This document shows, piece by piece, positions 1 to 64,000 of a stretch of DNA of 64,000 nt. The notes below the pieces were generated by a model. That model saw only the letters and a program-made list of their open reading frames with translations. It had not been told where the DNA came from and searched no databases. Origin of the DNA: Capsulimonadales bacterium (GTDB lineage: Bacteria; Armatimonadota; Armatimonadia; Armatimonadales; Armatimonadaceae); assembly GCA_033762295.1 (NCBI GenBank), contig JANRLW010000090.1, positions 1 to 64,000 of the forward strand, read 5' to 3'. Within the stretch, counting starts at the first letter, position 1; every line of letters starts with the position of its first letter. A program made the position numbers and the translations under genes.

Positions 1-1354
1 CGTACCCGCCCATGGACAGACCGGCGATGGCGCGTCCTTCACGTTTCCGAAGGGTCCGGTATGCCTTGTCGATCGCCGGAACCAGCTCCTTCTCGAAATA
101 GTCGCCGTACTTGCCCTGTTTAGGGGAGTTGGTATACCAGCCGTACTTGCCGCCGTCGGGCATAACCACGATAAACGGACGTTTCGCGGCCAGGGCGGCG
201 ACACCGCTCCGGTCGTTCCAGTCCGTATACGCGCCGAGCATTCCGTGGAGGAGGTAGAGCACCGGATATTTCCGGTCGGAGGTCGCATACCCCTCGGGCA
301 GGACGACGTTGACCGGCACTTCACGTCCGAGCGCGTCGGACTTGATTCGGAGGGTGGTCACCTTCGCGCGGGCGGCGACCTTCTCCTCCTCGGTGACGAC
401 CGGCAGGAAGGGAGGCGGCTCGGAACCGCGTTCGGCAAACTCCGGCGCGTACGGAAACAGACGGTAGCTGGCGACGAAGTTTTCCTCGGTTCCGGGCTTG
501 CCGGCCTCCTCCCAGGCCTTTTGCAGAAACCCGGCAAGGCTGCGTCCGGCGGTTTCCAGCCGATCGATCGCGATCGGTCGGGCCTTCGGGGTGAACGCCG
601 ACCAGTAGGCATCGTTGTATTCGCCCCCGGTTCCGGACACGGCGGCCCGGTCGGCATCGAGAACGTCCTTCACCTTCTGCAGGGAGTCGTGCAGAACGTT
701 CAGCATAAAATCGTTCGTGTCCTCGACCTTTGCCGGACTGCCGACCTTCAGATCGCTTTCATTGATCGATTTTTCGAGCAGGACAATTTCAAAACGCGAA
801 TGAATCCCCTTCTGCGACGGCTCGGACAACTGGCCGTCGTAGTTGGCGGAGGCATGGAACGGCACGTGCGCATCGGAGATGTAGTGGGAAAGATAGGCCG
901 CGCGCAACATGGCCTCATCCATTCGCTTTTTACGCAAAGCGAGGACCAGAAGGTCATATTCGCGGGAGACGGTCCACGGGTTCACTCCGTCGGTTCGCAG
1001 TTGTTTGTAATCGCGGATTTTCAGAACCTCTTCGAAAGTTCGCGGAACTTTATTGAGGTCGGTTCCGAAACCGAAGTTCTCGCCGTCCAAAAAGTGGCGC
1101 GGACCTTCGGCGAAATCCTTACGGTTGCGCCATCGGTCGGGGTAGGACGAAGCGGTGGCGAACCATTCCCGGTTGCGGGTCAGGACGTTCTTCCACGGAC
1201 TCTCCGGCAGGCTGGCGATCGCCATTTTCGCGGCCAGGGAATGGCCTTTTCCGCCCCAGGCGGCGGCGCGCGTGGTCGGGAGCAGGGCGGCAAGCCCAAC
1301 CGCCACGGCGGCGACAACACGAAATTTCGACAACGGTTGGCAGGGTAAAGGCAT
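1..1354 (-). CDS. Secreted S1/P1 nuclease (Zn-phospholipase C-like) domain fused to an alpha/beta-hydrolase esterase; 3' end outside the window
   Basis: Manual translation from ATG 1354 stays open to the edge. Signal peptide then WGGKGH, HFLD, HYISDAHVPFH, NYDGQ, GIHSRFE; later YPVLYLLHG and AIAGLSMGGY. Not in the ORF track. Confidence 0.85.
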   Translation of the reverse strand, partial: MPLPCQPLSKFRVVAAVAVGLAALLPTTRAAAWGGKGHSLAAKMAIASLPESPWKNVLTRNREWFATASSYPDRWRNRKDFAEGPRHFLDGENFGFGTDLNKVPRTFEEVLKIRDYKQLRTDGVNPWTVSREYDLLVLALRKKRMDEAMLRAAYLSHYISDAHVPFHASANYDGQLSEPSQKGIHSRFEIVLLEKSINESDLKVGSPAKVEDTNDFMLNVLHDSLQKVKDVLDADRAAVSGTGGEYNDAYWSAFTPKARPIAIDRLETAGRSLAGFLQKAWEEAGKPGTEENFVASYRLFPYAPEFAERGSEPPPFLPVVTEEEKVAARAKVTTLRIKSDALGREVPVNVVLPEGYATSDRKYPVLYLLHGMLGAYTDWNDRSGVAALAAKRPFIVVMPDGGKYGWYTNSPKQGKYGDYFEKELVPAIDKAYRTLRKREGRAIAGLSMGGY

Positions 1355-1480
1355 AGGTATCCTGTTCGTTCGATTCGTTGGAAAACGTTCTCCGATACAA
1401 TGGCAGGAACGTGCCATCGGATGAATTCATAGTAACACAAAGGATGACCCATCGGAACCGTTCGACGGGCGCGAAGACGG

Positions 1481-1879
1481 TCAGGGGTCGTTTTCGCGCG
1501 GGAGAACGTGCAGGTACAACCGTCGTACATGCTCTTCCGGCGTGAAGACGTCGAGGTAATGCCACCCCCAGCGTTCGAACGGCACCTCGAACAGGGTCGG
1601 GTCCAGCGGGGCGACCGGGCGGGCATAGTCTTCGGGAATGGTGAACGAGATCGGCACTTCTTTGAGGACCTTCTGCGACGTGTCGGAGAGGCGCAGGAGG
1701 AAGGATTGCCGCCGTCCGCGATCGTCCGGGGCGATCTCCCATTCCATAAACAGGGTCAGCCGTTCGAGGAGCACCGGCAGGGCATCGAAGAAAAGGTCTT
1801 CGCGCAGTCCGACCAGGTCGACCGTTCCGGCGTCGGTGTCGCGAATCTCATCGACGACCAGCGCGTTAAGTAGTCGCAT
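1481..1879 (-). CDS. Hypothetical protein (DUF6941-like beta-rich)
   Basis: 132-aa ORF with normal composition, overlapping the upstream gene's end. Confidence 0.6.
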   Translation of the reverse strand: MRLLNALVVDEIRDTDAGTVDLVGLREDLFFDALPVLLERLTLFMEWEIAPDDRGRRQSFLLRLSDTSQKVLKEVPISFTIPEDYARPVAPLDPTLFEVPFERWGWHYLDVFTPEEHVRRLYLHVLPRENDP

Positions 1880-2111
1880 TTCCCGAGGACTCCCGGCGTT
1901 CGCGGGCCAGAATGCCGCGATATTGCTGGTAGAGTTTATGGCCGTTGTAGATGGCGGTGCCGAAATATCCGACGGCGAGGATCGGGAAAAGCCAGGCGAT
2001 CGGGCCGCCGACCTGAAACCCGAAGGCGATAATCCAGGCGAACGCGAACACGCCGAGCAGGTTCCGGACGGCGTAGAGAAGGAGCAGCGTCCGCGCGGTG
2101 CGGGAGTTCAT
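1866..2111 (-). CDS. Small membrane protein
   Basis: Two hydrophobic segments; ATG 2111 chosen as start. Confidence 0.55.
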   Translation of the reverse strand: MNSRTARTLLLLYAVRNLLGVFAFAWIIAFGFQVGGPIAWLFPILAVGYFGTAIYNGHKLYQQYRGILARERRESSGNATT

Positions 2112-2137
2112 CCGGGCGTTTCGAAGGCGAGGGGAGA

Positions 2138-2428
2138 TCACCGGCCGGCCTCCGCCACCCCGACCTGCACTCCGGATTCGGCCTGCGCGGCCCGGGCGGC
2201 GACCCGCTGGTCCCGAAGGTATCGCCAGAGTCGGATCGTCCAAATCTGCAGAGCGATCGCGAGAAGCGCCATCGCCGCCGCGCCCGGATAATCCTGCTTG
2301 ATCAGATAACTGAAGGAGATCACGTAGAGGATCAGGGTGCCGAAGAAGCGTCCGCCGAGTCGAAGCAGGTCGGCAGGATCGGTCAGCGGCTTCGGCTTTC
2401 GGGTAGTTTTCGGTTTTCGTTCCACCAT
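2138..2428 (-). CDS. Small membrane protein
   Basis: Two TM segments; AGGAG upstream of the ATG. Confidence 0.6.
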   Translation of the reverse strand: MVERKPKTTRKPKPLTDPADLLRLGGRFFGTLILYVISFSYLIKQDYPGAAAMALLAIALQIWTIRLWRYLRDQRVAARAAQAESGVQVGVAEAGR

Positions 2429-2452
2429 TTGCTCCTATTGTATCGCACGAGC

Positions 2453-2482
2453 GCCGCTCTCCCCGCTTGCGGGGAGAGCGGC
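2453..2482. terminator. GC-rich hairpin after the ankyrin gene (terminator or REP-like)
   Basis: GCCGCTCTCCCCGC-TT-GCGGGGAGAGCGGC; no clear U-tract. Confidence 0.5.
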
Positions 2483-2498
2483 ACGGAGGGGCATTTGC

Positions 2499-3725
2499 CT
2501 AAAGCAGCGCCATGACCGCCGGGTTGACCCAGCTCGGATCGTGGAATCGACGGCCCCATTCAAGCGGCGTAACGTTGCGGTAGAAATGCTCCGTCTCATC
2601 CTCCACGAAGCGCAGACGTTTCCTCAACGAGGCGAGGATCGAACGATCCGCGCCATGGTCGAGCAGGAGACGGGCGAAGGCGTCGTCCCGTCGACAGTTC
2701 GTTCGGTAGGACTGCGAGACGACACAGCCGAACAAAGCGGTATGGCCACCGAAGCCGTCCGCATCGATCTCCGCCCGGGCGTCGACCGCCGCCCCCCGGT
2801 TTAGCAGCCAGTGCGCCATCTCATACTCATCGAAATCGACCGCCAGATGCAACAGGGTCCCCCCGGCGATCGGAGTGCCGTGCAGGGCGAGGGAGTGGTC
2901 GGTATGACAGCCAAGGGACGGCGGATAGATCGCCTCATGCGGGAACGTGCGACCGAGCAGCTCCGGGTCGTTTTTCAAATGCCGTTCGAGCAGGTCGATC
3001 CGCCCCCGATGCAATGCCATGGGCGCGGTGTCCGGCAGGGCGAGACCGTGACTCGCCATCGCTTCCAGGCAATCGTGCTTTTCCGGCGGGTTCCGTGAAT
3101 AGGTTTCCAGCACCATCCCGACCGGGGCGAGAGGGTCGCCCTGATCGTCGCTGAGGTCCGCGCCGAGTTCGAGCAGAAAGCGCAATCCGACGCCGTTCAG
3201 CGCCTCACAGGGGCCCATCACCACGCCCTTTTGGATATGGGCGCCCGCCGATTGCAGGTAGCGCGCAATTTCGAGATGGCCCTTCATCGACGCGCGGTCG
3301 AAGGCGTACTGAACGTCCTGCGCACCGAGTTCGCGCAGAAGGCGCACCACCGCGAACTTTCCCGCCGTGGCGGCATGGGAGAGCGGAGGTCCCCAGTTCC
3401 CACGGACGCCGCGAGCGTCCTCGTCCCGGAGTCGCGGATGACGAAGGATCAACCGACGCACTGTCTCGACGTCCTCATTCCAAATGGCATCAATCAACTG
3501 ACAGGCGAGGGCGAGTCTTGGCCAGGAGGAAACGCCGTAACTGCGGGCGAGGGCGCGCTGTGCATCGGTAAGGCGGGCCTGATCGGGCGCGGGCGGTGCG
3601 GGGTGACTGGCTTGAAACTCGGCGAGGGCCTCGGGATCGCCGTTGCGAATCCCCTGAAGTAACTCTTTGGCCTGATGTTTCAACTGGTCCGCATTCGGGC
3701 GGACGGGTAGGTGGCGTAATGCCAT
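2499..3725 (-). CDS. Ankyrin-repeat protein with a conserved N-terminal helical domain
   Basis: PPLSHAA, TLLHLAV, GHTALF and TPLEWG repeats; N-terminal LPVRPNADQLKHQAKELL...DAQRALARSYGVSSW; AAGGAGG SD. Confidence 0.85.
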   Translation of the reverse strand: MALRHLPVRPNADQLKHQAKELLQGIRNGDPEALAEFQASHPAPPAPDQARLTDAQRALARSYGVSSWPRLALACQLIDAIWNEDVETVRRLILRHPRLRDEDARGVRGNWGPPLSHAATAGKFAVVRLLRELGAQDVQYAFDRASMKGHLEIARYLQSAGAHIQKGVVMGPCEALNGVGLRFLLELGADLSDDQGDPLAPVGMVLETYSRNPPEKHDCLEAMASHGLALPDTAPMALHRGRIDLLERHLKNDPELLGRTFPHEAIYPPSLGCHTDHSLALHGTPIAGGTLLHLAVDFDEYEMAHWLLNRGAAVDARAEIDADGFGGHTALFGCVVSQSYRTNCRRDDAFARLLLDHGADRSILASLRKRLRFVEDETEHFYRNVTPLEWGRRFHDPSWVNPAVMALL

Positions 3726-3728
3726 ATT

Positions 3729-3848
3729 CCGGAGCCTCCTTCGAGAGTCTGCCCGTTGTCCGCCGATTCGGGCGCAAAGGAGGTTCGGAAGAACCTGAGA
3801 TTGCGTGCGAACAGGGGACTCAGTCCTTTCCGCGGACGGGAGGCTTCC
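3729..3848 (-). ncRNA. Candidate structured cis-regulatory leader RNA
   Basis: At least five complementary segment pairs, including a pseudoknot and an SD-sequestering stem (see findings). Confidence 0.55.
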
Positions 3849-4005
3849 TGCAAAGCCAACTCCTCACTTACCACAGGCCCGTGAAAGCGGCAAGCCGTTT
3901 CTACCGATTTTCGCAAACCGAATACCGGCAGGGAAACGGGCAGGAGAGTTCGACGCCGTCCCCGAACGATGAAACGGACGCTACCGAAGAAGGAGTTAAC
4001 GAAAC

Positions 4006-5508
4006 ATGAGGTTATTACCCCCGAAAAATCATCCCCATTCCCGCTCCCACCATCATAGCCATAAGGCGGGCCATGCGGCCCATACGCAGGATGCCGTGGA
4101 GAAGGGGTTGCCCGGCATGATGCGCCGACCGATCAAGGTGACGATGATGGGCGCGGGCAGCGGCTTCACTCCGCGCCTGACCTCCGATATTATTTCCATT
4201 CCGGGTAACCGGGGCGGGACGATCGCTCTGGTCGATATCGACGAGAATCGACTGGAGACGATGCACCGCCTGATCGGCAAGGTCATCGCGCAGAAGGGAC
4301 TGGAGGACAAATGGTCGGTGATCGCGTCGACCGACCGTACGGAAGTGATGGGCGGGAGCGACTACCTGACCAACTGTATCGAGGTGTCGGGCCTGGGTTG
4401 CGTTCGTTTTGACAACGACATCCCGGCGAAATACGGCGTCGATCAGTGTATCGGCGATACGATCGGGCCGGGCGGTCTGTTCAAGTCGCTGCGGACCATC
4501 CCCGTCTGGATCGATGTCCTGAAGGACGCCGAACGTCTCGCCCCGAACGCGCTCGTACTCAACTACACCAACCCGATGAGCATGATGTGCCTGGCGGCGT
4601 TCCGGGCGACCTCGCTGCCGATCGTCGGACTCTGCCATTCGGTGCAGGGAACGAGCCATCTGCTCGCCGGCCGAGCGGGCGTTCCCTATGACGAAATGAT
4701 CTGGGAGTGCGCGGGAATCAACCATCTCGCCTGGTTTACGAAGCTCGAACACGACGGCAAGGACCTGTATCCGCTCCTCAAGGAAAAGGCGGCGGCGGAC
4801 CTGGAAAAGGCGTTCGCGGAAGGGCCGCCGTCCGATCCGGAGCGCAAGAACCAGCATAGCTGGGATCTGCCGGAACACCATCGCGATATCGTCCGCAAGG
4901 ACATGATGCTGCATTTCGGTGCGTTCATCACCGAATCGTCGGGCCATCTTTCCGAGTACCTGCCGTACTACCGTAAGCGAAACGACCTGCTGACCAAATA
5001 CGCCCGGCCGGGCTATGACGGCGGTTCGTCGTTCTACGCGGACAACTGGCCGAACTGGCGGAAGGGCGCGGACGAACATCGCGAGAAAATGGTGCGTGGC
5101 GAGGAACCGATCCGCTGGGAGCGAAGCTGGGAGTACGCATCGTGGATCATCGAGGCGCGGGAGAAGGACAAACCGTTCCGCATCCACGGCAACGTTCCCA
5201 ATACCGGCGGCCTGATTGAGAACCTGCCGCACGACGGAATCGTCGAGGTGGCGTGCATGATCGATCAGAACGGCATCAATCCGACGCGCTACGGCCGTCT
5301 GCCGGCGCAGATGGCGGGCATCTGCCAGATGAACATGGCGATGTACGAACTGGGCGCGCAGGCGGCACTGGAACGCAGTGTCGAAAAGGCGATCTACGCT
5401 CTGATGCTCGACCCGCTGACGGCGGCGGTCTGCTCGCCCGCCGAGATCAAAGCGATGTGTCTCGAAATGTTCGAAGCGGAAAAAGAGTTTCTGCCCGGCT
5501 ATAAATAG
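4006..5508 (+). CDS. melA: GH4 alpha-galactosidase / alpha-glucosidase
   Basis: GAGS NAD motif, GDTIGPGG, LNYTNPM, GLCHS, GINHLAW; AAGGAG SD. Confidence 0.9.
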   Translation: MRLLPPKNHPHSRSHHHSHKAGHAAHTQDAVEKGLPGMMRRPIKVTMMGAGSGFTPRLTSDIISIPGNRGGTIALVDIDENRLETMHRLIGKVIAQKGLEDKWSVIASTDRTEVMGGSDYLTNCIEVSGLGCVRFDNDIPAKYGVDQCIGDTIGPGGLFKSLRTIPVWIDVLKDAERLAPNALVLNYTNPMSMMCLAAFRATSLPIVGLCHSVQGTSHLLAGRAGVPYDEMIWECAGINHLAWFTKLEHDGKDLYPLLKEKAAADLEKAFAEGPPSDPERKNQHSWDLPEHHRDIVRKDMMLHFGAFITESSGHLSEYLPYYRKRNDLLTKYARPGYDGGSSFYADNWPNWRKGADEHREKMVRGEEPIRWERSWEYASWIIEAREKDKPFRIHGNVPNTGGLIENLPHDGIVEVACMIDQNGINPTRYGRLPAQMAGICQMNMAMYELGAQAALERSVEKAIYALMLDPLTAAVCSPAEIKAMCLEMFEAEKEFLPGYK

Positions 5509-5525
5509 GCGCACCGGCCGGCAAG

Positions 5526-5551
5526 ACGGCGCAGGAAAAATCCTGCGCCGT
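5526..5551 (+). terminator. Intrinsic terminator hairpin
   Basis: ACGGCGCAGGA-AAAA-TCCTGCGCCGT then TCTT. Confidence 0.65.
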
Positions 5552-5744
5552 TCTTCGTCGTTAGCGAACAGGCGAATTGCCGATCAGGGATAAACGGCCT
5601 GACGGAGGAGTGGTAGTCATAGCGATTGTGCAGGATCGCGGAAGGAACCGCCGTCGCGCTCCGAATCGGTAACGTATTGTTTCCGGTTTCACTACGGGAA
5701 CGAAAGTGCGTTTCATACCGCCTACAAAAGGAAGTCTACATACC

Positions 5745-6146
5745 ATGTCTCAAACCGTGTTCCGTGATTGCACGATGCCCGATGCCCGATTCGAAAACGC
5801 CTGCCTAACCAACGGCGCGTTTCAAAACGTGAATCTCGCCGGAACCGCCTTCGAAAATGTCAACATGAGCGAGGTCACGATCCGGGATGCCAATCTTTCC
5901 AATATGACGATTGTGGCAGCGCAGATCGGCGGCGCTCATTTCAAGGACATCGGTCTGCCTCCCGGTTCGAACGAGAAGCAAAAACCGGCTCTGTTTGAGG
6001 AAGTGGAACTGACCGGCACCCGCTTTGTCCAATGTGACCTCTCCGGCGTTTCGATCGAGGATTGCATTGTCGATGGCATGATGATTCAGGGCATCCCCGT
6101 CTCCGAGCTTCTTGCCGCCTACGCGAAGAGGGTACCGGAAGAATGA
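5745..6146 (+). CDS. Pentapeptide-repeat protein
   Basis: ARFEN/ACLTN/GAFQN/VNLAG/TAFEN repeats; C-terminal GIPVSELLAAY. Confidence 0.85.
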   Translation: MSQTVFRDCTMPDARFENACLTNGAFQNVNLAGTAFENVNMSEVTIRDANLSNMTIVAAQIGGAHFKDIGLPPGSNEKQKPALFEEVELTGTRFVQCDLSGVSIEDCIVDGMMIQGIPVSELLAAYAKRVPEE

Positions 6147-6811
6147 AAGTGGATATTCCGGAGTCGTGGAAGGCGGCGCTGGCGGAGGAACTGGAGAAAC
6201 CCTACTTCACCGCACTCTCGTCGTTTGTGGACGGTGAACGGGCGCAACATCAGGTATTCCCCCCCGAGGAGGATGTCTTCAACGCGCTCAAGCTGACGCC
6301 GTATGAGCAGGTCGAGGTGCTGATTGTCGGTCAGGACCCCTATCACGACGACGGTCAGGCGCACGGTCTGGCCTTTTCCGTTCGACCGGGCGTTCGCATA
6401 CCGCCGTCCCTTGTCAACATGTACAAGGAGTTGCGCGACGATCTGGAACTGCCGATCCCGAAGACCGGGTACCTGGAACCGTGGGCGAAACAGGGCGTCC
6501 TGCTCCTGAACACCGTTCTCACCGTTCGCGCCCATGAACCGGCGTCGCACAAGGGCAAGGGATGGGAGACATTCACCGATGCCGTCATCCGAGCGGTCAG
6601 TGCGAAGGCGACGCCCGTCGTCTTCGTCCTCTGGGGCGGTCATGCACAAAAAAAGCTTCCGCTGATCGACACGAACCGTCACACGGTGATTCAGTCGGCG
6701 CATCCCTCACCGCTGTCGGCGAAAAACGGGTTCTTCGGCTCAAAACCGTTCTCCGGAATCAACGCCGCACTGACCGCGAACGGGCAAAAGCCGATCGACT
6801 GGCAGCTATGA
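6143..6811 (+). CDS. ung: Uracil-DNA glycosylase family 1
   Basis: GQDPYH, GVLLLN and HPSPLS motifs; ATGA overlap with the previous gene. Confidence 0.95.
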   Translation: MKVDIPESWKAALAEELEKPYFTALSSFVDGERAQHQVFPPEEDVFNALKLTPYEQVEVLIVGQDPYHDDGQAHGLAFSVRPGVRIPPSLVNMYKELRDDLELPIPKTGYLEPWAKQGVLLLNTVLTVRAHEPASHKGKGWETFTDAVIRAVSAKATPVVFVLWGGHAQKKLPLIDTNRHTVIQSAHPSPLSAKNGFFGSKPFSGINAALTANGQKPIDWQL

Positions 6812-6827
6812 GCGAGAAAACGGGCGG

Positions 6828-7787
6828 CTATTCGTCGCCCGTTTTCTTTTCGAATTCAATCCACGGGGGCTGTTTGACGAAACCCATCGCCTCGTTGATG
6901 GAGAGCATCGCCCGGTTGCTCTGGGCGTTCCACGTCTTCAGTTCGACCGCTCCCCGCTCTCGGGCGAAGGCGGTGGCGTAGACCTTGAGCGCCATCGCGA
7001 TTCCGCGCCGACGATACTCCCTCAAAACACCCGTCGAGCCGACGAACAGATCATTGGTCAATTGCGAGTTCCAGATGGCCGATTCTCCGATGAAACGATC
7101 CCCGTCCAGTGCGATGAACCACCCCTCGGGCAGGAAATCCGGGTCGTCGAGCGTCCGTTTTCGCCAGGATTCGAAGGTCGGTTTCGTCCGGACATCCGTC
7201 GCCGGCATATCGAGGGAGATCGCCCAGTCCATCTCGAACATCTTTCGCTCCCAGTCCGGCTGCGACCTCAATTCGGAAAGCGGGCGGATGACGATTCCCT
7301 GGGCGGTGACCCGGGCGATGGCGTCGGTATATGCCTCGGGATCGAAGTCCGCGAGACGAAGGCGCGATTCCCAGTTGCGCATCGCTTCGACGAAGCCGCG
7401 TCGCTGCAGGAACTCCGGGCCGTACATGCGACCCTCCTGGGCGAACGCCCGAATCAGAATCGGGTCGAACGGGCGAAGCTGCTCCGTCAGGTGGTCGTAC
7501 AGCGCGCTGCCGATCCCCTGTCGCTGCCGTTCGGGGAGAACGATCACGTCGATGTCGAATTTTCGCGGGTGGTACATGCTCTCCCGCTGAGTATAGGAGG
7601 CCATTCCGACCGGAACGCCGTCGATTTCGGCAAGGAAGTGATTCCAGCGAGTATGGGCCGGACGGGCGGAGTCCCGATGGCGCAGCGATTCGGGTATGTC
7701 GGCAAATTCTGGGAAGCAGGCGTTGCCGATAGCGGCGAGGGCAGGATAGTCGTCCGATGCGAACGGTCGTATGTTGATAGCGGGCAA
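6828..7787 (-). CDS. Tandem GNAT acetyltransferase
   Basis: QRQGIG and RRRGIA acetyl-CoA motifs, NRAMLSINEAMGF; probable TTG start after AAGGAG. Confidence 0.85.
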   Translation of the reverse strand: MPAINIRPFASDDYPALAAIGNACFPEFADIPESLRHRDSARPAHTRWNHFLAEIDGVPVGMASYTQRESMYHPRKFDIDVIVLPERQRQGIGSALYDHLTEQLRPFDPILIRAFAQEGRMYGPEFLQRRGFVEAMRNWESRLRLADFDPEAYTDAIARVTAQGIVIRPLSELRSQPDWERKMFEMDWAISLDMPATDVRTKPTFESWRKRTLDDPDFLPEGWFIALDGDRFIGESAIWNSQLTNDLFVGSTGVLREYRRRGIAMALKVYATAFARERGAVELKTWNAQSNRAMLSINEAMGFVKQPPWIEFEKKTGDE

Positions 7788-7944
7788 AATGTCGCGCTCC
7801 TTTCGTCCTCGATGGTCCGAGTCCTTATCTCCCCGGACCCTGCGTCCGTTAAACGTCAAAGATCCCCTCCGGGTTTCTTGACGGACGCTTGTCGGGTCGG
7901 CTATCCTGAAATCGGCGATTTTCACGGTCAAGGAGCGACGAAAA

Positions 7945-9408
7945 ATGGCACAGCGGTATCTGGCGCTGGATCTCGGGGCGGAGAGCGGACGCGGGGTCGT
8001 CGGGGAGTTCGACGGGGCCACGGTGACACTTCAGGAGGTGCATCGGTTTCCGAACGCGCCGGTGCGGATGAGCGACACCCTCTACTGGAATCTTCCGAGC
8101 CTGATGACGGAGGTGCGAACCGCGATCGGAAAGGCGTCCGAGGGCGGAGCGATCGCGTCCCTTGGCGTCGATACCTGGGGGGTCGATTTCGGTCTGCTGG
8201 ATCGCGGCGGACGACTGGTCGGACTGCCGGTGCATTACCGGGACGCCCGCTGTAACGGAATGGTCGAGAAGGTGTACGAAAAGGTGCCTCGTTCGGAGGT
8301 CTTCGCCTCCAGTGGCATCCAGACCATGCAGATCAATACGCTTTTCCAGCTGGCGGCGCTGGCCGAACAGTCGCCGCGCCTGCTGGACGCCGCCGATACG
8401 CTGCTGTTCATGCCCGACCTACTTCACTTTTACCTGACCGGCACCGTGCAGGCGGAGTATACGATCGCCTCGACATCGCAGATGTTCGATTCGGTGAGAA
8501 ACGCCTGGGCCGTGTCCCTGCTGGAAAAGGCCGGCATTCCGACCCATTTCCTGCCGACGGTCGTTTCGGACGGAACCTCTTACGGCACGCTGACGGCGAC
8601 GGAAGCGGCGGCGACCGGTGCGGGTCCGGTTCCGGTGGTCGCGCCGGGCGGTCATGACACGGCCTGCGCGGTGGCGGCGGTCCCGGCCGAAGGCGAGGAT
8701 TGGGCCTATCTGTCGTCCGGAACCTGGTCGCTGCTCGGGGTGGAGATTCCCGCGCCGATCCTGAACCCCGAATCCGAAGCGGCCAACATCACGAACGAAG
8801 GCGGGGTGCGCGGGACCATCCGGCTGCTGAAGAATATCGGCGGGTTGTGGCTGGTGCAGGAGTGCCGCCGCGCCTATGCCCGCCTCGGGACGGATCGCAC
8901 TTACGAACAGTTGACACGTCTGGCGGCCGAGGCGGAACCGCTGGCGGCGATCATCGACCCGGATCATCCCTCGTTGCTCGCGCCGTCCGATATGCCGAAG
9001 GCGATTCGCGAACTTTGCATGGCGACCGGGCAGACGCCCCCGGAAGGGATCGGGGCGACGATCCGTTGCTGTCTCGACTCGCTGGGCTGGAAGTATCGGG
9101 TCGTCCTGCGGACACTCGGACAACTGACCGGCCGACCGATCCGAACCCTTCATATCGTCGGCGGTGGCTCACAGAACTACCTCCTCAACCAGATCGCGGC
9201 GGACGCCACCGGGTGCGTCGTTCTGGCGGGTCCGACCGAGGCGACCGCGACCGGCAATATTTTGCTGCAGGCGATGGCCGCCGGCCGGATCGCAAACCTG
9301 GCGGAACTGCGGGCGGTCGTACGCGCCTCCTCCCGGATCACCCGGTTCGAACCGGACCCGGCCATGGTCGAACGCTGGGCGGAGGCGACGGACCGGTTCT
9401 CGGCCTGA
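7945..9408 (+). CDS. rhaB: Rhamnulokinase (FGGY family)
   Basis: DLGAESGR, DTWGVDF, HDTACA, SSGTWSL, VGGGSQN. Confidence 0.9.
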   Translation: MAQRYLALDLGAESGRGVVGEFDGATVTLQEVHRFPNAPVRMSDTLYWNLPSLMTEVRTAIGKASEGGAIASLGVDTWGVDFGLLDRGGRLVGLPVHYRDARCNGMVEKVYEKVPRSEVFASSGIQTMQINTLFQLAALAEQSPRLLDAADTLLFMPDLLHFYLTGTVQAEYTIASTSQMFDSVRNAWAVSLLEKAGIPTHFLPTVVSDGTSYGTLTATEAAATGAGPVPVVAPGGHDTACAVAAVPAEGEDWAYLSSGTWSLLGVEIPAPILNPESEAANITNEGGVRGTIRLLKNIGGLWLVQECRRAYARLGTDRTYEQLTRLAAEAEPLAAIIDPDHPSLLAPSDMPKAIRELCMATGQTPPEGIGATIRCCLDSLGWKYRVVLRTLGQLTGRPIRTLHIVGGGSQNYLLNQIAADATGCVVLAGPTEATATGNILLQAMAAGRIANLAELRAVVRASSRITRFEPDPAMVERWAEATDRFSA

Positions 9409-9542
9409 CCGTTTGCTCCTGTGAGAAAATCGGCAAACTTTTCCGAAACCGTTTGGCTTGTACGTTTGTCATTAAAGGTGTATAAAGTAATTGCATCTTC
9501 GCCGAAAATCTCTGCAGGAGACCCGGCAAGGGAGGCATCCCG

Positions 9543-12011
9543 ATGCAACGGTTCAAACGTCAAGCCGTCCGAAGAACGGTTATTCAATCGAATATTGCGA
9601 TTTCCCTGGTGATCACGTTGTCCCTAACAGGGGGACTGTGGATGGCGACGCCTCGTGTCGCCTCCGCGCAGTTGACCGAGCGACTGCAGACGCACTTCGA
9701 TATCCTCGCCGGTAAGGGCAATCCCGGACCGTACAACCTTTCCTGGACGAATATCGAGTACGCGAAAGATATCCCGTTCGAAGTGGTCGTGGACGGCCAG
9801 GTATTGAGACGCGAACAGTACCGGGTCGATGCGACCAAAGGGCAGATCACGTTCAACGCCCCCCTCGCGGAGAAGTCGGTCGCCCGGGTGAGTTACCGGT
9901 ACAATCCCCGTGTCGCCGTCAGCAATCCGTCCGTGACCAGTCAGCCGCTCTATCTGCCGGTCAAAAAGTTCGGGCATAACACGGTGAACGTGATCGCCGT
10001 TCCGCATAGCGAATCGCAGAAGACCGGGTCGGTGCCGCTCGTCTTCAGTCTGGGCGGTAAAACACGGCTTCTGGGCGGCGGGTTGACCTCCAATTTCGAT
10101 TTTGCCGGGGGCGACCGTAGCGGCGTTCAACTCGGGTTCAAGACCGGCAACGAGAAGAATATGGTCGACGCCCTGTTCGCTCGCAACGCGAAGGAGTTTG
10201 CGACCACCACCGGGAAGGCGATCGGTAAAGGCGATGCCGTCCAACAGAAAGGTCTCGAAACCAGACTGACGCCCGCGAAATACCTGGCGACGACCTATAA
10301 ACTGGCCGATAACCTGAACTTCCTGAATAACCAGCGTAGCTCTGCGGAGGCCTATTCGCTTCGATTCGGCGAGGGAGGCGCGAAACCGACCGTCAACTTC
10401 AGCCGGAACAGCACTCTGGCGGTCACCCCCGACAAGAAGGAAACGCGGGTGTTCGCCAACCGGTTCGACATCGGCACCGGACTGAACAAGGTAACGACGC
10501 TCGGGTTCCAGCGCGCCGACGATACCACGATCACTCCGGATCAGAAGGAAAAGCGGACGATCGCCGATCGTATGAAATTCGAAACGAAATTGAGCGCGGT
10601 CACCGGACTCGAGTTCAATCGGGCGGAAGATACGACGATCACCCCCGACAAAAAAGAGACGAAAGTCACCAAAGATCGATACGACCTGACGACGAAGATC
10701 AGCCGGGTGACATCGCTCGGGTTCAACCGTTCCGAGGATACGACGGTCGCGCCCGATGACAAGGAAACCCGGGTGACCGTCCACCGGTACGATCTGGCGA
10801 CCCAGGTGAACAAGGCGACGACCCTGGGGTTCAACCGGGCGGAGAACACGACCGTCACGCCGGATAACAAGGCGACGAAAAATGTCAAGGATATCATCGA
10901 CCTCAAGACGAGCCTGGGTAGGGCGACCACTGTCGGACTGAACCGGACCGAGGATCTGCTGGTCACGCCTAACGACCAGGAGACGCGGGTCAAAACGGAA
11001 AAACTGGATGTGGCGAAGAAGCTGGACAAAATGACGTCCGTGACGGCGACCACGGTTCAGTCCGTGACGGATGGGACCAGCGATTCGGTCGAAGCGATTG
11101 CGAAGGGGGCGGCGTTTTCCCTGACCTCGGCGGCGAACGGCGGGGCGAAACAGGCGACCGCTTCGCTGAACACGGCGTCCAAACAGAGCAAAACCGCGAT
11201 CGAAATCAACCGGTCGGTGACCGTCCGTCTGCAGCCCGCACCGATCTTCGTCGTGGCGGCATCGCAGACCGAGCAGAAGGTGACTCCGCTGTCGGCGACC
11301 GGCGAAACCGGAACGACCAGCACCGTCCTGACACAGACCGCCAGTGCGGAGATCGTCCCGATGCCCGGCGCGAAGGTGACGAGCGCGATCGCCGAAACGA
11401 CCAGCAACGATATCAAGGTGTCGACCACCAACTTCGGCGCCGAGGTCGGAACCGGGAAGCCGGTGGAGATCAAGGCGAATGTCATCAACCGGTCGTCGGA
11501 GGCGACGGGTGCCCGTTCGCTCGACACGACCCAGACGCAGGTCGCCCTCCGCCCGACAAAGCATCTGACCTTTACCGGGTCGTACATCTGGAATCCGGTC
11601 GATCCGAAGAACGGAGCGATTCTACAGGAGTACCGGCAGGAGTTCGGCGTCACGGCGAACATGGGCGCGGTTGAGATCGGCAGCGGTTACGCGCTGACCA
11701 CGCTGACCGGATTGGCGAAGGACGACGTCGACGACCCGACCTTCGGCACGTTCTCGCTGACTCTGGGCCTCAAGTTCAGCCGGTTTACACGGTTCAGCGG
11801 GGCGTATCGCGACTCGTTGCGGAACGAATCGCTGGCCGATCTGGCGGCGGCGCGAATGCCGAAATACCTCCGGACCTACAATCTGGGCCTGACCCATGAT
11901 ATCGGGGAGGCGTTCAATCTGTCCCTGGGCGGCGCGGTGACGGACGACCGTTCCCGCGCAAAACTGCCGACCGACGTCAAGGCCGAAGCGAAGATCGGCG
12001 TTCGCTTCTGA
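9543..12011 (+). CDS. Large secreted, probable outer-membrane beta-barrel protein with internal repeats
   Basis: Signal peptide (ASA|Q), amphipathic beta pattern, C-terminal KIGVRF. Confidence 0.75.
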   Translation: MQRFKRQAVRRTVIQSNIAISLVITLSLTGGLWMATPRVASAQLTERLQTHFDILAGKGNPGPYNLSWTNIEYAKDIPFEVVVDGQVLRREQYRVDATKGQITFNAPLAEKSVARVSYRYNPRVAVSNPSVTSQPLYLPVKKFGHNTVNVIAVPHSESQKTGSVPLVFSLGGKTRLLGGGLTSNFDFAGGDRSGVQLGFKTGNEKNMVDALFARNAKEFATTTGKAIGKGDAVQQKGLETRLTPAKYLATTYKLADNLNFLNNQRSSAEAYSLRFGEGGAKPTVNFSRNSTLAVTPDKKETRVFANRFDIGTGLNKVTTLGFQRADDTTITPDQKEKRTIADRMKFETKLSAVTGLEFNRAEDTTITPDKKETKVTKDRYDLTTKISRVTSLGFNRSEDTTVAPDDKETRVTVHRYDLATQVNKATTLGFNRAENTTVTPDNKATKNVKDIIDLKTSLGRATTVGLNRTEDLLVTPNDQETRVKTEKLDVAKKLDKMTSVTATTVQSVTDGTSDSVEAIAKGAAFSLTSAANGGAKQATASLNTASKQSKTAIEINRSVTVRLQPAPIFVVAASQTEQKVTPLSATGETGTTSTVLTQTASAEIVPMPGAKVTSAIAETTSNDIKVSTTNFGAEVGTGKPVEIKANVINRSSEATGARSLDTTQTQVALRPTKHLTFTGSYIWNPVDPKNGAILQEYRQEFGVTANMGAVEIGSGYALTTLTGLAKDDVDDPTFGTFSLTLGLKFSRFTRFSGAYRDSLRNESLADLAAARMPKYLRTYNLGLTHDIGEAFNLSLGGAVTDDRSRAKLPTDVKAEAKIGVRF
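10386..11033 (+). repeat. Six tandem 108-bp (36-aa) coding repeats
   Basis: Units like TTLGFNRAEDTTITPDKKETKV..DRYDL; starts at 10386, 10494, 10602 and so on. Confidence 0.9.
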
Positions 12012-12082
12012 GGGAATCCGGTCCGGACAGTCCGGCGCTTCGCCGGTTGACAGCCGCCGCCCGGGACCGCGATAATGAAGGG

Positions 12083-12925
12083 ATGCTGGTTCTTTCGCGG
12101 TTTCAGGCGGTGCCTCTGATCGAGGCGATTCTGGCAGGGGAGACCGGGGCGGAGACGACCCCCGATCTTTTCCGGACGACCGTTCCCGTCGTTCTGGCGA
12201 ACGATGGCGTGACGTTTCCCGACGGCACGCGGGTCGCCTGGACGACGCTGACCGACATCGCGGACAGCGACACCGGTTGTTTCAAGATCGCACCGGATGG
12301 GACCGCCGAACCGATCCGCGCGTTTTCGGAACAGACCCGTCGTTACTATTCGCTGCATCCGACGCCGGCCGCGCCGACGATGCTGGTTTCGGGTATCCCC
12401 ATGCACCGGATCAAAAATACCGACCCGCAGAGCGATACGCTGGAGAAGATCAAAGCGGCTTCGCCGGTTTCCGGGACGGTGCTCGATACGGCGACCGGAC
12501 TCGGCTACACGGCGATCGTGGCGGCGAAAACGGCGATGCGCGTCATCACCGTCGAACTCGACCCGGCGGCGTCCGCCGTCGCCGAACGCAACCCGTGGTC
12601 GCGTGAACTGTTTGACAATCCCCGGATCGAACGGCGGTTCGCGGACAGCTATACGGAGATTGAAACGTTCGCCCCGGAAACCTTTGCGGTCATCGTTCAC
12701 GATCCGCCGACGATGAGCCTGGGGGGCGACCTGTACTCCGGCGAGTTTTACCGGCGGGCCTTTCGGGTGCTGAAACGGAACGGACGGATGTTTCATTACA
12801 TCGGAGACCCGGACAGCCGGACCGGAGCGAGCACGACGCGCGGGGTCGTTCGCCGTCTTCAGGAAGCCGGGTTCAAAAAGGTGACGCCGTTTCCGGCGGC
12901 CTTCGGAGTGACCGCTTACAAATGA
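12083..12925 (+). CDS. Class I SAM-dependent methyltransferase
   Basis: VLDTATGLGYTAI, IVHDPP, LYSGEFY. Confidence 0.85.
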   Translation: MLVLSRFQAVPLIEAILAGETGAETTPDLFRTTVPVVLANDGVTFPDGTRVAWTTLTDIADSDTGCFKIAPDGTAEPIRAFSEQTRRYYSLHPTPAAPTMLVSGIPMHRIKNTDPQSDTLEKIKAASPVSGTVLDTATGLGYTAIVAAKTAMRVITVELDPAASAVAERNPWSRELFDNPRIERRFADSYTEIETFAPETFAVIVHDPPTMSLGGDLYSGEFYRRAFRVLKRNGRMFHYIGDPDSRTGASTTRGVVRRLQEAGFKKVTPFPAAFGVTAYK

Positions 12926-13470
12926 CCGCGTTTCGAACGACCGAACGATTGATATTGCGTCCGATGCGGGAGAAGGATGCCCCGTTCCTGGTGGCGTATC
13001 GACGCGACCCGGAGGTGGCGAAGTTCCAGTCGTGGACGGCTTTTGACGAGGAATTGGCCCGTGGCTTTATCTCGGAACTGTCGCAGCGGCAGCCGGGAAC
13101 ACCGGAGGAGGGCTACCAGATGGGGATCGCCCGGCGCGATACCGACGAACTGATCGGCGACCTGTACCTTCGGCTGCTGGATTACGACCCCCGTCAGGCG
13201 GAGATCGGGTACACGCTGGCCCGACCGCACCAGAGGCGCGGATACGCCCGGGAGGCCGTCCGGGCCTTCTGCGGTTATCTGTTCGACGACCTTCAATTGC
13301 ACCGTCTGATCGCCTACACGTCGACGGAGAACGTTCGCTCGGTGCGCCTTCTGGAGTCCTTAGGGTTTCGTCGGGAAGGATGGACCCGTGAGAGCGTCGA
13401 TATTAACGACCGCTGGCACGATGAGTACCTCTACGCTTTGCTCCGGCGCGAGTGGTCGAACGAGACATAA
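12922..13470 (+). CDS. RimJ/RimL-type GNAT acetyltransferase
   Basis: TERLILRP, EIGY, RRGYARE, NVRSVRLLESLGFRREG. Confidence 0.9.
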   Translation: MTAFRTTERLILRPMREKDAPFLVAYRRDPEVAKFQSWTAFDEELARGFISELSQRQPGTPEEGYQMGIARRDTDELIGDLYLRLLDYDPRQAEIGYTLARPHQRRGYAREAVRAFCGYLFDDLQLHRLIAYTSTENVRSVRLLESLGFRREGWTRESVDINDRWHDEYLYALLRREWSNET

Positions 13471-13476
13471 TTCGAA

Positions 13477-14577
13477 CTACGGTGCGGTCGAGTCGACCGG
13501 GAACACGCCGGTTTTCGGATAATAACCGACCCAGCCAAACCAGTAGGAGTTGGTGTGGGGGATCAGAGCCAGGGAATTTCGCGTTCGGGAATCCGTCGGC
13601 TTGCCGGTCACGGCGGACCAGGTGCCATGGTCGCCGACCAGTACGGCCCCGTCATTTTTCCGTTCCCATCGAAGGGATCGAACATTCTCCGGAAGCCGAT
13701 AGACCGCCGTTCCCTGATCGCGCGCATCGTACCGGATGGCCACTCGGGTCGTTCGGAATTGATCGATCACCAGACCTTTTTCACGCAGGCGTGCATGAGG
13801 ATACGCTCTGGCAATCCCCTGGAACGAGATGCCGAGAACCATTTCCTTACCGGGAAGGCGTGTATCGGTTGGCTCCATCGGGACCACGCCGAGCGCCGAC
13901 GGATTGCCATGATAATCGGCGTAGCGATCGCCGCCTGCGTCTTCTCTTCCTTCAACCGAAAGGACTTCGGAATTCGGGTACATGGTGCGCCATGCCTGCC
14001 AATGAATTCCGGGCGTCGCCGCTAACTGCCGGAGCTGTCTGCCCTTGAGCGGTCCCTCCGCAGCCAGACCGTTGAAATGGTACCAGAGGGTGCCGGTTTC
14101 ACGGTCGTACATGACCAGTGCGTTCTTGCGAAGCTTCCCGGAAACGCCCAGAGTCAAGGTTTTTCCGTCGATTTCACGGCTATACACGATAGCCGTATGA
14201 CATAGCGGTCACCAGGTGACGGCGATTTTCCGCCCGTCCACCGTGTCATTGACGATTTCGTGTCCGTTGAGCAGATTTTTGGCGTAGGCATGCGCATCTT
14301 TGCCGGAGGCGTACCCGATAACGAGGGCGGAAGGGGCGATCTTCGCCTTTGCCGCGGTTACGAACGAGGGTCGGTCGATCGAGGGGATATCGTCGCGATT
14401 CAGTACCGTCACGATCCCCGGATCCCTGAGAGGCAACGGTTCCGGCTCCGATTCGGGTCGCCGGTCAAGCCGTAGGATCTGCTCCCGGAGGCTGATGACC
14501 GCGCCTCCGATCGCGACAACGGACATCAGAAGGATGCCAACTTTTTGCCGGAAACGTAAATCTTGTAACAAGTGCAT
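13477..14577 (-). CDS. DUF3179 family selenoprotein; TGA at 14209-14211 read as Sec
   Basis: Two same-frame ORFs joined as VTW-TGA-PLCHTAIVY; DIPSIDRP, HEIVND, VSGKL, MYDRETGTLW, YWFGW motifs; N-terminal TM; downstream hairpin. Confidence 0.85.
14174..14200 (-). promoter_or_regulatory. Putative bacterial SECIS hairpin
   Basis: mRNA ACGGCUAU-CGUGU-AUAGCCGU (perfect 8 bp, 14196-14176), starting 12 nt after the UGA. Confidence 0.7.
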
Positions 14578-14724
14578 ATTGACCCCGCCTGGTAACAAAC
14601 GGCCAACCCGATGGGTTCCCGCTTTTTCGCGACAGTTTACCACCGGACCCGAGGAACGGAACGGACAATGATCTTGTGCGAATTATACGGTAGACTGAAA
14701 GTAGGCAACAGCCTGAGGTCGGCC

Positions 14725-16053
14725 ATGTCAGATTCGCCTGTCGCACCCGCAAAAAATCGCCTGGTTATGACCGTGTCACTGTCGGTGGTGGCCGTCCTGA
14801 TCGGTATCTGGGGTCTCCTGAACCAGCCGGCGGTAGTGGAGATGCGCTATTCCCGGATGACCCTTGCCGAACTGGAAAAGGAAATCGGCAAGGGAGCGGA
14901 TGCGCGCCTTCTGCTCCGTTACGGCCAGCGTTTAAACGAGGCGAAACGGTTCGACGAGGCAGCATCGACTCTGGAACGCGCGGCAACGGCGGCTCCGGAC
15001 CGTTCCGATATTCGCCGCGAGTGGGCAAAAGCGCAAATGGCGCGTGGCGATGCCAGCGGGGCGTTCCAGCAGTTGAGGCAGTTTGTCGGGACACACCCGA
15101 ACCTTCCGGAAGCCCACCTTCTGCTCGGACGGTTTTACCTTTCGGTAAAAGCCGGAAAGAAGGCTCTGGCCGCACTGGAGAAGGCGACGGAATTGAATCC
15201 TCTTTTCGCCGACGCCTGGGAATCGCTGGCTCTCGTTCGCTATGAATTCGCTCTGGATGCGGTTCGAACGGAGGAGGCGATGCGCAAGGCGCTCGAACTG
15301 GCCCCGAAGAACCCGGATAACCATCTTCTGTATGCCCGGTTCCTGACCCGTGAAAGCCGTCCGCAGGCCCGAGACGCGTTTCAAAAGGCGTTGGCCCTTG
15401 CGCCCGACAGTGCGACCATCCATGAAGCCTATGCCGATTTCCTTCTCCAGCGAGGACAGGGGGAGGAGGATCGACAACGGGCCGAGGACGAAGCCCGCGC
15501 CGCCCTCCGGGAAAATCCCGACCTGCACTACTCCAAATACATCCTGGGCGCGGCCCTGAACCGTCGTCAAGTGTTCTCGGAAGCGGAGACGCCATTACTC
15601 GGGGCGGCGCAGGCGCTGAATCGCGACCCGGCGGTGGCCCGGGAACTGGCGACCACCTATCGCGGCCTGGGCCGTAACGGAGACGCCGAACACTGGCAGG
15701 GCGAGTATCTGCGGCGGCAAAAATACCAGGCGGAACGGCAACGCCTGATCGCCGACGCATTGACCGTTCCGAACAACCGCCCGGCCTATGATCGGGTCGC
15801 CACCTTTCTGGCGCGTCACGGTGAGGTCGAGGAGGCGATCCGGTATCGTGCGCTGGCCCTCGGGGCGGTTCCCGACGATGCCGAGGTGCTACGTCAGGTG
15901 GCGAACGACCTGCTCCAAGGAGGGCACTTGATGACCGCACTGCCGGTCGCCCAACGGGCGGGGACACGCTATCCGCAGAACGTGGGAGTCCGGGAGACGC
16001 TCCGTCGAATCGAGGAACGGCTGAACGGAACGGCAACGACGGCAAAACCATGA
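14725..16053 (+). CDS. Membrane-anchored TPR protein
   Basis: N-terminal TM; repeats AHLLLGRFY, ALELAPKN, ALALAPDS. Confidence 0.85.
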   Translation: MSDSPVAPAKNRLVMTVSLSVVAVLIGIWGLLNQPAVVEMRYSRMTLAELEKEIGKGADARLLLRYGQRLNEAKRFDEAASTLERAATAAPDRSDIRREWAKAQMARGDASGAFQQLRQFVGTHPNLPEAHLLLGRFYLSVKAGKKALAALEKATELNPLFADAWESLALVRYEFALDAVRTEEAMRKALELAPKNPDNHLLYARFLTRESRPQARDAFQKALALAPDSATIHEAYADFLLQRGQGEEDRQRAEDEARAALRENPDLHYSKYILGAALNRRQVFSEAETPLLGAAQALNRDPAVARELATTYRGLGRNGDAEHWQGEYLRRQKYQAERQRLIADALTVPNNRPAYDRVATFLARHGEVEEAIRYRALALGAVPDDAEVLRQVANDLLQGGHLMTALPVAQRAGTRYPQNVGVRETLRRIEERLNGTATTAKP

Positions 16054-17723
16054 GCAACCAGCTTCGGCGGACGGCGATCGGTTTCGGGCTTGCGCTTTCG
16101 GTGATCGGCTGCCAGGGGGAACAGGATGCGCGTCCTTCGGGCGGTTCACCGTCCGTCCCGACCGTCCCGTCCGTTTCAACGTCGCCGGGGTTTCGAGAAG
16201 TGGCTGCCGCCGCCGGAATCCGCTACGAATGGCGGGTGAACGCGCCCCGTCCGCTCACGATTCGTGGAACCATCGGGAATGGTTGCGCCTTCCTCGATTT
16301 TGATAGCGACGGCAATCTCGATGTGCTCTTGGTCGGATCGCCGCCCGCCTTGTTCCGGGGGGACGGCAAGGGAAAGTTTGTCGATGTCTCCTCTGCCGTA
16401 GGATTAAGCGGGCTGTCCGGTGAGTTTCTGGGCTGTGCGGTCGGCGATCCCGACAACGACGGAGACCCCGATGTTTATCTGACGGCCTTCCGGGGCGGCG
16501 TGCTTCTCAGAAACGAAGGCGGGAAGGTCTGGAAGGATGTTTCGCGTACCGCCGGGATTCCACCGCAGCCATGGGGGACTTCCTCCGCATTCGGGGATGT
16601 CGACAATGACGGGTTCCTCGATTTATTCGTTGGAAACTACGTCGCCTTCGACGAAACGACGAAGCCGCAACGGTGCGATTATGAGGGACGGATGAGCGCG
16701 TGCGGACCGCGCTACTACGCCCCGCGCTTCGGAAAACTGTATCGCAACCGGGGCGACGGAACCTTTGCCGATATTACGGAAGCAACCGGTGCGAACCGGG
16801 TTTCCGGTAAGGCGTTGGGCGTGGCTCTCGCCGATTTTGACGGCATGGGACGCCCGGGAATCGCCCTGGCTAACGATGAGATGCCCGGAGACCTGTTGAG
16901 GACCGACCGGTCGAAGACGTTACGTTTTCGTAATGTCGGTCCGGAGAGCGGAACCGCCTTCAGCGCCTCCGGAACGGTTCATGGCGGAATGGGGATCGAT
17001 TGGGGCGATTTCAATAATGACGGCGCAGTCGACCTGTTCGTTGGAACGTTCCAACGTGAGGAGAAGTGCGTCTATCGAAACGACGGAGGAGTCTTTACGG
17101 AGGTGTCGGGTTCTCTCGGCCTCGCGCCGGCGAACCCCTATGTCACCTTCGGAGCCAAGTGGGTCGATTTCGACAACGACGGCTGGCTCGATCTGGCGAT
17201 CGCTAACGGGCACATTCAGGATAATATTGCGGATATCGACCGATCGGCGACCTACCGTCAACCCATACTCCTCTTTCGTAATCGTCAGGGACAGGCGTTC
17301 GAAGATTGGACCGACCGGATCGACCCGAATGGGCGTCGCCCCATCGTCGGGCGCGGACTGGCGACCGGCGACTATGACAACGATGGGCGGACGGATTTGC
17401 TGGTGGTCGACAGTGAAGGAACGCCGCTTCTCCTGCATAACGAGGTTCCGCAGGTCGGGCATTCGCTTTTGCTGAGGTTACAGGGGAAAAAGTCGAACCG
17501 GATGGGACTGGGGGCGCGGATCGAGGTGCGTGTGGGCGGCGAATCCCGGGTACGCTTTTGCCGGACGGACGGCTCGTATATGTCCGCGTCGGATGGGCGG
17601 GTGTCGGTCGGACTTGGGACGGCGACGAAAGCGGATTCGGTCACGGTCCGCTGGCCCGGCGGCCACACGACCGTATTACGGGACGTTACCGCGGACCGGC
17701 AGCACGTGATTCGGGAAACGTAA
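16050..17723 (+). CDS. CRTAC1 / ASPIC-UnbV family FG-GAP repeat lipoprotein
   Basis: Multiple DxDNDGxxDL repeats; C-terminal NRMGLGARI..SYMS..GLG..VRWP; lipobox-like SVIGC. Confidence 0.9.
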   Translation: MSNQLRRTAIGFGLALSVIGCQGEQDARPSGGSPSVPTVPSVSTSPGFREVAAAAGIRYEWRVNAPRPLTIRGTIGNGCAFLDFDSDGNLDVLLVGSPPALFRGDGKGKFVDVSSAVGLSGLSGEFLGCAVGDPDNDGDPDVYLTAFRGGVLLRNEGGKVWKDVSRTAGIPPQPWGTSSAFGDVDNDGFLDLFVGNYVAFDETTKPQRCDYEGRMSACGPRYYAPRFGKLYRNRGDGTFADITEATGANRVSGKALGVALADFDGMGRPGIALANDEMPGDLLRTDRSKTLRFRNVGPESGTAFSASGTVHGGMGIDWGDFNNDGAVDLFVGTFQREEKCVYRNDGGVFTEVSGSLGLAPANPYVTFGAKWVDFDNDGWLDLAIANGHIQDNIADIDRSATYRQPILLFRNRQGQAFEDWTDRIDPNGRRPIVGRGLATGDYDNDGRTDLLVVDSEGTPLLLHNEVPQVGHSLLLRLQGKKSNRMGLGARIEVRVGGESRVRFCRTDGSYMSASDGRVSVGLGTATKADSVTVRWPGGHTTVLRDVTADRQHVIRET

Positions 17724-17753
17724 GAACCCGCTGCCCTTCGGCAGCGGGTTCTT
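17722..17753. terminator. Bidirectional terminator between convergent genes
   Basis: AAGAACCCGCTGCC-CTTC-GGCAGCGGGTTCTT. Confidence 0.75.
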
Positions 17754-17781
17754 CGATTGTGCGTGGCAACAATCGAACGGA

Positions 17782-18657
17782 CTACGGAAGGTCCGTTTCC
17801 CAGGTCGGGTCGGTGTAGATACCGCGGGCGCGGTATTCCAGCTGGAGAGCGGCGGAGGACTTGTAGGTACCGTCCGCGTTCTGGAAGGCCGGGTCCTTGT
17901 ACCACTTGGCATGGCCGTCGCAGAAGACCCAGTTGCGGCCTTCGTTGTGGCGCTTGCCCTGGCGCCAGCGGCTGTCGGTCGCGCTGTTACCGTAGCCCGG
18001 AACGATGTACCAACCGGCGAAGGTGTTGCCGTTCGCCGCGCCAAAGGTGGAGCTGCCGACGTCGGCCGAGAAGAAGACGTTCGACGGGCGAGCGATACCG
18101 GCAAAGTTGTACATGTCGAACGCGGTGCCGCGGCCGGTGTAGACCTTGTTCAGGATGTAGTTGCCGGCGTAGGAGAGCGGGAAGGAGTTGCGCATCGCGT
18201 TCGGCACATCCTTCATCCCGGCATAGTAGCCCGGCATGTTCACCAGGCGCAGCTGCTCTTCGTAGCAGAAGGAGCCCAGCTTGTTCCAACCGCCCTTATC
18301 CGCGTCGGACGGGCACTGCCAGATCTGCCAGTTCTTGATGTACGGAGCGGACGCGATCGGGTAGGCGAAGATGCCGCTGAAGTAGATGTCGCCCGGCTGA
18401 GCAACGTTCGCCGGGTTGGTGCACGGACCCTGCCAGCCGGTTTGCGGCAGGACTTCATCGTAATCCTGGGCATACATCATGACCGCGAGGCCCTGCTGCT
18501 TGGTGTTGGAGAGACAGGAGGTCTGGCGGGCCTTTTCACGGGCCTGAGCGAAGACCGGGAACAGGATCGCGGCCAGGATGGCGATGATGGCGATGACGAC
18601 GAGAAGCTCGATCAGGGTAAAGCCCTGGCGGCGAGACTCGGAGACGAAAGAACGCAT
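17782..18657 (-). CDS. Prepilin-type N-terminal cleavage/methylation protein (DUF1559, H-X9-DG)
   Basis: [53 protein letters not shown]. Confidence 0.92.
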
Positions 18658-18726
18658 AAGTATAACCTTTCCTTGGAATCGCAAACGGGTTGCGTCGTGG
18701 GAACGTGACGTTATTATTCCGTGTGA

Positions 18727-18756
18727 TTGTTAAGGCAGGATTAAGGAAAGGTTAAG
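18727..18756 (-). promoter_or_regulatory. Pho-box-like triple direct repeat (11-bp period)
   Basis: Minus strand CTTAACCT-ttc-CTTAATCC-tgc-CTTAACAA, then AATAAT. Confidence 0.6.
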
Positions 18757-18803
18757 TAAGTGTGAAATATTGCAGATTTTTATGGTTGGTATAGAATCCT
18801 GGT

Positions 18804-19523
18804 CTACGAGTGCGGGACCAGGATCCGGCCGCAATATTCGCAGGTCTGGATGCTTTGCGCATCGCGAACGGCATTAACGAGGGTGGAGTTTAACTGGGTA
18901 TGGCAGGCGCCGCAGGAACCGTCAATCGCCAGGGTCGTGGCTCCGAGCCCTTTGCGTTTGGCACGGATGGAGTCGTACCGCGCGAGAACCGGTGGTGAAA
19001 CCGGGGCGGCGGCGGCTTTACGCTCCGTATCGAGCTCCGACATACGCCCGTTGACGTCGGCCTGTTTCTGTTTGAAGGTCGCACGGACGGTCCGGTACTT
19101 TTCCGCCAGCTGTTTCAGGTGGGTCTCGGTCGTCTGTGCGGTCGCCATTGCCCGATTCGCCGTTTCCATCGCCGCGAGAACCTTGCCTTCGGCGTCCGAT
19201 TTTTGCCGTTCCAGCATGTCGAGTTCGGCCTGGAGGTTCTTCAGTTCCCGCGACCCGGTGATCACCCCGCCGTAAAGGTCCTTGTTCACCTGAGCGATTT
19301 TGGCTTCGAGGCTCTGCAGACGCATCTCCAGGTCCTTCTGTTCGGTCTGGGCCTGAATCGCCGCCGCTTTCTGTTTGTCGAAACTGATCTTTCCGGTGTT
19401 GTAGAACGCCGCCAGTTCGGCGCCGGTATCCATACCGGAGAGTTCCGCCCTGAGACGATCGATCCGGGAGTCCACCTCCTGCACGGTCAGAAGGTGCTGT
19501 AAATCCTCACGTAGTGTCGGCAT
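18804..19523 (-). CDS. Coiled-coil protein with C4 zinc ribbon (CT398-like)
   Basis: Long coiled coil; CGAC...CEYCGRIL. Confidence 0.88.
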   Translation of the reverse strand: MPTLREDLQHLLTVQEVDSRIDRLRAELSGMDTGAELAAFYNTGKISFDKQKAAAIQAQTEQKDLEMRLQSLEAKIAQVNKDLYGGVITGSRELKNLQAELDMLERQKSDAEGKVLAAMETANRAMATAQTTETHLKQLAEKYRTVRATFKQKQADVNGRMSELDTERKAAAAPVSPPVLARYDSIRAKRKGLGATTLAIDGSCGACHTQLNSTLVNAVRDAQSIQTCEYCGRILVPHS

Positions 19524-19585
19524 CAGGAGAGTATTCTTCGCAAGGCAAAACAATTCCTTCCCGGTGCGTATGGCGAATCCCGTTC

Positions 19586-20347
19586 TCAGGGCGCGGGACG
19601 GTACTGACGGGCGCGCTCCTCGGCTTTCGTAATCCGTTTCGCGGTCAACGGGTGGCTGCGTAAAAACTCCGGCCCGCCCCCTCCTCCGGCCTTTTCCAGT
19701 TTGCGGAACATGTCGGCCATCGCAAACGGGTTGTAACCGGCTTCGACCATGTATTTCATCCCGACCTCGTCCGATTGATCCTCATCCGTTCGGGAATAGT
19801 TCAGCTGTTGAAGGTTCAGCGCAATCCCGGCGGCCGTCGCCGCACCCTGTCCCGCCCGGGTCGCCCCGAGGAAGATGGTCGCTCCGGCCTGCTTCAGATA
19901 GGCGTCGGAAAGCTGTCGGGCGGAGTGGCGTTTCGTGATGTGGGCCAGTTCATGACCGACGACCGAGGCGAGTTCGTCGTCGCTCGTCGTCAGGTCGACC
20001 AGACCACGAAAGAAGTAGACGGGACCGCCCGGCGCGGCGAAGGCATTCACCTCTTTGGAATCGAGCAACTGCACGGAAAACGGAACATCGTAGTCGCGAC
20101 GGGCGATCGGAACCAGACGAGCGGCCACCCGACGAAGACGATCCGCCTCGGGTCCCGTCTCGACCACGCGGTACTCCCGTTCCGTTTGAGCGGCCAACTG
20201 CTGGCCCATTTTTATCTCGTCGGACTTGGAGACGATGTTCGGCAGACGTTTGCATCCCGGGGCGGTCAGGGGGAGAGAAACGATCAAAAGTCCGATCGTC
20301 CCTGCGGCGAATCGTCGACGACCGGAAAGAGGTCCGTTCCGCATCAC
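19586..20347 (-). CDS. M48 family zinc metalloprotease
   Basis: NAFAAPGG, HELAH, YSRTDEDQSD, SHP. Confidence 0.9.
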   Translation of the reverse strand: MMRNGPLSGRRRFAAGTIGLLIVSLPLTAPGCKRLPNIVSKSDEIKMGQQLAAQTEREYRVVETGPEADRLRRVAARLVPIARRDYDVPFSVQLLDSKEVNAFAAPGGPVYFFRGLVDLTTSDDELASVVGHELAHITKRHSARQLSDAYLKQAGATIFLGATRAGQGAATAAGIALNLQQLNYSRTDEDQSDEVGMKYMVEAGYNPFAMADMFRKLEKAGGGGGPEFLRSHPLTAKRITKAEERARQYRPAP

Positions 20348-20793
20348 TTCATTCCTTTCGGTTCCTTCGCGGAAGGTCGGGGCGGAGCGGGCAGGGCGGC
20401 CTGGGTCTCCTCCGGACTTCCGCCCGACGGAAACAGGCTGACCACGCGGGCGGACAGATCGGCGAACTGTTTTTTCACCTGGGAAACGGTCTGTCCCACC
20501 GGATCGCTCGGGGTTTCCGCGGACGCTTCCGTAAGGAAAGGACGCCGGCCCGACACACCGGGTTCGGAACGGTTTTTCGCGGACGGGCGAGGAGACACCG
20601 CCGTCGTGGCTCCCTGTTGCTTCAACAGATCCAGTTCGGCGCGCATTTGCATGAGCGTATAGGTGTTGTAGCCGACCGCCCCGAGAAGAGCCAGGGAGAA
20701 GAGAAAGCGGAAAAAGCCGCCGATCGCCCGGCCGAATCCGCTGCCTTTACTTCGTTTTTCCGGCGGCGCGTCGGACGCGCGCGATTTGCTCAT
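20344..20793 (-). CDS. Hypothetical single-pass membrane protein
   Basis: One TM segment plus low-complexity tail; overlaps both neighbours. Confidence 0.55.
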   Translation of the reverse strand: MSKSRASDAPPEKRSKGSGFGRAIGGFFRFLFSLALLGAVGYNTYTLMQMRAELDLLKQQGATTAVSPRPSAKNRSEPGVSGRRPFLTEASAETPSDPVGQTVSQVKKQFADLSARVVSLFPSGGSPEETQAALPAPPRPSAKEPKGMK

Positions 20794-21835
20794 CGCTGAC
20801 CCCTTTCTCAAACGAGCGGAAGCCGGCCAGTTTGAAACCGTGCCTGGCCGCAAGACGCTGCATGGTGGCGGCCTGTTCGACACTGACCGTTTTTCCCAGG
20901 GTAAAGGATTCGTACCGCCCGGTTTCCGCCGCCTCCATCGCCAGAATCATCGTTTCGGACATACAGGCATAGGCCGTCTTCGGAGGGAAGCCGAAGTTGA
21001 ATCGAAAGTTCGGATCTCCGGGAGGCGCGACTACCCCTCCCTCGATCACGAGGACGTCCTCCCGTTCCCGGGCGACCCGTCGGGAGACATCGCGCGGGCG
21101 GGCGACATCGCAGACGACCGCGCCCCGTTTCAGATGCTCCGGAAGAATAACGGCATCCGCCGACGAGGTCACCGTCACCACGATGTCGGCAAAGCGCAAT
21201 CCCTGCCCGACATCGTCGGTGACGGTGACATTCGGGTTCAGAGCGGCGATTTCCGCGCGGACAGGTTCGAGGTTGGACAGGTTACGCCCGACGAGGGAGA
21301 GGTGGGCGACTTCCGGTGCGAGAAGCAGGGCGCACGTCCGGCCAATGCTGCCGGCCGCGCCGACGACCGCGACGGTCGCCTCCGTCAGCGGCGTGTCCAT
21401 CAGGACCGCGCCCCGTTTCGCACCCTCGACGGCGGTGGCGACGGTGTAGGAGTTGCCGGTCGTGACCGCGATTCCCAGGCGTTCCGCGACCGTTTTCCCG
21501 CCGTCGCCCACCACCGATGTCAGCGCGCCCAGACCGATGATTCCTGCCCCCAGATCCTCGGCGATTCGTCCGCATCGGACCAGACGTTCGTAAACCGCTT
21601 CGGGTGGAAAGGTCAATAGCTGTTCGGGCGTCAGCGGACAGGCGATGAACCAGCCCTCCAATTCGACACCGGTCGCTTCGGAACGGATTCCGGTAATGTG
21701 GGAAGCGATTTTCGGGGACAGATGGGGGAGTACCGCCGAAAGGATCGGCGTCGGGACATAGCGGGCGATCGGGTACTTGCGAGCGACATCCCGGCGAATG
21801 TCGATCGGATGGATGATAAAGGCGAATTTTTGCAT
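20747..21835 (-). CDS. Acyl-ACP-reductase-like NAD(P)-dependent oxidoreductase
   Basis: GLGALTSVVGDGG, TTGNSYT, VGAAGSIG, DVARPRDV, YACMSETMIL. Confidence 0.8.
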   Translation of the reverse strand: MQKFAFIIHPIDIRRDVARKYPIARYVPTPILSAVLPHLSPKIASHITGIRSEATGVELEGWFIACPLTPEQLLTFPPEAVYERLVRCGRIAEDLGAGIIGLGALTSVVGDGGKTVAERLGIAVTTGNSYTVATAVEGAKRGAVLMDTPLTEATVAVVGAAGSIGRTCALLLAPEVAHLSLVGRNLSNLEPVRAEIAALNPNVTVTDDVGQGLRFADIVVTVTSSADAVILPEHLKRGAVVCDVARPRDVSRRVAREREDVLVIEGGVVAPPGDPNFRFNFGFPPKTAYACMSETMILAMEAAETGRYESFTLGKTVSVEQAATMQRLAARHGFKLAGFRSFEKGVSDEQIARVRRAAGKTK

Positions 21836-21890
21836 GTTGGCTATTGTGATGGTCGTCGGCCGTTCTCGGAAGGCCCTTGCCTGTAATATA

Positions 21891-21932
21891 CGGTTCCCGT
21901 ACCTGCCGGTTCCCGTACCTGCCGGTTCCCGT
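21891..21932. repeat. 16-bp tandem repeat, about 2.6 copies
   Basis: CGGTTCCCGTACCTGC twice plus CGGTTCCCGT. Confidence 0.85.
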
Positions 21933-21965
21933 CGGTCCCCTGTCTCCCCGTTTCGTTGTACCCGA

Positions 21966-22922
21966 TTATGTTGAAATAATTGGAGTTGCCTGTGAACGGG
22001 TCGAGAGGGAAAGCGGGGGCAACGGCCGGACGGAAGGCTCCATCCGCAGGTCCCGCACCATCCGGAGGTATCCGTCGGACGTCAATTCCCGACCGTCGTT
22101 CGCGGCGACGCAGACCGCTTCCAGAACGTTGGTCCCGAATGAGCGACCGTCGAAGTTCGGAGTGGTTGTGACGAGGAGCCGGACACCGCGACGTGCGAGT
22201 TCCGCCTCATCTTCCGGGGTGGTCGTATTGGTCAGGATCGTCTTTCCCGCCAGCAAACCGCTTTCCGGCGGGGGGAGGTAACGACGAATATAGTGGAAAT
22301 CACCGGCGATGATATCCGCCCATCCGTACCGATCCCCGTATTTCGGCGTGATCCGATCCTGACTTTCGCCCATCGGGTAAAGGAGTGCGAGCGGCATGCG
22401 CACGATCACCGGCAGAAGGAGACGGGCGAGTCGGCGCAACGGTCCGATGCCCCGTATCGGAAACGGGATGCCGAGGGCGAACATCAGGTCGCCGAAGAGA
22501 ACCTCGCCTCCCTGCGCGGCGACCGCTTCGCTCATTCCGAAACGATCCACGCCGGCGACAATCAATGTCCGGTGGCGGGCGAAATCAACAATACCCCGTT
22601 CGACCAGCCAGCGGACGGCCTCCCGCTCCAGGGTGTTTTTCAGGCCCGAACCATCGACCACCGGGGTGCGCTTCGCCGGGGCCAGAAGGCGTCGGGCGGC
22701 CGTAAACTCATAGCGTCGTCCCTCGGACCACAGATAGCGGTCCATCCCGCCGAACCCGATCGCATCGACGGTCCCGTCCAGTTCCGCCAGACGCGCCATG
22801 AATCGTCGCTGGTCTCCGTCGACGCCTTCCCGACGAATAACGAACGTCTGTCCGAGCAGTTCGAGCGTAACCGTTTTATTTCGTTTCGAGGAGCCGAGGG
22901 AAAGAGAGACGACCTGCTTCAT
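21966..22922 (-). CDS. Uncharacterised conserved protein (family often auto-labelled 'quinate 5-dehydrogenase')
   Basis: VSLSLGSSKR, VDGSGLKNTLE, DRFGM, GRSFGTNVLEA. Confidence 0.7.
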   Translation of the reverse strand: MKQVVSLSLGSSKRNKTVTLELLGQTFVIRREGVDGDQRRFMARLAELDGTVDAIGFGGMDRYLWSEGRRYEFTAARRLLAPAKRTPVVDGSGLKNTLEREAVRWLVERGIVDFARHRTLIVAGVDRFGMSEAVAAQGGEVLFGDLMFALGIPFPIRGIGPLRRLARLLLPVIVRMPLALLYPMGESQDRITPKYGDRYGWADIIAGDFHYIRRYLPPPESGLLAGKTILTNTTTPEDEAELARRGVRLLVTTTPNFDGRSFGTNVLEAVCVAANDGRELTSDGYLRMVRDLRMEPSVRPLPPLSLSTRSQATPIIST

Positions 22923-22983
22923 AGCTTCAGTCTATCGTGAAAAAAACGGAGAGCCGCAGGTCACAGGTACGTATCGGGTATGT

Positions 22984-23496
22984 ATGGAAACTATCGAGGA
23001 TACCTTACGCCGTCTGAAACAGCAGAGGGAGATGCTTCTGATGCGCGTTGCCCTGCTGGGTGATCTCCGGCAGCGTGTTCCGCCGAACTCGAAGACCTGG
23101 TCGCCCTTGCAGATCGTGGATCACCTGACCCGGGCGGAAGCGGAGTACCTGCGCTTCATCGAAGAGGGAGAGAAACAGGGGGTCGCCCGGCGTCGCCCGT
23201 CCCGGTCCCCGATGATCCCGATTCTGGTCTGGCTGATGCGAAAACGGATCTCCGTTCCGACGATTCCGAGCATGGTACCGTCCGCGGACCCCCGGTCGTT
23301 TGCGGAACTGAAATCGGAGTGGGACAGCGTCCGAATCTCCCTGATCGAGAAACTGTCCGGTTCGGACCCGAAGATACCGGTTGTGCTCAACCCGATCCTG
23401 GGGCCGATGAACGCGGAGCAGACCGTCCGCCTGATCGAGGCGCATGTCGATTACCATATGGCCCAGATCCCCGCGCCGGAGGCGGTCAGCGGATAA
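22984..23496 (+). CDS. DinB-family protein
   Basis: WSPLQIVDHL...HVDYHMAQI. Confidence 0.75.
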   Translation: METIEDTLRRLKQQREMLLMRVALLGDLRQRVPPNSKTWSPLQIVDHLTRAEAEYLRFIEEGEKQGVARRRPSRSPMIPILVWLMRKRISVPTIPSMVPSADPRSFAELKSEWDSVRISLIEKLSGSDPKIPVVLNPILGPMNAEQTVRLIEAHVDYHMAQIPAPEAVSG

Positions 23497-24421
23497 CGAT
23501 CGGGGTGGCGGTCGTCCGGGGATAAAGGACACCGACCTCGCCGGGCGTGGCATAGCCGGGTTCGTCATGCGTGACGTTCACGGACGCCGCCGCACAACCG
23601 AAGCGGGCCGCGTCGACCACATCCCGCGTTTGCAGCAGCCGGACGGCGAAGGCCGCCGAGAGCGTTTCCCCGGAACCGACCGGGTTGAAGTGGGACACGA
23701 CCGGTGGCTGAAGACGGAACGCGCCGTCGGGGCCAATCAGCAACGCGCCTTCGTCGCCCAGGGTGACCAGGACATTGTCGACGCCTTGCGCCCGAACGGC
23801 CTGCGCCTCCTGAACGATCGCGGAATCGTGCGCCAGGCTGCGCTCCGTCTGTTTCTGGAGGGTCTTGATGCTGACCTGAATGACGTAGACGCCCAGTCGA
23901 ACGGCCAGATCAAGCGCGTCTCCGGACAGGTCGGCGATGATCGGAACGCCTGCCGCCTTCGCCCTCCCGATCGCTTCACCGAACAGGCTCGCCGCATTCC
24001 CTTCCTCGGCGTCACTCATCACCAGCAGGTCCGCGTCGGGAAGGCGTTCGTCCAGTGAGGAGAGCAGTTTCGCCGCCTCGGCCTCCGTGAATTCGGGCGG
24101 TGGGTCGGGCAGTTCGGAGATAAAACCCCGCTCCTTGTCGATGGTGATGAAGCTTCCCCGTGTGGAGGCGACGACCGGCGTCAGCGCGTGCGGTACCTGC
24201 TGGCGTTCGAGCGCCTCGATCAGAAGATCGCCTAACCGTCCTCCGACGAAGCCCAGAGCGAGCGGATCACCGCCCAGAAGCCGGATGACGTTGGCCTCAC
24301 GCAGTCCGCCGCCGCCCGCCCAGGTCGCGACGCGCATCGGTTTTTGCGTCTGTCCGGTGCGGAACTGCTCGACAAGGGCGACGCGTTCGAGCGTAGGATT
24401 CGGGGAAAAGGTGAGAATCAT
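23486..24421 (-). CDS. 1-phosphofructokinase-family hexose kinase (PfkB)
   Basis: TFSPNPTLE, AGGGG, VTLGDEGA, NPVGSGE (GE where GD is usual). Confidence 0.82.
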   Translation of the reverse strand: MILTFSPNPTLERVALVEQFRTGQTQKPMRVATWAGGGGLREANVIRLLGGDPLALGFVGGRLGDLLIEALERQQVPHALTPVVASTRGSFITIDKERGFISELPDPPPEFTEAEAAKLLSSLDERLPDADLLVMSDAEEGNAASLFGEAIGRAKAAGVPIIADLSGDALDLAVRLGVYVIQVSIKTLQKQTERSLAHDSAIVQEAQAVRAQGVDNVLVTLGDEGALLIGPDGAFRLQPPVVSHFNPVGSGETLSAAFAVRLLQTRDVVDAARFGCAAASVNVTHDEPGYATPGEVGVLYPRTTATPIVIR

Positions 24422-24475
24422 GGCGGTTAGGAGGAGTGTACCGCCGTTCGCCAAAAATGCAAGCCGTGCGCGAAC

Positions 24476-24505
24476 GACCGGGCGCACTCCGGAGTGCGCC
24501 CGGTC
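24476..24505. repeat. Perfect 30-bp palindrome in a divergent intergenic region
   Basis: GACCGGGCGCACTCCGGAGTGCGCCCGGTC. Confidence 0.85.
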
Positions 24506-24594
24506 TTTAAATTTACCGGAGGTGGTGGAATAATGCAAGCGGAAACCACAGGGTCCTGAAGGAGCCTGTCCGGACTCGTTTTCGGAAGGTAAAC

Positions 24595-25299
24595 ATGCAT
24601 CTACGCGAAATAAACTTCGCCTTGGGAGTCGTCCTGGCAGCGTTTTCGTCGGTCGGTTCCGCACAGGCGCAGGCCGACTTCCCGACCGGATTTCCGCGAA
24701 AACGGTTTAGCGCCGCGATCGGAGGGCGGTTTTTCCTCGACCGGGAGGTGCGAGACTTTATCGCCGGTCGATCCGTGCTCCGAAACCTCGGATATGACCT
24801 GCTGACCATACCGTCTTCACGCCCGATCGTTTTGCAGTTCTATTATGAGAACCTGCCGGGGCAGAGCAAGGACCGGACACGACCCATCGTCCTGAATCTC
24901 CCGGAAACTTCCCCGGTGACCGTCCGCGAGGGGGAGACGGCGAAACGGGAGGCGCTCACCGGGGTGGGGATTGCCGCCCGCGTGTACTTAGCCGGAAGTG
25001 GTCGCACGACCGTTTTGCCCTACGCCGGGGTCGGCATCGGCTACTACCATGCCTCGGTTTCCGCATCGCAGGGGATTGTCCTGACCTACCCGGATGGTAC
25101 TCCGGGGTTTATCAGCGATGCCAATACGGCGGATGGGAACGGTATCGGCGGCAAGGTGTTTCTCGGGGCGGACCACCGAAGCGGCCTCTTCGGGGAGGCC
25201 GGCTATACCTTTGTCCCGAAAGCGAAACTCCGGGTTTTTCGAACCGAACGCACGTTCGATTTCGGCGGTTTCGATGTTTGCGTAGGCGTCCGTTTCTGA
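24595..25299 (+). CDS. Small outer-membrane beta-barrel protein
   Basis: Signal peptide AQA, PYAGVGIGYY, C-terminal VGVRF. Confidence 0.78.
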   Translation: MHLREINFALGVVLAAFSSVGSAQAQADFPTGFPRKRFSAAIGGRFFLDREVRDFIAGRSVLRNLGYDLLTIPSSRPIVLQFYYENLPGQSKDRTRPIVLNLPETSPVTVREGETAKREALTGVGIAARVYLAGSGRTTVLPYAGVGIGYYHASVSASQGIVLTYPDGTPGFISDANTADGNGIGGKVFLGADHRSGLFGEAGYTFVPKAKLRVFRTERTFDFGGFDVCVGVRF

Positions 25300-25306
25300 C
25301 GCGAAG

Positions 25307-25344
25307 GAAACCGGGGGAGGCGCAACTGCGCCTCCCCCGGTTTC
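25307..25344. terminator. Bidirectional terminator
   Basis: GAAACCGGGGGAGGCGCA-AC-TGCGCCTCCCCCGGTTTC. Confidence 0.75.
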
Positions 25345-25363
25345 TTTCGGCATTCTGCGGACG

Positions 25364-26572
25364 TCAGCTGATGCTGGAAACGAGTTTGAACATCGGAGCC
25401 ATGATCGAGATGGCGATAAAGCCGACGACAACGCCCATGAAAACGATCAGGATCGGTTCGATCATACTGGTCAACCCCTTGACCGTCGCATCGACTTCCT
25501 GATCGTAGAAGTCAGCGACCTTGACCAGCATGTCCGACAGGCGGCCGGTCTCCTCACCGATGTCGATCATGTGGATGACCATCGGCGGGAAAAGACCGGA
25601 ACCGGCGAGCGGGGTGGACAGGCGGGAACCCTCCCGGATGGCGTTTCGGGTATCGTAGATCGCCTTGGTAATGACCGCGTTGCCGGCCGTGTCGCCGATG
25701 ATATCCATCGCGCGCATCATCGGAACGCCAGAGGAGATCAGGACGCCGAAGGTGCGGCAGAAACGGGAAACCGCCATTTTCAGGATCAGTTCGCCGACAA
25801 TCGGCATCTTCAGCTTCATCTCGTCCAGTTTGTACCGCCCCTGCGGCGTGTTCCCGTACTGCTTGAACGCAATGAACGAGGTAACGCCGACGATCGGACC
25901 GACATACCAGTACGTGACCATGAAGTCGGACATGGCAAACAATGCAAGCGTCATCGGGGGCATTTCCACCTGCATCGAGGCGAAAATCTCCTTGAACTTG
26001 GGCAGGACGAAGAGGAACAGAGCCAGAACGATCGCCAGCGCGAAGATAAGGACGATGATCGGGTACATCATCGCCGACTTGATCTTCTGCCGGATCTCCA
26101 TCTCCTTTTCGAGGAACGTAGCCAGACGGTCGAGGATCGTGTCGAGAATACCGCCGAGTTCCGCGGCGCGGATCATGTTGACGTAGAGCTTGTTGAAGAC
26201 GCGCGGATGTTTCGCCATACCGTCGCCGAGGGACGAACCGCCCTTCAGGTCCTTTTTCAGTTCGGTGACCGCCACTTTCAGCGGAACGTCCTTGATCTGG
26301 GATTCCAGGATGTCCATGCACTTGATGACCGAGATACCGGCATCGATCATGGTGGCGAACTGCCGGGAAAAGACGACCAGGGCCTGAAGCTTGGGCGAAC
26401 CGCCGCCCGGTTTCATCGCCGCGCCAAGGACGTCCTTCTGTTCCTTGACCGACATGACGTGGAGGCGTTGTTCGTGAAGTTTGCTCAGAACCACACTCTC
26501 CGAGTCACCTTCCAGCTTCCCCCTGACCGAACGGCCGGAAAGATCCACTGCATCATAAACGTACGTAGCCAT
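25364..26572 (-). CDS. pilC: Type IV pilus platform protein (T2SS-F family)
   Basis: FSRQFATMIDAG, KIKSAMMYP, GEETGRL, IEP. Confidence 0.93.
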   Translation of the reverse strand: MATYVYDAVDLSGRSVRGKLEGDSESVVLSKLHEQRLHVMSVKEQKDVLGAAMKPGGGSPKLQALVVFSRQFATMIDAGISVIKCMDILESQIKDVPLKVAVTELKKDLKGGSSLGDGMAKHPRVFNKLYVNMIRAAELGGILDTILDRLATFLEKEMEIRQKIKSAMMYPIIVLIFALAIVLALFLFVLPKFKEIFASMQVEMPPMTLALFAMSDFMVTYWYVGPIVGVTSFIAFKQYGNTPQGRYKLDEMKLKMPIVGELILKMAVSRFCRTFGVLISSGVPMMRAMDIIGDTAGNAVITKAIYDTRNAIREGSRLSTPLAGSGLFPPMVIHMIDIGEETGRLSDMLVKVADFYDQEVDATVKGLTSMIEPILIVFMGVVVGFIAISIMAPMFKLVSSIS

Positions 26573-26623
26573 TCACTTCTCCTGAATATTCCGCTTCGTT
26601 CCTTTGCGGACCCCTACGAAAAT

Positions 26624-27916
26624 CTACTGTCCTTTTGCGAGGCGGACGAAGTTCTCCCGGTCGAGCGCGCGCAGGAGCGCCTCGTCGTAGGAAACCATTC
26701 CGTTTTTGAAAAGATCGGCCAGCACCTTATCCATTGGCTGCATGCCGAACTGCGACCCGGTTTCGATCGAGGAGGCGATCTGATGCGTCTTCCCCTCACG
26801 GATCAGGTTGCGGATCGCGGCCGTGGCGATCATGATCTCGACGGCGGCGACGCGTCCCCCTCCGAGCATCGGCAAAAGCTGCTGGGAGACGACCCCCTGA
26901 ATGGAGTTGGACAGCTGGACCTTGATCTGATCCTGCTGGTCGGGCGGGAAGACGTCCACCACGCGGTCGATGGTCGAGGGAGCGGATCGGGTATGCAGTG
27001 TGCCGAAGACAAGGTGTCCCGTTTCCGAGAGGGTCAGAGCCGCCGCGATCGTTTCCTTATCGCGCATTTCCCCGACGAGAATGACATCGGGGTCCTCGCG
27101 AAGTACGGCGCGGATGGCGTTGTGGAAACTGTCCGTATCCTGGCCGATCTCGCGTTGATTGACCATGGCCGTCTTGTGGGAGTGGATATACTCGATCGGG
27201 TCCTCCATGGTCACGATGTGAACCGGACGTTCGGAGTTGATGATGTCGATCATGGAGGCGATGGTGGTGGACTTGCCCGATCCTGTCGGTCCGGTGACCA
27301 GAATCAGCCCGGAATGCTTGTGCGTCAGGTCCTTGAGAACGGACGGCAGGCGCAGCTGGTCCAGGGTCGGGATCTTCTGCGGGATCGCCCGCATCGCGCA
27401 CCCGACATTTCCCTTCTGCCGATAAACATTGAAGCGGAACCGCCCGACGCCGGCGACTCCGTAGGAGAAGTCGAGTTCCTTGGTTCGTTCGAACCGCTCG
27501 ATGTTTTCGGAGGAGAGAATATCATATACCAGTCGCTGGGCGTCTCGCGGCGTCACCACTTCATAACGGGAGGGGCCGACCTTTCCGTCGATGCGGTACA
27601 TCGGCGGCAGACCGATCGTCAGATGAACGTCGGACGCCTTGACCTGCTGACTGTTGCGCAGGATATCGTCGATGTGGGTCTCGCTCAGCGGAATGGATCG
27701 GTTCTCCGCATCGAGATCGGAATCCAGGGTGCCCAGACCGGAGAAGGTCGGTCCGCTCTTCTGCCGGTTCGGCAACGGAAGATTGGGGCCGTCCTCCAGA
27801 AGGCCGCGCAGCAGGGAAGCGTCGTCCGCGGTGGTTGCGGCGCCGCGCCCGCCGTTTCGCGGGCCGGAACCGGGCAGCGGAGACAGGTCGTCGTCAGGGG
27901 CCATAGGCGTCAACAT
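26624..27916 (-). CDS. pilT: Type IV pilus retraction ATPase
   Basis: GPTGSGKSTT, EDPIEY, LREDPDVILVGEMRD, TLHT, AIRNLIRE. Confidence 0.95.
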   Translation of the reverse strand: MLTPMAPDDDLSPLPGSGPRNGGRGAATTADDASLLRGLLEDGPNLPLPNRQKSGPTFSGLGTLDSDLDAENRSIPLSETHIDDILRNSQQVKASDVHLTIGLPPMYRIDGKVGPSRYEVVTPRDAQRLVYDILSSENIERFERTKELDFSYGVAGVGRFRFNVYRQKGNVGCAMRAIPQKIPTLDQLRLPSVLKDLTHKHSGLILVTGPTGSGKSTTIASMIDIINSERPVHIVTMEDPIEYIHSHKTAMVNQREIGQDTDSFHNAIRAVLREDPDVILVGEMRDKETIAAALTLSETGHLVFGTLHTRSAPSTIDRVVDVFPPDQQDQIKVQLSNSIQGVVSQQLLPMLGGGRVAAVEIMIATAAIRNLIREGKTHQIASSIETGSQFGMQPMDKVLADLFKNGMVSYDEALLRALDRENFVRLAKGQ

Positions 27917-28248
27917 ATCGATGAACCTCTACCGGATTGATTTCGTTCGCTGATGATTCCCGTGTCCGTCGTCGGAAAAGGAGGTGCCGACCGGAAGAAT
28001 ACCATCCACTTCTTCGACTCCATTTTCGGTTGTTTTCGAACGTTTCCGCAGTTTTTTTCTATGCAGGTTTGGCATGGAATTTGCGTGGAAATCGCTTCGA
28101 AGGCGGTCGGAACCCGGTATTTCCAACATCCGGATTGCTCCGTTAACGCCCGAAAATCAGTTCAGCACGGGAAACGGTGTGCCGTCGCCCCCTTTGAGGT
28201 CCGAAACGACCGGCGACGCATGCGGGAAGATCAGGAGCGGTTAGGGTC

Positions 28249-29622
28249 GTGATAGCGGTAACGCAGGCGGAAAAAGAATCGGTGGCTACAGGCGCTCCGC
28301 CACGTCGTGAGGCAACCGGCCGACCGGACGAGGAACAGATCGCCCGTCTCCTGAACGAGTACGTGCGTCGTCGCGATCGTTGCCAGGCAAAAGGCAGAAG
28401 TCGCGACACCCTGTCCCTGATCGAGATCAAGTCCCAGATCGCGCACCATTATACTTCCCTGGTCGAATCGGTAGCCCGCCGGTTCCTGGCGTCCGGCGAA
28501 CCGCAGGAAGACCTGGTGCAGGAGGGGTTCCTCGGATTGCTCTCCGCACTGGAGAACTACGATTCCGGTAAAGGGGTCAAGTTCAGCACCTACGCCACGC
28601 ATTTCATTGCCGGCGCGATCCGCCACTGCCTGCGCGACCGGGGAAAGATTATCAAGGAACCCGCATGGCTGCAGGAACTCTCCCATAAGATCAATCGGAC
28701 GCAGGACGCTCTGCATCAGAGCCTGGGACGGACCCCGCATCCGGGCGAGATCGCCCGCGTATTGAACCTGACCGAGGAGTCGGTGGAGGAGGTGCTGGCG
28801 ACCCGGCAGGTCTTCCAGGTGGCGTCCTTCGCCACCGCCTCCGACGACGGGGACGAATCGATGGTCGGTCTCGTCGACCCGGAAAAGATCCGTTCCGACC
28901 GTCACGTTACCCTGCAACTGCCGATCGAGGATCGGATCGTTCTGGACGCCGCCGCCGGGAAACTGAAGGCGCTCGAACAGAACGTTCTGCACGAGTTCTT
29001 TTACAAGGACCTGAGCCAGACGGAAATCGCCCGCAAAATGGGCATCTCCTGTAACTATGTTTCTCATATCCTGAAAAACTCGACCCAGAAACTACGGCGT
29101 ATCCTGGGAGAGGCCGAAATCCGTGACCGGAACCGCTCCGCCGAAACCTCGATCATCGATCCGGCCAGCGGCCTGTTTACGGCAGGCCATATTCTGGCGC
29201 GTCTCGACGAGGAGATCTCCCGATCGGCGCGTAGCGGGCAGGTGCTGGCGGTCGTGGTCATGCTGCTGGAGGGGATTCCGGCGGCGGGAATCCGCCGCGA
29301 GGAGGTCTGGAACCTCTGCGGTTCGACGGTCCGCGAATCGATCCGGCGCGTCGATATCGCCGGACGTTACGGGCACGACGGACTGGTGGTAATCCTTCCC
29401 CAGACCGGGGCGGCCGGAATGGTGGTGGCCGAACGTCTGCTCGATATACTGATGTCTGCCGGTGCGGCGCACCATACGCCCTTCACGGTGCGAATCGGCT
29501 TCGCGATGTACCCGGAGCAATGCCGAACCGGGCGCGACCTGATCGCTCTGGCCGCGAACGAAGCCAATTTCCCCGAAGAGAACCTGCCGGTTCCCGCGTC
29601 GGCAGGCCCGGTCGTCAAATAG
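28249..29622 (+). CDS. SigB/SigF-type sigma-70 factor fused to a degenerate GGDEF domain
   Basis: EDLVQEGFLGL, KFSTYA, LSQTEIARKMGISCNYVS; C-terminal DPASGLF, RRVDIAGRYGHDG. Confidence 0.88.
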   Translation: MIAVTQAEKESVATGAPPRREATGRPDEEQIARLLNEYVRRRDRCQAKGRSRDTLSLIEIKSQIAHHYTSLVESVARRFLASGEPQEDLVQEGFLGLLSALENYDSGKGVKFSTYATHFIAGAIRHCLRDRGKIIKEPAWLQELSHKINRTQDALHQSLGRTPHPGEIARVLNLTEESVEEVLATRQVFQVASFATASDDGDESMVGLVDPEKIRSDRHVTLQLPIEDRIVLDAAAGKLKALEQNVLHEFFYKDLSQTEIARKMGISCNYVSHILKNSTQKLRRILGEAEIRDRNRSAETSIIDPASGLFTAGHILARLDEEISRSARSGQVLAVVVMLLEGIPAAGIRREEVWNLCGSTVRESIRRVDIAGRYGHDGLVVILPQTGAAGMVVAERLLDILMSAGAAHHTPFTVRIGFAMYPEQCRTGRDLIALAANEANFPEENLPVPASAGPVVK

Positions 29623-32116
29623 GCGGAAACGAACCGGCACGGGTCTCGCCGACGGACAGCGTTCGCGCCTCCGGCGAACCGTCCGAAACGTCGCCCCATC
29701 CGTCCACTCCCACCGTCCGAACGCGCAGCGTACCGCCGCCGACCGTCAGAAGAAAGGCCCGCTCCGAACCCGTCGCGGTCAGGGTGATGGTCCCCCAGGC
29801 GTCTCCGTTCGACCAGAACCAGCGGGTCGTCGCCGCGTCCGGGGCGGCGAATCGTAGAGACTGCTCCTTACCGTCGTAACGGAAGCCGGTGAGGGCCAGG
29901 ATATATGCCCAGGACGCCATCGCTCGGGCGTAGTGATGCCCGCATTCGGCCTCGTTAAACGGGCTGCGCTTCCGACCGTCGTAACGGGCGCGCACGGCGG
30001 AGAGTAGTTTCAGCCCGGCGTCCCGCTGTCCTTCGAAAAGCATGTGCGCCGCGGCCTGATGTTCGAAGCCGGTCATCACCTCGTTGTAGTAGGGAAACGG
30101 CTGTTTCGGACGGCCTCCCTTCGGGTAGGTCGCCATCAGCATCGCTGATTCGTTCCCCAGCGCGAACGTCCGAAGATGGTTGAAGTGACCGTGCATCGAT
30201 TCCCGGAAATTGAATCGCATCAGGCTGTCGAGGGTACGTCGGACGTTCTCCGGTGCGAGCAAATACCCCAGTCCGCAAACGTGCGCGAGATACTGCCCGA
30301 CCAGCTGATCGATCAGGCAGCCCGCGCCCAGTTGAAGATCGGGTTCCCGGACGTCCTTCGCCCCCATGCTGTCGTGACGCAGTCCGGGGGCGATGTCCTC
30401 CGGACCGGACGGCGGAAGGATGCGGTGTTCGTAGTAGTCGCCGTTGAACAGTTCACGATCCATCAGAGCGGACCCGCTCCGGAAGAGGCGTTCGCAGCGT
30501 TCGGCGAACTCCCCTTCGTTCAGGTAGCGAGCCATTTCGGCGACGGCCCGCAGCGCGCCGAGATACCACGCGCCCATTTGCGGGTTCGGACCGTAGTACT
30601 CGACATCCATCGTGTTGTGCTGACATCCCTCCATCAGCCCGTCCTGGTCGGCGTCCCATCCGCCCGGAATCCAGCAGAAGGCCATCGCCTGTTTCGCGCG
30701 CGGCCAAAGGCGACGGAGAAAATCATCGTCTCCGGACAGACGCCATTCGCGGTACAGTTTCATCAGGCAGCCCATCTGACCGTCGGCCGCCGCCAGATTC
30801 CAGCGGCGCGTTTCGTCGGCGAGGGGCAGGTGAACACGAAAGGCCATGTGTCCGCGCCCGTCGGTGGCGAAGCCGAATTCCACCTCACGCATGGTGCGGG
30901 CCAGCGAACCGAAAAGGAAGGGGGTCGTCACTTCGTAGTTCCAGACATGGGTACAGGTGCCATGACAGCACCCGTCCCGGTCGTGGCACCCTTCCCAGCC
31001 GAAGAGTCGACCGTCGGGCAGGCGGAAGGTCGTCTGGGAGCGAAGCGTGGAGACATTGTACAGGGCGGCCTCCTTGACGACGGCGGGCAGGTCGGCCTCG
31101 ACCAGTGCGGTGACGAACGCGACCGTGTCCGCTTCCAGTGCCTCCCGTTCGGCGGCGACCCGTTCGGCCACCGCCCAGGCATCGGAAAACTGCGTCGCAT
31201 AATAGTTGCCGACCGTACCGCCGCCCTCCCAGGCGGAACGGTTGGGAAAATGCCAGGTGAGGAAAAAGACGAACGCCGAGGTTTCGCCGGGAGCGATCGT
31301 CCGTCGAACGCACAACGCCGCATTCGGCTCGGTCGGTCCCGGCACCTCGGACTCCAGTCGTCCGTCCTGATGAAAATCGTCCCAGAAATCGAGCAGACCG
31401 CCGTTCCAGGATTTCCGGGGCCAGCCAAGGCGATACGTGATGTCCGAGTCCTCCGTGACGGGCGTCGTCAGGGCGAGAGTGCCGGAGGTTTCGGCGTCGG
31501 CGGGTACCCCGTCGCTGCGGAGAAAGACCCCGCAGAGCGACGGCGTCAACCGCCATTCGTTACGGTTATCGTGCGCCAGTGCGTTCTTGCCGTCGTTTCC
31601 GATGAAGTTGGGCAGGGAGGCGACGATACTGACGGTCACGGCGTCGTCGTTCGGGTTACGGACCACGTAACGAAGGAGCGCGACCGGCAGGCCGCTCCGA
31701 TCCGCGTCCGGCGGAATCAGCGGATTGAGCGCCTGCAACCGAACGGACAGGGGAATGTCCGGGTCGGACAGAAGAACCTGGCCCAGAGGATAGGCGGCTT
31801 CGAACTCCGCATCGCGGAAACGGGGAAGCCCGTGGTTGGCGGCGGGACTGCCGAATCCGCCCTCGTAAAGCGCCGGATCGATCGGACCCTCCAGGCAGCG
31901 GACCACGGTTCCGCCGTCGCTGGTCGCCAGCCGCAGGGCGAAAAAGGCGTTCGGGGGGGTGAAGCCTTTGGCGGGACGCTGGGCGACCTCAAAATCCCGG
32001 AGGTCGCCGCGCCCTCCCAGACTGATGGTTCCGGTGCCGATACCCCCGAGCGGCAGGGCGATCTTCGCCAGATGGTCGCGATCGTAACGCGTCAGGACAG
32101 GCCAGGACACGGTCAT
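29615..32116 (-). CDS. GH116 glucosylceramidase / beta-glucosidase family
   Basis: PLGGIGTG, GWEGC, CTHVWNY, QHNTMD, ECGHHYARAMASW. Confidence 0.88.
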   Translation of the reverse strand: MTVSWPVLTRYDRDHLAKIALPLGGIGTGTISLGGRGDLRDFEVAQRPAKGFTPPNAFFALRLATSDGGTVVRCLEGPIDPALYEGGFGSPAANHGLPRFRDAEFEAAYPLGQVLLSDPDIPLSVRLQALNPLIPPDADRSGLPVALLRYVVRNPNDDAVTVSIVASLPNFIGNDGKNALAHDNRNEWRLTPSLCGVFLRSDGVPADAETSGTLALTTPVTEDSDITYRLGWPRKSWNGGLLDFWDDFHQDGRLESEVPGPTEPNAALCVRRTIAPGETSAFVFFLTWHFPNRSAWEGGGTVGNYYATQFSDAWAVAERVAAEREALEADTVAFVTALVEADLPAVVKEAALYNVSTLRSQTTFRLPDGRLFGWEGCHDRDGCCHGTCTHVWNYEVTTPFLFGSLARTMREVEFGFATDGRGHMAFRVHLPLADETRRWNLAAADGQMGCLMKLYREWRLSGDDDFLRRLWPRAKQAMAFCWIPGGWDADQDGLMEGCQHNTMDVEYYGPNPQMGAWYLGALRAVAEMARYLNEGEFAERCERLFRSGSALMDRELFNGDYYEHRILPPSGPEDIAPGLRHDSMGAKDVREPDLQLGAGCLIDQLVGQYLAHVCGLGYLLAPENVRRTLDSLMRFNFRESMHGHFNHLRTFALGNESAMLMATYPKGGRPKQPFPYYNEVMTGFEHQAAAHMLFEGQRDAGLKLLSAVRARYDGRKRSPFNEAECGHHYARAMASWAYILALTGFRYDGKEQSLRFAAPDAATTRWFWSNGDAWGTITLTATGSERAFLLTVGGGTLRVRTVGVDGWGDVSDGSPEARTLSVGETRAGSFPPI

Positions 32117-33096
32117 TTGAGAAAGCCCTCCCGTGCGGCGCGGACAAGAAGGTGGGTACCGTCGGTATGATCCTGCGTAATCTCCCAGAAGAAGATTCCC
32201 GAGAGGCCCTGCTTTTTCGCCCAAGCGCCTTTTTCCCGCGCCGATTCGGTGTCCTCGTAGGAGATCACTTCGTCGCCGCGCGGCGAGACCAGATACGGAA
32301 CCCCGGCCTTTTGATCCCGGACCCGTTTCCATCCCATACGCAGCAGGGCGTCCACCTCCTGCCAGCCGACATATTCATGGGGCGCGCGTTGTCCCTTCAC
32401 CGTACGGTCGCCCAGTTGGCGGACGGCGAACCCCCGTCCGTAGAGGGGAATCCCGAGCAGCAATTTATCCGCGGGAAACCCTTTGGTTTTGGTCCAGTAT
32501 TCGATGGATACGGTGTTGCTGATGCCCCCATCGCCGGGATAGGGGTACGGATTGGCGTTGTGTCCCGACGTATCGCTCCACGGACCGTGGTAGTCGTAGG
32601 TCATGATATTGATGAAATCGAGGCACGGCAGAAGGGTTCGGACGTCGAACCATTTGCCGCCCCAGGAGGAGGCCGGAACCGCCATGGTTAACGGAACTTC
32701 CCGACCCAGGGTGTCGCGCAGGCGGGTCACCAGGGCGTTCATTTTCTCGGCGTCCGCCGCGCTGTCATGCGCCTCCCAGTCGATATCGATCCCGTCATAA
32801 CCCTCCTTGCCGACCGAACGGACCAACCCGTCCACCAGACGATCGAAGGCGGACTTGTCCCCGATAATGGCGGAAAGCGACTTATTGCTGTTCGCGCCCC
32901 CGAGGGATAGCAGCGTTTTGACGCCGCGAGAACGGGCGCGGGCGCACAGATCGCCGGCCCGGGCAGGCAGGGTCAATGTGCCGTCGGGACGCGTGCGGGC
33001 AAAGGCGTGGCAGAGGTGGGTAAAAAGGGTGTAATCGATCCGATCGGGCGGAACCCGGGTGACCCAATCCGGATAGTAGCCAAGGACACGTCGCAT
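32113..33096 (-). CDS. GH18 chitinase-like hydrolase
   Basis: SLGG, DGIDIDWE (DxDxE intact), MTYD, FFWE. Confidence 0.9.
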   Translation of the reverse strand: MRRVLGYYPDWVTRVPPDRIDYTLFTHLCHAFARTRPDGTLTLPARAGDLCARARSRGVKTLLSLGGANSNKSLSAIIGDKSAFDRLVDGLVRSVGKEGYDGIDIDWEAHDSAADAEKMNALVTRLRDTLGREVPLTMAVPASSWGGKWFDVRTLLPCLDFINIMTYDYHGPWSDTSGHNANPYPYPGDGGISNTVSIEYWTKTKGFPADKLLLGIPLYGRGFAVRQLGDRTVKGQRAPHEYVGWQEVDALLRMGWKRVRDQKAGVPYLVSPRGDEVISYEDTESAREKGAWAKKQGLSGIFFWEITQDHTDGTHLLVRAAREGFLK

Positions 33097-33272
33097 AGGT
33101 AACAGTTCGCGATCGGCGGCGGTTTTGCCTCCGTCCCTGCATGCGACGTGGGGAAGATCCGCGAAAGTGCGTCATCGATCTTGTAAGACACTCCGATTAG
33201 AATATACATTTGTATAGTAAAATTCGGAACAAGCTTTGGGTGGTAACGTATTCGGGGTGGAGGTGCAGCCAT

Positions 33273-34037
33273 ATGACGGAAATCGAAGCGGAAAAAGCGG
33301 TCACCCAGCTGAATCGGTTGCGGCAACAGGCGCAATGGTGGCGTATCGGAACCGCCGTGGTGCTGGTCGGTGGTACCATCGCCAGCATTGCCAGTATATC
33401 GACAGCGGTGAACGGATTGACCAGACCTGGCCCGCGTCAGGATATATTTACGCGGGAGATATCGAACGGCCTGCAGGAGCGAGTGTTGCCCCAGGTTCGA
33501 ACGATCGCTCAGCAAACGATCGCTGAGACGAGGCCGCAGGTCGAGAAAGAGTTCGCCCGCGCCGGGGAACGACTGCCCGAAGTCACCGAGGCGGCCGTGA
33601 ACGAACTGCAGATGCTCGAGCGGAACGTCACGGCGAGCGGCGAGAAGGCCATTTCCGCCACCCTGATGCCGGTGCTGGAGAAGAAGGAGCAGAAGATCCG
33701 CACGATGTTCCCGGAGGCGACCGAGGAGAACGTCCGCGCGGTCATGACGACCCTGAAAGACGAGACCGAGCAGCGCGCGGTAACGATCGCGGACCGGTTG
33801 TTTGATCGGCACCTGACGTCATTAAACAATATTGTGACGAGTATCGAGACGATTCGAATGTCGGAAAAGCCCGTGGCCGATGATGAGGCGGCCGGCTGGG
33901 AAATGGGACTGGCCGCCCTGGATGTGGTAAGGGACGAACTGCGGGAGATGGTTCCTGACCCGGCGACGAACAACCCGCCGGGGCCGGGTTCGCAGACGCG
34001 TGTCGCGGATTCCCGCAGAAAGGAAGCGCAACGATGA
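33273..34037 (+). CDS. Hypothetical protein with N-terminal TM and helical domain
   Basis: GGAGG SD, one TM, amphipathic helices. Confidence 0.7.
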   Translation: MTEIEAEKAVTQLNRLRQQAQWWRIGTAVVLVGGTIASIASISTAVNGLTRPGPRQDIFTREISNGLQERVLPQVRTIAQQTIAETRPQVEKEFARAGERLPEVTEAAVNELQMLERNVTASGEKAISATLMPVLEKKEQKIRTMFPEATEENVRAVMTTLKDETEQRAVTIADRLFDRHLTSLNNIVTSIETIRMSEKPVADDEAAGWEMGLAALDVVRDELREMVPDPATNNPPGPGSQTRVADSRRKEAQR

Positions 34038-34864
34038 GCAGGATTTATACGGGGTCCGATCCGGGCGAACCGAACGTCCCGGGAAACGGGGTGCCGGGCG
34101 AGGGCAGTGTGGCCGGAGTCGGCGGTGAGTCCGTCGCGGAACGGCATCTGGGCCATGAAGTCGTTCGCGCTCGAAAGCAGCTTTTCTGGACGCAGATCGG
34201 TAGCGTTGCCCTCTCCGTCATTACCCTGGGATATCTGACCTACCTGACTACCGCCCTGAACCGGACGCTGGAGCCGAAAGCGGCCTCCGAAGTGGCCCTC
34301 GGAATTGTTCAGCAGCAGGTGGAGGAGCGAACGGAGGAGCTTTCGAACGACCTGAAAACGCGGATTCCGGAACTGATCTCCGGCTTTCCGGACTATGCCA
34401 AGCAACAACTGCCGCTTTACCGGCAGCAACTGGAACAGCAGATCGATACCGACCTGCAACGGTATCTCAGGGAGCACACCGGCGAACTCGATCGGATGAC
34501 GGATGAGGTACTTGAGGAGAACCGTGAGACGGTCTCCGCATTGCTGAAGGACGGCAAGGACCCGGCCATCGTCCGCGAGCTCGGAAACGATTTGCAGGAA
34601 AAGATGCTGCAAACGCTCAACGAGGTTTCGGTGGGCGGGGAAACCCTGACCGCCAAGCTGGACGCGTCCCTCTCGCGTCTCACCGAACTGGAAACCCGAA
34701 TGACCCGGCTGGCGGCGAACCGGAATCTCACGCCTTCCGAAAAAAAGGCGCGGCGAGCCATCGCCCTGCTGGCTTCGCGTGTGGAAAAGGCCCGGTTGTC
34801 CGGTCCTTTGCCGGTCAGCTTGCCGGTCGGCGGATCAACGAACACCGCTCCGGCCTCGCTCTGA
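34034..34864 (+). CDS. Hypothetical protein with N-terminal TM and helical domain
   Basis: ATGA overlap, one TM, E/Q/L-rich helices. Confidence 0.7.
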   Translation: MSRIYTGSDPGEPNVPGNGVPGEGSVAGVGGESVAERHLGHEVVRARKQLFWTQIGSVALSVITLGYLTYLTTALNRTLEPKAASEVALGIVQQQVEERTEELSNDLKTRIPELISGFPDYAKQQLPLYRQQLEQQIDTDLQRYLREHTGELDRMTDEVLEENRETVSALLKDGKDPAIVRELGNDLQEKMLQTLNEVSVGGETLTAKLDASLSRLTELETRMTRLAANRNLTPSEKKARRAIALLASRVEKARLSGPLPVSLPVGGSTNTAPASL

Positions 34865-34873
34865 GTCCGGTTC

Positions 34874-34902
34874 ATCCCGCCGACGTCGGACGTCGGCGGG
34901 AT
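34874..34902. terminator. Inverted repeat between convergent genes
   Basis: ATCCCGCCGACGTC-G-GACGTCGGCGGGAT. Confidence 0.6.
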
Positions 34903-34914
34903 AGATCAAAGCCA

Positions 34915-36558
34915 TTAACGGCGCGATTCGGCCAACGGCTCCCGGCGGGACATACGCGACGGCAGCGCGACCACCCGGTTCCGTCCGCCGTTTTTCGCCG
35001 CGTAAAGTGCGGTATCGACACCATGGAGCAATGCTTCCAGATTGGAACCGTGTTCAGGACTCATTGCGACCCCCACCGAGAGCGTCACATGAACCGGTTT
35101 GCCCTGAACCATTACCGGCGTGGACTGGAACAGGTCCCGCCACTTTTCTCCTCGTTCGGTGGCCTCTCGGAGCGAGACGCCCGGAAGAACCACGACAAAC
35201 TCCTCGCCCCCGAACCGGCAGGCGAACTCCGGGTTGATAATCTGCGTTCGAAGCATTCCGGCCAGGCAGGTGATGACCGTATCGCCGGCGGCGTGTCCGT
35301 GGCGATCATTGATCTGTTTGAAGTAATCGATATCGAGCATGACCAGGCTGATCGGATTGCGCGTCGCCGACAGCTGGTATTCCAGCATTTGCAAGAGAAA
35401 ACGCCGGTTGTACAGCCCCGTTAACGGATCGCGGTTCGCCTGTTCCTGCAGGCGGTCCTTCAGTCCGTGAATCTCATCCAGCTGGTCCTTCAGGCAGTTG
35501 TTGAGATGCCGAAGCTCCTGCTCCGCTTCCCGGTACTCGGTAACGTCCCGTAGAACGATCATCTGTCCGAGCGATGGCGCGTTCCGCTCCGACAGGGAGG
35601 CGATACGAATATTGAAATAACGACCGGGGCTCTCGGGCAGGTCGCGTTCGATACCCTCGGCAGGAAATTCCGACTCCTCGGCGATGAGCTGCGCGAGGGT
35701 CGGGCAGATCCGATCCAGCGATTGACCGATCCGCAGATCCGCCGGGAGTTTGAGCAACGTTCGCGCCGCCGGATTGGCGTCGATCAACCGTCTCTGACCG
35801 TCGATGACCAGAAGGCCATCGGTCATGCTCTCCACCAGACGATCCCGTGCGACCGGCGCGAGATCAAACAGGCCCCGGTGCGATAAGGCGAGCAGAATCC
35901 AGAGGCCGCTGATGCCGAAAAAGAACGGTGTGGGGTCCACCCCCGGTATCGGAAACTTCCCTGACAGATAGACGATATTGCCGATAAACGGGAAGAAAAT
36001 CCCAAGAAGAATGGCGAACGTTTGTTGTTTGTACAGGGTATGCTGTCGAACGACGCCACGAACGAGCATAATCGTCCCCGAGACGAGGAGGATGTAGCCG
36101 TAAAAGGCAAAAACCCAGAAGACCGGCCCGTGTTCGTAAATGAGGGAGCTGTTCGGGGCGGAGGTTCGGGGAACGACGGTGGGCCAGACCAGGCGATGGG
36201 AGTCGTTCGTCAGGACGGCGACAATGGTCAGTACGGGCAGCATGAAGAACAGAGGAAGCAGCGAATTACGGACCGTCCGGATGCGTTCCTGGTAGCGCAG
36301 GGCAAAAATGAACCAGAAGACCGGCAGGGTGGCGATACCGAAGTAGGCCATCTTGGAGCAGAAAATCTTATCAGGGGCGGACGGGACCAGGGTTTCCGCG
36401 GCCTGGGCCAGTGTCCAGATCGTACAGGAAATGAGGGCAAGCGTAAACCACTGGCTGCCGGGCGTCAGACGACGACGCCAGGAGAGAAGCGCCGCGACGA
36501 CACAGAGGGTCGCCGCACCGCATAGCGCGACGACTTCCGGACGAAACAGGGTATTCAT
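34915..36558 (-). CDS. Diguanylate cyclase (HisKA_7TM - PAS - GGDEF)
   Basis: About 7 TM segments with LTNDSHRL, PAS, RDPLTGLYNRR, GHAAGD, RFGGEEF. Confidence 0.92.
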   Translation of the reverse strand: MNTLFRPEVVALCGAATLCVVAALLSWRRRLTPGSQWFTLALISCTIWTLAQAAETLVPSAPDKIFCSKMAYFGIATLPVFWFIFALRYQERIRTVRNSLLPLFFMLPVLTIVAVLTNDSHRLVWPTVVPRTSAPNSSLIYEHGPVFWVFAFYGYILLVSGTIMLVRGVVRQHTLYKQQTFAILLGIFFPFIGNIVYLSGKFPIPGVDPTPFFFGISGLWILLALSHRGLFDLAPVARDRLVESMTDGLLVIDGQRRLIDANPAARTLLKLPADLRIGQSLDRICPTLAQLIAEESEFPAEGIERDLPESPGRYFNIRIASLSERNAPSLGQMIVLRDVTEYREAEQELRHLNNCLKDQLDEIHGLKDRLQEQANRDPLTGLYNRRFLLQMLEYQLSATRNPISLVMLDIDYFKQINDRHGHAAGDTVITCLAGMLRTQIINPEFACRFGGEEFVVVLPGVSLREATERGEKWRDLFQSTPVMVQGKPVHVTLSVGVAMSPEHGSNLEALLHGVDTALYAAKNGGRNRVVALPSRMSRREPLAESRR

Positions 36559-36710
36559 CCCTTTTCCCTTCGGGCATCCGATGGATTGGCCGGAACCACG
36601 AACATGGTGACGAACGCTTTCTCCCCCTTCTATTTTTACAGGTTTCGCGAATTTCGATAGGGTGGTTTCGGGGAATCGGGCGAAACGGGGAGCGCGATTT
36701 GCCCGGTCGG

Positions 36711-37415
36711 TTAACCGGTTCGGTTCAGGAGAACGCCCTGGATCCAGTCGTGGATCAGAAAGTGAATCCGACCGATCAGGAGGGACATCCGCGCCATGAT
36801 GGTCGAACCGAAAATCGCACCGAAGGCGAACATCAGCAGAAACCGCCCGATACGGGCGATGGCCGGTGTGATCTTTCCTTTCTGTTCGAACGAGAAGAAG
36901 AAGTAGGTCATCACCGAAACCAGAATCGCGAGAAAAAGAAGGTTGTTGAGGACCGCGGAGAAGGGAGTCAGAAAGTAGGCGGTCGGCGCGGCGGCCTCGG
37001 GCGGGTTCAGGAGCGGCATATTGACGGCGGCGCGAATCTGCGGAAAATAGAAGGCCGCGAACCCCTGGAAGGCACGTCCCGCCGCCGCGCCGAAGAACAG
37101 CCCGAAGATCAGGCGGCTGAGCCAGGCGTGTTTTTTGGAGTAGATGAAATAGAACAGCAGGCCGGCGGGGACGGCGAACGCCCACCACCACATCCCTTTG
37201 GTGGTCATCGGCTCCCACCACCGTGGCTTCAGGACGTCGTTCCAGGTCGTGTAGATGGTATAACCCGTCGCCAGACCGATGAACAGGTGCTCGAAAAAGC
37301 GAAAGACCTTGTTTTCCTTGTATAAGACCGAATAGATGCCGAGGGTGCAAAGAGCGGCCAGCCAGACCGAGATCACCTTGATAAGGGGGGCGTTGTCAAA
37401 GAGGCCCATGGTCAC
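36711..37415 (-). CDS. Polytopic membrane protein (DUF6754 operon)
   Basis: About 6 TM; YKENKVFRFFEHLFIG, FGAIFGSTIMARMSLL. Confidence 0.8.
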   Translation of the reverse strand: MTMGLFDNAPLIKVISVWLAALCTLGIYSVLYKENKVFRFFEHLFIGLATGYTIYTTWNDVLKPRWWEPMTTKGMWWWAFAVPAGLLFYFIYSKKHAWLSRLIFGLFFGAAAGRAFQGFAAFYFPQIRAAVNMPLLNPPEAAAPTAYFLTPFSAVLNNLLFLAILVSVMTYFFFSFEQKGKITPAIARIGRFLLMFAFGAIFGSTIMARMSLLIGRIHFLIHDWIQGVLLNRTG

Positions 37416-38293
37416 TCCTCCTCTCGCAGACGCGCCAGCCGACGTTGTGCGAACATCCCGGCGTTCCCAAGGGCGATCAGCAGGACGATCAGCAACTGGG
37501 AGTAGGAAAGCGGCGCGGAGACACCGGAACCGAACCCCGGCTCGTTGAGCAACTGTTCGTACTCGGTCGCGCCGTTCAGCCCGGCCAGCATGCCGCTCAA
37601 CTGGCCGGACGCGAGCAGCGGGAAGGCCTCGGGCGCCATGACGTTGGTGGGGCAGTAGAGGGTCGGAATCGGTTCCTCGCCGACGCGCTGAAAGAACGCG
37701 ATCCAGAGCTGCAGGGTATTGGAGGAGGCGACCTCGACAATCATACCGATATCGTTGACCGTGCGAATCCCCTGCATCACCGGGATCTCCGCGAGCGGCG
37801 TCCCGTTGATATCGTTGCCGAAGTTGCCGGGGATATCCCGAACGGCGGCTTTAAGCAGCGGCTCGACCGAGTCGGGCGGACGGAAGCCGAAGTGGACATA
37901 ATCCCGCCCGTATTCGTAACCGTAGCGCGAGGCGAGTTTCTCGGCGGAAGCTTTGCCGAGTTCGCGGCCCTGCGGCGTCGAGAAGGCGAAAAGCGCGAAT
38001 TTCAACCGCTTTCGCATCAGGTGGTGCAGCACCGCCTCGGTCTGCGTCTGGTTCTCCGCCGAGGTGCCCGAACCGTAGTTGGTACAGAGGATCACGAGTT
38101 TGTGTCGCCGGGCCGGGTCATCGGCGAACTGCTCGACGGTCCGGAAGAACTGGCGCGACTGCGGGGTGATCGCGACGGGCGGGACCGGAAGACGAATGAC
38201 CATCGGCAGGGCGACGGTCGCCGCCAGCAGGAGATACAAAACGCGGCGGTCGATCCGCTGTCCGCGCACCAGAAGAACCAGAAGGGGGCGCAT
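37412..38293 (-). CDS. Membrane protein with soluble alpha/beta domain (DUF6754 operon)
   Basis: N- and C-terminal TMs; YGRDYVHFGF, GLNGATEYE. Confidence 0.8.
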   Translation of the reverse strand: MRPLLVLLVRGQRIDRRVLYLLLAATVALPMVIRLPVPPVAITPQSRQFFRTVEQFADDPARRHKLVILCTNYGSGTSAENQTQTEAVLHHLMRKRLKFALFAFSTPQGRELGKASAEKLASRYGYEYGRDYVHFGFRPPDSVEPLLKAAVRDIPGNFGNDINGTPLAEIPVMQGIRTVNDIGMIVEVASSNTLQLWIAFFQRVGEEPIPTLYCPTNVMAPEAFPLLASGQLSGMLAGLNGATEYEQLLNEPGFGSGVSAPLSYSQLLIVLLIALGNAGMFAQRRLARLREEE

Positions 38294-38296
38294 TCC

Positions 38297-39106
38297 TTAC
38301 ACCTCCTCCTCGAAGTACGACCCCTGTTCCAGCGAGAGCCAGAGTCGCAGGGAGGTCGCCAGCGCGCCGATCCCGATCCCGAGTTCGATCGCCAGAACGG
38401 CGGGCGCATTGACCCGCGTCAGAATCCAGTTCCGGAGGATCTCCAGCCGGAAGTTCGCGGCGAACCCTTCGGCGGGCAGCCAGGAGGTCAGGGCCTGACC
38501 GACGGCGATCTGTCCCAGAATCACCACCAGGGCCGAGCAGAGAAGAATGGTCGCCTCGACGGATCGGGCGCGGAACGCCCGGTAGGCGGCGGACACGATA
38601 TAAAACGCGACAATGGAGAACATGGCGGCGTTCAGCGCATTGAATCCCCCGTCGTAGGCCAGCGTATACAGGCCGCGGGCGACCGTGTTCTCCCGGTCGT
38701 ACTCCTTCCAGAGGGCGGGGACGGCAATCGCCAGGATCGAACCGACAAGGACAACGGAAAATCCCCACCCCTGCCGACGACGGGCGATGGCGCGCAGGTG
38801 AACGTTCAGCAGGGAGTAGATGCCGACACCGAGGGCGAACGCCTGCAGGACGGTCGTCATATCGGAGACCGGCTTCAGGTACGGGGTCAGAAAGTTTTTT
38901 CCGATGTTGTCGCCCGAGGTCGCGACCGGCCAGAAAAACTCCGCCGCGAAAAAGAGACCGGCGAGAAAGGTGACGGCCGCGATCAGAGGCTTGCGGGCGC
39001 GCGGCGGGGCAAGCGTCAGCAGGAACAGGCAGAGGCCGCCGAACAGCAACGCGCCGACGATGAACAGCCAGAGGAGGGGGCCGGACTGCGGGACGAAAAG
39101 GCCCAT
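38297..39106 (-). CDS. Polytopic membrane protein (DUF6754 operon)
   Basis: About 7 TM; MFSIVAFYIVSAAYRAFRAR. Confidence 0.8.
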   Translation of the reverse strand: MGLFVPQSGPLLWLFIVGALLFGGLCLFLLTLAPPRARKPLIAAVTFLAGLFFAAEFFWPVATSGDNIGKNFLTPYLKPVSDMTTVLQAFALGVGIYSLLNVHLRAIARRRQGWGFSVVLVGSILAIAVPALWKEYDRENTVARGLYTLAYDGGFNALNAAMFSIVAFYIVSAAYRAFRARSVEATILLCSALVVILGQIAVGQALTSWLPAEGFAANFRLEILRNWILTRVNAPAVLAIELGIGIGALATSLRLWLSLEQGSYFEEEV

Positions 39107-39107
39107 C

Positions 39108-39920
39108 TCAGCGGCCCTCCGGCGTGGGCAGAAAATAGGCCGCGAGCGAGGCCAGATCCCGGTCGGAAAAGAGGTTCCGGACGACCGGCACATTCGCCGT
39201 CAGCAGGACCGCTCCGACCAGGATCAGGGCGAGCAGAAGCCCCTTGACCAGGTCCTGACCGGCGAGCGACCCCATCAGGGTCGGCTGTCGGGTGAGATAG
39301 GCGGTCGCACCGTAAAATTCGTCGCCGATGATGACATAATCGCACGACACGATGAAGAAGGGGATCTGGGTCGTGGACGGGGTTCCGGCGACCTGGATCG
39401 CACCGACCTGGTTGGCGTTCTCGGCGATAATCAACGATTCGGCGAAGAAGGTTCCGAAAAGGAAGGTCGCGGCCACCCTTTCCCGCTGAATGATACCGGC
39501 GATTCCGGCGGCGTAGGCGAACTGCTCACCCGAAAGGAACAGAATATCCTCTTCGTGAAAGGCGTCCGGCCGTCCGGCGGCGTTGTAAGCGTTTCGAATG
39601 GCGTCCTCGGCGACCGGCACCAGGGCGGCGTTACGCACCGGGAGCAGCAGGCGACTGCCGAACCGCGCGGCGACCGCGGCGACATTGGTCACGATCGCCA
39701 GCGCCTGCAGGGTGACGATGTCAATGCCGCCAAGACCGACGGAGGACAGGATCGGTCGGCCCATTTCGACCGCGCGCCCGACGGCTTCGTCGATGGCGGT
39801 CAGGCCGGGGATACGACGAATGAACGGTCGGTGTCCCCGTTGCGCGCGAATCACCTGCCAGACGATGATGATGGAAAAGGTCAGCAGAATCCAGCGTGTC
39901 GGGCCGGTGGCGTGTTCCAT
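39108..39920 (-). CDS. DUF6754 domain protein
   Basis: IRRIPGLTAIDEAVGRAVEMGRP, AESLIIAE, QIPFF, IGDEFY. Confidence 0.8.
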   Translation of the reverse strand: MEHATGPTRWILLTFSIIIVWQVIRAQRGHRPFIRRIPGLTAIDEAVGRAVEMGRPILSSVGLGGIDIVTLQALAIVTNVAAVAARFGSRLLLPVRNAALVPVAEDAIRNAYNAAGRPDAFHEEDILFLSGEQFAYAAGIAGIIQRERVAATFLFGTFFAESLIIAENANQVGAIQVAGTPSTTQIPFFIVSCDYVIIGDEFYGATAYLTRQPTLMGSLAGQDLVKGLLLALILVGAVLLTANVPVVRNLFSDRDLASLAAYFLPTPEGR

Positions 39921-39921
39921 G

Positions 39922-40221
39922 TCAGGCGGTCTCCGTTTCCGGGCGGGCGGACTCGATGCGGGCGATCAGTTCGTCGGTGACCCCCGGCTCGGCGAGGAGA
40001 CGTCCGACCTCCTGTAATCGATCGATGCCGATCAGGGGAGCCAGCAGCGGCGCGAACGGAATCAGCGCCTGAGAGGCGATGAAGGCGAACGGGCGGTTGA
40101 GTTCCAGGGCGAGGACGGCGGGGGTCTCCAGTCCGCGTCGGCGAATCGCTTCGGCGACGGATCGGAGCAGGCGTTCCCGCCGATCGGGCGGCAACGGTTC
40201 GTTCCAGCGTTCGAGTGACAT
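39922..40221 (-). CDS. Small hypothetical protein
   Basis: RRRGLETPAVLALELNRP; overlaps the upstream stop, 1-bp gap to the downstream gene. Confidence 0.72.
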   Translation of the reverse strand: MSLERWNEPLPPDRRERLLRSVAEAIRRRGLETPAVLALELNRPFAFIASQALIPFAPLLAPLIGIDRLQEVGRLLAEPGVTDELIARIESARPETETA

Positions 40222-40703
40222 CAGGCGGCTCCTTGTTTGCGCCCTTCCGCTCTCAGGGAGCGAACGAGTTCGGTCACTTCGTCGGCGTTGTCGGCGAAAC
40301 GCAGGCGGACGCCCCGAAAGGCTTCCAGTCGGGACGGCGCGGCGAACGGCGACAGGTAGAGGCCGTCCCGACCCTTTGTGGCCCGCCGTACGTCGGTCCA
40401 GGCGATAAACCAGCGGGACAATCCGCAGTCGGCGTGCGCTCCCAGATCGGTCAGACGAAAGCGGATCGGCAGGAGGTAATCGCTGAGCGCGGCCAGCAGG
40501 CAGAGGACGGGCACCGGCAGGAGGACCGGATGCGGGAGAACCAGCCACCAGACACTGACCGCCCCGGCGATCGCGACGGCAACGAGCGGGATCGGATGCG
40601 GGTCTTCCTGCAATCGATGGATCTCCCAGGCGAGGTAAACGGTTTCGCCCGTCGGGCGGACGGGCGGGAGGGGGCCGGAGGTTCTCTGGAGGTCGAAAGG
40701 CAT
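40221..40703 (-). CDS. Hypothetical membrane protein (2 TM plus PH-like tail)
   Basis: Two TMs then LPIRFRLTD, LSPF..PSRLEAFRG; start uncertain. Confidence 0.68.
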   Translation of the reverse strand: MPFDLQRTSGPLPPVRPTGETVYLAWEIHRLQEDPHPIPLVAVAIAGAVSVWWLVLPHPVLLPVPVLCLLAALSDYLLPIRFRLTDLGAHADCGLSRWFIAWTDVRRATKGRDGLYLSPFAAPSRLEAFRGVRLRFADNADEVTELVRSLRAEGRKQGAA

Positions 40704-40871
40704 TTTTCGGCAGGCGAGATGGCGATTTCGTGATCCGGCGGCGTTGCCGGTAACGGGCAAGCCCGTTTGCATCATTCGGAGGATGTCGCATTATAGGGGC
40801 AACCGCGAAACGGTGTCAAGTGATCCGGCGAAAACCGGCGGGTTGCATCGGAAATCGCGTAAAATAGGAAC

Positions 40872-41369
40872 ATGACACCATCCGTTCCCCCTGTTCCGGA
40901 GCGTGCGAGCGACGAGGATTTCGCCCGATACGAACGAATCGCCCCGCTTATTGAGGGGTTGGAAACGCGTTTCCCGCGCCAGAGTCGTTACAACACCATG
41001 CTGCCGGGCCTTTATGCGATCAGCGCGCTTCTCAGTATCCTTCCGATCGTGATCACGGTCGTGTCGCTGGTCGCCCTTTGGATCGGGTTTCGGAAGGAAC
41101 CGAGCGTCTCAAAACTGACGTCCATTGTCGGTATTTTGCCCTGGGTGGGGCTGACCGCGTTTCTTCTGGTGATGCCTGTGCGGTTTTTTCTCGGAAGCCT
41201 GGGGCCATGGCTGCGAAGGAAAATCCCCTCGGTGCGTCGGGTCGATGCCGAACGAGCGGCGAACGCGGCGGGTATTGGCGAACGGCCGCGCCCTGTCCGG
41301 GACCGCCGACAATGGAAAGTTGCCGACCTCGATGAATCCCACCGACGGATACGCGTCGGAGAGAAGTGA
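40872..41369 (+). CDS. Hypothetical membrane protein
   Basis: Two TM segments; AGGA SD. Confidence 0.6.
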   Translation: MTPSVPPVPERASDEDFARYERIAPLIEGLETRFPRQSRYNTMLPGLYAISALLSILPIVITVVSLVALWIGFRKEPSVSKLTSIVGILPWVGLTAFLLVMPVRFFLGSLGPWLRRKIPSVRRVDAERAANAAGIGERPRPVRDRRQWKVADLDESHRRIRVGEK

Positions 41370-41450
41370 AATACCCCATACGTTCCGGTATCGTTAGGGC
41401 AGCCTATTTTTGTCTGCAAGGGAAAGGTATAACGTGTGCGGAGGCGTACC

Positions 41451-42311
41451 GTGACGAACCCGTTTGATCTTGCCCTTACCGACGAACCTCAGGCTCTGCA
41501 TCGCATCGACGACGACCAGCATCGCCTGACCGCGGTCACCTTCGATCACCCGGCGCACTGGCAGGCCGAAAGCGCCGTCCGCTGGAACTTTCAGCACCAT
41601 CGTCTGCCGGTTCGGATGAGTGCGCGGACTTTCGACCCGCTGTCCGGGTGGACGCTGGAGTTCTTTCCGGTCGAACTGTTTTGCTGGATCGAACCCTCGG
41701 TCGGGTCCGGCGAAGAGGGGCAGGAAGCGGGGGGCGGCGCGATCCTTCTGCGTCCTCTGTCGGCGGCGGACGCCCTCACCCGTTTCGTCCTTCCCCGACT
41801 TCGTCGCGACCGTCCCGATGCGGGAATCCTCGGTATCTTTCCCCTGCCGCACCTCGCGCAGATGCTCCGGGTCGCGACTCCGGCGGGCGCGTTCCATGAA
41901 GGCGTCTGCGTCCGTATCGGTTATTATGAGAACGGTCGGGCGATGGAGGAGGAGTTTTACGGTTTGAAGGTGGCGTACGAGGGCGTTCCGTCCCACGGAT
42001 TGGCGGGAACGCCGGTCCGGTACGACTGGGGGTTCGAACGGCTTTTCGCCTTTCGCGTCCCGGTCGGGCAGATGGACGCCGCGCGGGAACGGTTCTGGCG
42101 CATTATCCGCTCGGTGAAGGTAAATCCGGCCTGGGAACAGGTTTTCGGGCAGGTCGTTCGCCAACTGGCGGGTCGGCCCGGCGGGTCGGTCATTTCAGCG
42201 CCGCCGCGACCGCCTCACGGGAGGCCGCAGATAGAGGATCGGCGTTCGGCAGACGAAGCAGGCGAAGCCGAAGAACGTGGGTCAGCGTTTCTCCCTGTTT
42301 CATGGCGGTGA
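41451..42311 (+). CDS. Hypothetical protein
   Basis: GGAGG SD before GTG; globular composition; 3' end overlaps the convergent gene. Confidence 0.6.
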   Translation: MTNPFDLALTDEPQALHRIDDDQHRLTAVTFDHPAHWQAESAVRWNFQHHRLPVRMSARTFDPLSGWTLEFFPVELFCWIEPSVGSGEEGQEAGGGAILLRPLSAADALTRFVLPRLRRDRPDAGILGIFPLPHLAQMLRVATPAGAFHEGVCVRIGYYENGRAMEEEFYGLKVAYEGVPSHGLAGTPVRYDWGFERLFAFRVPVGQMDAARERFWRIIRSVKVNPAWEQVFGQVVRQLAGRPGGSVISAPPRPPHGRPQIEDRRSADEAGEAEERGSAFLPVSWR

Positions 42312-43191
42312 GTGGGGACATCACTTCGATCTCGTTGTACCGGGCCGGCGCGCTGTCCGCCCCGTTGTTCCAGACGGTGAGGGGGAAGCCGCTTCCTTCC
42401 GCGCCTTCCGGGTAGGGGGCGTCCTTCTTCTCGGAGCGCAGAATGATCGCCCGGTCACCCTTCACCCCTGCCGCGACGGATCGGGGGGCATCGATGCCGA
42501 ACTTGTATCCGCCTGTGGGCGTCGGTCGGTACACCAGGAGCCGGTCCTCACCGATCTCGGTCGGGTGCGCCTCCTTCGGCGTTTTCCCGCCGAACCAGTA
42601 GCCGCCGTTTTTGTAGGGGCTGTCCGGGTTGACCGGCAGGTAGATCACGTCCGGTTGCGGCAACTGTACGACGTTCCAGGCGGCGATCTGGCGCGGTTCG
42701 CCGGTTTCCTTTTTCAGCACGGTGGTGATGACGAGTTCTCCGGTCGCGGGATCGAGCCGGAATTCCCGGGTCGCGCGGACGCCGAAACCCTCCATAACCG
42801 GACCGACGGTCCGCAGAATTCCGCCCGGCACGACCTCCGTCCGGTGCGGCATTCCGTCGTACGTGGGATGTGGGGGCCAGCCGGGACCGAACAGCGGCCA
42901 CGCGCTCTGCAGGGCGGGCCACACCTTCTCCCCGCCCCAGTTCGCCCATTCGCCGGGGGGAAAAACCGTCCCGGACGGCGCGTTCCAGAGGGCGTTCGTC
43001 CCACCGACCATCCGATAGGTCATCAGGCGGCTGCTGAGCGAGGGGACGATGACGGCTTCCGTCCTGCCATCGGTAAGAAGGAAGGCTTCCCGACCGTTCC
43101 ATTCCGTTTTTTTCGGCGCGTTCTGCGCCTCCGCCGACTCAACACCGGACATAAGCAGAACTCCCAGGGCGATGATCGCAAAAAACCGCAT
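42190..43191 (-). CDS. Secreted DUF4380 / galactose-mutarotase-like protein
   Basis: Signal peptide AEA|Q; NWGGEKVWPA, YNEIEVMSP. Confidence 0.72.
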   Translation of the reverse strand: MRFFAIIALGVLLMSGVESAEAQNAPKKTEWNGREAFLLTDGRTEAVIVPSLSSRLMTYRMVGGTNALWNAPSGTVFPPGEWANWGGEKVWPALQSAWPLFGPGWPPHPTYDGMPHRTEVVPGGILRTVGPVMEGFGVRATREFRLDPATGELVITTVLKKETGEPRQIAAWNVVQLPQPDVIYLPVNPDSPYKNGGYWFGGKTPKEAHPTEIGEDRLLVYRPTPTGGYKFGIDAPRSVAAGVKGDRAIILRSEKKDAPYPEGAEGSGFPLTVWNNGADSAPARYNEIEVMSPLTAMKQGETLTHVLRLRLLRLPNADPLSAASREAVAAALK

Positions 43192-43327
43192 CGTTTTTCT
43201 CTCCTTACGCTGAAATTCGCCGCAGGTTCGACAAAAGCCTTCTCCCGACGCTCCCGACGTCCGAAAGCAGGAAACCGGGGGCGCACGGAGGAAATCCTTT
43301 CCGAACCTTCACCGTCAGGAGTCGAGC

Positions 43328-44092
43328 ATGTCCGATCGAAACATTATCTCCGTCAATCTGGGAAGTTATGGCCATTTCCGGGAAGGCGCGCTGGCGCATC
43401 TGGCCGAACTGGGCGTCCGGCACGTCGAGATCGGCGTTCCGAAACCCGAGGAGGTCGAGGAATGGACCGGGCGACTGACCGAATACGGTCTTTCGGCGAC
43501 GACTCTGCAGTGTCCCTGCGATCTGTCCGAGGAACCGGAGACGATGCGTCCCTCTCTGGAAGTCGGGAAGGCGATGGGAGTCGGTATTTTCTTCGTGAGT
43601 GTCAAGGCGGGGGAGAAACTGACCAAACCGCAGGCGTACGACCGCCTCCGGGCGCGGGCCGAGATGGCCGATGAGTACGGCATTACCCTGGCGATGGAAA
43701 CGCACCCGGACCTGGGCGAAAACTTCAACGAAGCGCGGGCGACGATCCATGCGGTCGCGCACCCCCGCCTCCGATGGAATCTGGATACGGCGAACCTCTA
43801 TTATTATAACGCCAACATGGACGCGGTGGAAACGGCGAAGAAGGGAGCCTCCCTGATCGCCGCCGTCCACCTGAAGGATACCAACGGGGCGCAACGCTGC
43901 TGGTGGTTCCCTGCCCTCGGGGATGGCGTGGTGGATTTCGGCGGCGTGTTCGGCGTGCTGGGGGCGGTCGGGTTCCGCGGTCCCTACACCCTGGAACTCG
44001 AAGGGGTGGAAGGACGACCGCTTGACGAGGCCGGGACGAAGGACCAGGTAGCCCGCAGCATCGCCCATCTTCGCGCGCTTGGCGTCTTCTGA
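43328..44092 (+). CDS. Sugar-phosphate isomerase/epimerase (xylose-isomerase-like TIM barrel)
   Basis: METH, DTAN, VHLKD, LGDGVVDF, LELE. Confidence 0.88.
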   Translation: MSDRNIISVNLGSYGHFREGALAHLAELGVRHVEIGVPKPEEVEEWTGRLTEYGLSATTLQCPCDLSEEPETMRPSLEVGKAMGVGIFFVSVKAGEKLTKPQAYDRLRARAEMADEYGITLAMETHPDLGENFNEARATIHAVAHPRLRWNLDTANLYYYNANMDAVETAKKGASLIAAVHLKDTNGAQRCWWFPALGDGVVDFGGVFGVLGAVGFRGPYTLELEGVEGRPLDEAGTKDQVARSIAHLRALGVF

Positions 44093-44096
44093 CCGG

Positions 44097-46373
44097 CTAC
44101 CGTTCGGGAGGACCGATCAGGCCATAGTAGCGGCCCATCCAGTAAGCCATCAGCCAGTCATTCTGCCGGTCCTCCCGTTCGCCGTTACGCCCGATCACGG
44201 CTTTGTACGGCTCCTGGTCGAACATACAGAGACCCATTTCGCTGCGCGGCGGCAGACGTTTGAGGCGGAATTCGTCGATTCCGGGCGTCAGGTCACGTTC
44301 GATATCCTCGCGCAGACGGTTATCCACCGTCCATTCGATATGGTCGAGCGGCCAGTCCCGCAGCTGTTCGACCGCCGCGTCCAACGGCACGCGGTCCCCC
44401 GAATACCGGTTATAGACGAAATCGTAGAACGGTATCCGGTCATGGCGAATAAACCGGTGCCAGTTGCGCATACTGGTTCGCATCACCTGACGCAGTTCGG
44501 GTGAAACCGCATGGGTGACGGCATAGGGATAGACCATGGACAGCAGTTCGTCCTCGATGTGCGTATGCTCGGAGGGCGTACCGAAGTGAACGTTCGCGGC
44601 GCGTTTGTCGTAGCCGTACTTCCCGGTGAGGAGTTTTGTCGCTTCGATATAGCGCGGGTTTTTCGTCATGTGGTAGGCGACGCCCAGGAAGGCCAGAATC
44701 TCGATCGCGTTGCCGCCGGACTCCTCGTTCCAGGTGGGATCATCGACGAGGCTTTCCGGGTTCCAGTGGCCCCAGCGGGTGGCGACGCCGTCGATATCCC
44801 GGAGGACGAACCCGTGGTCCACGATCCCGCCGATGATCCGGTCGACCTGCGCCGCCACCCGCTTCTTTTCCTCATCGTCGGCGGCCAGGTCAAAATAGTG
44901 GCTATAGCCGAACATATGTCCGTCGACCTCGTCCGAACTGGCGTCACGTTTCCAGAGCCACTTGCCGTCGGCCGAGGGGACCCACCGTTTCTCGATGATC
45001 TTCTCACGCGGGTCCTGGCGTCGTGACTCAGCGATTTCCAGCGGGGTAAACGTCCGGTCGACCTCGTGGCGCGGCGGGGTTCCGATCGGAAGGACGGACC
45101 GCGCGATGAAGTGGCGGGTGCCGGTCACCTGTTGCAGGACTTCGAGCGCATGGAACGCGGCTTTCGCGTTTTCGCGGGCCTGCGGGTCTTTGGTGACGGC
45201 GTAGCGCATCGATTCCATCGCCAGGTACATGCCGGTATGTTCACCGTCGTTGTCGTCATCCTCGATGAAGCTTTCCGAGAGGTCACCGGGTTTGACCAGG
45301 ACGGCGGGACCGACGAGACCGGGCGGGCGCAGGTGGCGGGCGCGCAGGTCCTTCAGAAGTTCGTCGGCCTTGTCGGCGAGGGTCATTTTTCGACGGCGGA
45401 TCGCATCGACGCCGCCGGCGGTGGCGACCCAGGCGGTTCCGTCCGGACCGACAGCGACATCGCGGACATCGTCGTCGAGGAGCCAGCGTCGACTATGGCG
45501 CAGAGTCCATGCGTGGGCCTCTCTCCGAACGACCCCGTTAGGCGTTGCGATCCAGTAGCGACCGTCGGCATCCACGGTCACGCTGCGTGCGGTCCGAAAC
45601 GGCATCCCCTGCGCCTGCGAGAGCGATCGAACACGTTTCTCGCCCCGGTAGAAATCGAGGCCGCCGGTGGACGCGATGCACAGGGTTCCGTCGGGCATCT
45701 CCTCCAGATCGTGGATATTGCTGCTGAGCAGGACGTCCGGGCGTCCGAAGCGGCGGGCGGGGGGCGCGCCGGGGGCCAGACTTTGCCGGTACAGCCCACT
45801 CGCCGAACCGATCCCGAGGGCGTTGTCGGCGGTCAGCGCGACCGCGCGTATCGCCCGGTGCCATGCGCCGGAAACCGGACGCCAGCCGTTGCTGCCGCGC
45901 CGGAGGCGGATACCGTCCGGCCCGGCGGCAACGACGGTTTCGCCTTCCGGCGTTTCGCGGATCGAAATCGCCCCGACCGGGCGCAGGTCGAGGTCGGTCG
46001 GCGTAATCCCGTCCGGTGTCGCGCGAAACAGTCCGTTCGCGGCCCCGACATACAGACGACCGCCCCGGTCGAGGCGGAGGGCGTTGGCCGGACCCGTCGC
46101 GTCGGAGCCGGACGGCGTCCGCCAGGTTTTACCTTCCAGGTAACGAACGCCGGCGGCCGTCGCGATCCAGACCCGTTGCTGTCGGTCGAGAGCGATCGCA
46201 CGGACATCGTTCTCGGCGGCGGAACCGAGTGGGAACGCTTCGTGGTATTCCTGGAAAAAGGGTGTGTCCCGGATCGGGGATTGGGCGAGGCCGGTGACCG
46301 GCAGGGCGAGCAGCGCAAGAACGAACGCGGGAACCGACCGTAACGAAACGAAAATGTGAGGGCGCAACGACAT
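44097..46373 (-). CDS. Secreted protein: beta-propeller repeats plus helical glycoside-hydrolase-like domain
   Basis: Signal peptide; WIATxxG repeats; DDNDGEHTGMY, WKRDASSDE, YWMGRYYG; GGAGG SD. Confidence 0.75.
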   Translation of the reverse strand: MSLRPHIFVSLRSVPAFVLALLALPVTGLAQSPIRDTPFFQEYHEAFPLGSAAENDVRAIALDRQQRVWIATAAGVRYLEGKTWRTPSGSDATGPANALRLDRGGRLYVGAANGLFRATPDGITPTDLDLRPVGAISIRETPEGETVVAAGPDGIRLRRGSNGWRPVSGAWHRAIRAVALTADNALGIGSASGLYRQSLAPGAPPARRFGRPDVLLSSNIHDLEEMPDGTLCIASTGGLDFYRGEKRVRSLSQAQGMPFRTARSVTVDADGRYWIATPNGVVRREAHAWTLRHSRRWLLDDDVRDVAVGPDGTAWVATAGGVDAIRRRKMTLADKADELLKDLRARHLRPPGLVGPAVLVKPGDLSESFIEDDDNDGEHTGMYLAMESMRYAVTKDPQARENAKAAFHALEVLQQVTGTRHFIARSVLPIGTPPRHEVDRTFTPLEIAESRRQDPREKIIEKRWVPSADGKWLWKRDASSDEVDGHMFGYSHYFDLAADDEEKKRVAAQVDRIIGGIVDHGFVLRDIDGVATRWGHWNPESLVDDPTWNEESGGNAIEILAFLGVAYHMTKNPRYIEATKLLTGKYGYDKRAANVHFGTPSEHTHIEDELLSMVYPYAVTHAVSPELRQVMRTSMRNWHRFIRHDRIPFYDFVYNRYSGDRVPLDAAVEQLRDWPLDHIEWTVDNRLREDIERDLTPGIDEFRLKRLPPRSEMGLCMFDQEPYKAVIGRNGEREDRQNDWLMAYWMGRYYGLIGPPER

Positions 46374-46494
46374 ACCTCCCGGAGACCTTCGGACATTTCC
46401 CCGGCGACCGAGGCGTTCCCCGTACCGACGGTCCTCTAATGTTGCTTCGTCGCTTGCCGGATTTCCTCCCGTGGGCCAGGCCGCCGCCTCCCGT

Positions 46495-46534
46495 GACGTT
46501 CGGCGACATTCGGCGACATTCGGGGACGTTCGGG
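46495..46534. repeat. Four 10-bp direct repeats GACRTTCGGS
   Basis: GACGTTCGGC GACATTCGGC GACATTCGGG GACGTTCGGG. Confidence 0.85.
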
Positions 46535-46541
46535 GAATCGC

Positions 46542-46571
46542 TTGCCACCTTTTCATCGGAAACGGTATAAT
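46542..46571 (+). promoter_or_regulatory. Sigma70-type promoter for phnD
   Basis: TTGCCA-N18-TATAAT. Confidence 0.6.
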
Positions 46572-46698
46572 GCACCTGCCCGGAGCGTACCGAGACACCG
46601 GTATCGGTGACCGTTCGCTCCCGCGCCGTCCATCGTTGCGCGACGCCGCCCGTTTCCGATTCCGGTCCGTTTGTGCGATGGCATCCGAGGAAAGTACC

Positions 46699-47736
46699 AT
46701 GAGATTTACCCGCCGACTGTTCGTTGTCTGTGCGGTTTCCCTTCTGACATCGATAACCGCGTTTACCGCCGGTTGCGGCGAGACAACGCCTGAGGCGGGG
46801 AACGCCTCCGGCGCGCCGTCCGCCGGTGCTTCTCCGGCGACCTCCGGGGAAACGCCGAAGGAACTCGTGCTCGGATTCACCCCGGCAGCCGAGGCGACGA
46901 AAGTGGGCGACTACGCGAAACCGCTGGCCGAGCATCTGGGTAAGGAACTGGGGATACCGGTGAAGACGTTCACCTCGACCGATTACAGCGGTCTGGTGGA
47001 GGCGATGGGCAGTGGAAAGGTCGATATCGGCGCGGTCCCGCCGCTTGCCTATGTGCTTGCCAGCGATCAACAAGCCGCCAAGGTCATTCTCAAGGTGCAG
47101 CGCAAAGATAAGACGACCGGAAAACCGACCCTCACCTACCGCGCCATGTTCGTCGCCAAGGCGGGATCGGGGATCAAGAAGATCGAAGACGCCAAGGGGA
47201 AGCGCATGGCCTTTGTCGATCCGTCCTCGACCTCCGGCTACCTGTTCCCGGCCGCCTATCTGAAGGCGAAGGGCTATGATCCGGAATCGTTCTTCTCGCA
47301 ACTGATCTATGCCGGGTCGCACGATCGGGCGGTGCAGTCGGTCTACAACGGCGATGTCGATGTCGCCGCCTGCTACGACGACGTCCGGGACCTTCTCGTG
47401 AAGAACGGTGTCAAAGACGCGAAGGAGAAGGTCGTCATCGTCGAGTACACCGGCGAGATCCCGAACGACACCATCTCGGTCCGCGCGAATATGGACGAAG
47501 CCCTCACCAACCGGATCAAGTCCATCCTGATCGCCTATGCGAAGACCGAGGAGGGGAAGAAGACGCTGGATAACCTGTATCAGGCGGTCGATCTGGTCGA
47601 GGCGCAGGACAGCGATTACGATTCGGTCCGCGAGGTTGCGAAGTCGATGGACGTTCAACTGTCGATGTTCTCCAAGGACAAGAAACCGGCGAGCGGCGCT
47701 CCGTCTCCCGCCCCGTCCGCCGCAAAGGCACCCTAG
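46699..47736 (+). CDS. phnD: Phosphate/phosphite/phosphonate ABC transporter substrate-binding lipoprotein
   Basis: Lipobox TAGC; DPSSTSGYLFP, GSHD, IPND. Confidence 0.9.
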   Translation: MRFTRRLFVVCAVSLLTSITAFTAGCGETTPEAGNASGAPSAGASPATSGETPKELVLGFTPAAEATKVGDYAKPLAEHLGKELGIPVKTFTSTDYSGLVEAMGSGKVDIGAVPPLAYVLASDQQAAKVILKVQRKDKTTGKPTLTYRAMFVAKAGSGIKKIEDAKGKRMAFVDPSSTSGYLFPAAYLKAKGYDPESFFSQLIYAGSHDRAVQSVYNGDVDVAACYDDVRDLLVKNGVKDAKEKVVIVEYTGEIPNDTISVRANMDEALTNRIKSILIAYAKTEEGKKTLDNLYQAVDLVEAQDSDYDSVREVAKSMDVQLSMFSKDKKPASGAPSPAPSAAKAP

Positions 47737-47756
47737 GAAAGGCGGCTGTTGCCCGT

Positions 47757-48602
47757 ATGCCTTCCGAGCGCCCGTCGGTCGAACCGCTCGTCGTGCTGGA
47801 GAACGTGTCCAAGCGGTACCCCAACGGGCACCTGGCCCTGGACCGGGTCTCGCTGTCCTTCCGCCCCGGCGAGTTCGTCGTCATCGTCGGACTATCCGGC
47901 GCGGGAAAATCCACGCTTATCCGCTGCCTGAACCGGCTGGTCGAGCCGACCGAAGGACGTATCCTGATCGCCGGAGAGGATATTACCCGGTTCGGTGATG
48001 CCGACCTGCGACGTCAGCGCGCGAAGATCGGGATGATCTTCCAGAACTACAACCTGGTGCGTCGCTCCTCGGTATTGCGGAACGTCCTGGCGGGGCGGCT
48101 GGCGCACCTGCCGACCTGGCGAACGGTGATGGGATGGTTTCCGAAGGACGATATCCGTCTGGCCCTTCGCTGCCTGCAGCGGGTCGGCATTCCGGAAAAG
48201 GCGTATCAACGGGCGGACACGCTTTCGGGAGGGCAACAGCAACGGGTGGCGATCGCCCGTGCGCTGGCGCAGGAACCGATGATCCTGCTGGCCGACGAAC
48301 CCGTGGCCTCACTGGACCCGCCGACCGCCCACCAGGTTCTGCGCGACCTGAAACTCCTTTCCCGTGAGGAGAATCTGCTGACCTTCGTCAATCTGCACTT
48401 TGTCGATATGGCGATGGAGTATGCCGATCGGATTATCGGATTACGCGCCGGCAAGGTCGTGTTCGACGGTCCGACGACCGGCATGACCGAATCGACCTTC
48501 GAGGAGATCTACAACCGCCGGATTCGACCGGACGACCTGCGCGGTGCGGTCGACGACCGGAGTCCGACACCGCTATTGCCGGAGACGATCGTTGTCCGCT
48601 AG
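47757..48602 (+). CDS. phnC: Phosphonate ABC transporter ATPase
   Basis: GLSGAGKST, NVLAGRL, LSGGQQQR, DEPVASLDP. Confidence 0.93.
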   Translation: MPSERPSVEPLVVLENVSKRYPNGHLALDRVSLSFRPGEFVVIVGLSGAGKSTLIRCLNRLVEPTEGRILIAGEDITRFGDADLRRQRAKIGMIFQNYNLVRRSSVLRNVLAGRLAHLPTWRTVMGWFPKDDIRLALRCLQRVGIPEKAYQRADTLSGGQQQRVAIARALAQEPMILLADEPVASLDPPTAHQVLRDLKLLSREENLLTFVNLHFVDMAMEYADRIIGLRAGKVVFDGPTTGMTESTFEEIYNRRIRPDDLRGAVDDRSPTPLLPETIVVR

Positions 48603-49428
48603 GACGGCTCGTCCGGAGGTCGCGGAGACGGAGATCCCCCGTCCTCCGTTTCCCTGGCAGGGATGGATCGCCGCCGTCGCGGTCGTCGGACTGCTCTGGT
48701 GGAGTTCGATGCCACCGCCAATCGGGACCGGGTTCAACCTCCGCGAAGTGGTCGAGGGATGGCCACAGATGCAGGTCTTCTTTCAAAGGCTGTTTCCGAC
48801 GCCGGACAGACCCTGGCCGCTCGACTACCTGCCGCAGATCGTGAACCGTATGACGGAGACGCTGAAGATCGCGACCGCCGCCTCGATCTTCGGCGCGGTG
48901 TTCGCTCTGCCGTTCGCGATGCTGGCGGCGCGCAATCTGGCGGCGGGGCGGATTGTCTATGGCTTCGGTCGCGGTCTCCTCAACCTGATCCGCACGATCC
49001 CCGACCTGGTGCTGGCGGCCCTCCTCGCTTCCGCCTTCGGAATCGGACCGCTGCCAGGTGTTCTCGCGCTGACGATCTTCACCTTCGGCGTGGTCGCGAA
49101 ACTTCTCTCCGATACGATCGAAACGGTCGATCCGGGGCCGCAGGAGGCGATTACCGCCGCGGGAGGAAACCGAATCCAGCAGGCGTTGTTCGCCGTCTTC
49201 CCGCAGGTCGCGCCGGATTTCGTCGCGTACTCCCTCTATGCGTTCGAGGTGAACATCCGGGCGGCGGCGTTTCTCGGATATGTCGGCGCGGGCGGTATCG
49301 GAATGATCCTGAATCGGGACGTCAAATTCTTCAATTATGGCCGCGTCGGTCTGATTATCACCACGATCTTCGTGACGGTGCTGATCATCGACACCGTCTC
49401 AACCACGATCCGAAGGAGGCTGGTCTGA
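48592..49428 (+). CDS. phnE: Phosphonate ABC transporter permease
   Basis: RTIPDLV, LYAFEVNIR..GAGGIG; TTG start assumed. Confidence 0.9.
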   Translation: MSARTARPEVAETEIPRPPFPWQGWIAAVAVVGLLWWSSMPPPIGTGFNLREVVEGWPQMQVFFQRLFPTPDRPWPLDYLPQIVNRMTETLKIATAASIFGAVFALPFAMLAARNLAAGRIVYGFGRGLLNLIRTIPDLVLAALLASAFGIGPLPGVLALTIFTFGVVAKLLSDTIETVDPGPQEAITAAGGNRIQQALFAVFPQVAPDFVAYSLYAFEVNIRAAAFLGYVGAGGIGMILNRDVKFFNYGRVGLIITTIFVTVLIIDTVSTTIRRRLV

Positions 49429-50237
49429 TGTCGACCGACCACGGGCAGGGGTTGCCTCCGGGGGCGCGTCCGGCCTATGGCGTGGCGATCGGGTACGCGG
49501 TCCTGACCGTGGCGGCGCTCGCCTGGTCGCTGTCCGGTATCGAGGTGTCGCCGGAACGGATCATGCGCGGCTTCGGTCAGGCCGGGCACCTGCTGACGAT
49601 GATGTTCCTCCAACCGGACTGGTCGTATGTCGCAAAGGAGGACGGTCTTCTCGAAGGTCTGCGGCAGAGCGTCCAGATTGCGGCTCTGGGAACGGCGATC
49701 GCCGCGGTTCTGGCGATTCCGTTTGGCGTGCTGGCGGCGCGCAACCTTTACCCGTTACCGATTGCGCCCCTGATCGGCAAGCAGCTCCTCAACCTGATCC
49801 GCACCTTCCCGGAGTTGCTGCTAGCGATCGCGTTTATCAAGGGAATCGGTCCGGGAGCGTTCGCGGGCGTTCTGGCGATCGGCATCCATTCGATCGGAAT
49901 GATGGGGAAACTGTACGCCGAGCGGATCGAAACGACCGACAAAGGGGCATTGGAATCTCTCCGCGCGGCCGGCGCGTCCCCGCTGGAGGTCTTCGTCTTC
50001 GGAATCGTCCCGGAGGTCCTGCCCGATTTTCTGTCGTTCACACTGTACCGGTTCGATCTGAACATCCGATCGGCGACGGTTCTCGGGATTGTCGGCGCGG
50101 GCGGCATCGGCGAGAAGCTGGTTTTTCAGCAGATGTCTTCCAACTGGCATACGATCGGCGTGATCGTGATGGGGATTATCGTGACGATCCTGCTGGTCGA
50201 TTTTATTTCGGGGAAATTGCGGGCGAAACTGGCGTAG
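49428..50237 (+). CDS. phnE: Phosphonate ABC transporter permease
   Basis: RTFPELL, LYRFDLNIRSATVLGIVGAGGIG; TGATG overlap. Confidence 0.9.
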   Translation: MSTDHGQGLPPGARPAYGVAIGYAVLTVAALAWSLSGIEVSPERIMRGFGQAGHLLTMMFLQPDWSYVAKEDGLLEGLRQSVQIAALGTAIAAVLAIPFGVLAARNLYPLPIAPLIGKQLLNLIRTFPELLLAIAFIKGIGPGAFAGVLAIGIHSIGMMGKLYAERIETTDKGALESLRAAGASPLEVFVFGIVPEVLPDFLSFTLYRFDLNIRSATVLGIVGAGGIGEKLVFQQMSSNWHTIGVIVMGIIVTILLVDFISGKLRAKLA

Positions 50238-50240
50238 ACT

Positions 50241-50275
50241 CCTCACCCCGGATCGCCGGGATTACCGGGGTGAGG
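50241..50275. terminator. Hairpin between convergent genes
   Basis: CCTCACCCCGG...CCGGGGTGAGG. Confidence 0.55.
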
Positions 50276-50282
50276 TTGGGGA

Positions 50283-50534
50283 CTACGCTCCGCGCAGTTC
50301 GTCGGAGGGTGGCGGAAGCAACGCCTTGTCGATCGCGCGTTCCGCCATGCGAACGAACTCGTTGTCGCCGTAGCGGGATTTGACCAGACCGAGAGCGTCG
50401 CGTCCGATCCGTCCGAGGGTATCCCCCCATTGATCGCGGGGCACTTTGCGTGAGAGAACGATCAATCCCACGGTGACCGCGCCGACGACGACTCCGGCGA
50501 GAAGATAACGCTTTCGCGTCTCATCCATTTCCAA
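50283..50534 (-). CDS. Small single-TM protein
   Basis: AAGGAG SD, one TM. Confidence 0.65.
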   Translation of the reverse strand: MEMDETRKRYLLAGVVVGAVTVGLIVLSRKVPRDQWGDTLGRIGRDALGLVKSRYGDNEFVRMAERAIDKALLPPPSDELRGA

Positions 50535-50679
50535 TGTTGGCTCCTTGTAATCGGGCTACGGGAACCGCCCGAAGTGACGATGCGACACTGTTATACCCAA
50601 AACGGGTCAGACGCGGATGTCGGAGCGGCGTATCGATCGGAAAAAGGAAAGACCGCCGTCACCGGCGGTCCTGGCAACG

Positions 50680-50931
50680 CTATCGTCGGCTTTTCCGGGC
50701 CGACTTGTACCGGGAATCGCCCCGGTCACGGGACGGAGGGGGACCGGTCTCGCCGGCCGCGATCTGTCGGAACACCTGCGAAAGGTCGAGCATTTTACCG
50801 CAGCGTCCGCAGAAGAAGTTATTGCGCTGAATAGCCGACGGCGGGATCTGCGACGGGTGGTTACATTCGGGGCAAACGACCTGGATCTCACGTCGTCCGC
50901 CGCCGCCGATGATTTTTGCCTGCATAACCAT
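50680..50931 (-). CDS. Small zinc-ribbon protein
   Basis: CPEC-X17-CGRC, basic tail, AAGGA SD. Confidence 0.65.
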   Translation of the reverse strand: MVMQAKIIGGGGRREIQVVCPECNHPSQIPPSAIQRNNFFCGRCGKMLDLSQVFRQIAAGETGPPPSRDRGDSRYKSARKSRR

Positions 50932-51149
50932 CGTTCCTTTCTTTCGAAGCGGTTCTGCCGCGTTCGAACGCCGGGCCGGTACCTTCCGGTACTTGTCCGG
51001 CAATCGCCGTTCACCCGGTGGCTACCCCCTCGGGCGGCGCGGGCGAAAGGCGTTGATTTGATCTTTTGAGACCGGGAAGGAGACACCGTTGCGCCGGAAA
51101 CGGAGGCGCATTATCGGATACCATTCAAACGATCAGTCGATCGGACGTC

Positions 51150-51180
51150 AAAAAAGGCCACGGCATGTTGCCCCGTGACC
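51150..51180 (-). terminator. Intrinsic terminator
   Basis: GGUCACGG-loop-CCGUGGCC-UUUUUU on the minus strand. Confidence 0.75.
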
Positions 51181-51297
51181 GCGGTACGATCGCCAGAAGG
51201 TTTCGCATCCTGTCGTCTCCCGAACAGGAAGCCCGCCTCCTTGAAAAGGATGACCGAGAGGCATCCTCACGTTACAAATGTGGCTAAATGGGAACGT
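51150..51297 (-). ncRNA. Candidate small RNA or attenuated leader
   Basis: Lies between a consensus promoter and an intrinsic terminator; internal hairpins. Confidence 0.55.
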
Positions 51298-51303
51298 CGA
51301 TGA

Positions 51304-51332
51304 ATTATATCATCCTCTTTTACGAATGTAAA
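51304..51332 (-). promoter_or_regulatory. Sigma70 promoter with extended -10
   Basis: TTTACA-N17-TATAAT with TGn. Confidence 0.75.
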
Positions 51333-51409
51333 TCGTTTTAAGCGAATCGTTTTGTCCGACCGGGTAGGAAGGGGGCGCACGACCGCCGCCGTATCTCGGT
51401 CTGCGGGGG

Positions 51410-51439
51410 TTGCCGCCGCACCCTTTGTACGGCTATAAT
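51410..51439 (+). promoter_or_regulatory. Sigma70-type promoter for the SLH gene / aro cluster
   Basis: TTGCCG-N18-TATAAT. Confidence 0.5.
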
Positions 51440-51480
51440 CCCGATAGCGGTCCGTTCCGGGCCGGCGGAAGGAGCCTCCT

Positions 51481-51966
51481 TTGCGAAATCGAGCACCGTT
51501 TTTTCCGGCTGCGCTGATCGGCGTTTTTGCGCTGACCCCGGCGCAGGCGCAGGTCGCGGGTTTTTCGGACGTCCCGGCCAATCACTGGGCCGCGGAGAGC
51601 GTTCAAAAGCTGGCCGCGATGGGGATTCTTCAGGGAAACCCCGTCAAAAAGCCGACCCCGGCGAAATTCGACGGCAACAAGCCGGTCACACGCTACGAAC
51701 TTGCGGCGACCCTGTATCGATTCGTGCTTTATATGGAGCGAGCCGACCGACAGCCGAAGTCCAAACTGGGAGCGGACGCCAGCGGGGCGGACGCCGTAAA
51801 ATATCTGACCGACAACGGCTATCTGCCCAAGGGCACGCCGCTGGCGAAGAACGGGAACACCCTGGTGACGGCGAACCTGTTCGCGGATTCGCTCTACACG
51901 GTCATGGCGCGTATCCGCGAAAAGAGCGTGCCGGTGACCCCCGGCTCGAAATATTCCGCCGATTGA
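51481..51966 (+). CDS. S-layer homology (SLH) domain protein
   Basis: Signal peptide; FSDVPANHWA..GILQG..FDGNKPVTRYELA. Confidence 0.88.
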   Translation: MRNRAPFFPAALIGVFALTPAQAQVAGFSDVPANHWAAESVQKLAAMGILQGNPVKKPTPAKFDGNKPVTRYELAATLYRFVLYMERADRQPKSKLGADASGADAVKYLTDNGYLPKGTPLAKNGNTLVTANLFADSLYTVMARIREKSVPVTPGSKYSAD

Positions 51967-52056
51967 GGCGGGCCGACCGATCCGCCTGCGGCGACGATCC
52001 GGTCGGAGGATACCTGGCGAAAAGCGAGACACAGACAGGTTGAAGGAGCGGAGTGC

Positions 52057-53079
52057 ATGGTTATCGTTATGAAGCCCGACGCGACGGAGCGGAACCGGGA
52101 GGATGTGGTTCGGAATCTGGAAGGGCGGGGCTACGGGGTCCATGTCTCTGTCGGCGCGGTGCAGACGATCATCGGCGTGATCGGCGTCGATATCGAGCAG
52201 AAAGCGGAGCTTTTCGACCAGTTCGAGGCGCTGCCGTTCGTCGAAAAGTGCATCGCCATCTCCCGGCCCTACAAGCTGGTGGATAAGGCGTTCCGCCCCG
52301 AAGGAACGATCATCAACGTGCGGGGTGTGCCGATCGGCGGCGACACCGCCGTGATGATGGCCGGTCCCTGTACCGTCGAAACCGAGGAGCAGTTGATGGA
52401 GGCGGCAAAAGCGGTGCGTGCCGCCGGCGCCCATATCCTGCGCGGTGGGGCGTACAAACCCTCGACCTCGCCCTATTCGTTCCACGGACACGGTGTCGCC
52501 GCGCTGAAAATGCTGGCGAATGCCCGGGCCGAAACCGGCATGCCGGTCATTACCGAGGTCATGGACGTTCGCGATGTGGAAGTCGTCTGCGAGTACGCCG
52601 ATATTCTTCAGATCGGCACCCGAAACGCGCAGAACTATAACCTGCTCCGTGAGGTCGGCAAGGCGCGGACGCCGGTCATGCTGAAGCGGGGAATGTCGAG
52701 CCGCATCGAGGAGTGGCTTCAGGCGGCGGAATATATCGCGTCCCAGGGCAACTACGATATCATGCTCTGCGAACGCGGCATCCGGACCTTCGAGACGTAC
52801 ACACGCAATACGTTCGATATCAATGCGATACCGGCCATCAAGGAACTGTCGCACCTGCCGATCATCGCCGATCCGTCCCACGGCACCGGCAAGGCGTCTC
52901 TGGTGGCGGCGGTGACCCTGGCCGCTTTCGCCGCCGGAGCCGACGGAGCCATTGTCGAGGTGCATCCCAACCCGGCGAAGGCGCTGAAAGACGGCGCACA
53001 GTCCCTGACACCGACCGCCTTCCGGGCGATGATGAGCGACCTGGAACGGCTGGCGCCGATCACGGGTCGACATCTCTGA
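52057..53079 (+). CDS. aroF: DAHP synthase type I-beta
   Basis: [31 protein letters not shown]. Confidence 0.95.
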
Positions 53080-53086
53080 TCCATCC

Positions 53087-53956
53087 ATGCCCCGACCGTT
53101 CTCCCGGATCGCCATTGTCGGCGTCGGCCTGATCGGCGGATCGCTCGGCCTGGCGGTTCGGGAACGGGGACTGGCGGCGGAGGTGATCGGCATCGGTCGT
53201 AATCCGGTCACCCTTTCCGAAGCGCGGGAGCTTCGCGCCATCGACGCGTTTTCCCTCGACCTTGCGGAAGGAACGGCCGGCGCCGACCTGGTCGTTCTGG
53301 CGACACCCATCCCGCAGATCCTCGCCGATATCGAGCGGCTGGCCGCCCTTGCCGATTTCCAGGGAATCGTGACCGATGTCGGGTCGATCAAGGGTGAGAT
53401 CGCCGCGCGCGGCGCGCGTTTCCTCCCGGACCGATTCATCGGTTCCCATCCGATGGCCGGTTCGGAGAAGGCCGGGGTGCGTTTCGCAAGCGCCGACCTC
53501 TTCGTCGGGGCCACCTGGGTTCTCACGCCGACGGAGGGAACGCCCGCCGACCGCTGCGAAAGGGTGCGCTTCCTGGCCGGGGCGATCGGGGCGCGTCTTC
53601 TGGAACTGTCGCCGGACGCCCATGATCGGGCGGTCGCCGTGACCTCCCACCTGCCCCATATCCTGGCCTACGCTCTGGCGGCGGTCGCGGGCGATCGGGC
53701 CGAGGCCGAACCGGACCTGCCCGCCGTCGCCGCCGGGTCGTTCGCCTCAGGGACGCGTGTCGCGCAGAGCAGTCCGGAACTCTGGCAGGGGATCTGTTCC
53801 GGAAACCGTGCCGCCGTTCTCGAAGCGTTGCGCGCCTACTCGGCGGAACTGGACGAAGTCCGTCGCGCACTGGAATCCGAAGACGACACCGCGCTTCTGG
53901 AAGCGTTCGATCGCGGGTTTCAGGCCAGAAACCGGTGGAAATCGCCTGCCGAATAG
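53087..53956 (+). CDS. tyrA: Prephenate dehydrogenase
   Basis: GVGLIGGS, DVGSIK, HPMAGSE, SHLPH. Confidence 0.93.
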   Translation: MPRPFSRIAIVGVGLIGGSLGLAVRERGLAAEVIGIGRNPVTLSEARELRAIDAFSLDLAEGTAGADLVVLATPIPQILADIERLAALADFQGIVTDVGSIKGEIAARGARFLPDRFIGSHPMAGSEKAGVRFASADLFVGATWVLTPTEGTPADRCERVRFLAGAIGARLLELSPDAHDRAVAVTSHLPHILAYALAAVAGDRAEAEPDLPAVAAGSFASGTRVAQSSPELWQGICSGNRAAVLEALRAYSAELDEVRRALESEDDTALLEAFDRGFQARNRWKSPAE

Positions 53957-54030
53957 GCTCTTTTTCCGCCGAACGGCGGTTTTGAACGATTCGGCTGTCG
54001 GAACCCCGGCACCCGTTGTATGATAGGTTC

Positions 54031-55323
54031 GTGGAAACGCGACCCATTCTTCCGACCGACCGACCGCTTTCGGGAACGATCCCGGTCCCCGGTTCCAAAA
54101 GCATCACGAATCGCGCTCTGGTTCTTGCCGGTCTCTGCGCCGGGACGACAACGCTGACCAACGCCCTGTTCGCGGACGATACGGCGCGGATGCGCGACTG
54201 TCTCGGGGCACTGGGGGTTTCGGTCAAGAGCGATGCGGTGGCCGAGACGATGACCGTCGTCGGGACGGCGGGCCGTTTCCCGATTGCCGACGCGTCCCTG
54301 TTCGTGGGGAACAGCGGGACAACGGCCCGCTTCATCACTCCGGTGGCGGCGCTGGCGACGGCGACGATTTTCCTCGATGGCGTGGCCCGGATGCGGGAAC
54401 GGCCGATGGGCGATCTGATCCACGCCCTGCATCAACTGGGAGTCCGGGTGGAAAGCGTCGGAGCCAATGACTGCCCGCCGATCCGGATGGAGGCCGGCGG
54501 TCTGCATGGGGGCGAATGCGTGATTCGTTCCGATGCTTCCAGCCAGTTTCTTTCGGGCCTGTTGCTCGCGGCTCCTTGCGCCGACGGCGAGGAAACGATC
54601 GTTCGGGTCGAGGGTCCGATACTGTCCGCGCCCTATCTCCGGATCACGGTTGAGATGGTTCGGGCGTTCGGCGGTCGGATCGAGGTGTCCGGGGACGGAC
54701 GAACCTACCGTATTCCGGGACGGCAATCCTATATCTCCCCGGAGCGGTATTCGATCGAACCCGATGCCTCCTCGGCCTCGTATTTCTGGGCGGCGGCGGC
54801 GATGACGGCCGGTCGGGTTCGTGTTCCCGGAATCGGGCGAAACGCGCTTCAGGGCGATGCCGCCTTTGTCGACGTGCTGGAAGCGATGGGCTGTGACGTG
54901 GTCCGCGGCGAGGATTTTATCGAAGTGACGGGGCCGGATCGTCTGTCCGGCGTTACATGGGATATGAACGCGATCTCGGACACCGTCATGACGCTGGCGG
55001 CGATCGCGCCGTTCGCGGACGGTCCCACCCGTATCGAAAATGTCGGCCACATCCGGCACAAGGAAACCGACCGTCTCCGGGCGGTCGCTACGGAACTGCG
55101 ACGACTGGGGGTCGAGGTCGAGGAGCGGGCGGACGGACTGACGATCTATCCGACGGCTGTCTTCCGACCGGCGACCGTCGAAACGTACGACGACCATCGT
55201 ATGGCGATGTCGTTCGCCCTGATCGGCCTGCGGGTGGCCGGGGTGGCGATTGCGGACCCCGACTGCGTCGCGAAAACTTTTCCGGACTATTTTGAGCGGC
55301 TGGAGCGGCTGCGAAACGGGTAG
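54031..55323 (+). CDS. aroA: EPSP synthase
   Basis: PGSKSITNR, GNSGTTAR, SSQFLS, KETDR, DDHRMAM. Confidence 0.95.
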   Translation: METRPILPTDRPLSGTIPVPGSKSITNRALVLAGLCAGTTTLTNALFADDTARMRDCLGALGVSVKSDAVAETMTVVGTAGRFPIADASLFVGNSGTTARFITPVAALATATIFLDGVARMRERPMGDLIHALHQLGVRVESVGANDCPPIRMEAGGLHGGECVIRSDASSQFLSGLLLAAPCADGEETIVRVEGPILSAPYLRITVEMVRAFGGRIEVSGDGRTYRIPGRQSYISPERYSIEPDASSASYFWAAAAMTAGRVRVPGIGRNALQGDAAFVDVLEAMGCDVVRGEDFIEVTGPDRLSGVTWDMNAISDTVMTLAAIAPFADGPTRIENVGHIRHKETDRLRAVATELRRLGVEVEERADGLTIYPTAVFRPATVETYDDHRMAMSFALIGLRVAGVAIADPDCVAKTFPDYFERLERLRNG

Positions 55324-55395
55324 AGGCAGGAACGCGAGTCCGGGTCTCGGAAAAAACTAGGATGCCGAATCCGGCAGAAGGTGTGACAGAAATAC

Positions 55396-56082
55396 ATGAG
55401 CAAACCGTGGACAATTGCGATCGATGGCCCCGCCGGCGCGGGGAAGAGTACGGTCGCCCGACTGCTGGCGCGGCGTCTGGGCTACCTTTACGTTGACACG
55501 GGAGCCATGTACCGGGTGGTGGCGCTGCATGCGTTGCGACAGCGCAGCCAGGATCTGTCCGATGACGAAATATCGGCGCTGGCCCGCGCGGTCCGAATCG
55601 AGTTCGTGGCGGTCCCGGGCGAGGAGGCGCAACGGATTTTATTGAACGGCGAGGACGTCACCGAAGCCATCCGGACACCGGAGGTGGCCGAACGCTCCTC
55701 GGTGGTATCGGCGATTCCGGGCGTGCGCAGCGCTCTGGTCGCATTACAGCAGGCGATGGGGGCCTCGGGCGGGGTGGTAATGGAAGGACGGGATATCGGG
55801 ACGGTCGTCATGCCGACCGCCCAGGTCAAGGTATTTCTGACGGCCAGTCCGGAGGAACGCGCCGCCCGTCGACATGCCGATCTCCTGGCCCGCGGGAACT
55901 CCGTGAATCTGGAGGATGTCCGTGCGGAACAGGACGCCCGGGATCACCGGGATGCGACCCGGACCGTCGCCCCTCTCGTTCCGGCTCCGGACGCCGTCCT
56001 GCTGAAATCGGACGACCTGCCTCCGGAACTGGTCGTCGATGAGATCATGGAAATCATCGATGACCGGAGGCGGGACGCGTGA
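55396..56082 (+). CDS. cmk: Cytidylate kinase
   Basis: IDGPAGAGKST, DTGAMYR, EGRDIGT. Confidence 0.95.
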   Translation: MSKPWTIAIDGPAGAGKSTVARLLARRLGYLYVDTGAMYRVVALHALRQRSQDLSDDEISALARAVRIEFVAVPGEEAQRILLNGEDVTEAIRTPEVAERSSVVSAIPGVRSALVALQQAMGASGGVVMEGRDIGTVVMPTAQVKVFLTASPEERAARRHADLLARGNSVNLEDVRAEQDARDHRDATRTVAPLVPAPDAVLLKSDDLPPELVVDEIMEIIDDRRRDA

Positions 56083-56831
56083 CGGATCGGGCGGCCGGAG
56101 AGTCTCCCCGAAAGAGGAAGGCTGAACCGGGGAGCTTAGCGACGACGGAGGGCGGAACCCGGCGCACCCCGGATACCTACTGGCTGCTGGAAGGCGTGAC
56201 CCTGTTTTTGTTCGAAGCGCTGGGCGGGTTGTATGTTCAGGGCGAGGAGAACGTTCCGAAAAACGGCACGGTATTGATGGTATCGAACCATGTCTCCTAC
56301 CTGGACCCGGTGGCGATCGGGGATGCCTCTCCGCGCCGGGTCGTCTTCATGGCGAAGGCGGAACTTTTCCGGAACCGGGTTCTCGGGTTCCTCCTGCGTG
56401 GAGTGGACTCCTTTCCGGTCAAACGGGGGGAACCGGACCGGGCGGCGTTCAAGAATACGCTATCGATGTTGGAAGAGGGGCGCGTGGTCTGCATTTTCCC
56501 GCAGGGGACGCGCCGTGAGGCCGGGGATCTGGCGGATGCCGAACCGGGGGCCGGCCTTTTCGCGATTCGGACCGGCTGTCCGGTGGTGCCGGTTTACGTC
56601 TCGGGAACCGATCGAATGCTGGACCGGCAGGGAAAGTGGCATCGAGGGCGCGTGACGGTCGCGTTCGGCGAACCGTTTACTCTCGCCCGTGAAACGGACC
56701 GAGAGGAGGGCGGACGTCGAATGATGCGCGAGATTGCGGCGACGCGCGACCGTTTCGCCTCCGCCCCCGCCCGACGAATCCGACCGCACTGGATTCGGAA
56801 GCCGCGCGAGGGCGCTCGTGCCGTTCGCTGA
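56079..56831 (+). CDS. plsC: Lysophospholipid acyltransferase
   Basis: NHVSYLD, FPQGTR. Confidence 0.88.
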   Translation: MTDRAAGESPRKRKAEPGSLATTEGGTRRTPDTYWLLEGVTLFLFEALGGLYVQGEENVPKNGTVLMVSNHVSYLDPVAIGDASPRRVVFMAKAELFRNRVLGFLLRGVDSFPVKRGEPDRAAFKNTLSMLEEGRVVCIFPQGTRREAGDLADAEPGAGLFAIRTGCPVVPVYVSGTDRMLDRQGKWHRGRVTVAFGEPFTLARETDREEGGRRMMREIAATRDRFASAPARRIRPHWIRKPREGARAVR

Positions 56832-56860
56832 AACGAGTTCGTAAGAGGATCGCGCCGAAA

Positions 56861-57331
56861 TCAGGCGTCGCCGTTTTCGGCGACCGGCGGTTCGGCTTCG
56901 ACGGGCGTTTCCGGCGTCCCGACGTGGCGAAACACCAGTTCTCCGTTCTCCTCCACGTTCAGGGCGATCGCGCCTTTCAGGACGCCGTTCAGCAGGGAAA
57001 GATTCATTTCGTAGCGAGCGATTCGATCGGACGAAATCTCGGCGCGCTGTCGTCGGGAGGTCTCACTGCGTCCGGAATGAATGGCCGTGCCCTCCTCGCG
57101 AACGGAACGCGCCCAGGAGACGACGCTGTGCAGGACATCCGGCGTTGCCCCTTTGGTACCACGCCCCCGTAATACCACATCAATCAGGACGGCGGTTTCA
57201 TTGATCGGTTCGGTTATTTTTGTGCGGCGACCCCGTCGCCTTACACCGTTTTCGGCGGGCGTATCGGCAACCGTCGCGGGTGTTGCTTCGGCATTTTCCG
57301 GCTTTACTTGTGCTCTTCTGCCTCTGGGCAT
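56861..57331 (-). CDS. Hypothetical protein with Arg-rich RGRR motifs
   Basis: 156-aa ORF filling the gap; PRGRR and RRRGRR. Confidence 0.6.
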   Translation of the reverse strand: MPRGRRAQVKPENAEATPATVADTPAENGVRRRGRRTKITEPINETAVLIDVVLRGRGTKGATPDVLHSVVSWARSVREEGTAIHSGRSETSRRQRAEISSDRIARYEMNLSLLNGVLKGAIALNVEENGELVFRHVGTPETPVEAEPPVAENGDA

Positions 57332-57571
57332 GGGAATTTACCATCGAAAGTCCAAACAGGTTTGAACTTTGGTCGATGTGTCCTTTCTAAAGTATAAAAA
57401 AGTTCATGAATGAACGGAGTGCATCCATTGTCGGATTTGCATCACTCCGATTGTACCAAGGATTGTTTCGATTTTAAACGATCACGGGAACAATCCGTGA
57501 GAATATCCGGTAGACCCGCAAACAGAGTCGGGCAATTATTAGGTAATGGCGGCTCACGAAAAGGTTCCCAT

Positions 57572-57616
57572 AAAGAAAAGGTCTGTCCGGTCGGCGACCG
57601 GACAGACCTTTTCTTT
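57572..57616. terminator. Strong terminator after dnaN
   Basis: 21-bp perfect arms AAAGAAAAGGTCTGTCCGGTC / GACCGGACAGACCTTTTCTTT. Confidence 0.85.
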
Positions 57617-57648
57617 TTTGCCAATGGATTCGGCGGAAATGGAAATCT

Positions 57649-58779
57649 TCAGATGACCTGCATCGGCATGAGAACGCAAAGATAGTCCGCGTCATTTTCA
57701 CCGATCGGACGGAGAAGACCGGGACGGAGCGGTTCGGTCAATTCGAGGACGACGCCATCCGTCTCGACGACATTGAGAACGTCCTGAAGATACTTGGCGT
57801 TGAACGCGATCTGAATATCGTCGCCCTCGCGGGCCACCTCGATCTCTTCTCGAACGGAGCCGACCGTTCCGGATTCGGCGGAGAGGATTAACTGCGCGCC
57901 TTCGGTTTCCAGTTTTACGCGGTTCGCGTTGTCGCGGGCGACGATCGCGGCGCGTTTGACCGCACGGGCAAATTCATCGCGTTCCAGGGTCAATTTTCGA
58001 TCATGACCTTGCGGAATGACCCGTTCGTAGTTCGGAAACTGGCCTTCCAGTAACCGCGTGACCATCGTCGTTTTGCCGACTTCGATCCGGCACTGACCGG
58101 CCGCCAGGGAGATGGTGATCGTATCCTCGTCTCCGGCCAGACGAAGCAGTTCGTTCATGGCGCGCGCCGGAACGATGGCCGTGGCGTTGCCGTCCCCTCC
58201 CGGTATTTTCGCGGTCCGAACGGCCAGTCGATGGGTGTCGGTCGCCACCATCTTCAGGATGTCGCCGTTGTAGGACAGAAGGACGCCGGTCAGGATCGGA
58301 CGGGTTTCGTCGGTGGAAACGGCAAAAAGAACGTGGCGGATCATGTCGCGCAACAGTTCGCCCGACAGGGTGAAACTGGCCGTGGTCGTCACCTCCGGAG
58401 GGGCAGGAAACTCCTCGGCGGGAAGTCCGAGGATGTTATACTCGGAGCGTCGGCACTGTACCTGGATCTTGTTGCCGCCGTCGGGGCGATCGAGTCGGAC
58501 GTCGTCATCGGGAAGGGCGGCCAGCATTTCGGTGAAGACACGCGCCGGAACGGTGAAGCCAAGCGTCTCCTCACCGCCGTCGAGCGTTCCTTGAAGACGG
58601 GCGGGAAGATTGCATTCCATCCACATCTCGAGGTCGGTGGCGGTCAGTCGAAGCGATCCGTCGCCTTGCGGCCGGGCGAGGATATGGGAGAGTATGGGCA
58701 GGGTCGATCGACCGGAGACGGCGCGACCGACGGTCTGAACGGCTTCATACAGGTCTTTTCGCGGACAAACAGCTTGCAT
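57649..58779 (-). CDS. dnaN: DNA polymerase III beta clamp
   Basis: LTATDLE, RPILTG, VATDTHRL, GQFPNY, FNAKYL, LMPM. Confidence 0.96.
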   Translation of the reverse strand: MQAVCPRKDLYEAVQTVGRAVSGRSTLPILSHILARPQGDGSLRLTATDLEMWMECNLPARLQGTLDGGEETLGFTVPARVFTEMLAALPDDDVRLDRPDGGNKIQVQCRRSEYNILGLPAEEFPAPPEVTTTASFTLSGELLRDMIRHVLFAVSTDETRPILTGVLLSYNGDILKMVATDTHRLAVRTAKIPGGDGNATAIVPARAMNELLRLAGDEDTITISLAAGQCRIEVGKTTMVTRLLEGQFPNYERVIPQGHDRKLTLERDEFARAVKRAAIVARDNANRVKLETEGAQLILSAESGTVGSVREEIEVAREGDDIQIAFNAKYLQDVLNVVETDGVVLELTEPLRPGLLRPIGENDADYLCVLMPMQVI

Positions 58780-58823
58780 GGGTTATCTCTTTCATCGGAC
58801 GGCGGTCCGGAAGTACGTTGGGA

Positions 58824-59114
58824 TCAGAACCCGATCGGCAACTGGTAGGGTTGCGACGCATTTTCGGGTTCGGCCGTATTGAGGTGCGGGTTGTCCGCAC
58901 GGAGCCGGGTGAGCAGGCGAGAGCGAAGGGCGTCCGAAGCCATCTCCTCGCCGATGCCGGCGCGGAGCCGATCGCGCGTGATACGAAGGGTTTCGGCCTC
59001 GAACGCACAGTGCGGACAGGTCAGAAGGTGTCGTTCCGTCCGCTGTCGGGTCTCCTCGGGAAGGTCGTCGTCCACGTAGGGACCGATCCGGTCGGCGTTT
59101 TCGCTACAGGTCAT
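58824..59114 (-). CDS. zf-HC2 (ZAS) anti-sigma factor, soluble
   Basis: HLLTCPHC; overlaps the sigma gene's end. Confidence 0.85.
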   Translation of the reverse strand: MTCSENADRIGPYVDDDLPEETRQRTERHLLTCPHCAFEAETLRITRDRLRAGIGEEMASDALRSRLLTRLRADNPHLNTAEPENASQPYQLPIGF

Positions 59115-59679
59115 GGGCCTCCTCGTAATACGCCCGGAGGCGGTCGCGCAGGGCGCGCCGGGCGCGGTATAAAAGCGATTTGGTGGCGGCGACGGACTTT
59201 CCGAGCGCCGCCGCCGCTTCGGCGTGGGTTACCTCCTCCAGATCGCAGAGGGTCAGAACGACCTTCCACTCCTCGGGGAGCGTATCCAGAGCGTTCAGCA
59301 GGGCGGAGCGTTCGGCATGGCGTTGCCATTCCTCTTCCGCGCTGCGGTCGGCCGGGGCGGACGATAGCTCCAGGGACGAGAGCGAGAGTGTCGGCAGGCG
59401 CAACTGGCGGCGTTTGTCGGCGGCCAGGTTGCGAACGATAGCGAAGAGCCACGGGCCGAACGTCGGCGCGTCGCCCCGGAACTGTCGCGCCTGTCGAAAG
59501 ACGCGCAGGAATGCCTCCTGCGTCACTTCCTCCGCATCCTCCCGCGTTTCCGTCAGGCGAACCGCCAGCCCCAACGCACGATCGACATATCGGTCGAACA
59601 GCGTTTCCAGCGCCCGAGCGTCTCCCTGGCGGAAGCGAGCGACCAATCGGGCTTCGTAGGCGTCGGTGGTAGGTTTCAT
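59104..59679 (-). CDS. ECF sigma factor
   Basis: DAEEVTQEAFL, WLFAIVRN, KSLLYRAR; start could be 59703. Confidence 0.9.
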   Translation of the reverse strand: MKPTTDAYEARLVARFRQGDARALETLFDRYVDRALGLAVRLTETREDAEEVTQEAFLRVFRQARQFRGDAPTFGPWLFAIVRNLAADKRRQLRLPTLSLSSLELSSAPADRSAEEEWQRHAERSALLNALDTLPEEWKVVLTLCDLEEVTHAEAAAALGKSVAATKSLLYRARRALRDRLRAYYEEAHDL

Positions 59680-59787
59680 CGTCTTACGGAACGGCGTCGT
59701 CAAAGGGAAGACGTGATCGACCGGGGAAAAGCGTCGCGACGATGCGAAAAAATCCGCGGGGTCATCGGAAAAGGCGAAGACCCGCTT

Positions 59788-61053
59788 TCAGAAGGTGACG
59801 CGGGTCTGCAGAGTCAGGCGACGTTTGATGATCTGATCTTTTTCCCCGCTGGAAGGGACATCCCGTTCGTACTCGAACAGGGTTCGGATGGTGAAGCCGG
59901 GGAAAACGTCGAAGTTTGCGCCGATCCCCATGGTCCCCGCATGTTCGGGCCGGTTCGGGAAGTTCCAGCGTTTTCCGTAGGCGACCAGGGTGATCTGCCG
60001 CCTGACCTGCACATTCCCTTCGACGAAGTAACCCCACACGGGGTCCTGATCATCCGCCCCGAAAACGATTTCGCCACGACCGAGAAACGGGCCGTAACGG
60101 TAGATGCCGTCGCCTGCGAAACGGGTTTTTCGAATCACGCGACTCCGGTCCCGGGCGCCGGAAAAGCCGGAGGGGGAAAGGATCGTATCGAAATTGGTGA
60201 TGGGGCCGTTCCCGGTCAGCAGGGAACCGCCGATCTGGAACTGGCCCAGACGGGTGGGGAAGGTGCGATCGAGTCGGAACGTCAGGACCGAATTGGTATC
60301 CGTGTCGCGCCGGTTCGGACCCGCGCCGGTCGTGATCGACCCGGCGTAATGATAGTACTTACCGTACTCTCCCTCGATCATGATGCCGGTATCGACCCGT
60401 AAGCCCAGCGAGAGTTCGTACAGGGGCTGGATCGGTTGGAGCGGCGTGTCGTAGGTGGCCAGAATCCCGAAGGGGAGAACGAACTGCCCGACCCGAACAT
60501 TCGCCGAGACGCCGGGGAAAAGGAAGCGGTAGAACGCGTAGACCTCGGAGGCACGAAGTCGGTTCAACGACGTTCCCTGCTGATCGTCCTCCAGCACGAG
60601 CTGAAAACGGGCGCCGCCGCGTTCGTCGCCGGTGACCGGGTTGGCCCGTATGTAGTCCAGAGTGAACCGCGTGGCGGCGACGTAACCGCCGATGGTTTCC
60701 GAGGTGCCGCTGGTCGTTCGGTTCCGGTATCGAAGGTCGGCGGCGGCATTGAAGAAAAGATTGTTGCGTCGGCGGTAGAAGGGGAGCGGGGCGAAAAGGT
60801 CCGGCCGACGGGAAGCGGTGGAGGGAGGCATGGTCGGCTTGACGCCCGGGGTCGGTTGGGGAACGCCGTCGGCGTTGAATTGGACGTCCGGAACCGGGGG
60901 GGCGGTTTGGGCATGGGCGGAACCGGCCAGGGACAACAAAACTAGCGTGACGGCGAGGCCGACACACCGGCTCTTTTTGAAATCGTCCGCTCCGCTGCCG
61001 ACGCGGGCGACCGTCCGGAGCAGGAATCGTAGGCAGAAAAAACAGGTGGACAC
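59788..61053 (-). CDS. Probable outer-membrane beta-barrel (porin-like) protein
   Basis: Signal AHA|Q, VRVGQFVLPFG, C-terminal TRVTF; start uncertain. Confidence 0.7.
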   Translation of the reverse strand: MSTCFFCLRFLLRTVARVGSGADDFKKSRCVGLAVTLVLLSLAGSAHAQTAPPVPDVQFNADGVPQPTPGVKPTMPPSTASRRPDLFAPLPFYRRRNNLFFNAAADLRYRNRTTSGTSETIGGYVAATRFTLDYIRANPVTGDERGGARFQLVLEDDQQGTSLNRLRASEVYAFYRFLFPGVSANVRVGQFVLPFGILATYDTPLQPIQPLYELSLGLRVDTGIMIEGEYGKYYHYAGSITTGAGPNRRDTDTNSVLTFRLDRTFPTRLGQFQIGGSLLTGNGPITNFDTILSPSGFSGARDRSRVIRKTRFAGDGIYRYGPFLGRGEIVFGADDQDPVWGYFVEGNVQVRRQITLVAYGKRWNFPNRPEHAGTMGIGANFDVFPGFTIRTLFEYERDVPSSGEKDQIIKRRLTLQTRVTF

Positions 61054-61127
61054 GCCAGTATTCTCGGACTTTCCGATCCATTCAGAGAGTGGGAAGGGCG
61101 GCAGGGTTTCGCGTTTTCCGTTCGCCG

Positions 61128-61156
61128 TTGACTGTGATTTATGGCATCGGTATAAT
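61128..61156 (+). promoter_or_regulatory. Sigma70 promoter of the histidine kinase gene
   Basis: TTGACT-N17-TATAAT. Confidence 0.75.
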
Positions 61157-61264
61157 AGGAGGTCGGGTCCGACCTGTCCGGCCGAAAGGCCAGGGTGTCG
61201 GCCCGCCGCTCCGAAGAAGATTTTGAGGTCGTTCGGAGCGTTTAAGAAAGGATTGCTTACCGCG

Positions 61265-63028
61265 ATGCCCACGGATGGCGAAAGCATGGATACGCTCCGG
61301 GATCGCTTGCTGCGTGTCGAGGCGGAACTGGAGAAGCGCAACGACCGAGTCAAGCGACTGGAAAAAGAAATCGAGCGACTGCAGCAGCAGATTCAGGAGG
61401 CCCAGGGCCAGCCGGCGGTGGATTTCTCCGAGATGGAGGAGGCCCTGAAACGGCTTCTGACGCGGGTCGTCATGATTCTGGCGGCGAGTAAGGCGTTGTT
61501 CATGGTCAGCGATACGAAGACCGGTGAACTGTTCGCCGATACGCCGGCGATCGGTTTCGAGGACGCCGATGTCCGACGGCTGCGTATCAAGGATCACCTG
61601 GGCATCTCGGGTGAAGTGTTTCGGGAGAACCAGCCGGTCATTCTGTACGACGCCGAAGCCGATGATCGAGCGGCGGAAGAGCAGTGGTCGCGGCTCGGTA
61701 TCCGGAACGGTCTGTGCGTTCCGCTCGTTATCGAGAAACGCGACGAGGAGACGAACGCGGTCATCGAGCGTCGAACGTTCGGGGTTCTCTGGGTCTTCAA
61801 CAAAAAGTTCGGCAACGCCTTTATCGCCGAGGACGTTCAGTTGCTGACGAGGATGTCGCGGAACGCGGCCGCCATTATCAACGCGGCGGAAACGTTCAAA
61901 ATCCTCGTGAAAGAGCGAGATGAAGCGCTGGAGACCATCGAAAGCCTCTCGATGGGACTGATCATGGTCAACACCAACCAGCGGATCACTCAGATGAACC
62001 ACTCCGCGCTCCGGATCTTCGGTTTGACGAAGGAGGATCTGGCGGGTGGGCGTACCTATGACGCCGTCATCAAGGACGAGAAGGTGCGTGAACTCCTGCG
62101 CCGATCGCTGGAAGAGGATGCGGATGTGTCGGCGGAGGTGCCGCTGACCAATCCGGATAACCCCGACCACAGCCATACCTTTCAGGTTCAGTCGGCGACG
62201 GTGCGCAATGAAATCGGCGAGGCGATCGGGTCCGCGACGATCTTCAACGATATCACCGAGATCAAAAATGTCGACAAGATGAAAACCGCGTTCGTTTCGA
62301 CGGTGTCCCACGAACTTCGGACGCCGCTGACCGCAATCAAGGGATTCATCTCCACCCTGGTACAGGACACCGAAGGGTTTTTTGACAATAACACCCGGCA
62401 TGAATTCTATACCATCATCGATACGGAATGCGACCGCCTCCGTCGACTGATCGATGACCTGTTGAACGTTTCCCGTATCGAGGCGAATGCCGCTCTGGAA
62501 ATGAACCTGACCAAGTTCAATCTGCGCGAGACGCTCGACAAGGTGATCGCCATCCAGAGCGGAAGCACGTATAAAAAGGAAAACCATTCGCTGTCCTGGG
62601 AGATGTCGCCGGACGTCCCGACGGAGATTGAGGCCGACCAGGACAAGATCGAGCAGGTGTTCCATAACCTGATCGGAAACGCGCTCAAATATGCTCCGGG
62701 CGGCGGTCCGGTGCAAGTCACCGGAAAATTGTTGCCCGGCGGTGAAATGCTGGAGTTCGCTATTTCCGACAGAGGTATCGGTATGTCCGACGCGTTCCTG
62801 AAGAAAGTCGGCGAAAAGTTCGCACGCGCCGACAACCGGGATACCCGGACGATCGGCGGCACCGGTATCGGTCTGTTTCTGGTGAAAGCGTTCGTCGAAG
62901 GGCATGGCGGTCGTATGTGGCCTCATTCGGAAGGGGAAGGCAAAGGCTCGACCTTCTTTTTCACGTTGCCTCTGAACCCGAACGCCGACGGTCGGGACGG
63001 CAACCTGGGAAGCCGCGTCGCGGGCTAA
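61265..63028 (+). CDS. Cytoplasmic histidine kinase (coiled coil-GAF-PAS-HisKA-HATPase)
   Basis: [35 protein letters not shown]. Confidence 0.92.
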
Positions 63029-63102
63029 AGGAAACACGGTCGGGGCGACCTTCGCCGCCCCGACCGAAGGAACCGATCATCGGTTCGACGAACGGAGGCT
63101 TA

Positions 63103-63555
63103 ATGGACCTGCGAATTCCGATTCGGCGGCTTCCCGGCGCGGAGGATCTTCCGTTGCCCTCCTACCGGACCGACGGGGCGGCCGGGATGGACCTGTACGC
63201 TGCCATCGCCGAACCGGTCACCCTGCTGCCCGGAGAGCGCGCCGATGTGCCCACCGGGATCGCGATCGCCGTTCCGGTCGGGTTTGAGGCGCAGGTACGG
63301 GCGCGGTCAGGATTGGCTTTGCGACACGGGATTGCGCTCGTCAACGCGCCCGGAACGATCGACAGCGATTACCGCGGAGAAATACGGACGCTTCTCGTAA
63401 ACCTGGGCAGCGAACCGTTCCTGATCACGCGAGGCGACCGGATCGCCCAGTTGACCGTCGCTCCGGTGGTGCGGGCGATCTGGGAGGAGGGCGAGTCATT
63501 GACCGAGACCGACCGGGGCGCGAACGGGTTCGGCAGCACGGGGGTACGGGAGTAG
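63103..63555 (+). CDS. dut: dUTPase
   Basis: [34 protein letters not shown]. Confidence 0.96.
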
Positions 63556-63619
63556 GGCGGGATTCATATCCTGATTCGCGAGGGCGTGTCGGCAATGAGG
63601 CGGACCGCAGGAGTGGACG

Positions 63620-64000
63620 ATGGCAACGGCAATCGATCGAAAGAGACTTCGTGAGGAAGAGGACCTGTCCGTAGGTCCTCTGCTGGCCCGCGCCAAGCTG
63701 TTTCGCATCCGGCAGCAATGGGATGAGGCGATTGCCGCCTGTACGGACGCGCTTCGAAAGTTCCCTCTGTCGGTGACCGCCTGCTCTCTTCTCGGCGAGA
63801 TTTACGAGGCGCAGAAACGTCCGGAGGATGCCGCCCAGTGGTATGCGATGGCACTGGAACGGGACCCGGAGAGCGAGTCGGACCGGGCCGGACTGGAACG
63901 GATGACGGCCGCGCAACGGGCGAAGCAGTCCTCTTCGGTGGCGTTAAAACCGGCGAACCCCGCTCCCGTCACGCCGAAACCGGTCACGGAAAAGACGCTG
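63620..64000 (+). CDS. TPR protein, truncated by the window edge
   Basis: Manual translation MATAIDRKRL...WDEAIAAC..LLGEIYEAQKRPEDAAQWYAMALERDP; AGGAG SD. Confidence 0.75.
   Translation, partial: MATAIDRKRLREEEDLSVGPLLARAKLFRIRQQWDEAIAACTDALRKFPLSVTACSLLGEIYEAQKRPEDAAQWYAMALERDPESESDRAGLERMTAAQRAKQSSSVALKPANPAPVTPKPVTEKTL

Follow-up and report, generated by a model that had tools for sequence, protein, structure and literature searches.

The window, that is, the whole stretch of 64,000 nt that was analysed, carries on its minus strand a gene for an ankyrin-repeat protein of 408 aa (2499-3725, matching Pfam Ank families), with an ATG start codon at 3723..3725. A family-4 glycosidase (glycosyl hydrolase) gene on the plus strand (4006-5508) diverges from it, and the gap of 280 nt between the two contains a leader RNA of the ankyrin gene. 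The leader was delimited by covariance-model matches to 3726..3860 (minus strand, approximately 135 nt, the whole predicted 5' UTR). It scored 107.9 bits with model R1, built from ten leaders, and 105.2 bits with model R2, a second model built from 100 copies, and the stretch is present as a single copy in the window's own genome. The glycosidase gene is unrelated to the leader; its product has a His-rich stretch at the start. The full ankyrin protein was predicted to form an ankyrin solenoid (pLDDT 95.2), and its matches were generic ankyrin or DARPin ones only.

A putative promoter was located at 3865..3893 (minus strand), with the -35 box TTGCCG (3893-3888), a 17-nt spacer, and the -10 box TAAGTG (3870-3865), which ends 7 nt before the first base of the first hairpin, P1. 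Across the leaders, a TANNNT box, most frequently TATACT, ended 5-9 nt before P1 in 88/98 cases, compared with 4/98 at a control offset. The box of the window ends in G and thus belongs to the 10 leaders that miss the TANNNT pattern; it is the weaker for it. As the box is positioned just before P1, the leader is predicted to make up the whole 5' UTR and, judging from the sequence, would begin at or next to the transcription start, which is predicted 0-3 nt before P1. The predicted promoter lies just upstream of the element and not within it; a transcription start inside the element, a possibility that had been raised beforehand, is not what the sequence predicts.

The structure was counted on 101 aligned leader copies (alignment A6) and has seven helices, for which all coordinates below refer to the minus strand. 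Hairpin P1 (3842..3857) has its 5' strand at 3857-3852 and its 3' strand at 3846-3842, and double changes were seen in 3/5 pairs (GGCA/UGCC, GGCG/CGCC, UGCG/CGCA). Inside its loop lies the 5' strand of the pseudoknot helix PK1 (CAGG, 3850-3847), which pairs with the 3' strand CCUG at 3812..3815. PK1 had double changes in 3/4 pairs, and this helix was left out of the covariance model; the variants found among the leaders were CAGG/CCUG, GAGG/CCUC, GGGG/CCCC, UGGG/CCUA, and CUGG/CCAG. A 2-bp mini-stem (3830..3840; CC 3840-3839, GG 3831-3830) follows, whose loop holds the 5' strand of the second pseudoknot helix, PK2 (GUCCGC, 3837-3832). The next hairpin, P2 (3816..3826), is formed by GGAC (3826-3823) and GUCC (3819-3816) around the loop UGA, with double changes in 4/4 pairs and 99.8% of cells paired.

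After the 3' strand of PK1 and a linker comes the variable hairpin P3 (3782..3795; GGUUC 3795-3791, GAACC 3786-3782), which is shortened or absent in some paralogues and whose final two C residues overlap the anti-Shine-Dalgarno (anti-SD) strand. This strand, the conserved internal anti-SD CCUCCUUUG (3775..3783), is the 5' side of helix P4; the 3' side, CGAAGGAGG (3735..3743), includes the Shine-Dalgarno (SD) sequence GGAGG (3739-3735). Between them stands hairpin P5 (3751..3773; GCCCG 3773-3769, CGGGC 3755-3751), and the 3' strand of PK2 (GCGGAC, 3763-3758) is located in the P5 loop. The order of strands is therefore P1a, PK1a, P1b, mini-a, PK2a, mini-b, P2, PK1b, linker, and P3, continuing with P4a (the anti-SD), P5a, PK2b, P5b, and P4b (the SD). 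Because the CC/GG mini-stem encloses the PK2 5' strand, PK2 is a loop-loop kiss, and since P5 is nested inside P4, this kiss anchors the 5' domain to the very helix in which the ribosome-binding site (RBS) is concealed. All 37 pairs of the conserved structure can form in the window sequence, and the leader is without a terminator.

In the alignment as a whole, 35 pairs (3437 cells) were 96.5% paired, compared with 89.8% in column shuffles, and 0/500 shuffles reached the observed value; these shuffle counts overstate the significance, given that the sequences share ancestry and that the model had aligned them along the nested helices. When the partners were slid along A6, the pairing was at most 52%. 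Compensatory changes on both sides were recorded for 29/35 pairs among the 101 copies. The nested helices were part of the covariance model, and the alignment leans towards them. PK1 and PK2 were absent from it and could be tested independently of the alignment model: taken alone, they were 98.4% paired, 8/10 of their pairs were double-changed, and 31 double-change cells were counted where 2.9 were expected. The mini-stem was paired in 202/202 cells (0/500 shuffles reached this), and all three changes at its G positions were compensated (U-A). The covariation shows a conserved leader with a double-pseudoknot architecture.

For this site, an earlier note had proposed a leader with a pseudoknot and with the SD bound up in a helix, and the covariation on the 101 copies bore this out; the leader is real and wider than was noted. 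All six pairings that the note listed are literally present in the minus-strand RNA of the window. The pseudoknot GUCCGC/GCGGAC, here PK2, was double-changed in 5/6 pairs and 98.7% paired, the GCCCG/CGGGC stem (P5) in 3/5 pairs and 97.6%, and the AGGUUC/GAACCU hairpin (the variable P3) in 5/5 pairs and 87.5%. The internal CCUCCUU had been taken for a second anti-SD: it corresponds to P4, in which the internal CCUCCUUU pairs with the SD, all 6/6 counted pairs were double-changed, and 97.1% of cells were paired. Two of the listed pairings are not conserved. The 5' anti-SD AGCCUCC/GGAGGCU was 72.5% paired, compared with 71.6% in shuffles; its central U-A (or U-G) pair was present in 35/101 copies and its outer pair in 6/101, and AGCC is really the 3' strand of hairpin P1. 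Conservation is confined to the internal anti-SD, which leaves no support for two anti-SDs that would exclude each other. The AAAGGA/UCCUUU helix was 86.7% paired and its shuffles 86.6%, so it reflects purine/pyrimidine complementarity only; the GGAC of this region belongs to hairpin P2. P1, PK1, P2, and the CC/GG mini-stem were absent from the earlier description.

The data were also weighed against the view that this G+C-rich intergenic region holds complementary stretches by chance and encodes no functional RNA. The single-sequence fold of the 131-nt leader is in line with such an account: -52.1 kcal/mol compared with -44.2 ± 4.3 kcal/mol for shuffled sequences (z = -1.83), with 11/200 shuffles folding as well; for the 306-nt intergenic RNA, z was -2.94. 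The window sequence taken alone is unremarkable, and the evidence comes from the comparison across copies. There, conservation upstream of proteins of 55-65% identity, occurrence in six phyla, and compensation in 29/35 pairs, those of the pseudoknots included, refute chance complementarity, whose probability we put close to nil. That the leader is a real, structured RNA acting in cis as a regulator, and that its family is missing from Rfam, is in our judgement very probable. The thermodynamic masking of the SD was modelled as a weak effect, slightly above control: its unpaired probability was predicted as 0.19 in the native sequence and 0.25 with the upstream part shuffled, and it was lower in 68/100 comparisons.

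Several further pairings were tried and rejected. A GG/CC extension of P2 had no double change and 6 broken cells, and the CC/GG mini-stem was preferred. The 5' pairing GCAGGA/UCCGC, obtained with RNAalifold from ten sequences, was superseded by P1, PK1, and PK2 from 101 sequences. For an 'SD-mimic' GGRNAGGA that would pair with the anti-SD, the complementarity was the same as in shuffles; this helix was predicted in 21/100 leaders when the SD was forced open, at a mean opening cost of 6.6 kcal/mol. A pairing of the P5 loop with GGUCCGU of the SD-AUG spacer was 82.8% paired and 82.7% when shuffled, with no double change. A CsrA-type site with a GGA loop in P1 was set aside because the P1 loop, in covarying with the PK1 3' strand, takes forms that lack GGA (e.g., CAGU, CUGG).

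The sequence around the start codon was inspected as well. The SD-AUG spacer (last 14 nt) is fixed as GGAGGUCCGUCAUG in most Acidobacteria-type orthologues (L056-L135; 19 identical, most others close variants), and the window differs (3739-3726); the GGUCCGU of this spacer is complementary to the P5 loop, without covariation. Past the start codon, G is avoided at four-fold third positions (G3) in the first approximately 12 codons of 64 orthologues (L056-L135; 3690-3725 in the window, minus strand). Val8 is encoded by GTG in 0/64 orthologues, compared with 42% of the Val codons elsewhere in the same genes, and Arg9 by CGT or CGC in 53/64. The resulting Val8-Arg9 codons, GUYCGY, are complementary to the P5 loop GCGGAC; their reading as a second partner of this loop is confounded, as G3 is depleted over all of the first approximately 12 codons. 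By these codon counts, the beginning of the coding region, too, seems to be constrained at the RNA level.

The distribution of the leader was followed with protein and covariance-model searches. A protein search over 41 related genomes gave orthologues of the ankyrin protein at 55-65% identity, and their upstream 140 nt were conserved well above the expectation for that divergence, with compensatory changes visible. The earlier note had proposed to judge the element by whether the upstream sequences of homologues with the N-terminal domain are conserved and covary; both signals were strong. Model R1 gave 17 matches in 13/32 genomes of the family and 28 matches in 19/71 genomes of the order; one of the 28 (L050, 15.2 bits) was later dismissed as a false match. 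When 185,579 species genomes were scanned with the orthologue alignment, 482 relatives emerged, and the best 80 loci (named MAGs) were examined. In 72 of these best 80, a full-length leader (56-124 bits) ended at the gene start; one locus (L083) was cut at the 5' end, and in seven loci no leader was matched even with filters off. The leader-bearing loci were from Acidobacteriota, Gemmatimonadota, Planctomycetota, Armatimonadota, and Vulcanimicrobiota (labels from the tree), and the protein of the window grouped with Armatimonadota rows on the protein tree. With model R2, 33 of the 151 genomes in a sample of the window's phylum were found to carry the leader, at most four copies of it in any one genome; in a sample of 151 Actinomycetota genomes, it stood upstream of 6/9 genes encoding the N-terminal domain. 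The leader recurs in at least six bacterial phyla.

The mean column identity of the ankyrin orthologue across phyla is 65-71%, high for a repeat protein, with invariant blocks that include HRGRxDLL and GFGGHTxLF. The occurrence of the orthologue is patchy (4/151 sampled genomes of one phylum). High conservation combined with patchiness suggests horizontal spread and a specific function.

The first 85 codons of the ankyrin gene (3471..3725, minus strand) encode an N-terminal helical domain (N-domain), delimited by alignments A3 and A8. Its pattern in A8 is LPxRP..L.QAK.LL, a variable part of 0-35 residues, and L.L..AQ..LAREYGF.SW..LK; an AF2 model is a helical bundle (pLDDT 91.3). Nothing above thresholds was found for it in Pfam or NCBIfam. 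The best match among PDB profiles was to a protein named JUBO2 (E 0.013), and fold searches gave no clear known fold (best VIA Z 3.8, Foldseek E ≥ 3). The domain is an uncatalogued family. In a protein atlas, its fold occurs in clusters without Pfam families, with stand-alone forms of 105-177 aa, and also in clusters carrying FliG_C or DLH.

The association between the leader and this domain was examined from both sides. The N-domain was present at the start of every downstream ORF examined (8/8, 26/26, and 4/4, i.e. 38/38 paralogues), and all 72 leader-bearing orthologues carry it. The C-terminal parts of 28 proteins were ankyrin repeats in 20, DUF1835 in two, LRR in one, and without a Pfam family in five. 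The leader RNA thus goes with the N-terminal domain, whether or not ankyrin repeats come after it. In the window's order, the profile of the domain had 34 matches, 28 of which had a leader and one a weak divergent copy; two were without a leader, one lay where its contig ends, and for one partial ORF no leader was matched. Among the downstream genes examined, the leader is restricted to those that encode the candidate binding domain, as expected for an autogenous leader, and no enzyme, transporter, or biosynthetic gene was found behind it. No conserved operon partner was found: the genes further downstream differed among 39 loci (39 ORFs: OPT transporter in five, HTH_20 in three, DUF5996 in two, GNAT in two, and others), so the gene with the leader is probably monocistronic.

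The leader was compared with catalogued RNAs. A search of 3300-4400 of the window against Rfam 15 (4227 models, E ≤ 10) returned two chance-level rows only (15.8 bits for a threshold of 40, and 12.8 bits for a threshold of 55), and 15 related leader loci gave 0 matches at the gathering thresholds. The earlier note had likewise been unable to place the RNA in a characterised class, and no Rfam 15 family reached its threshold here. No RNA motif tied to ankyrin genes was found in the titles and abstracts of the openly accessible literature. A passage search of the main text of the paper describing 224 motifs (PMC5737381) gave none of the terms 'ankyrin', 'Acidobacteri', 'Gemmatimonad', and 'Armatimonad'; its supplement could still hold such a motif, although every Rfam model was negative. 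As neither Rfam nor this literature gave a match, the leader is placed as a new family within a known kind, the SD-sequestering structured leader. Its fold and its gene association are both unusual. In its route of discovery it is like the orphan structured RNA motifs of the Weinberg/Breaker type, i.e. a conserved intergenic motif with covariation and a narrow gene association; unlike those held in Rfam, it is not among the 4227 models.

Most likely, the leader is a translational operator. The fully folded leader would block binding of the 30S subunit, and an effector that stabilises the fold would lower translation. The effector that we prefer is the N-domain itself, whose basic face (K16, K20, R24, and R27 on helix 1, plus K/R51) may bind the leader, making leader and domain an autogenous feedback module that would be joined to ankyrin, LRR, and DUF1835 scaffolds. 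An SD-hiding leader with the N-domain as its preferred effector is the best explanation as a whole, and we advance it tentatively. Autoregulation by the encoded domain is itself placed slightly ahead of a small-molecule riboswitch, as a reading that is possible and short of probable.

The rpsO (S15) leader of E. coli is a pseudoknotted autogenous translational operator, and other ribosomal-protein leaders work likewise. The leader described here resembles them in being a structured, partly pseudoknotted 5' leader that overlaps the RBS and stands only before the gene of the would-be binder, and the proposed logic is the same. In contrast to those systems, the protein is neither ribosomal nor a known RNA binder; it is a helical domain fused to ankyrin, LRR, or DUF1835 parts, and binding is a proposal. 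The leader sequence is conserved across six phyla, and none of the Rfam leader families matches it.

Seven of the orthologues have no leader. At Lys20, the near-invariant Lys of QAK, these leaderless proteins have E, E, E, E, A, R, and V, whereas position 20 is K in 69/72 and R in two of the leader-bearing orthologues. The columns that best separate the two groups are K20, K/R51, K95, K16, R24, and K43, mostly basic residues of the N-domain; K16, K20, R24, and R27 stand at i, i+4, i+8, and i+11 on helix 1. The leader and the candidate binding surface are lost together, in that 0/7 leaderless orthologues keep K20, and the independence of these cases is weak. On a quick ML protein tree, the leaderless rows were scattered and the best tree needed six changes; L104, which is leaderless, was sister to the leader-bearing L123 (SH-aLRT 100). 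If well-supported branches alone are counted, no more than two independent leader losses are required, and a sign test can therefore not reach significance. A phylum sample, with the orthologue in only 4/151 genomes, did not enlarge the leaderless set. Genomes with a leaderless orthologue still have the leader before other N-domain genes.

The two-way link between leader and domain, together with the joint loss of the leader and the basic residues, makes the N-domain the best candidate effector. The involvement of the gene's own N-domain had been suggested in the earlier note; the support gained for it is circumstantial and consists of the RNA tracking the domain and not the ankyrin repeats, and of the leaderless orthologues being without the basic residues of the domain. 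A paralogue (L184) fits the same pattern, with EAAGLL and no leader. Against autoregulation, two loci keep the QAK-type Lys without a full leader. One is L180 (G070:C9, upstream of 220695), and the other is L204 (G386:C139), which has a divergent leader with an R2 match only at model positions 25-47. In the VIA, Foldseek, and PDB-profile searches, the N-domain gave no clear resemblance to a known RNA-binding fold, and the co-loss would be explained just as well if domain and RNA responded to one and the same anionic ligand. A clear alternative helix for an ON state was likewise not predicted. As to the sequences of these two loci, L180 has a UTR of approximately 30 nt behind a TAAACT box that still holds 'cggcggatag', and the leader of L204 looks like a reshaped 5' domain.

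The shared ligand leads to a different account of the leader, a riboswitch in which the 5' double-pseudoknot domain would act as the aptamer. Its ligand would be a small molecule or an ion and might be an anionic signalling nucleotide to which the N-domain binds as well. The ligand would stabilise the PK2 kiss and hence P4, resulting in translational OFF, and a shared ligand would explain the joint loss of the leader and the basic residues. Its size, its two pseudoknots, and nucleotides that hardly vary over six phyla are what aptamers typically show, and covariation supports a conserved structured aptamer; the SD is built into the conserved fold, so that the expression platform would overlap the aptamer, and the leader fills the whole predicted 5' UTR. 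The gene context tells against it: the leader is found only before one protein-domain family, with no enzyme, transporter, or biosynthetic gene, no operon partner is conserved among the 39 loci, and the context yields no candidate ligand. Nor was a covarying alternative helix found across the aligned leaders that could serve as an expression platform in an ON state. We regard a riboswitch as plausible, if rather unlikely; with no matching Rfam family, it would be a new class.

In the translational OFF riboswitches SAM-II, preQ1-II, and preQ1-III, the SD forms part of a pseudoknotted aptamer. Like them, the leader has the SD within a conserved pseudoknotted fold, is without a terminator, and fills the 5' UTR. 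Unlike them, it is without a match in Rfam at thresholds or at E ≤ 10, is larger, with five helices, a loop-strand pseudoknot, and a loop-loop kiss, and is tied to one repeat-protein family and not to the metabolism or transport of a ligand.

In a further account, the leader would be read by another trans factor (candidates range from a different RNA-binding protein or an sRNA to the translation machinery, as the ribosome or an initiation factor, and on to an RNase or temperature), or would be a constitutive mRNA-stability structure, and the promoter, leader, and first approximately 85 codons would be inherited and recombined as a cassette. The leader and the domain are always together while the C-terminal parts vary, and gene-leader pairs occur in tandem, both of which agree with a cassette; the G3 depletion over the first approximately 12 codons, as an RNA-level constraint into the coding region, would suit a trans factor or a cassette. 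Inheritance as a cassette does not alone explain why the basic residues of the domain are lost selectively in leaderless orthologues with the rest conserved, and for a trans factor no partner was identified. Among the functional readings, we consider this one distinctly unlikely.

To return to autoregulation by the N-domain, the leader and the first approximately 85 codons might, with due reserve, be regarded as a self-contained RNA-protein module that has spread over at least six phyla and become attached to ankyrin, LRR, DUF1835, and other scaffolds, in which the N-domain would be a new RNA-binding domain and the leader its operator. Such a module would feed back on the translation of bacterial 'eukaryote-like' repeat proteins. 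The leader would add to the catalogues a widespread, elaborate RNA class that is missing from them, from soil and sediment phyla (Acidobacteriota, Gemmatimonadota, Planctomycetota, Armatimonadota, Actinomycetota, and others). It would also provide the first regulatory handle on a large and very conserved bacterial ankyrin-type protein family, and an uncatalogued protein domain would be defined through its tie to an RNA. An RNA of 135 nt and a peptide of 85 residues would thus turn out to be either the operator and its hitherto unrecognised RNA-binding domain, or else the RNA alone would represent a riboswitch of a new class.

Tandem pairs of a leader and an N-domain gene were observed at G102:C7:194-320 and 1617-1744, and at G126:C3:143147-143273 and 144570-144697. 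The genes in these tandems encode approximately 420 aa each, and two of them carry DUF1835. In L121 (1066-1203, 2496-2673), a second ankyrin gene, preceded by a leader of its own, comes after the orthologue.
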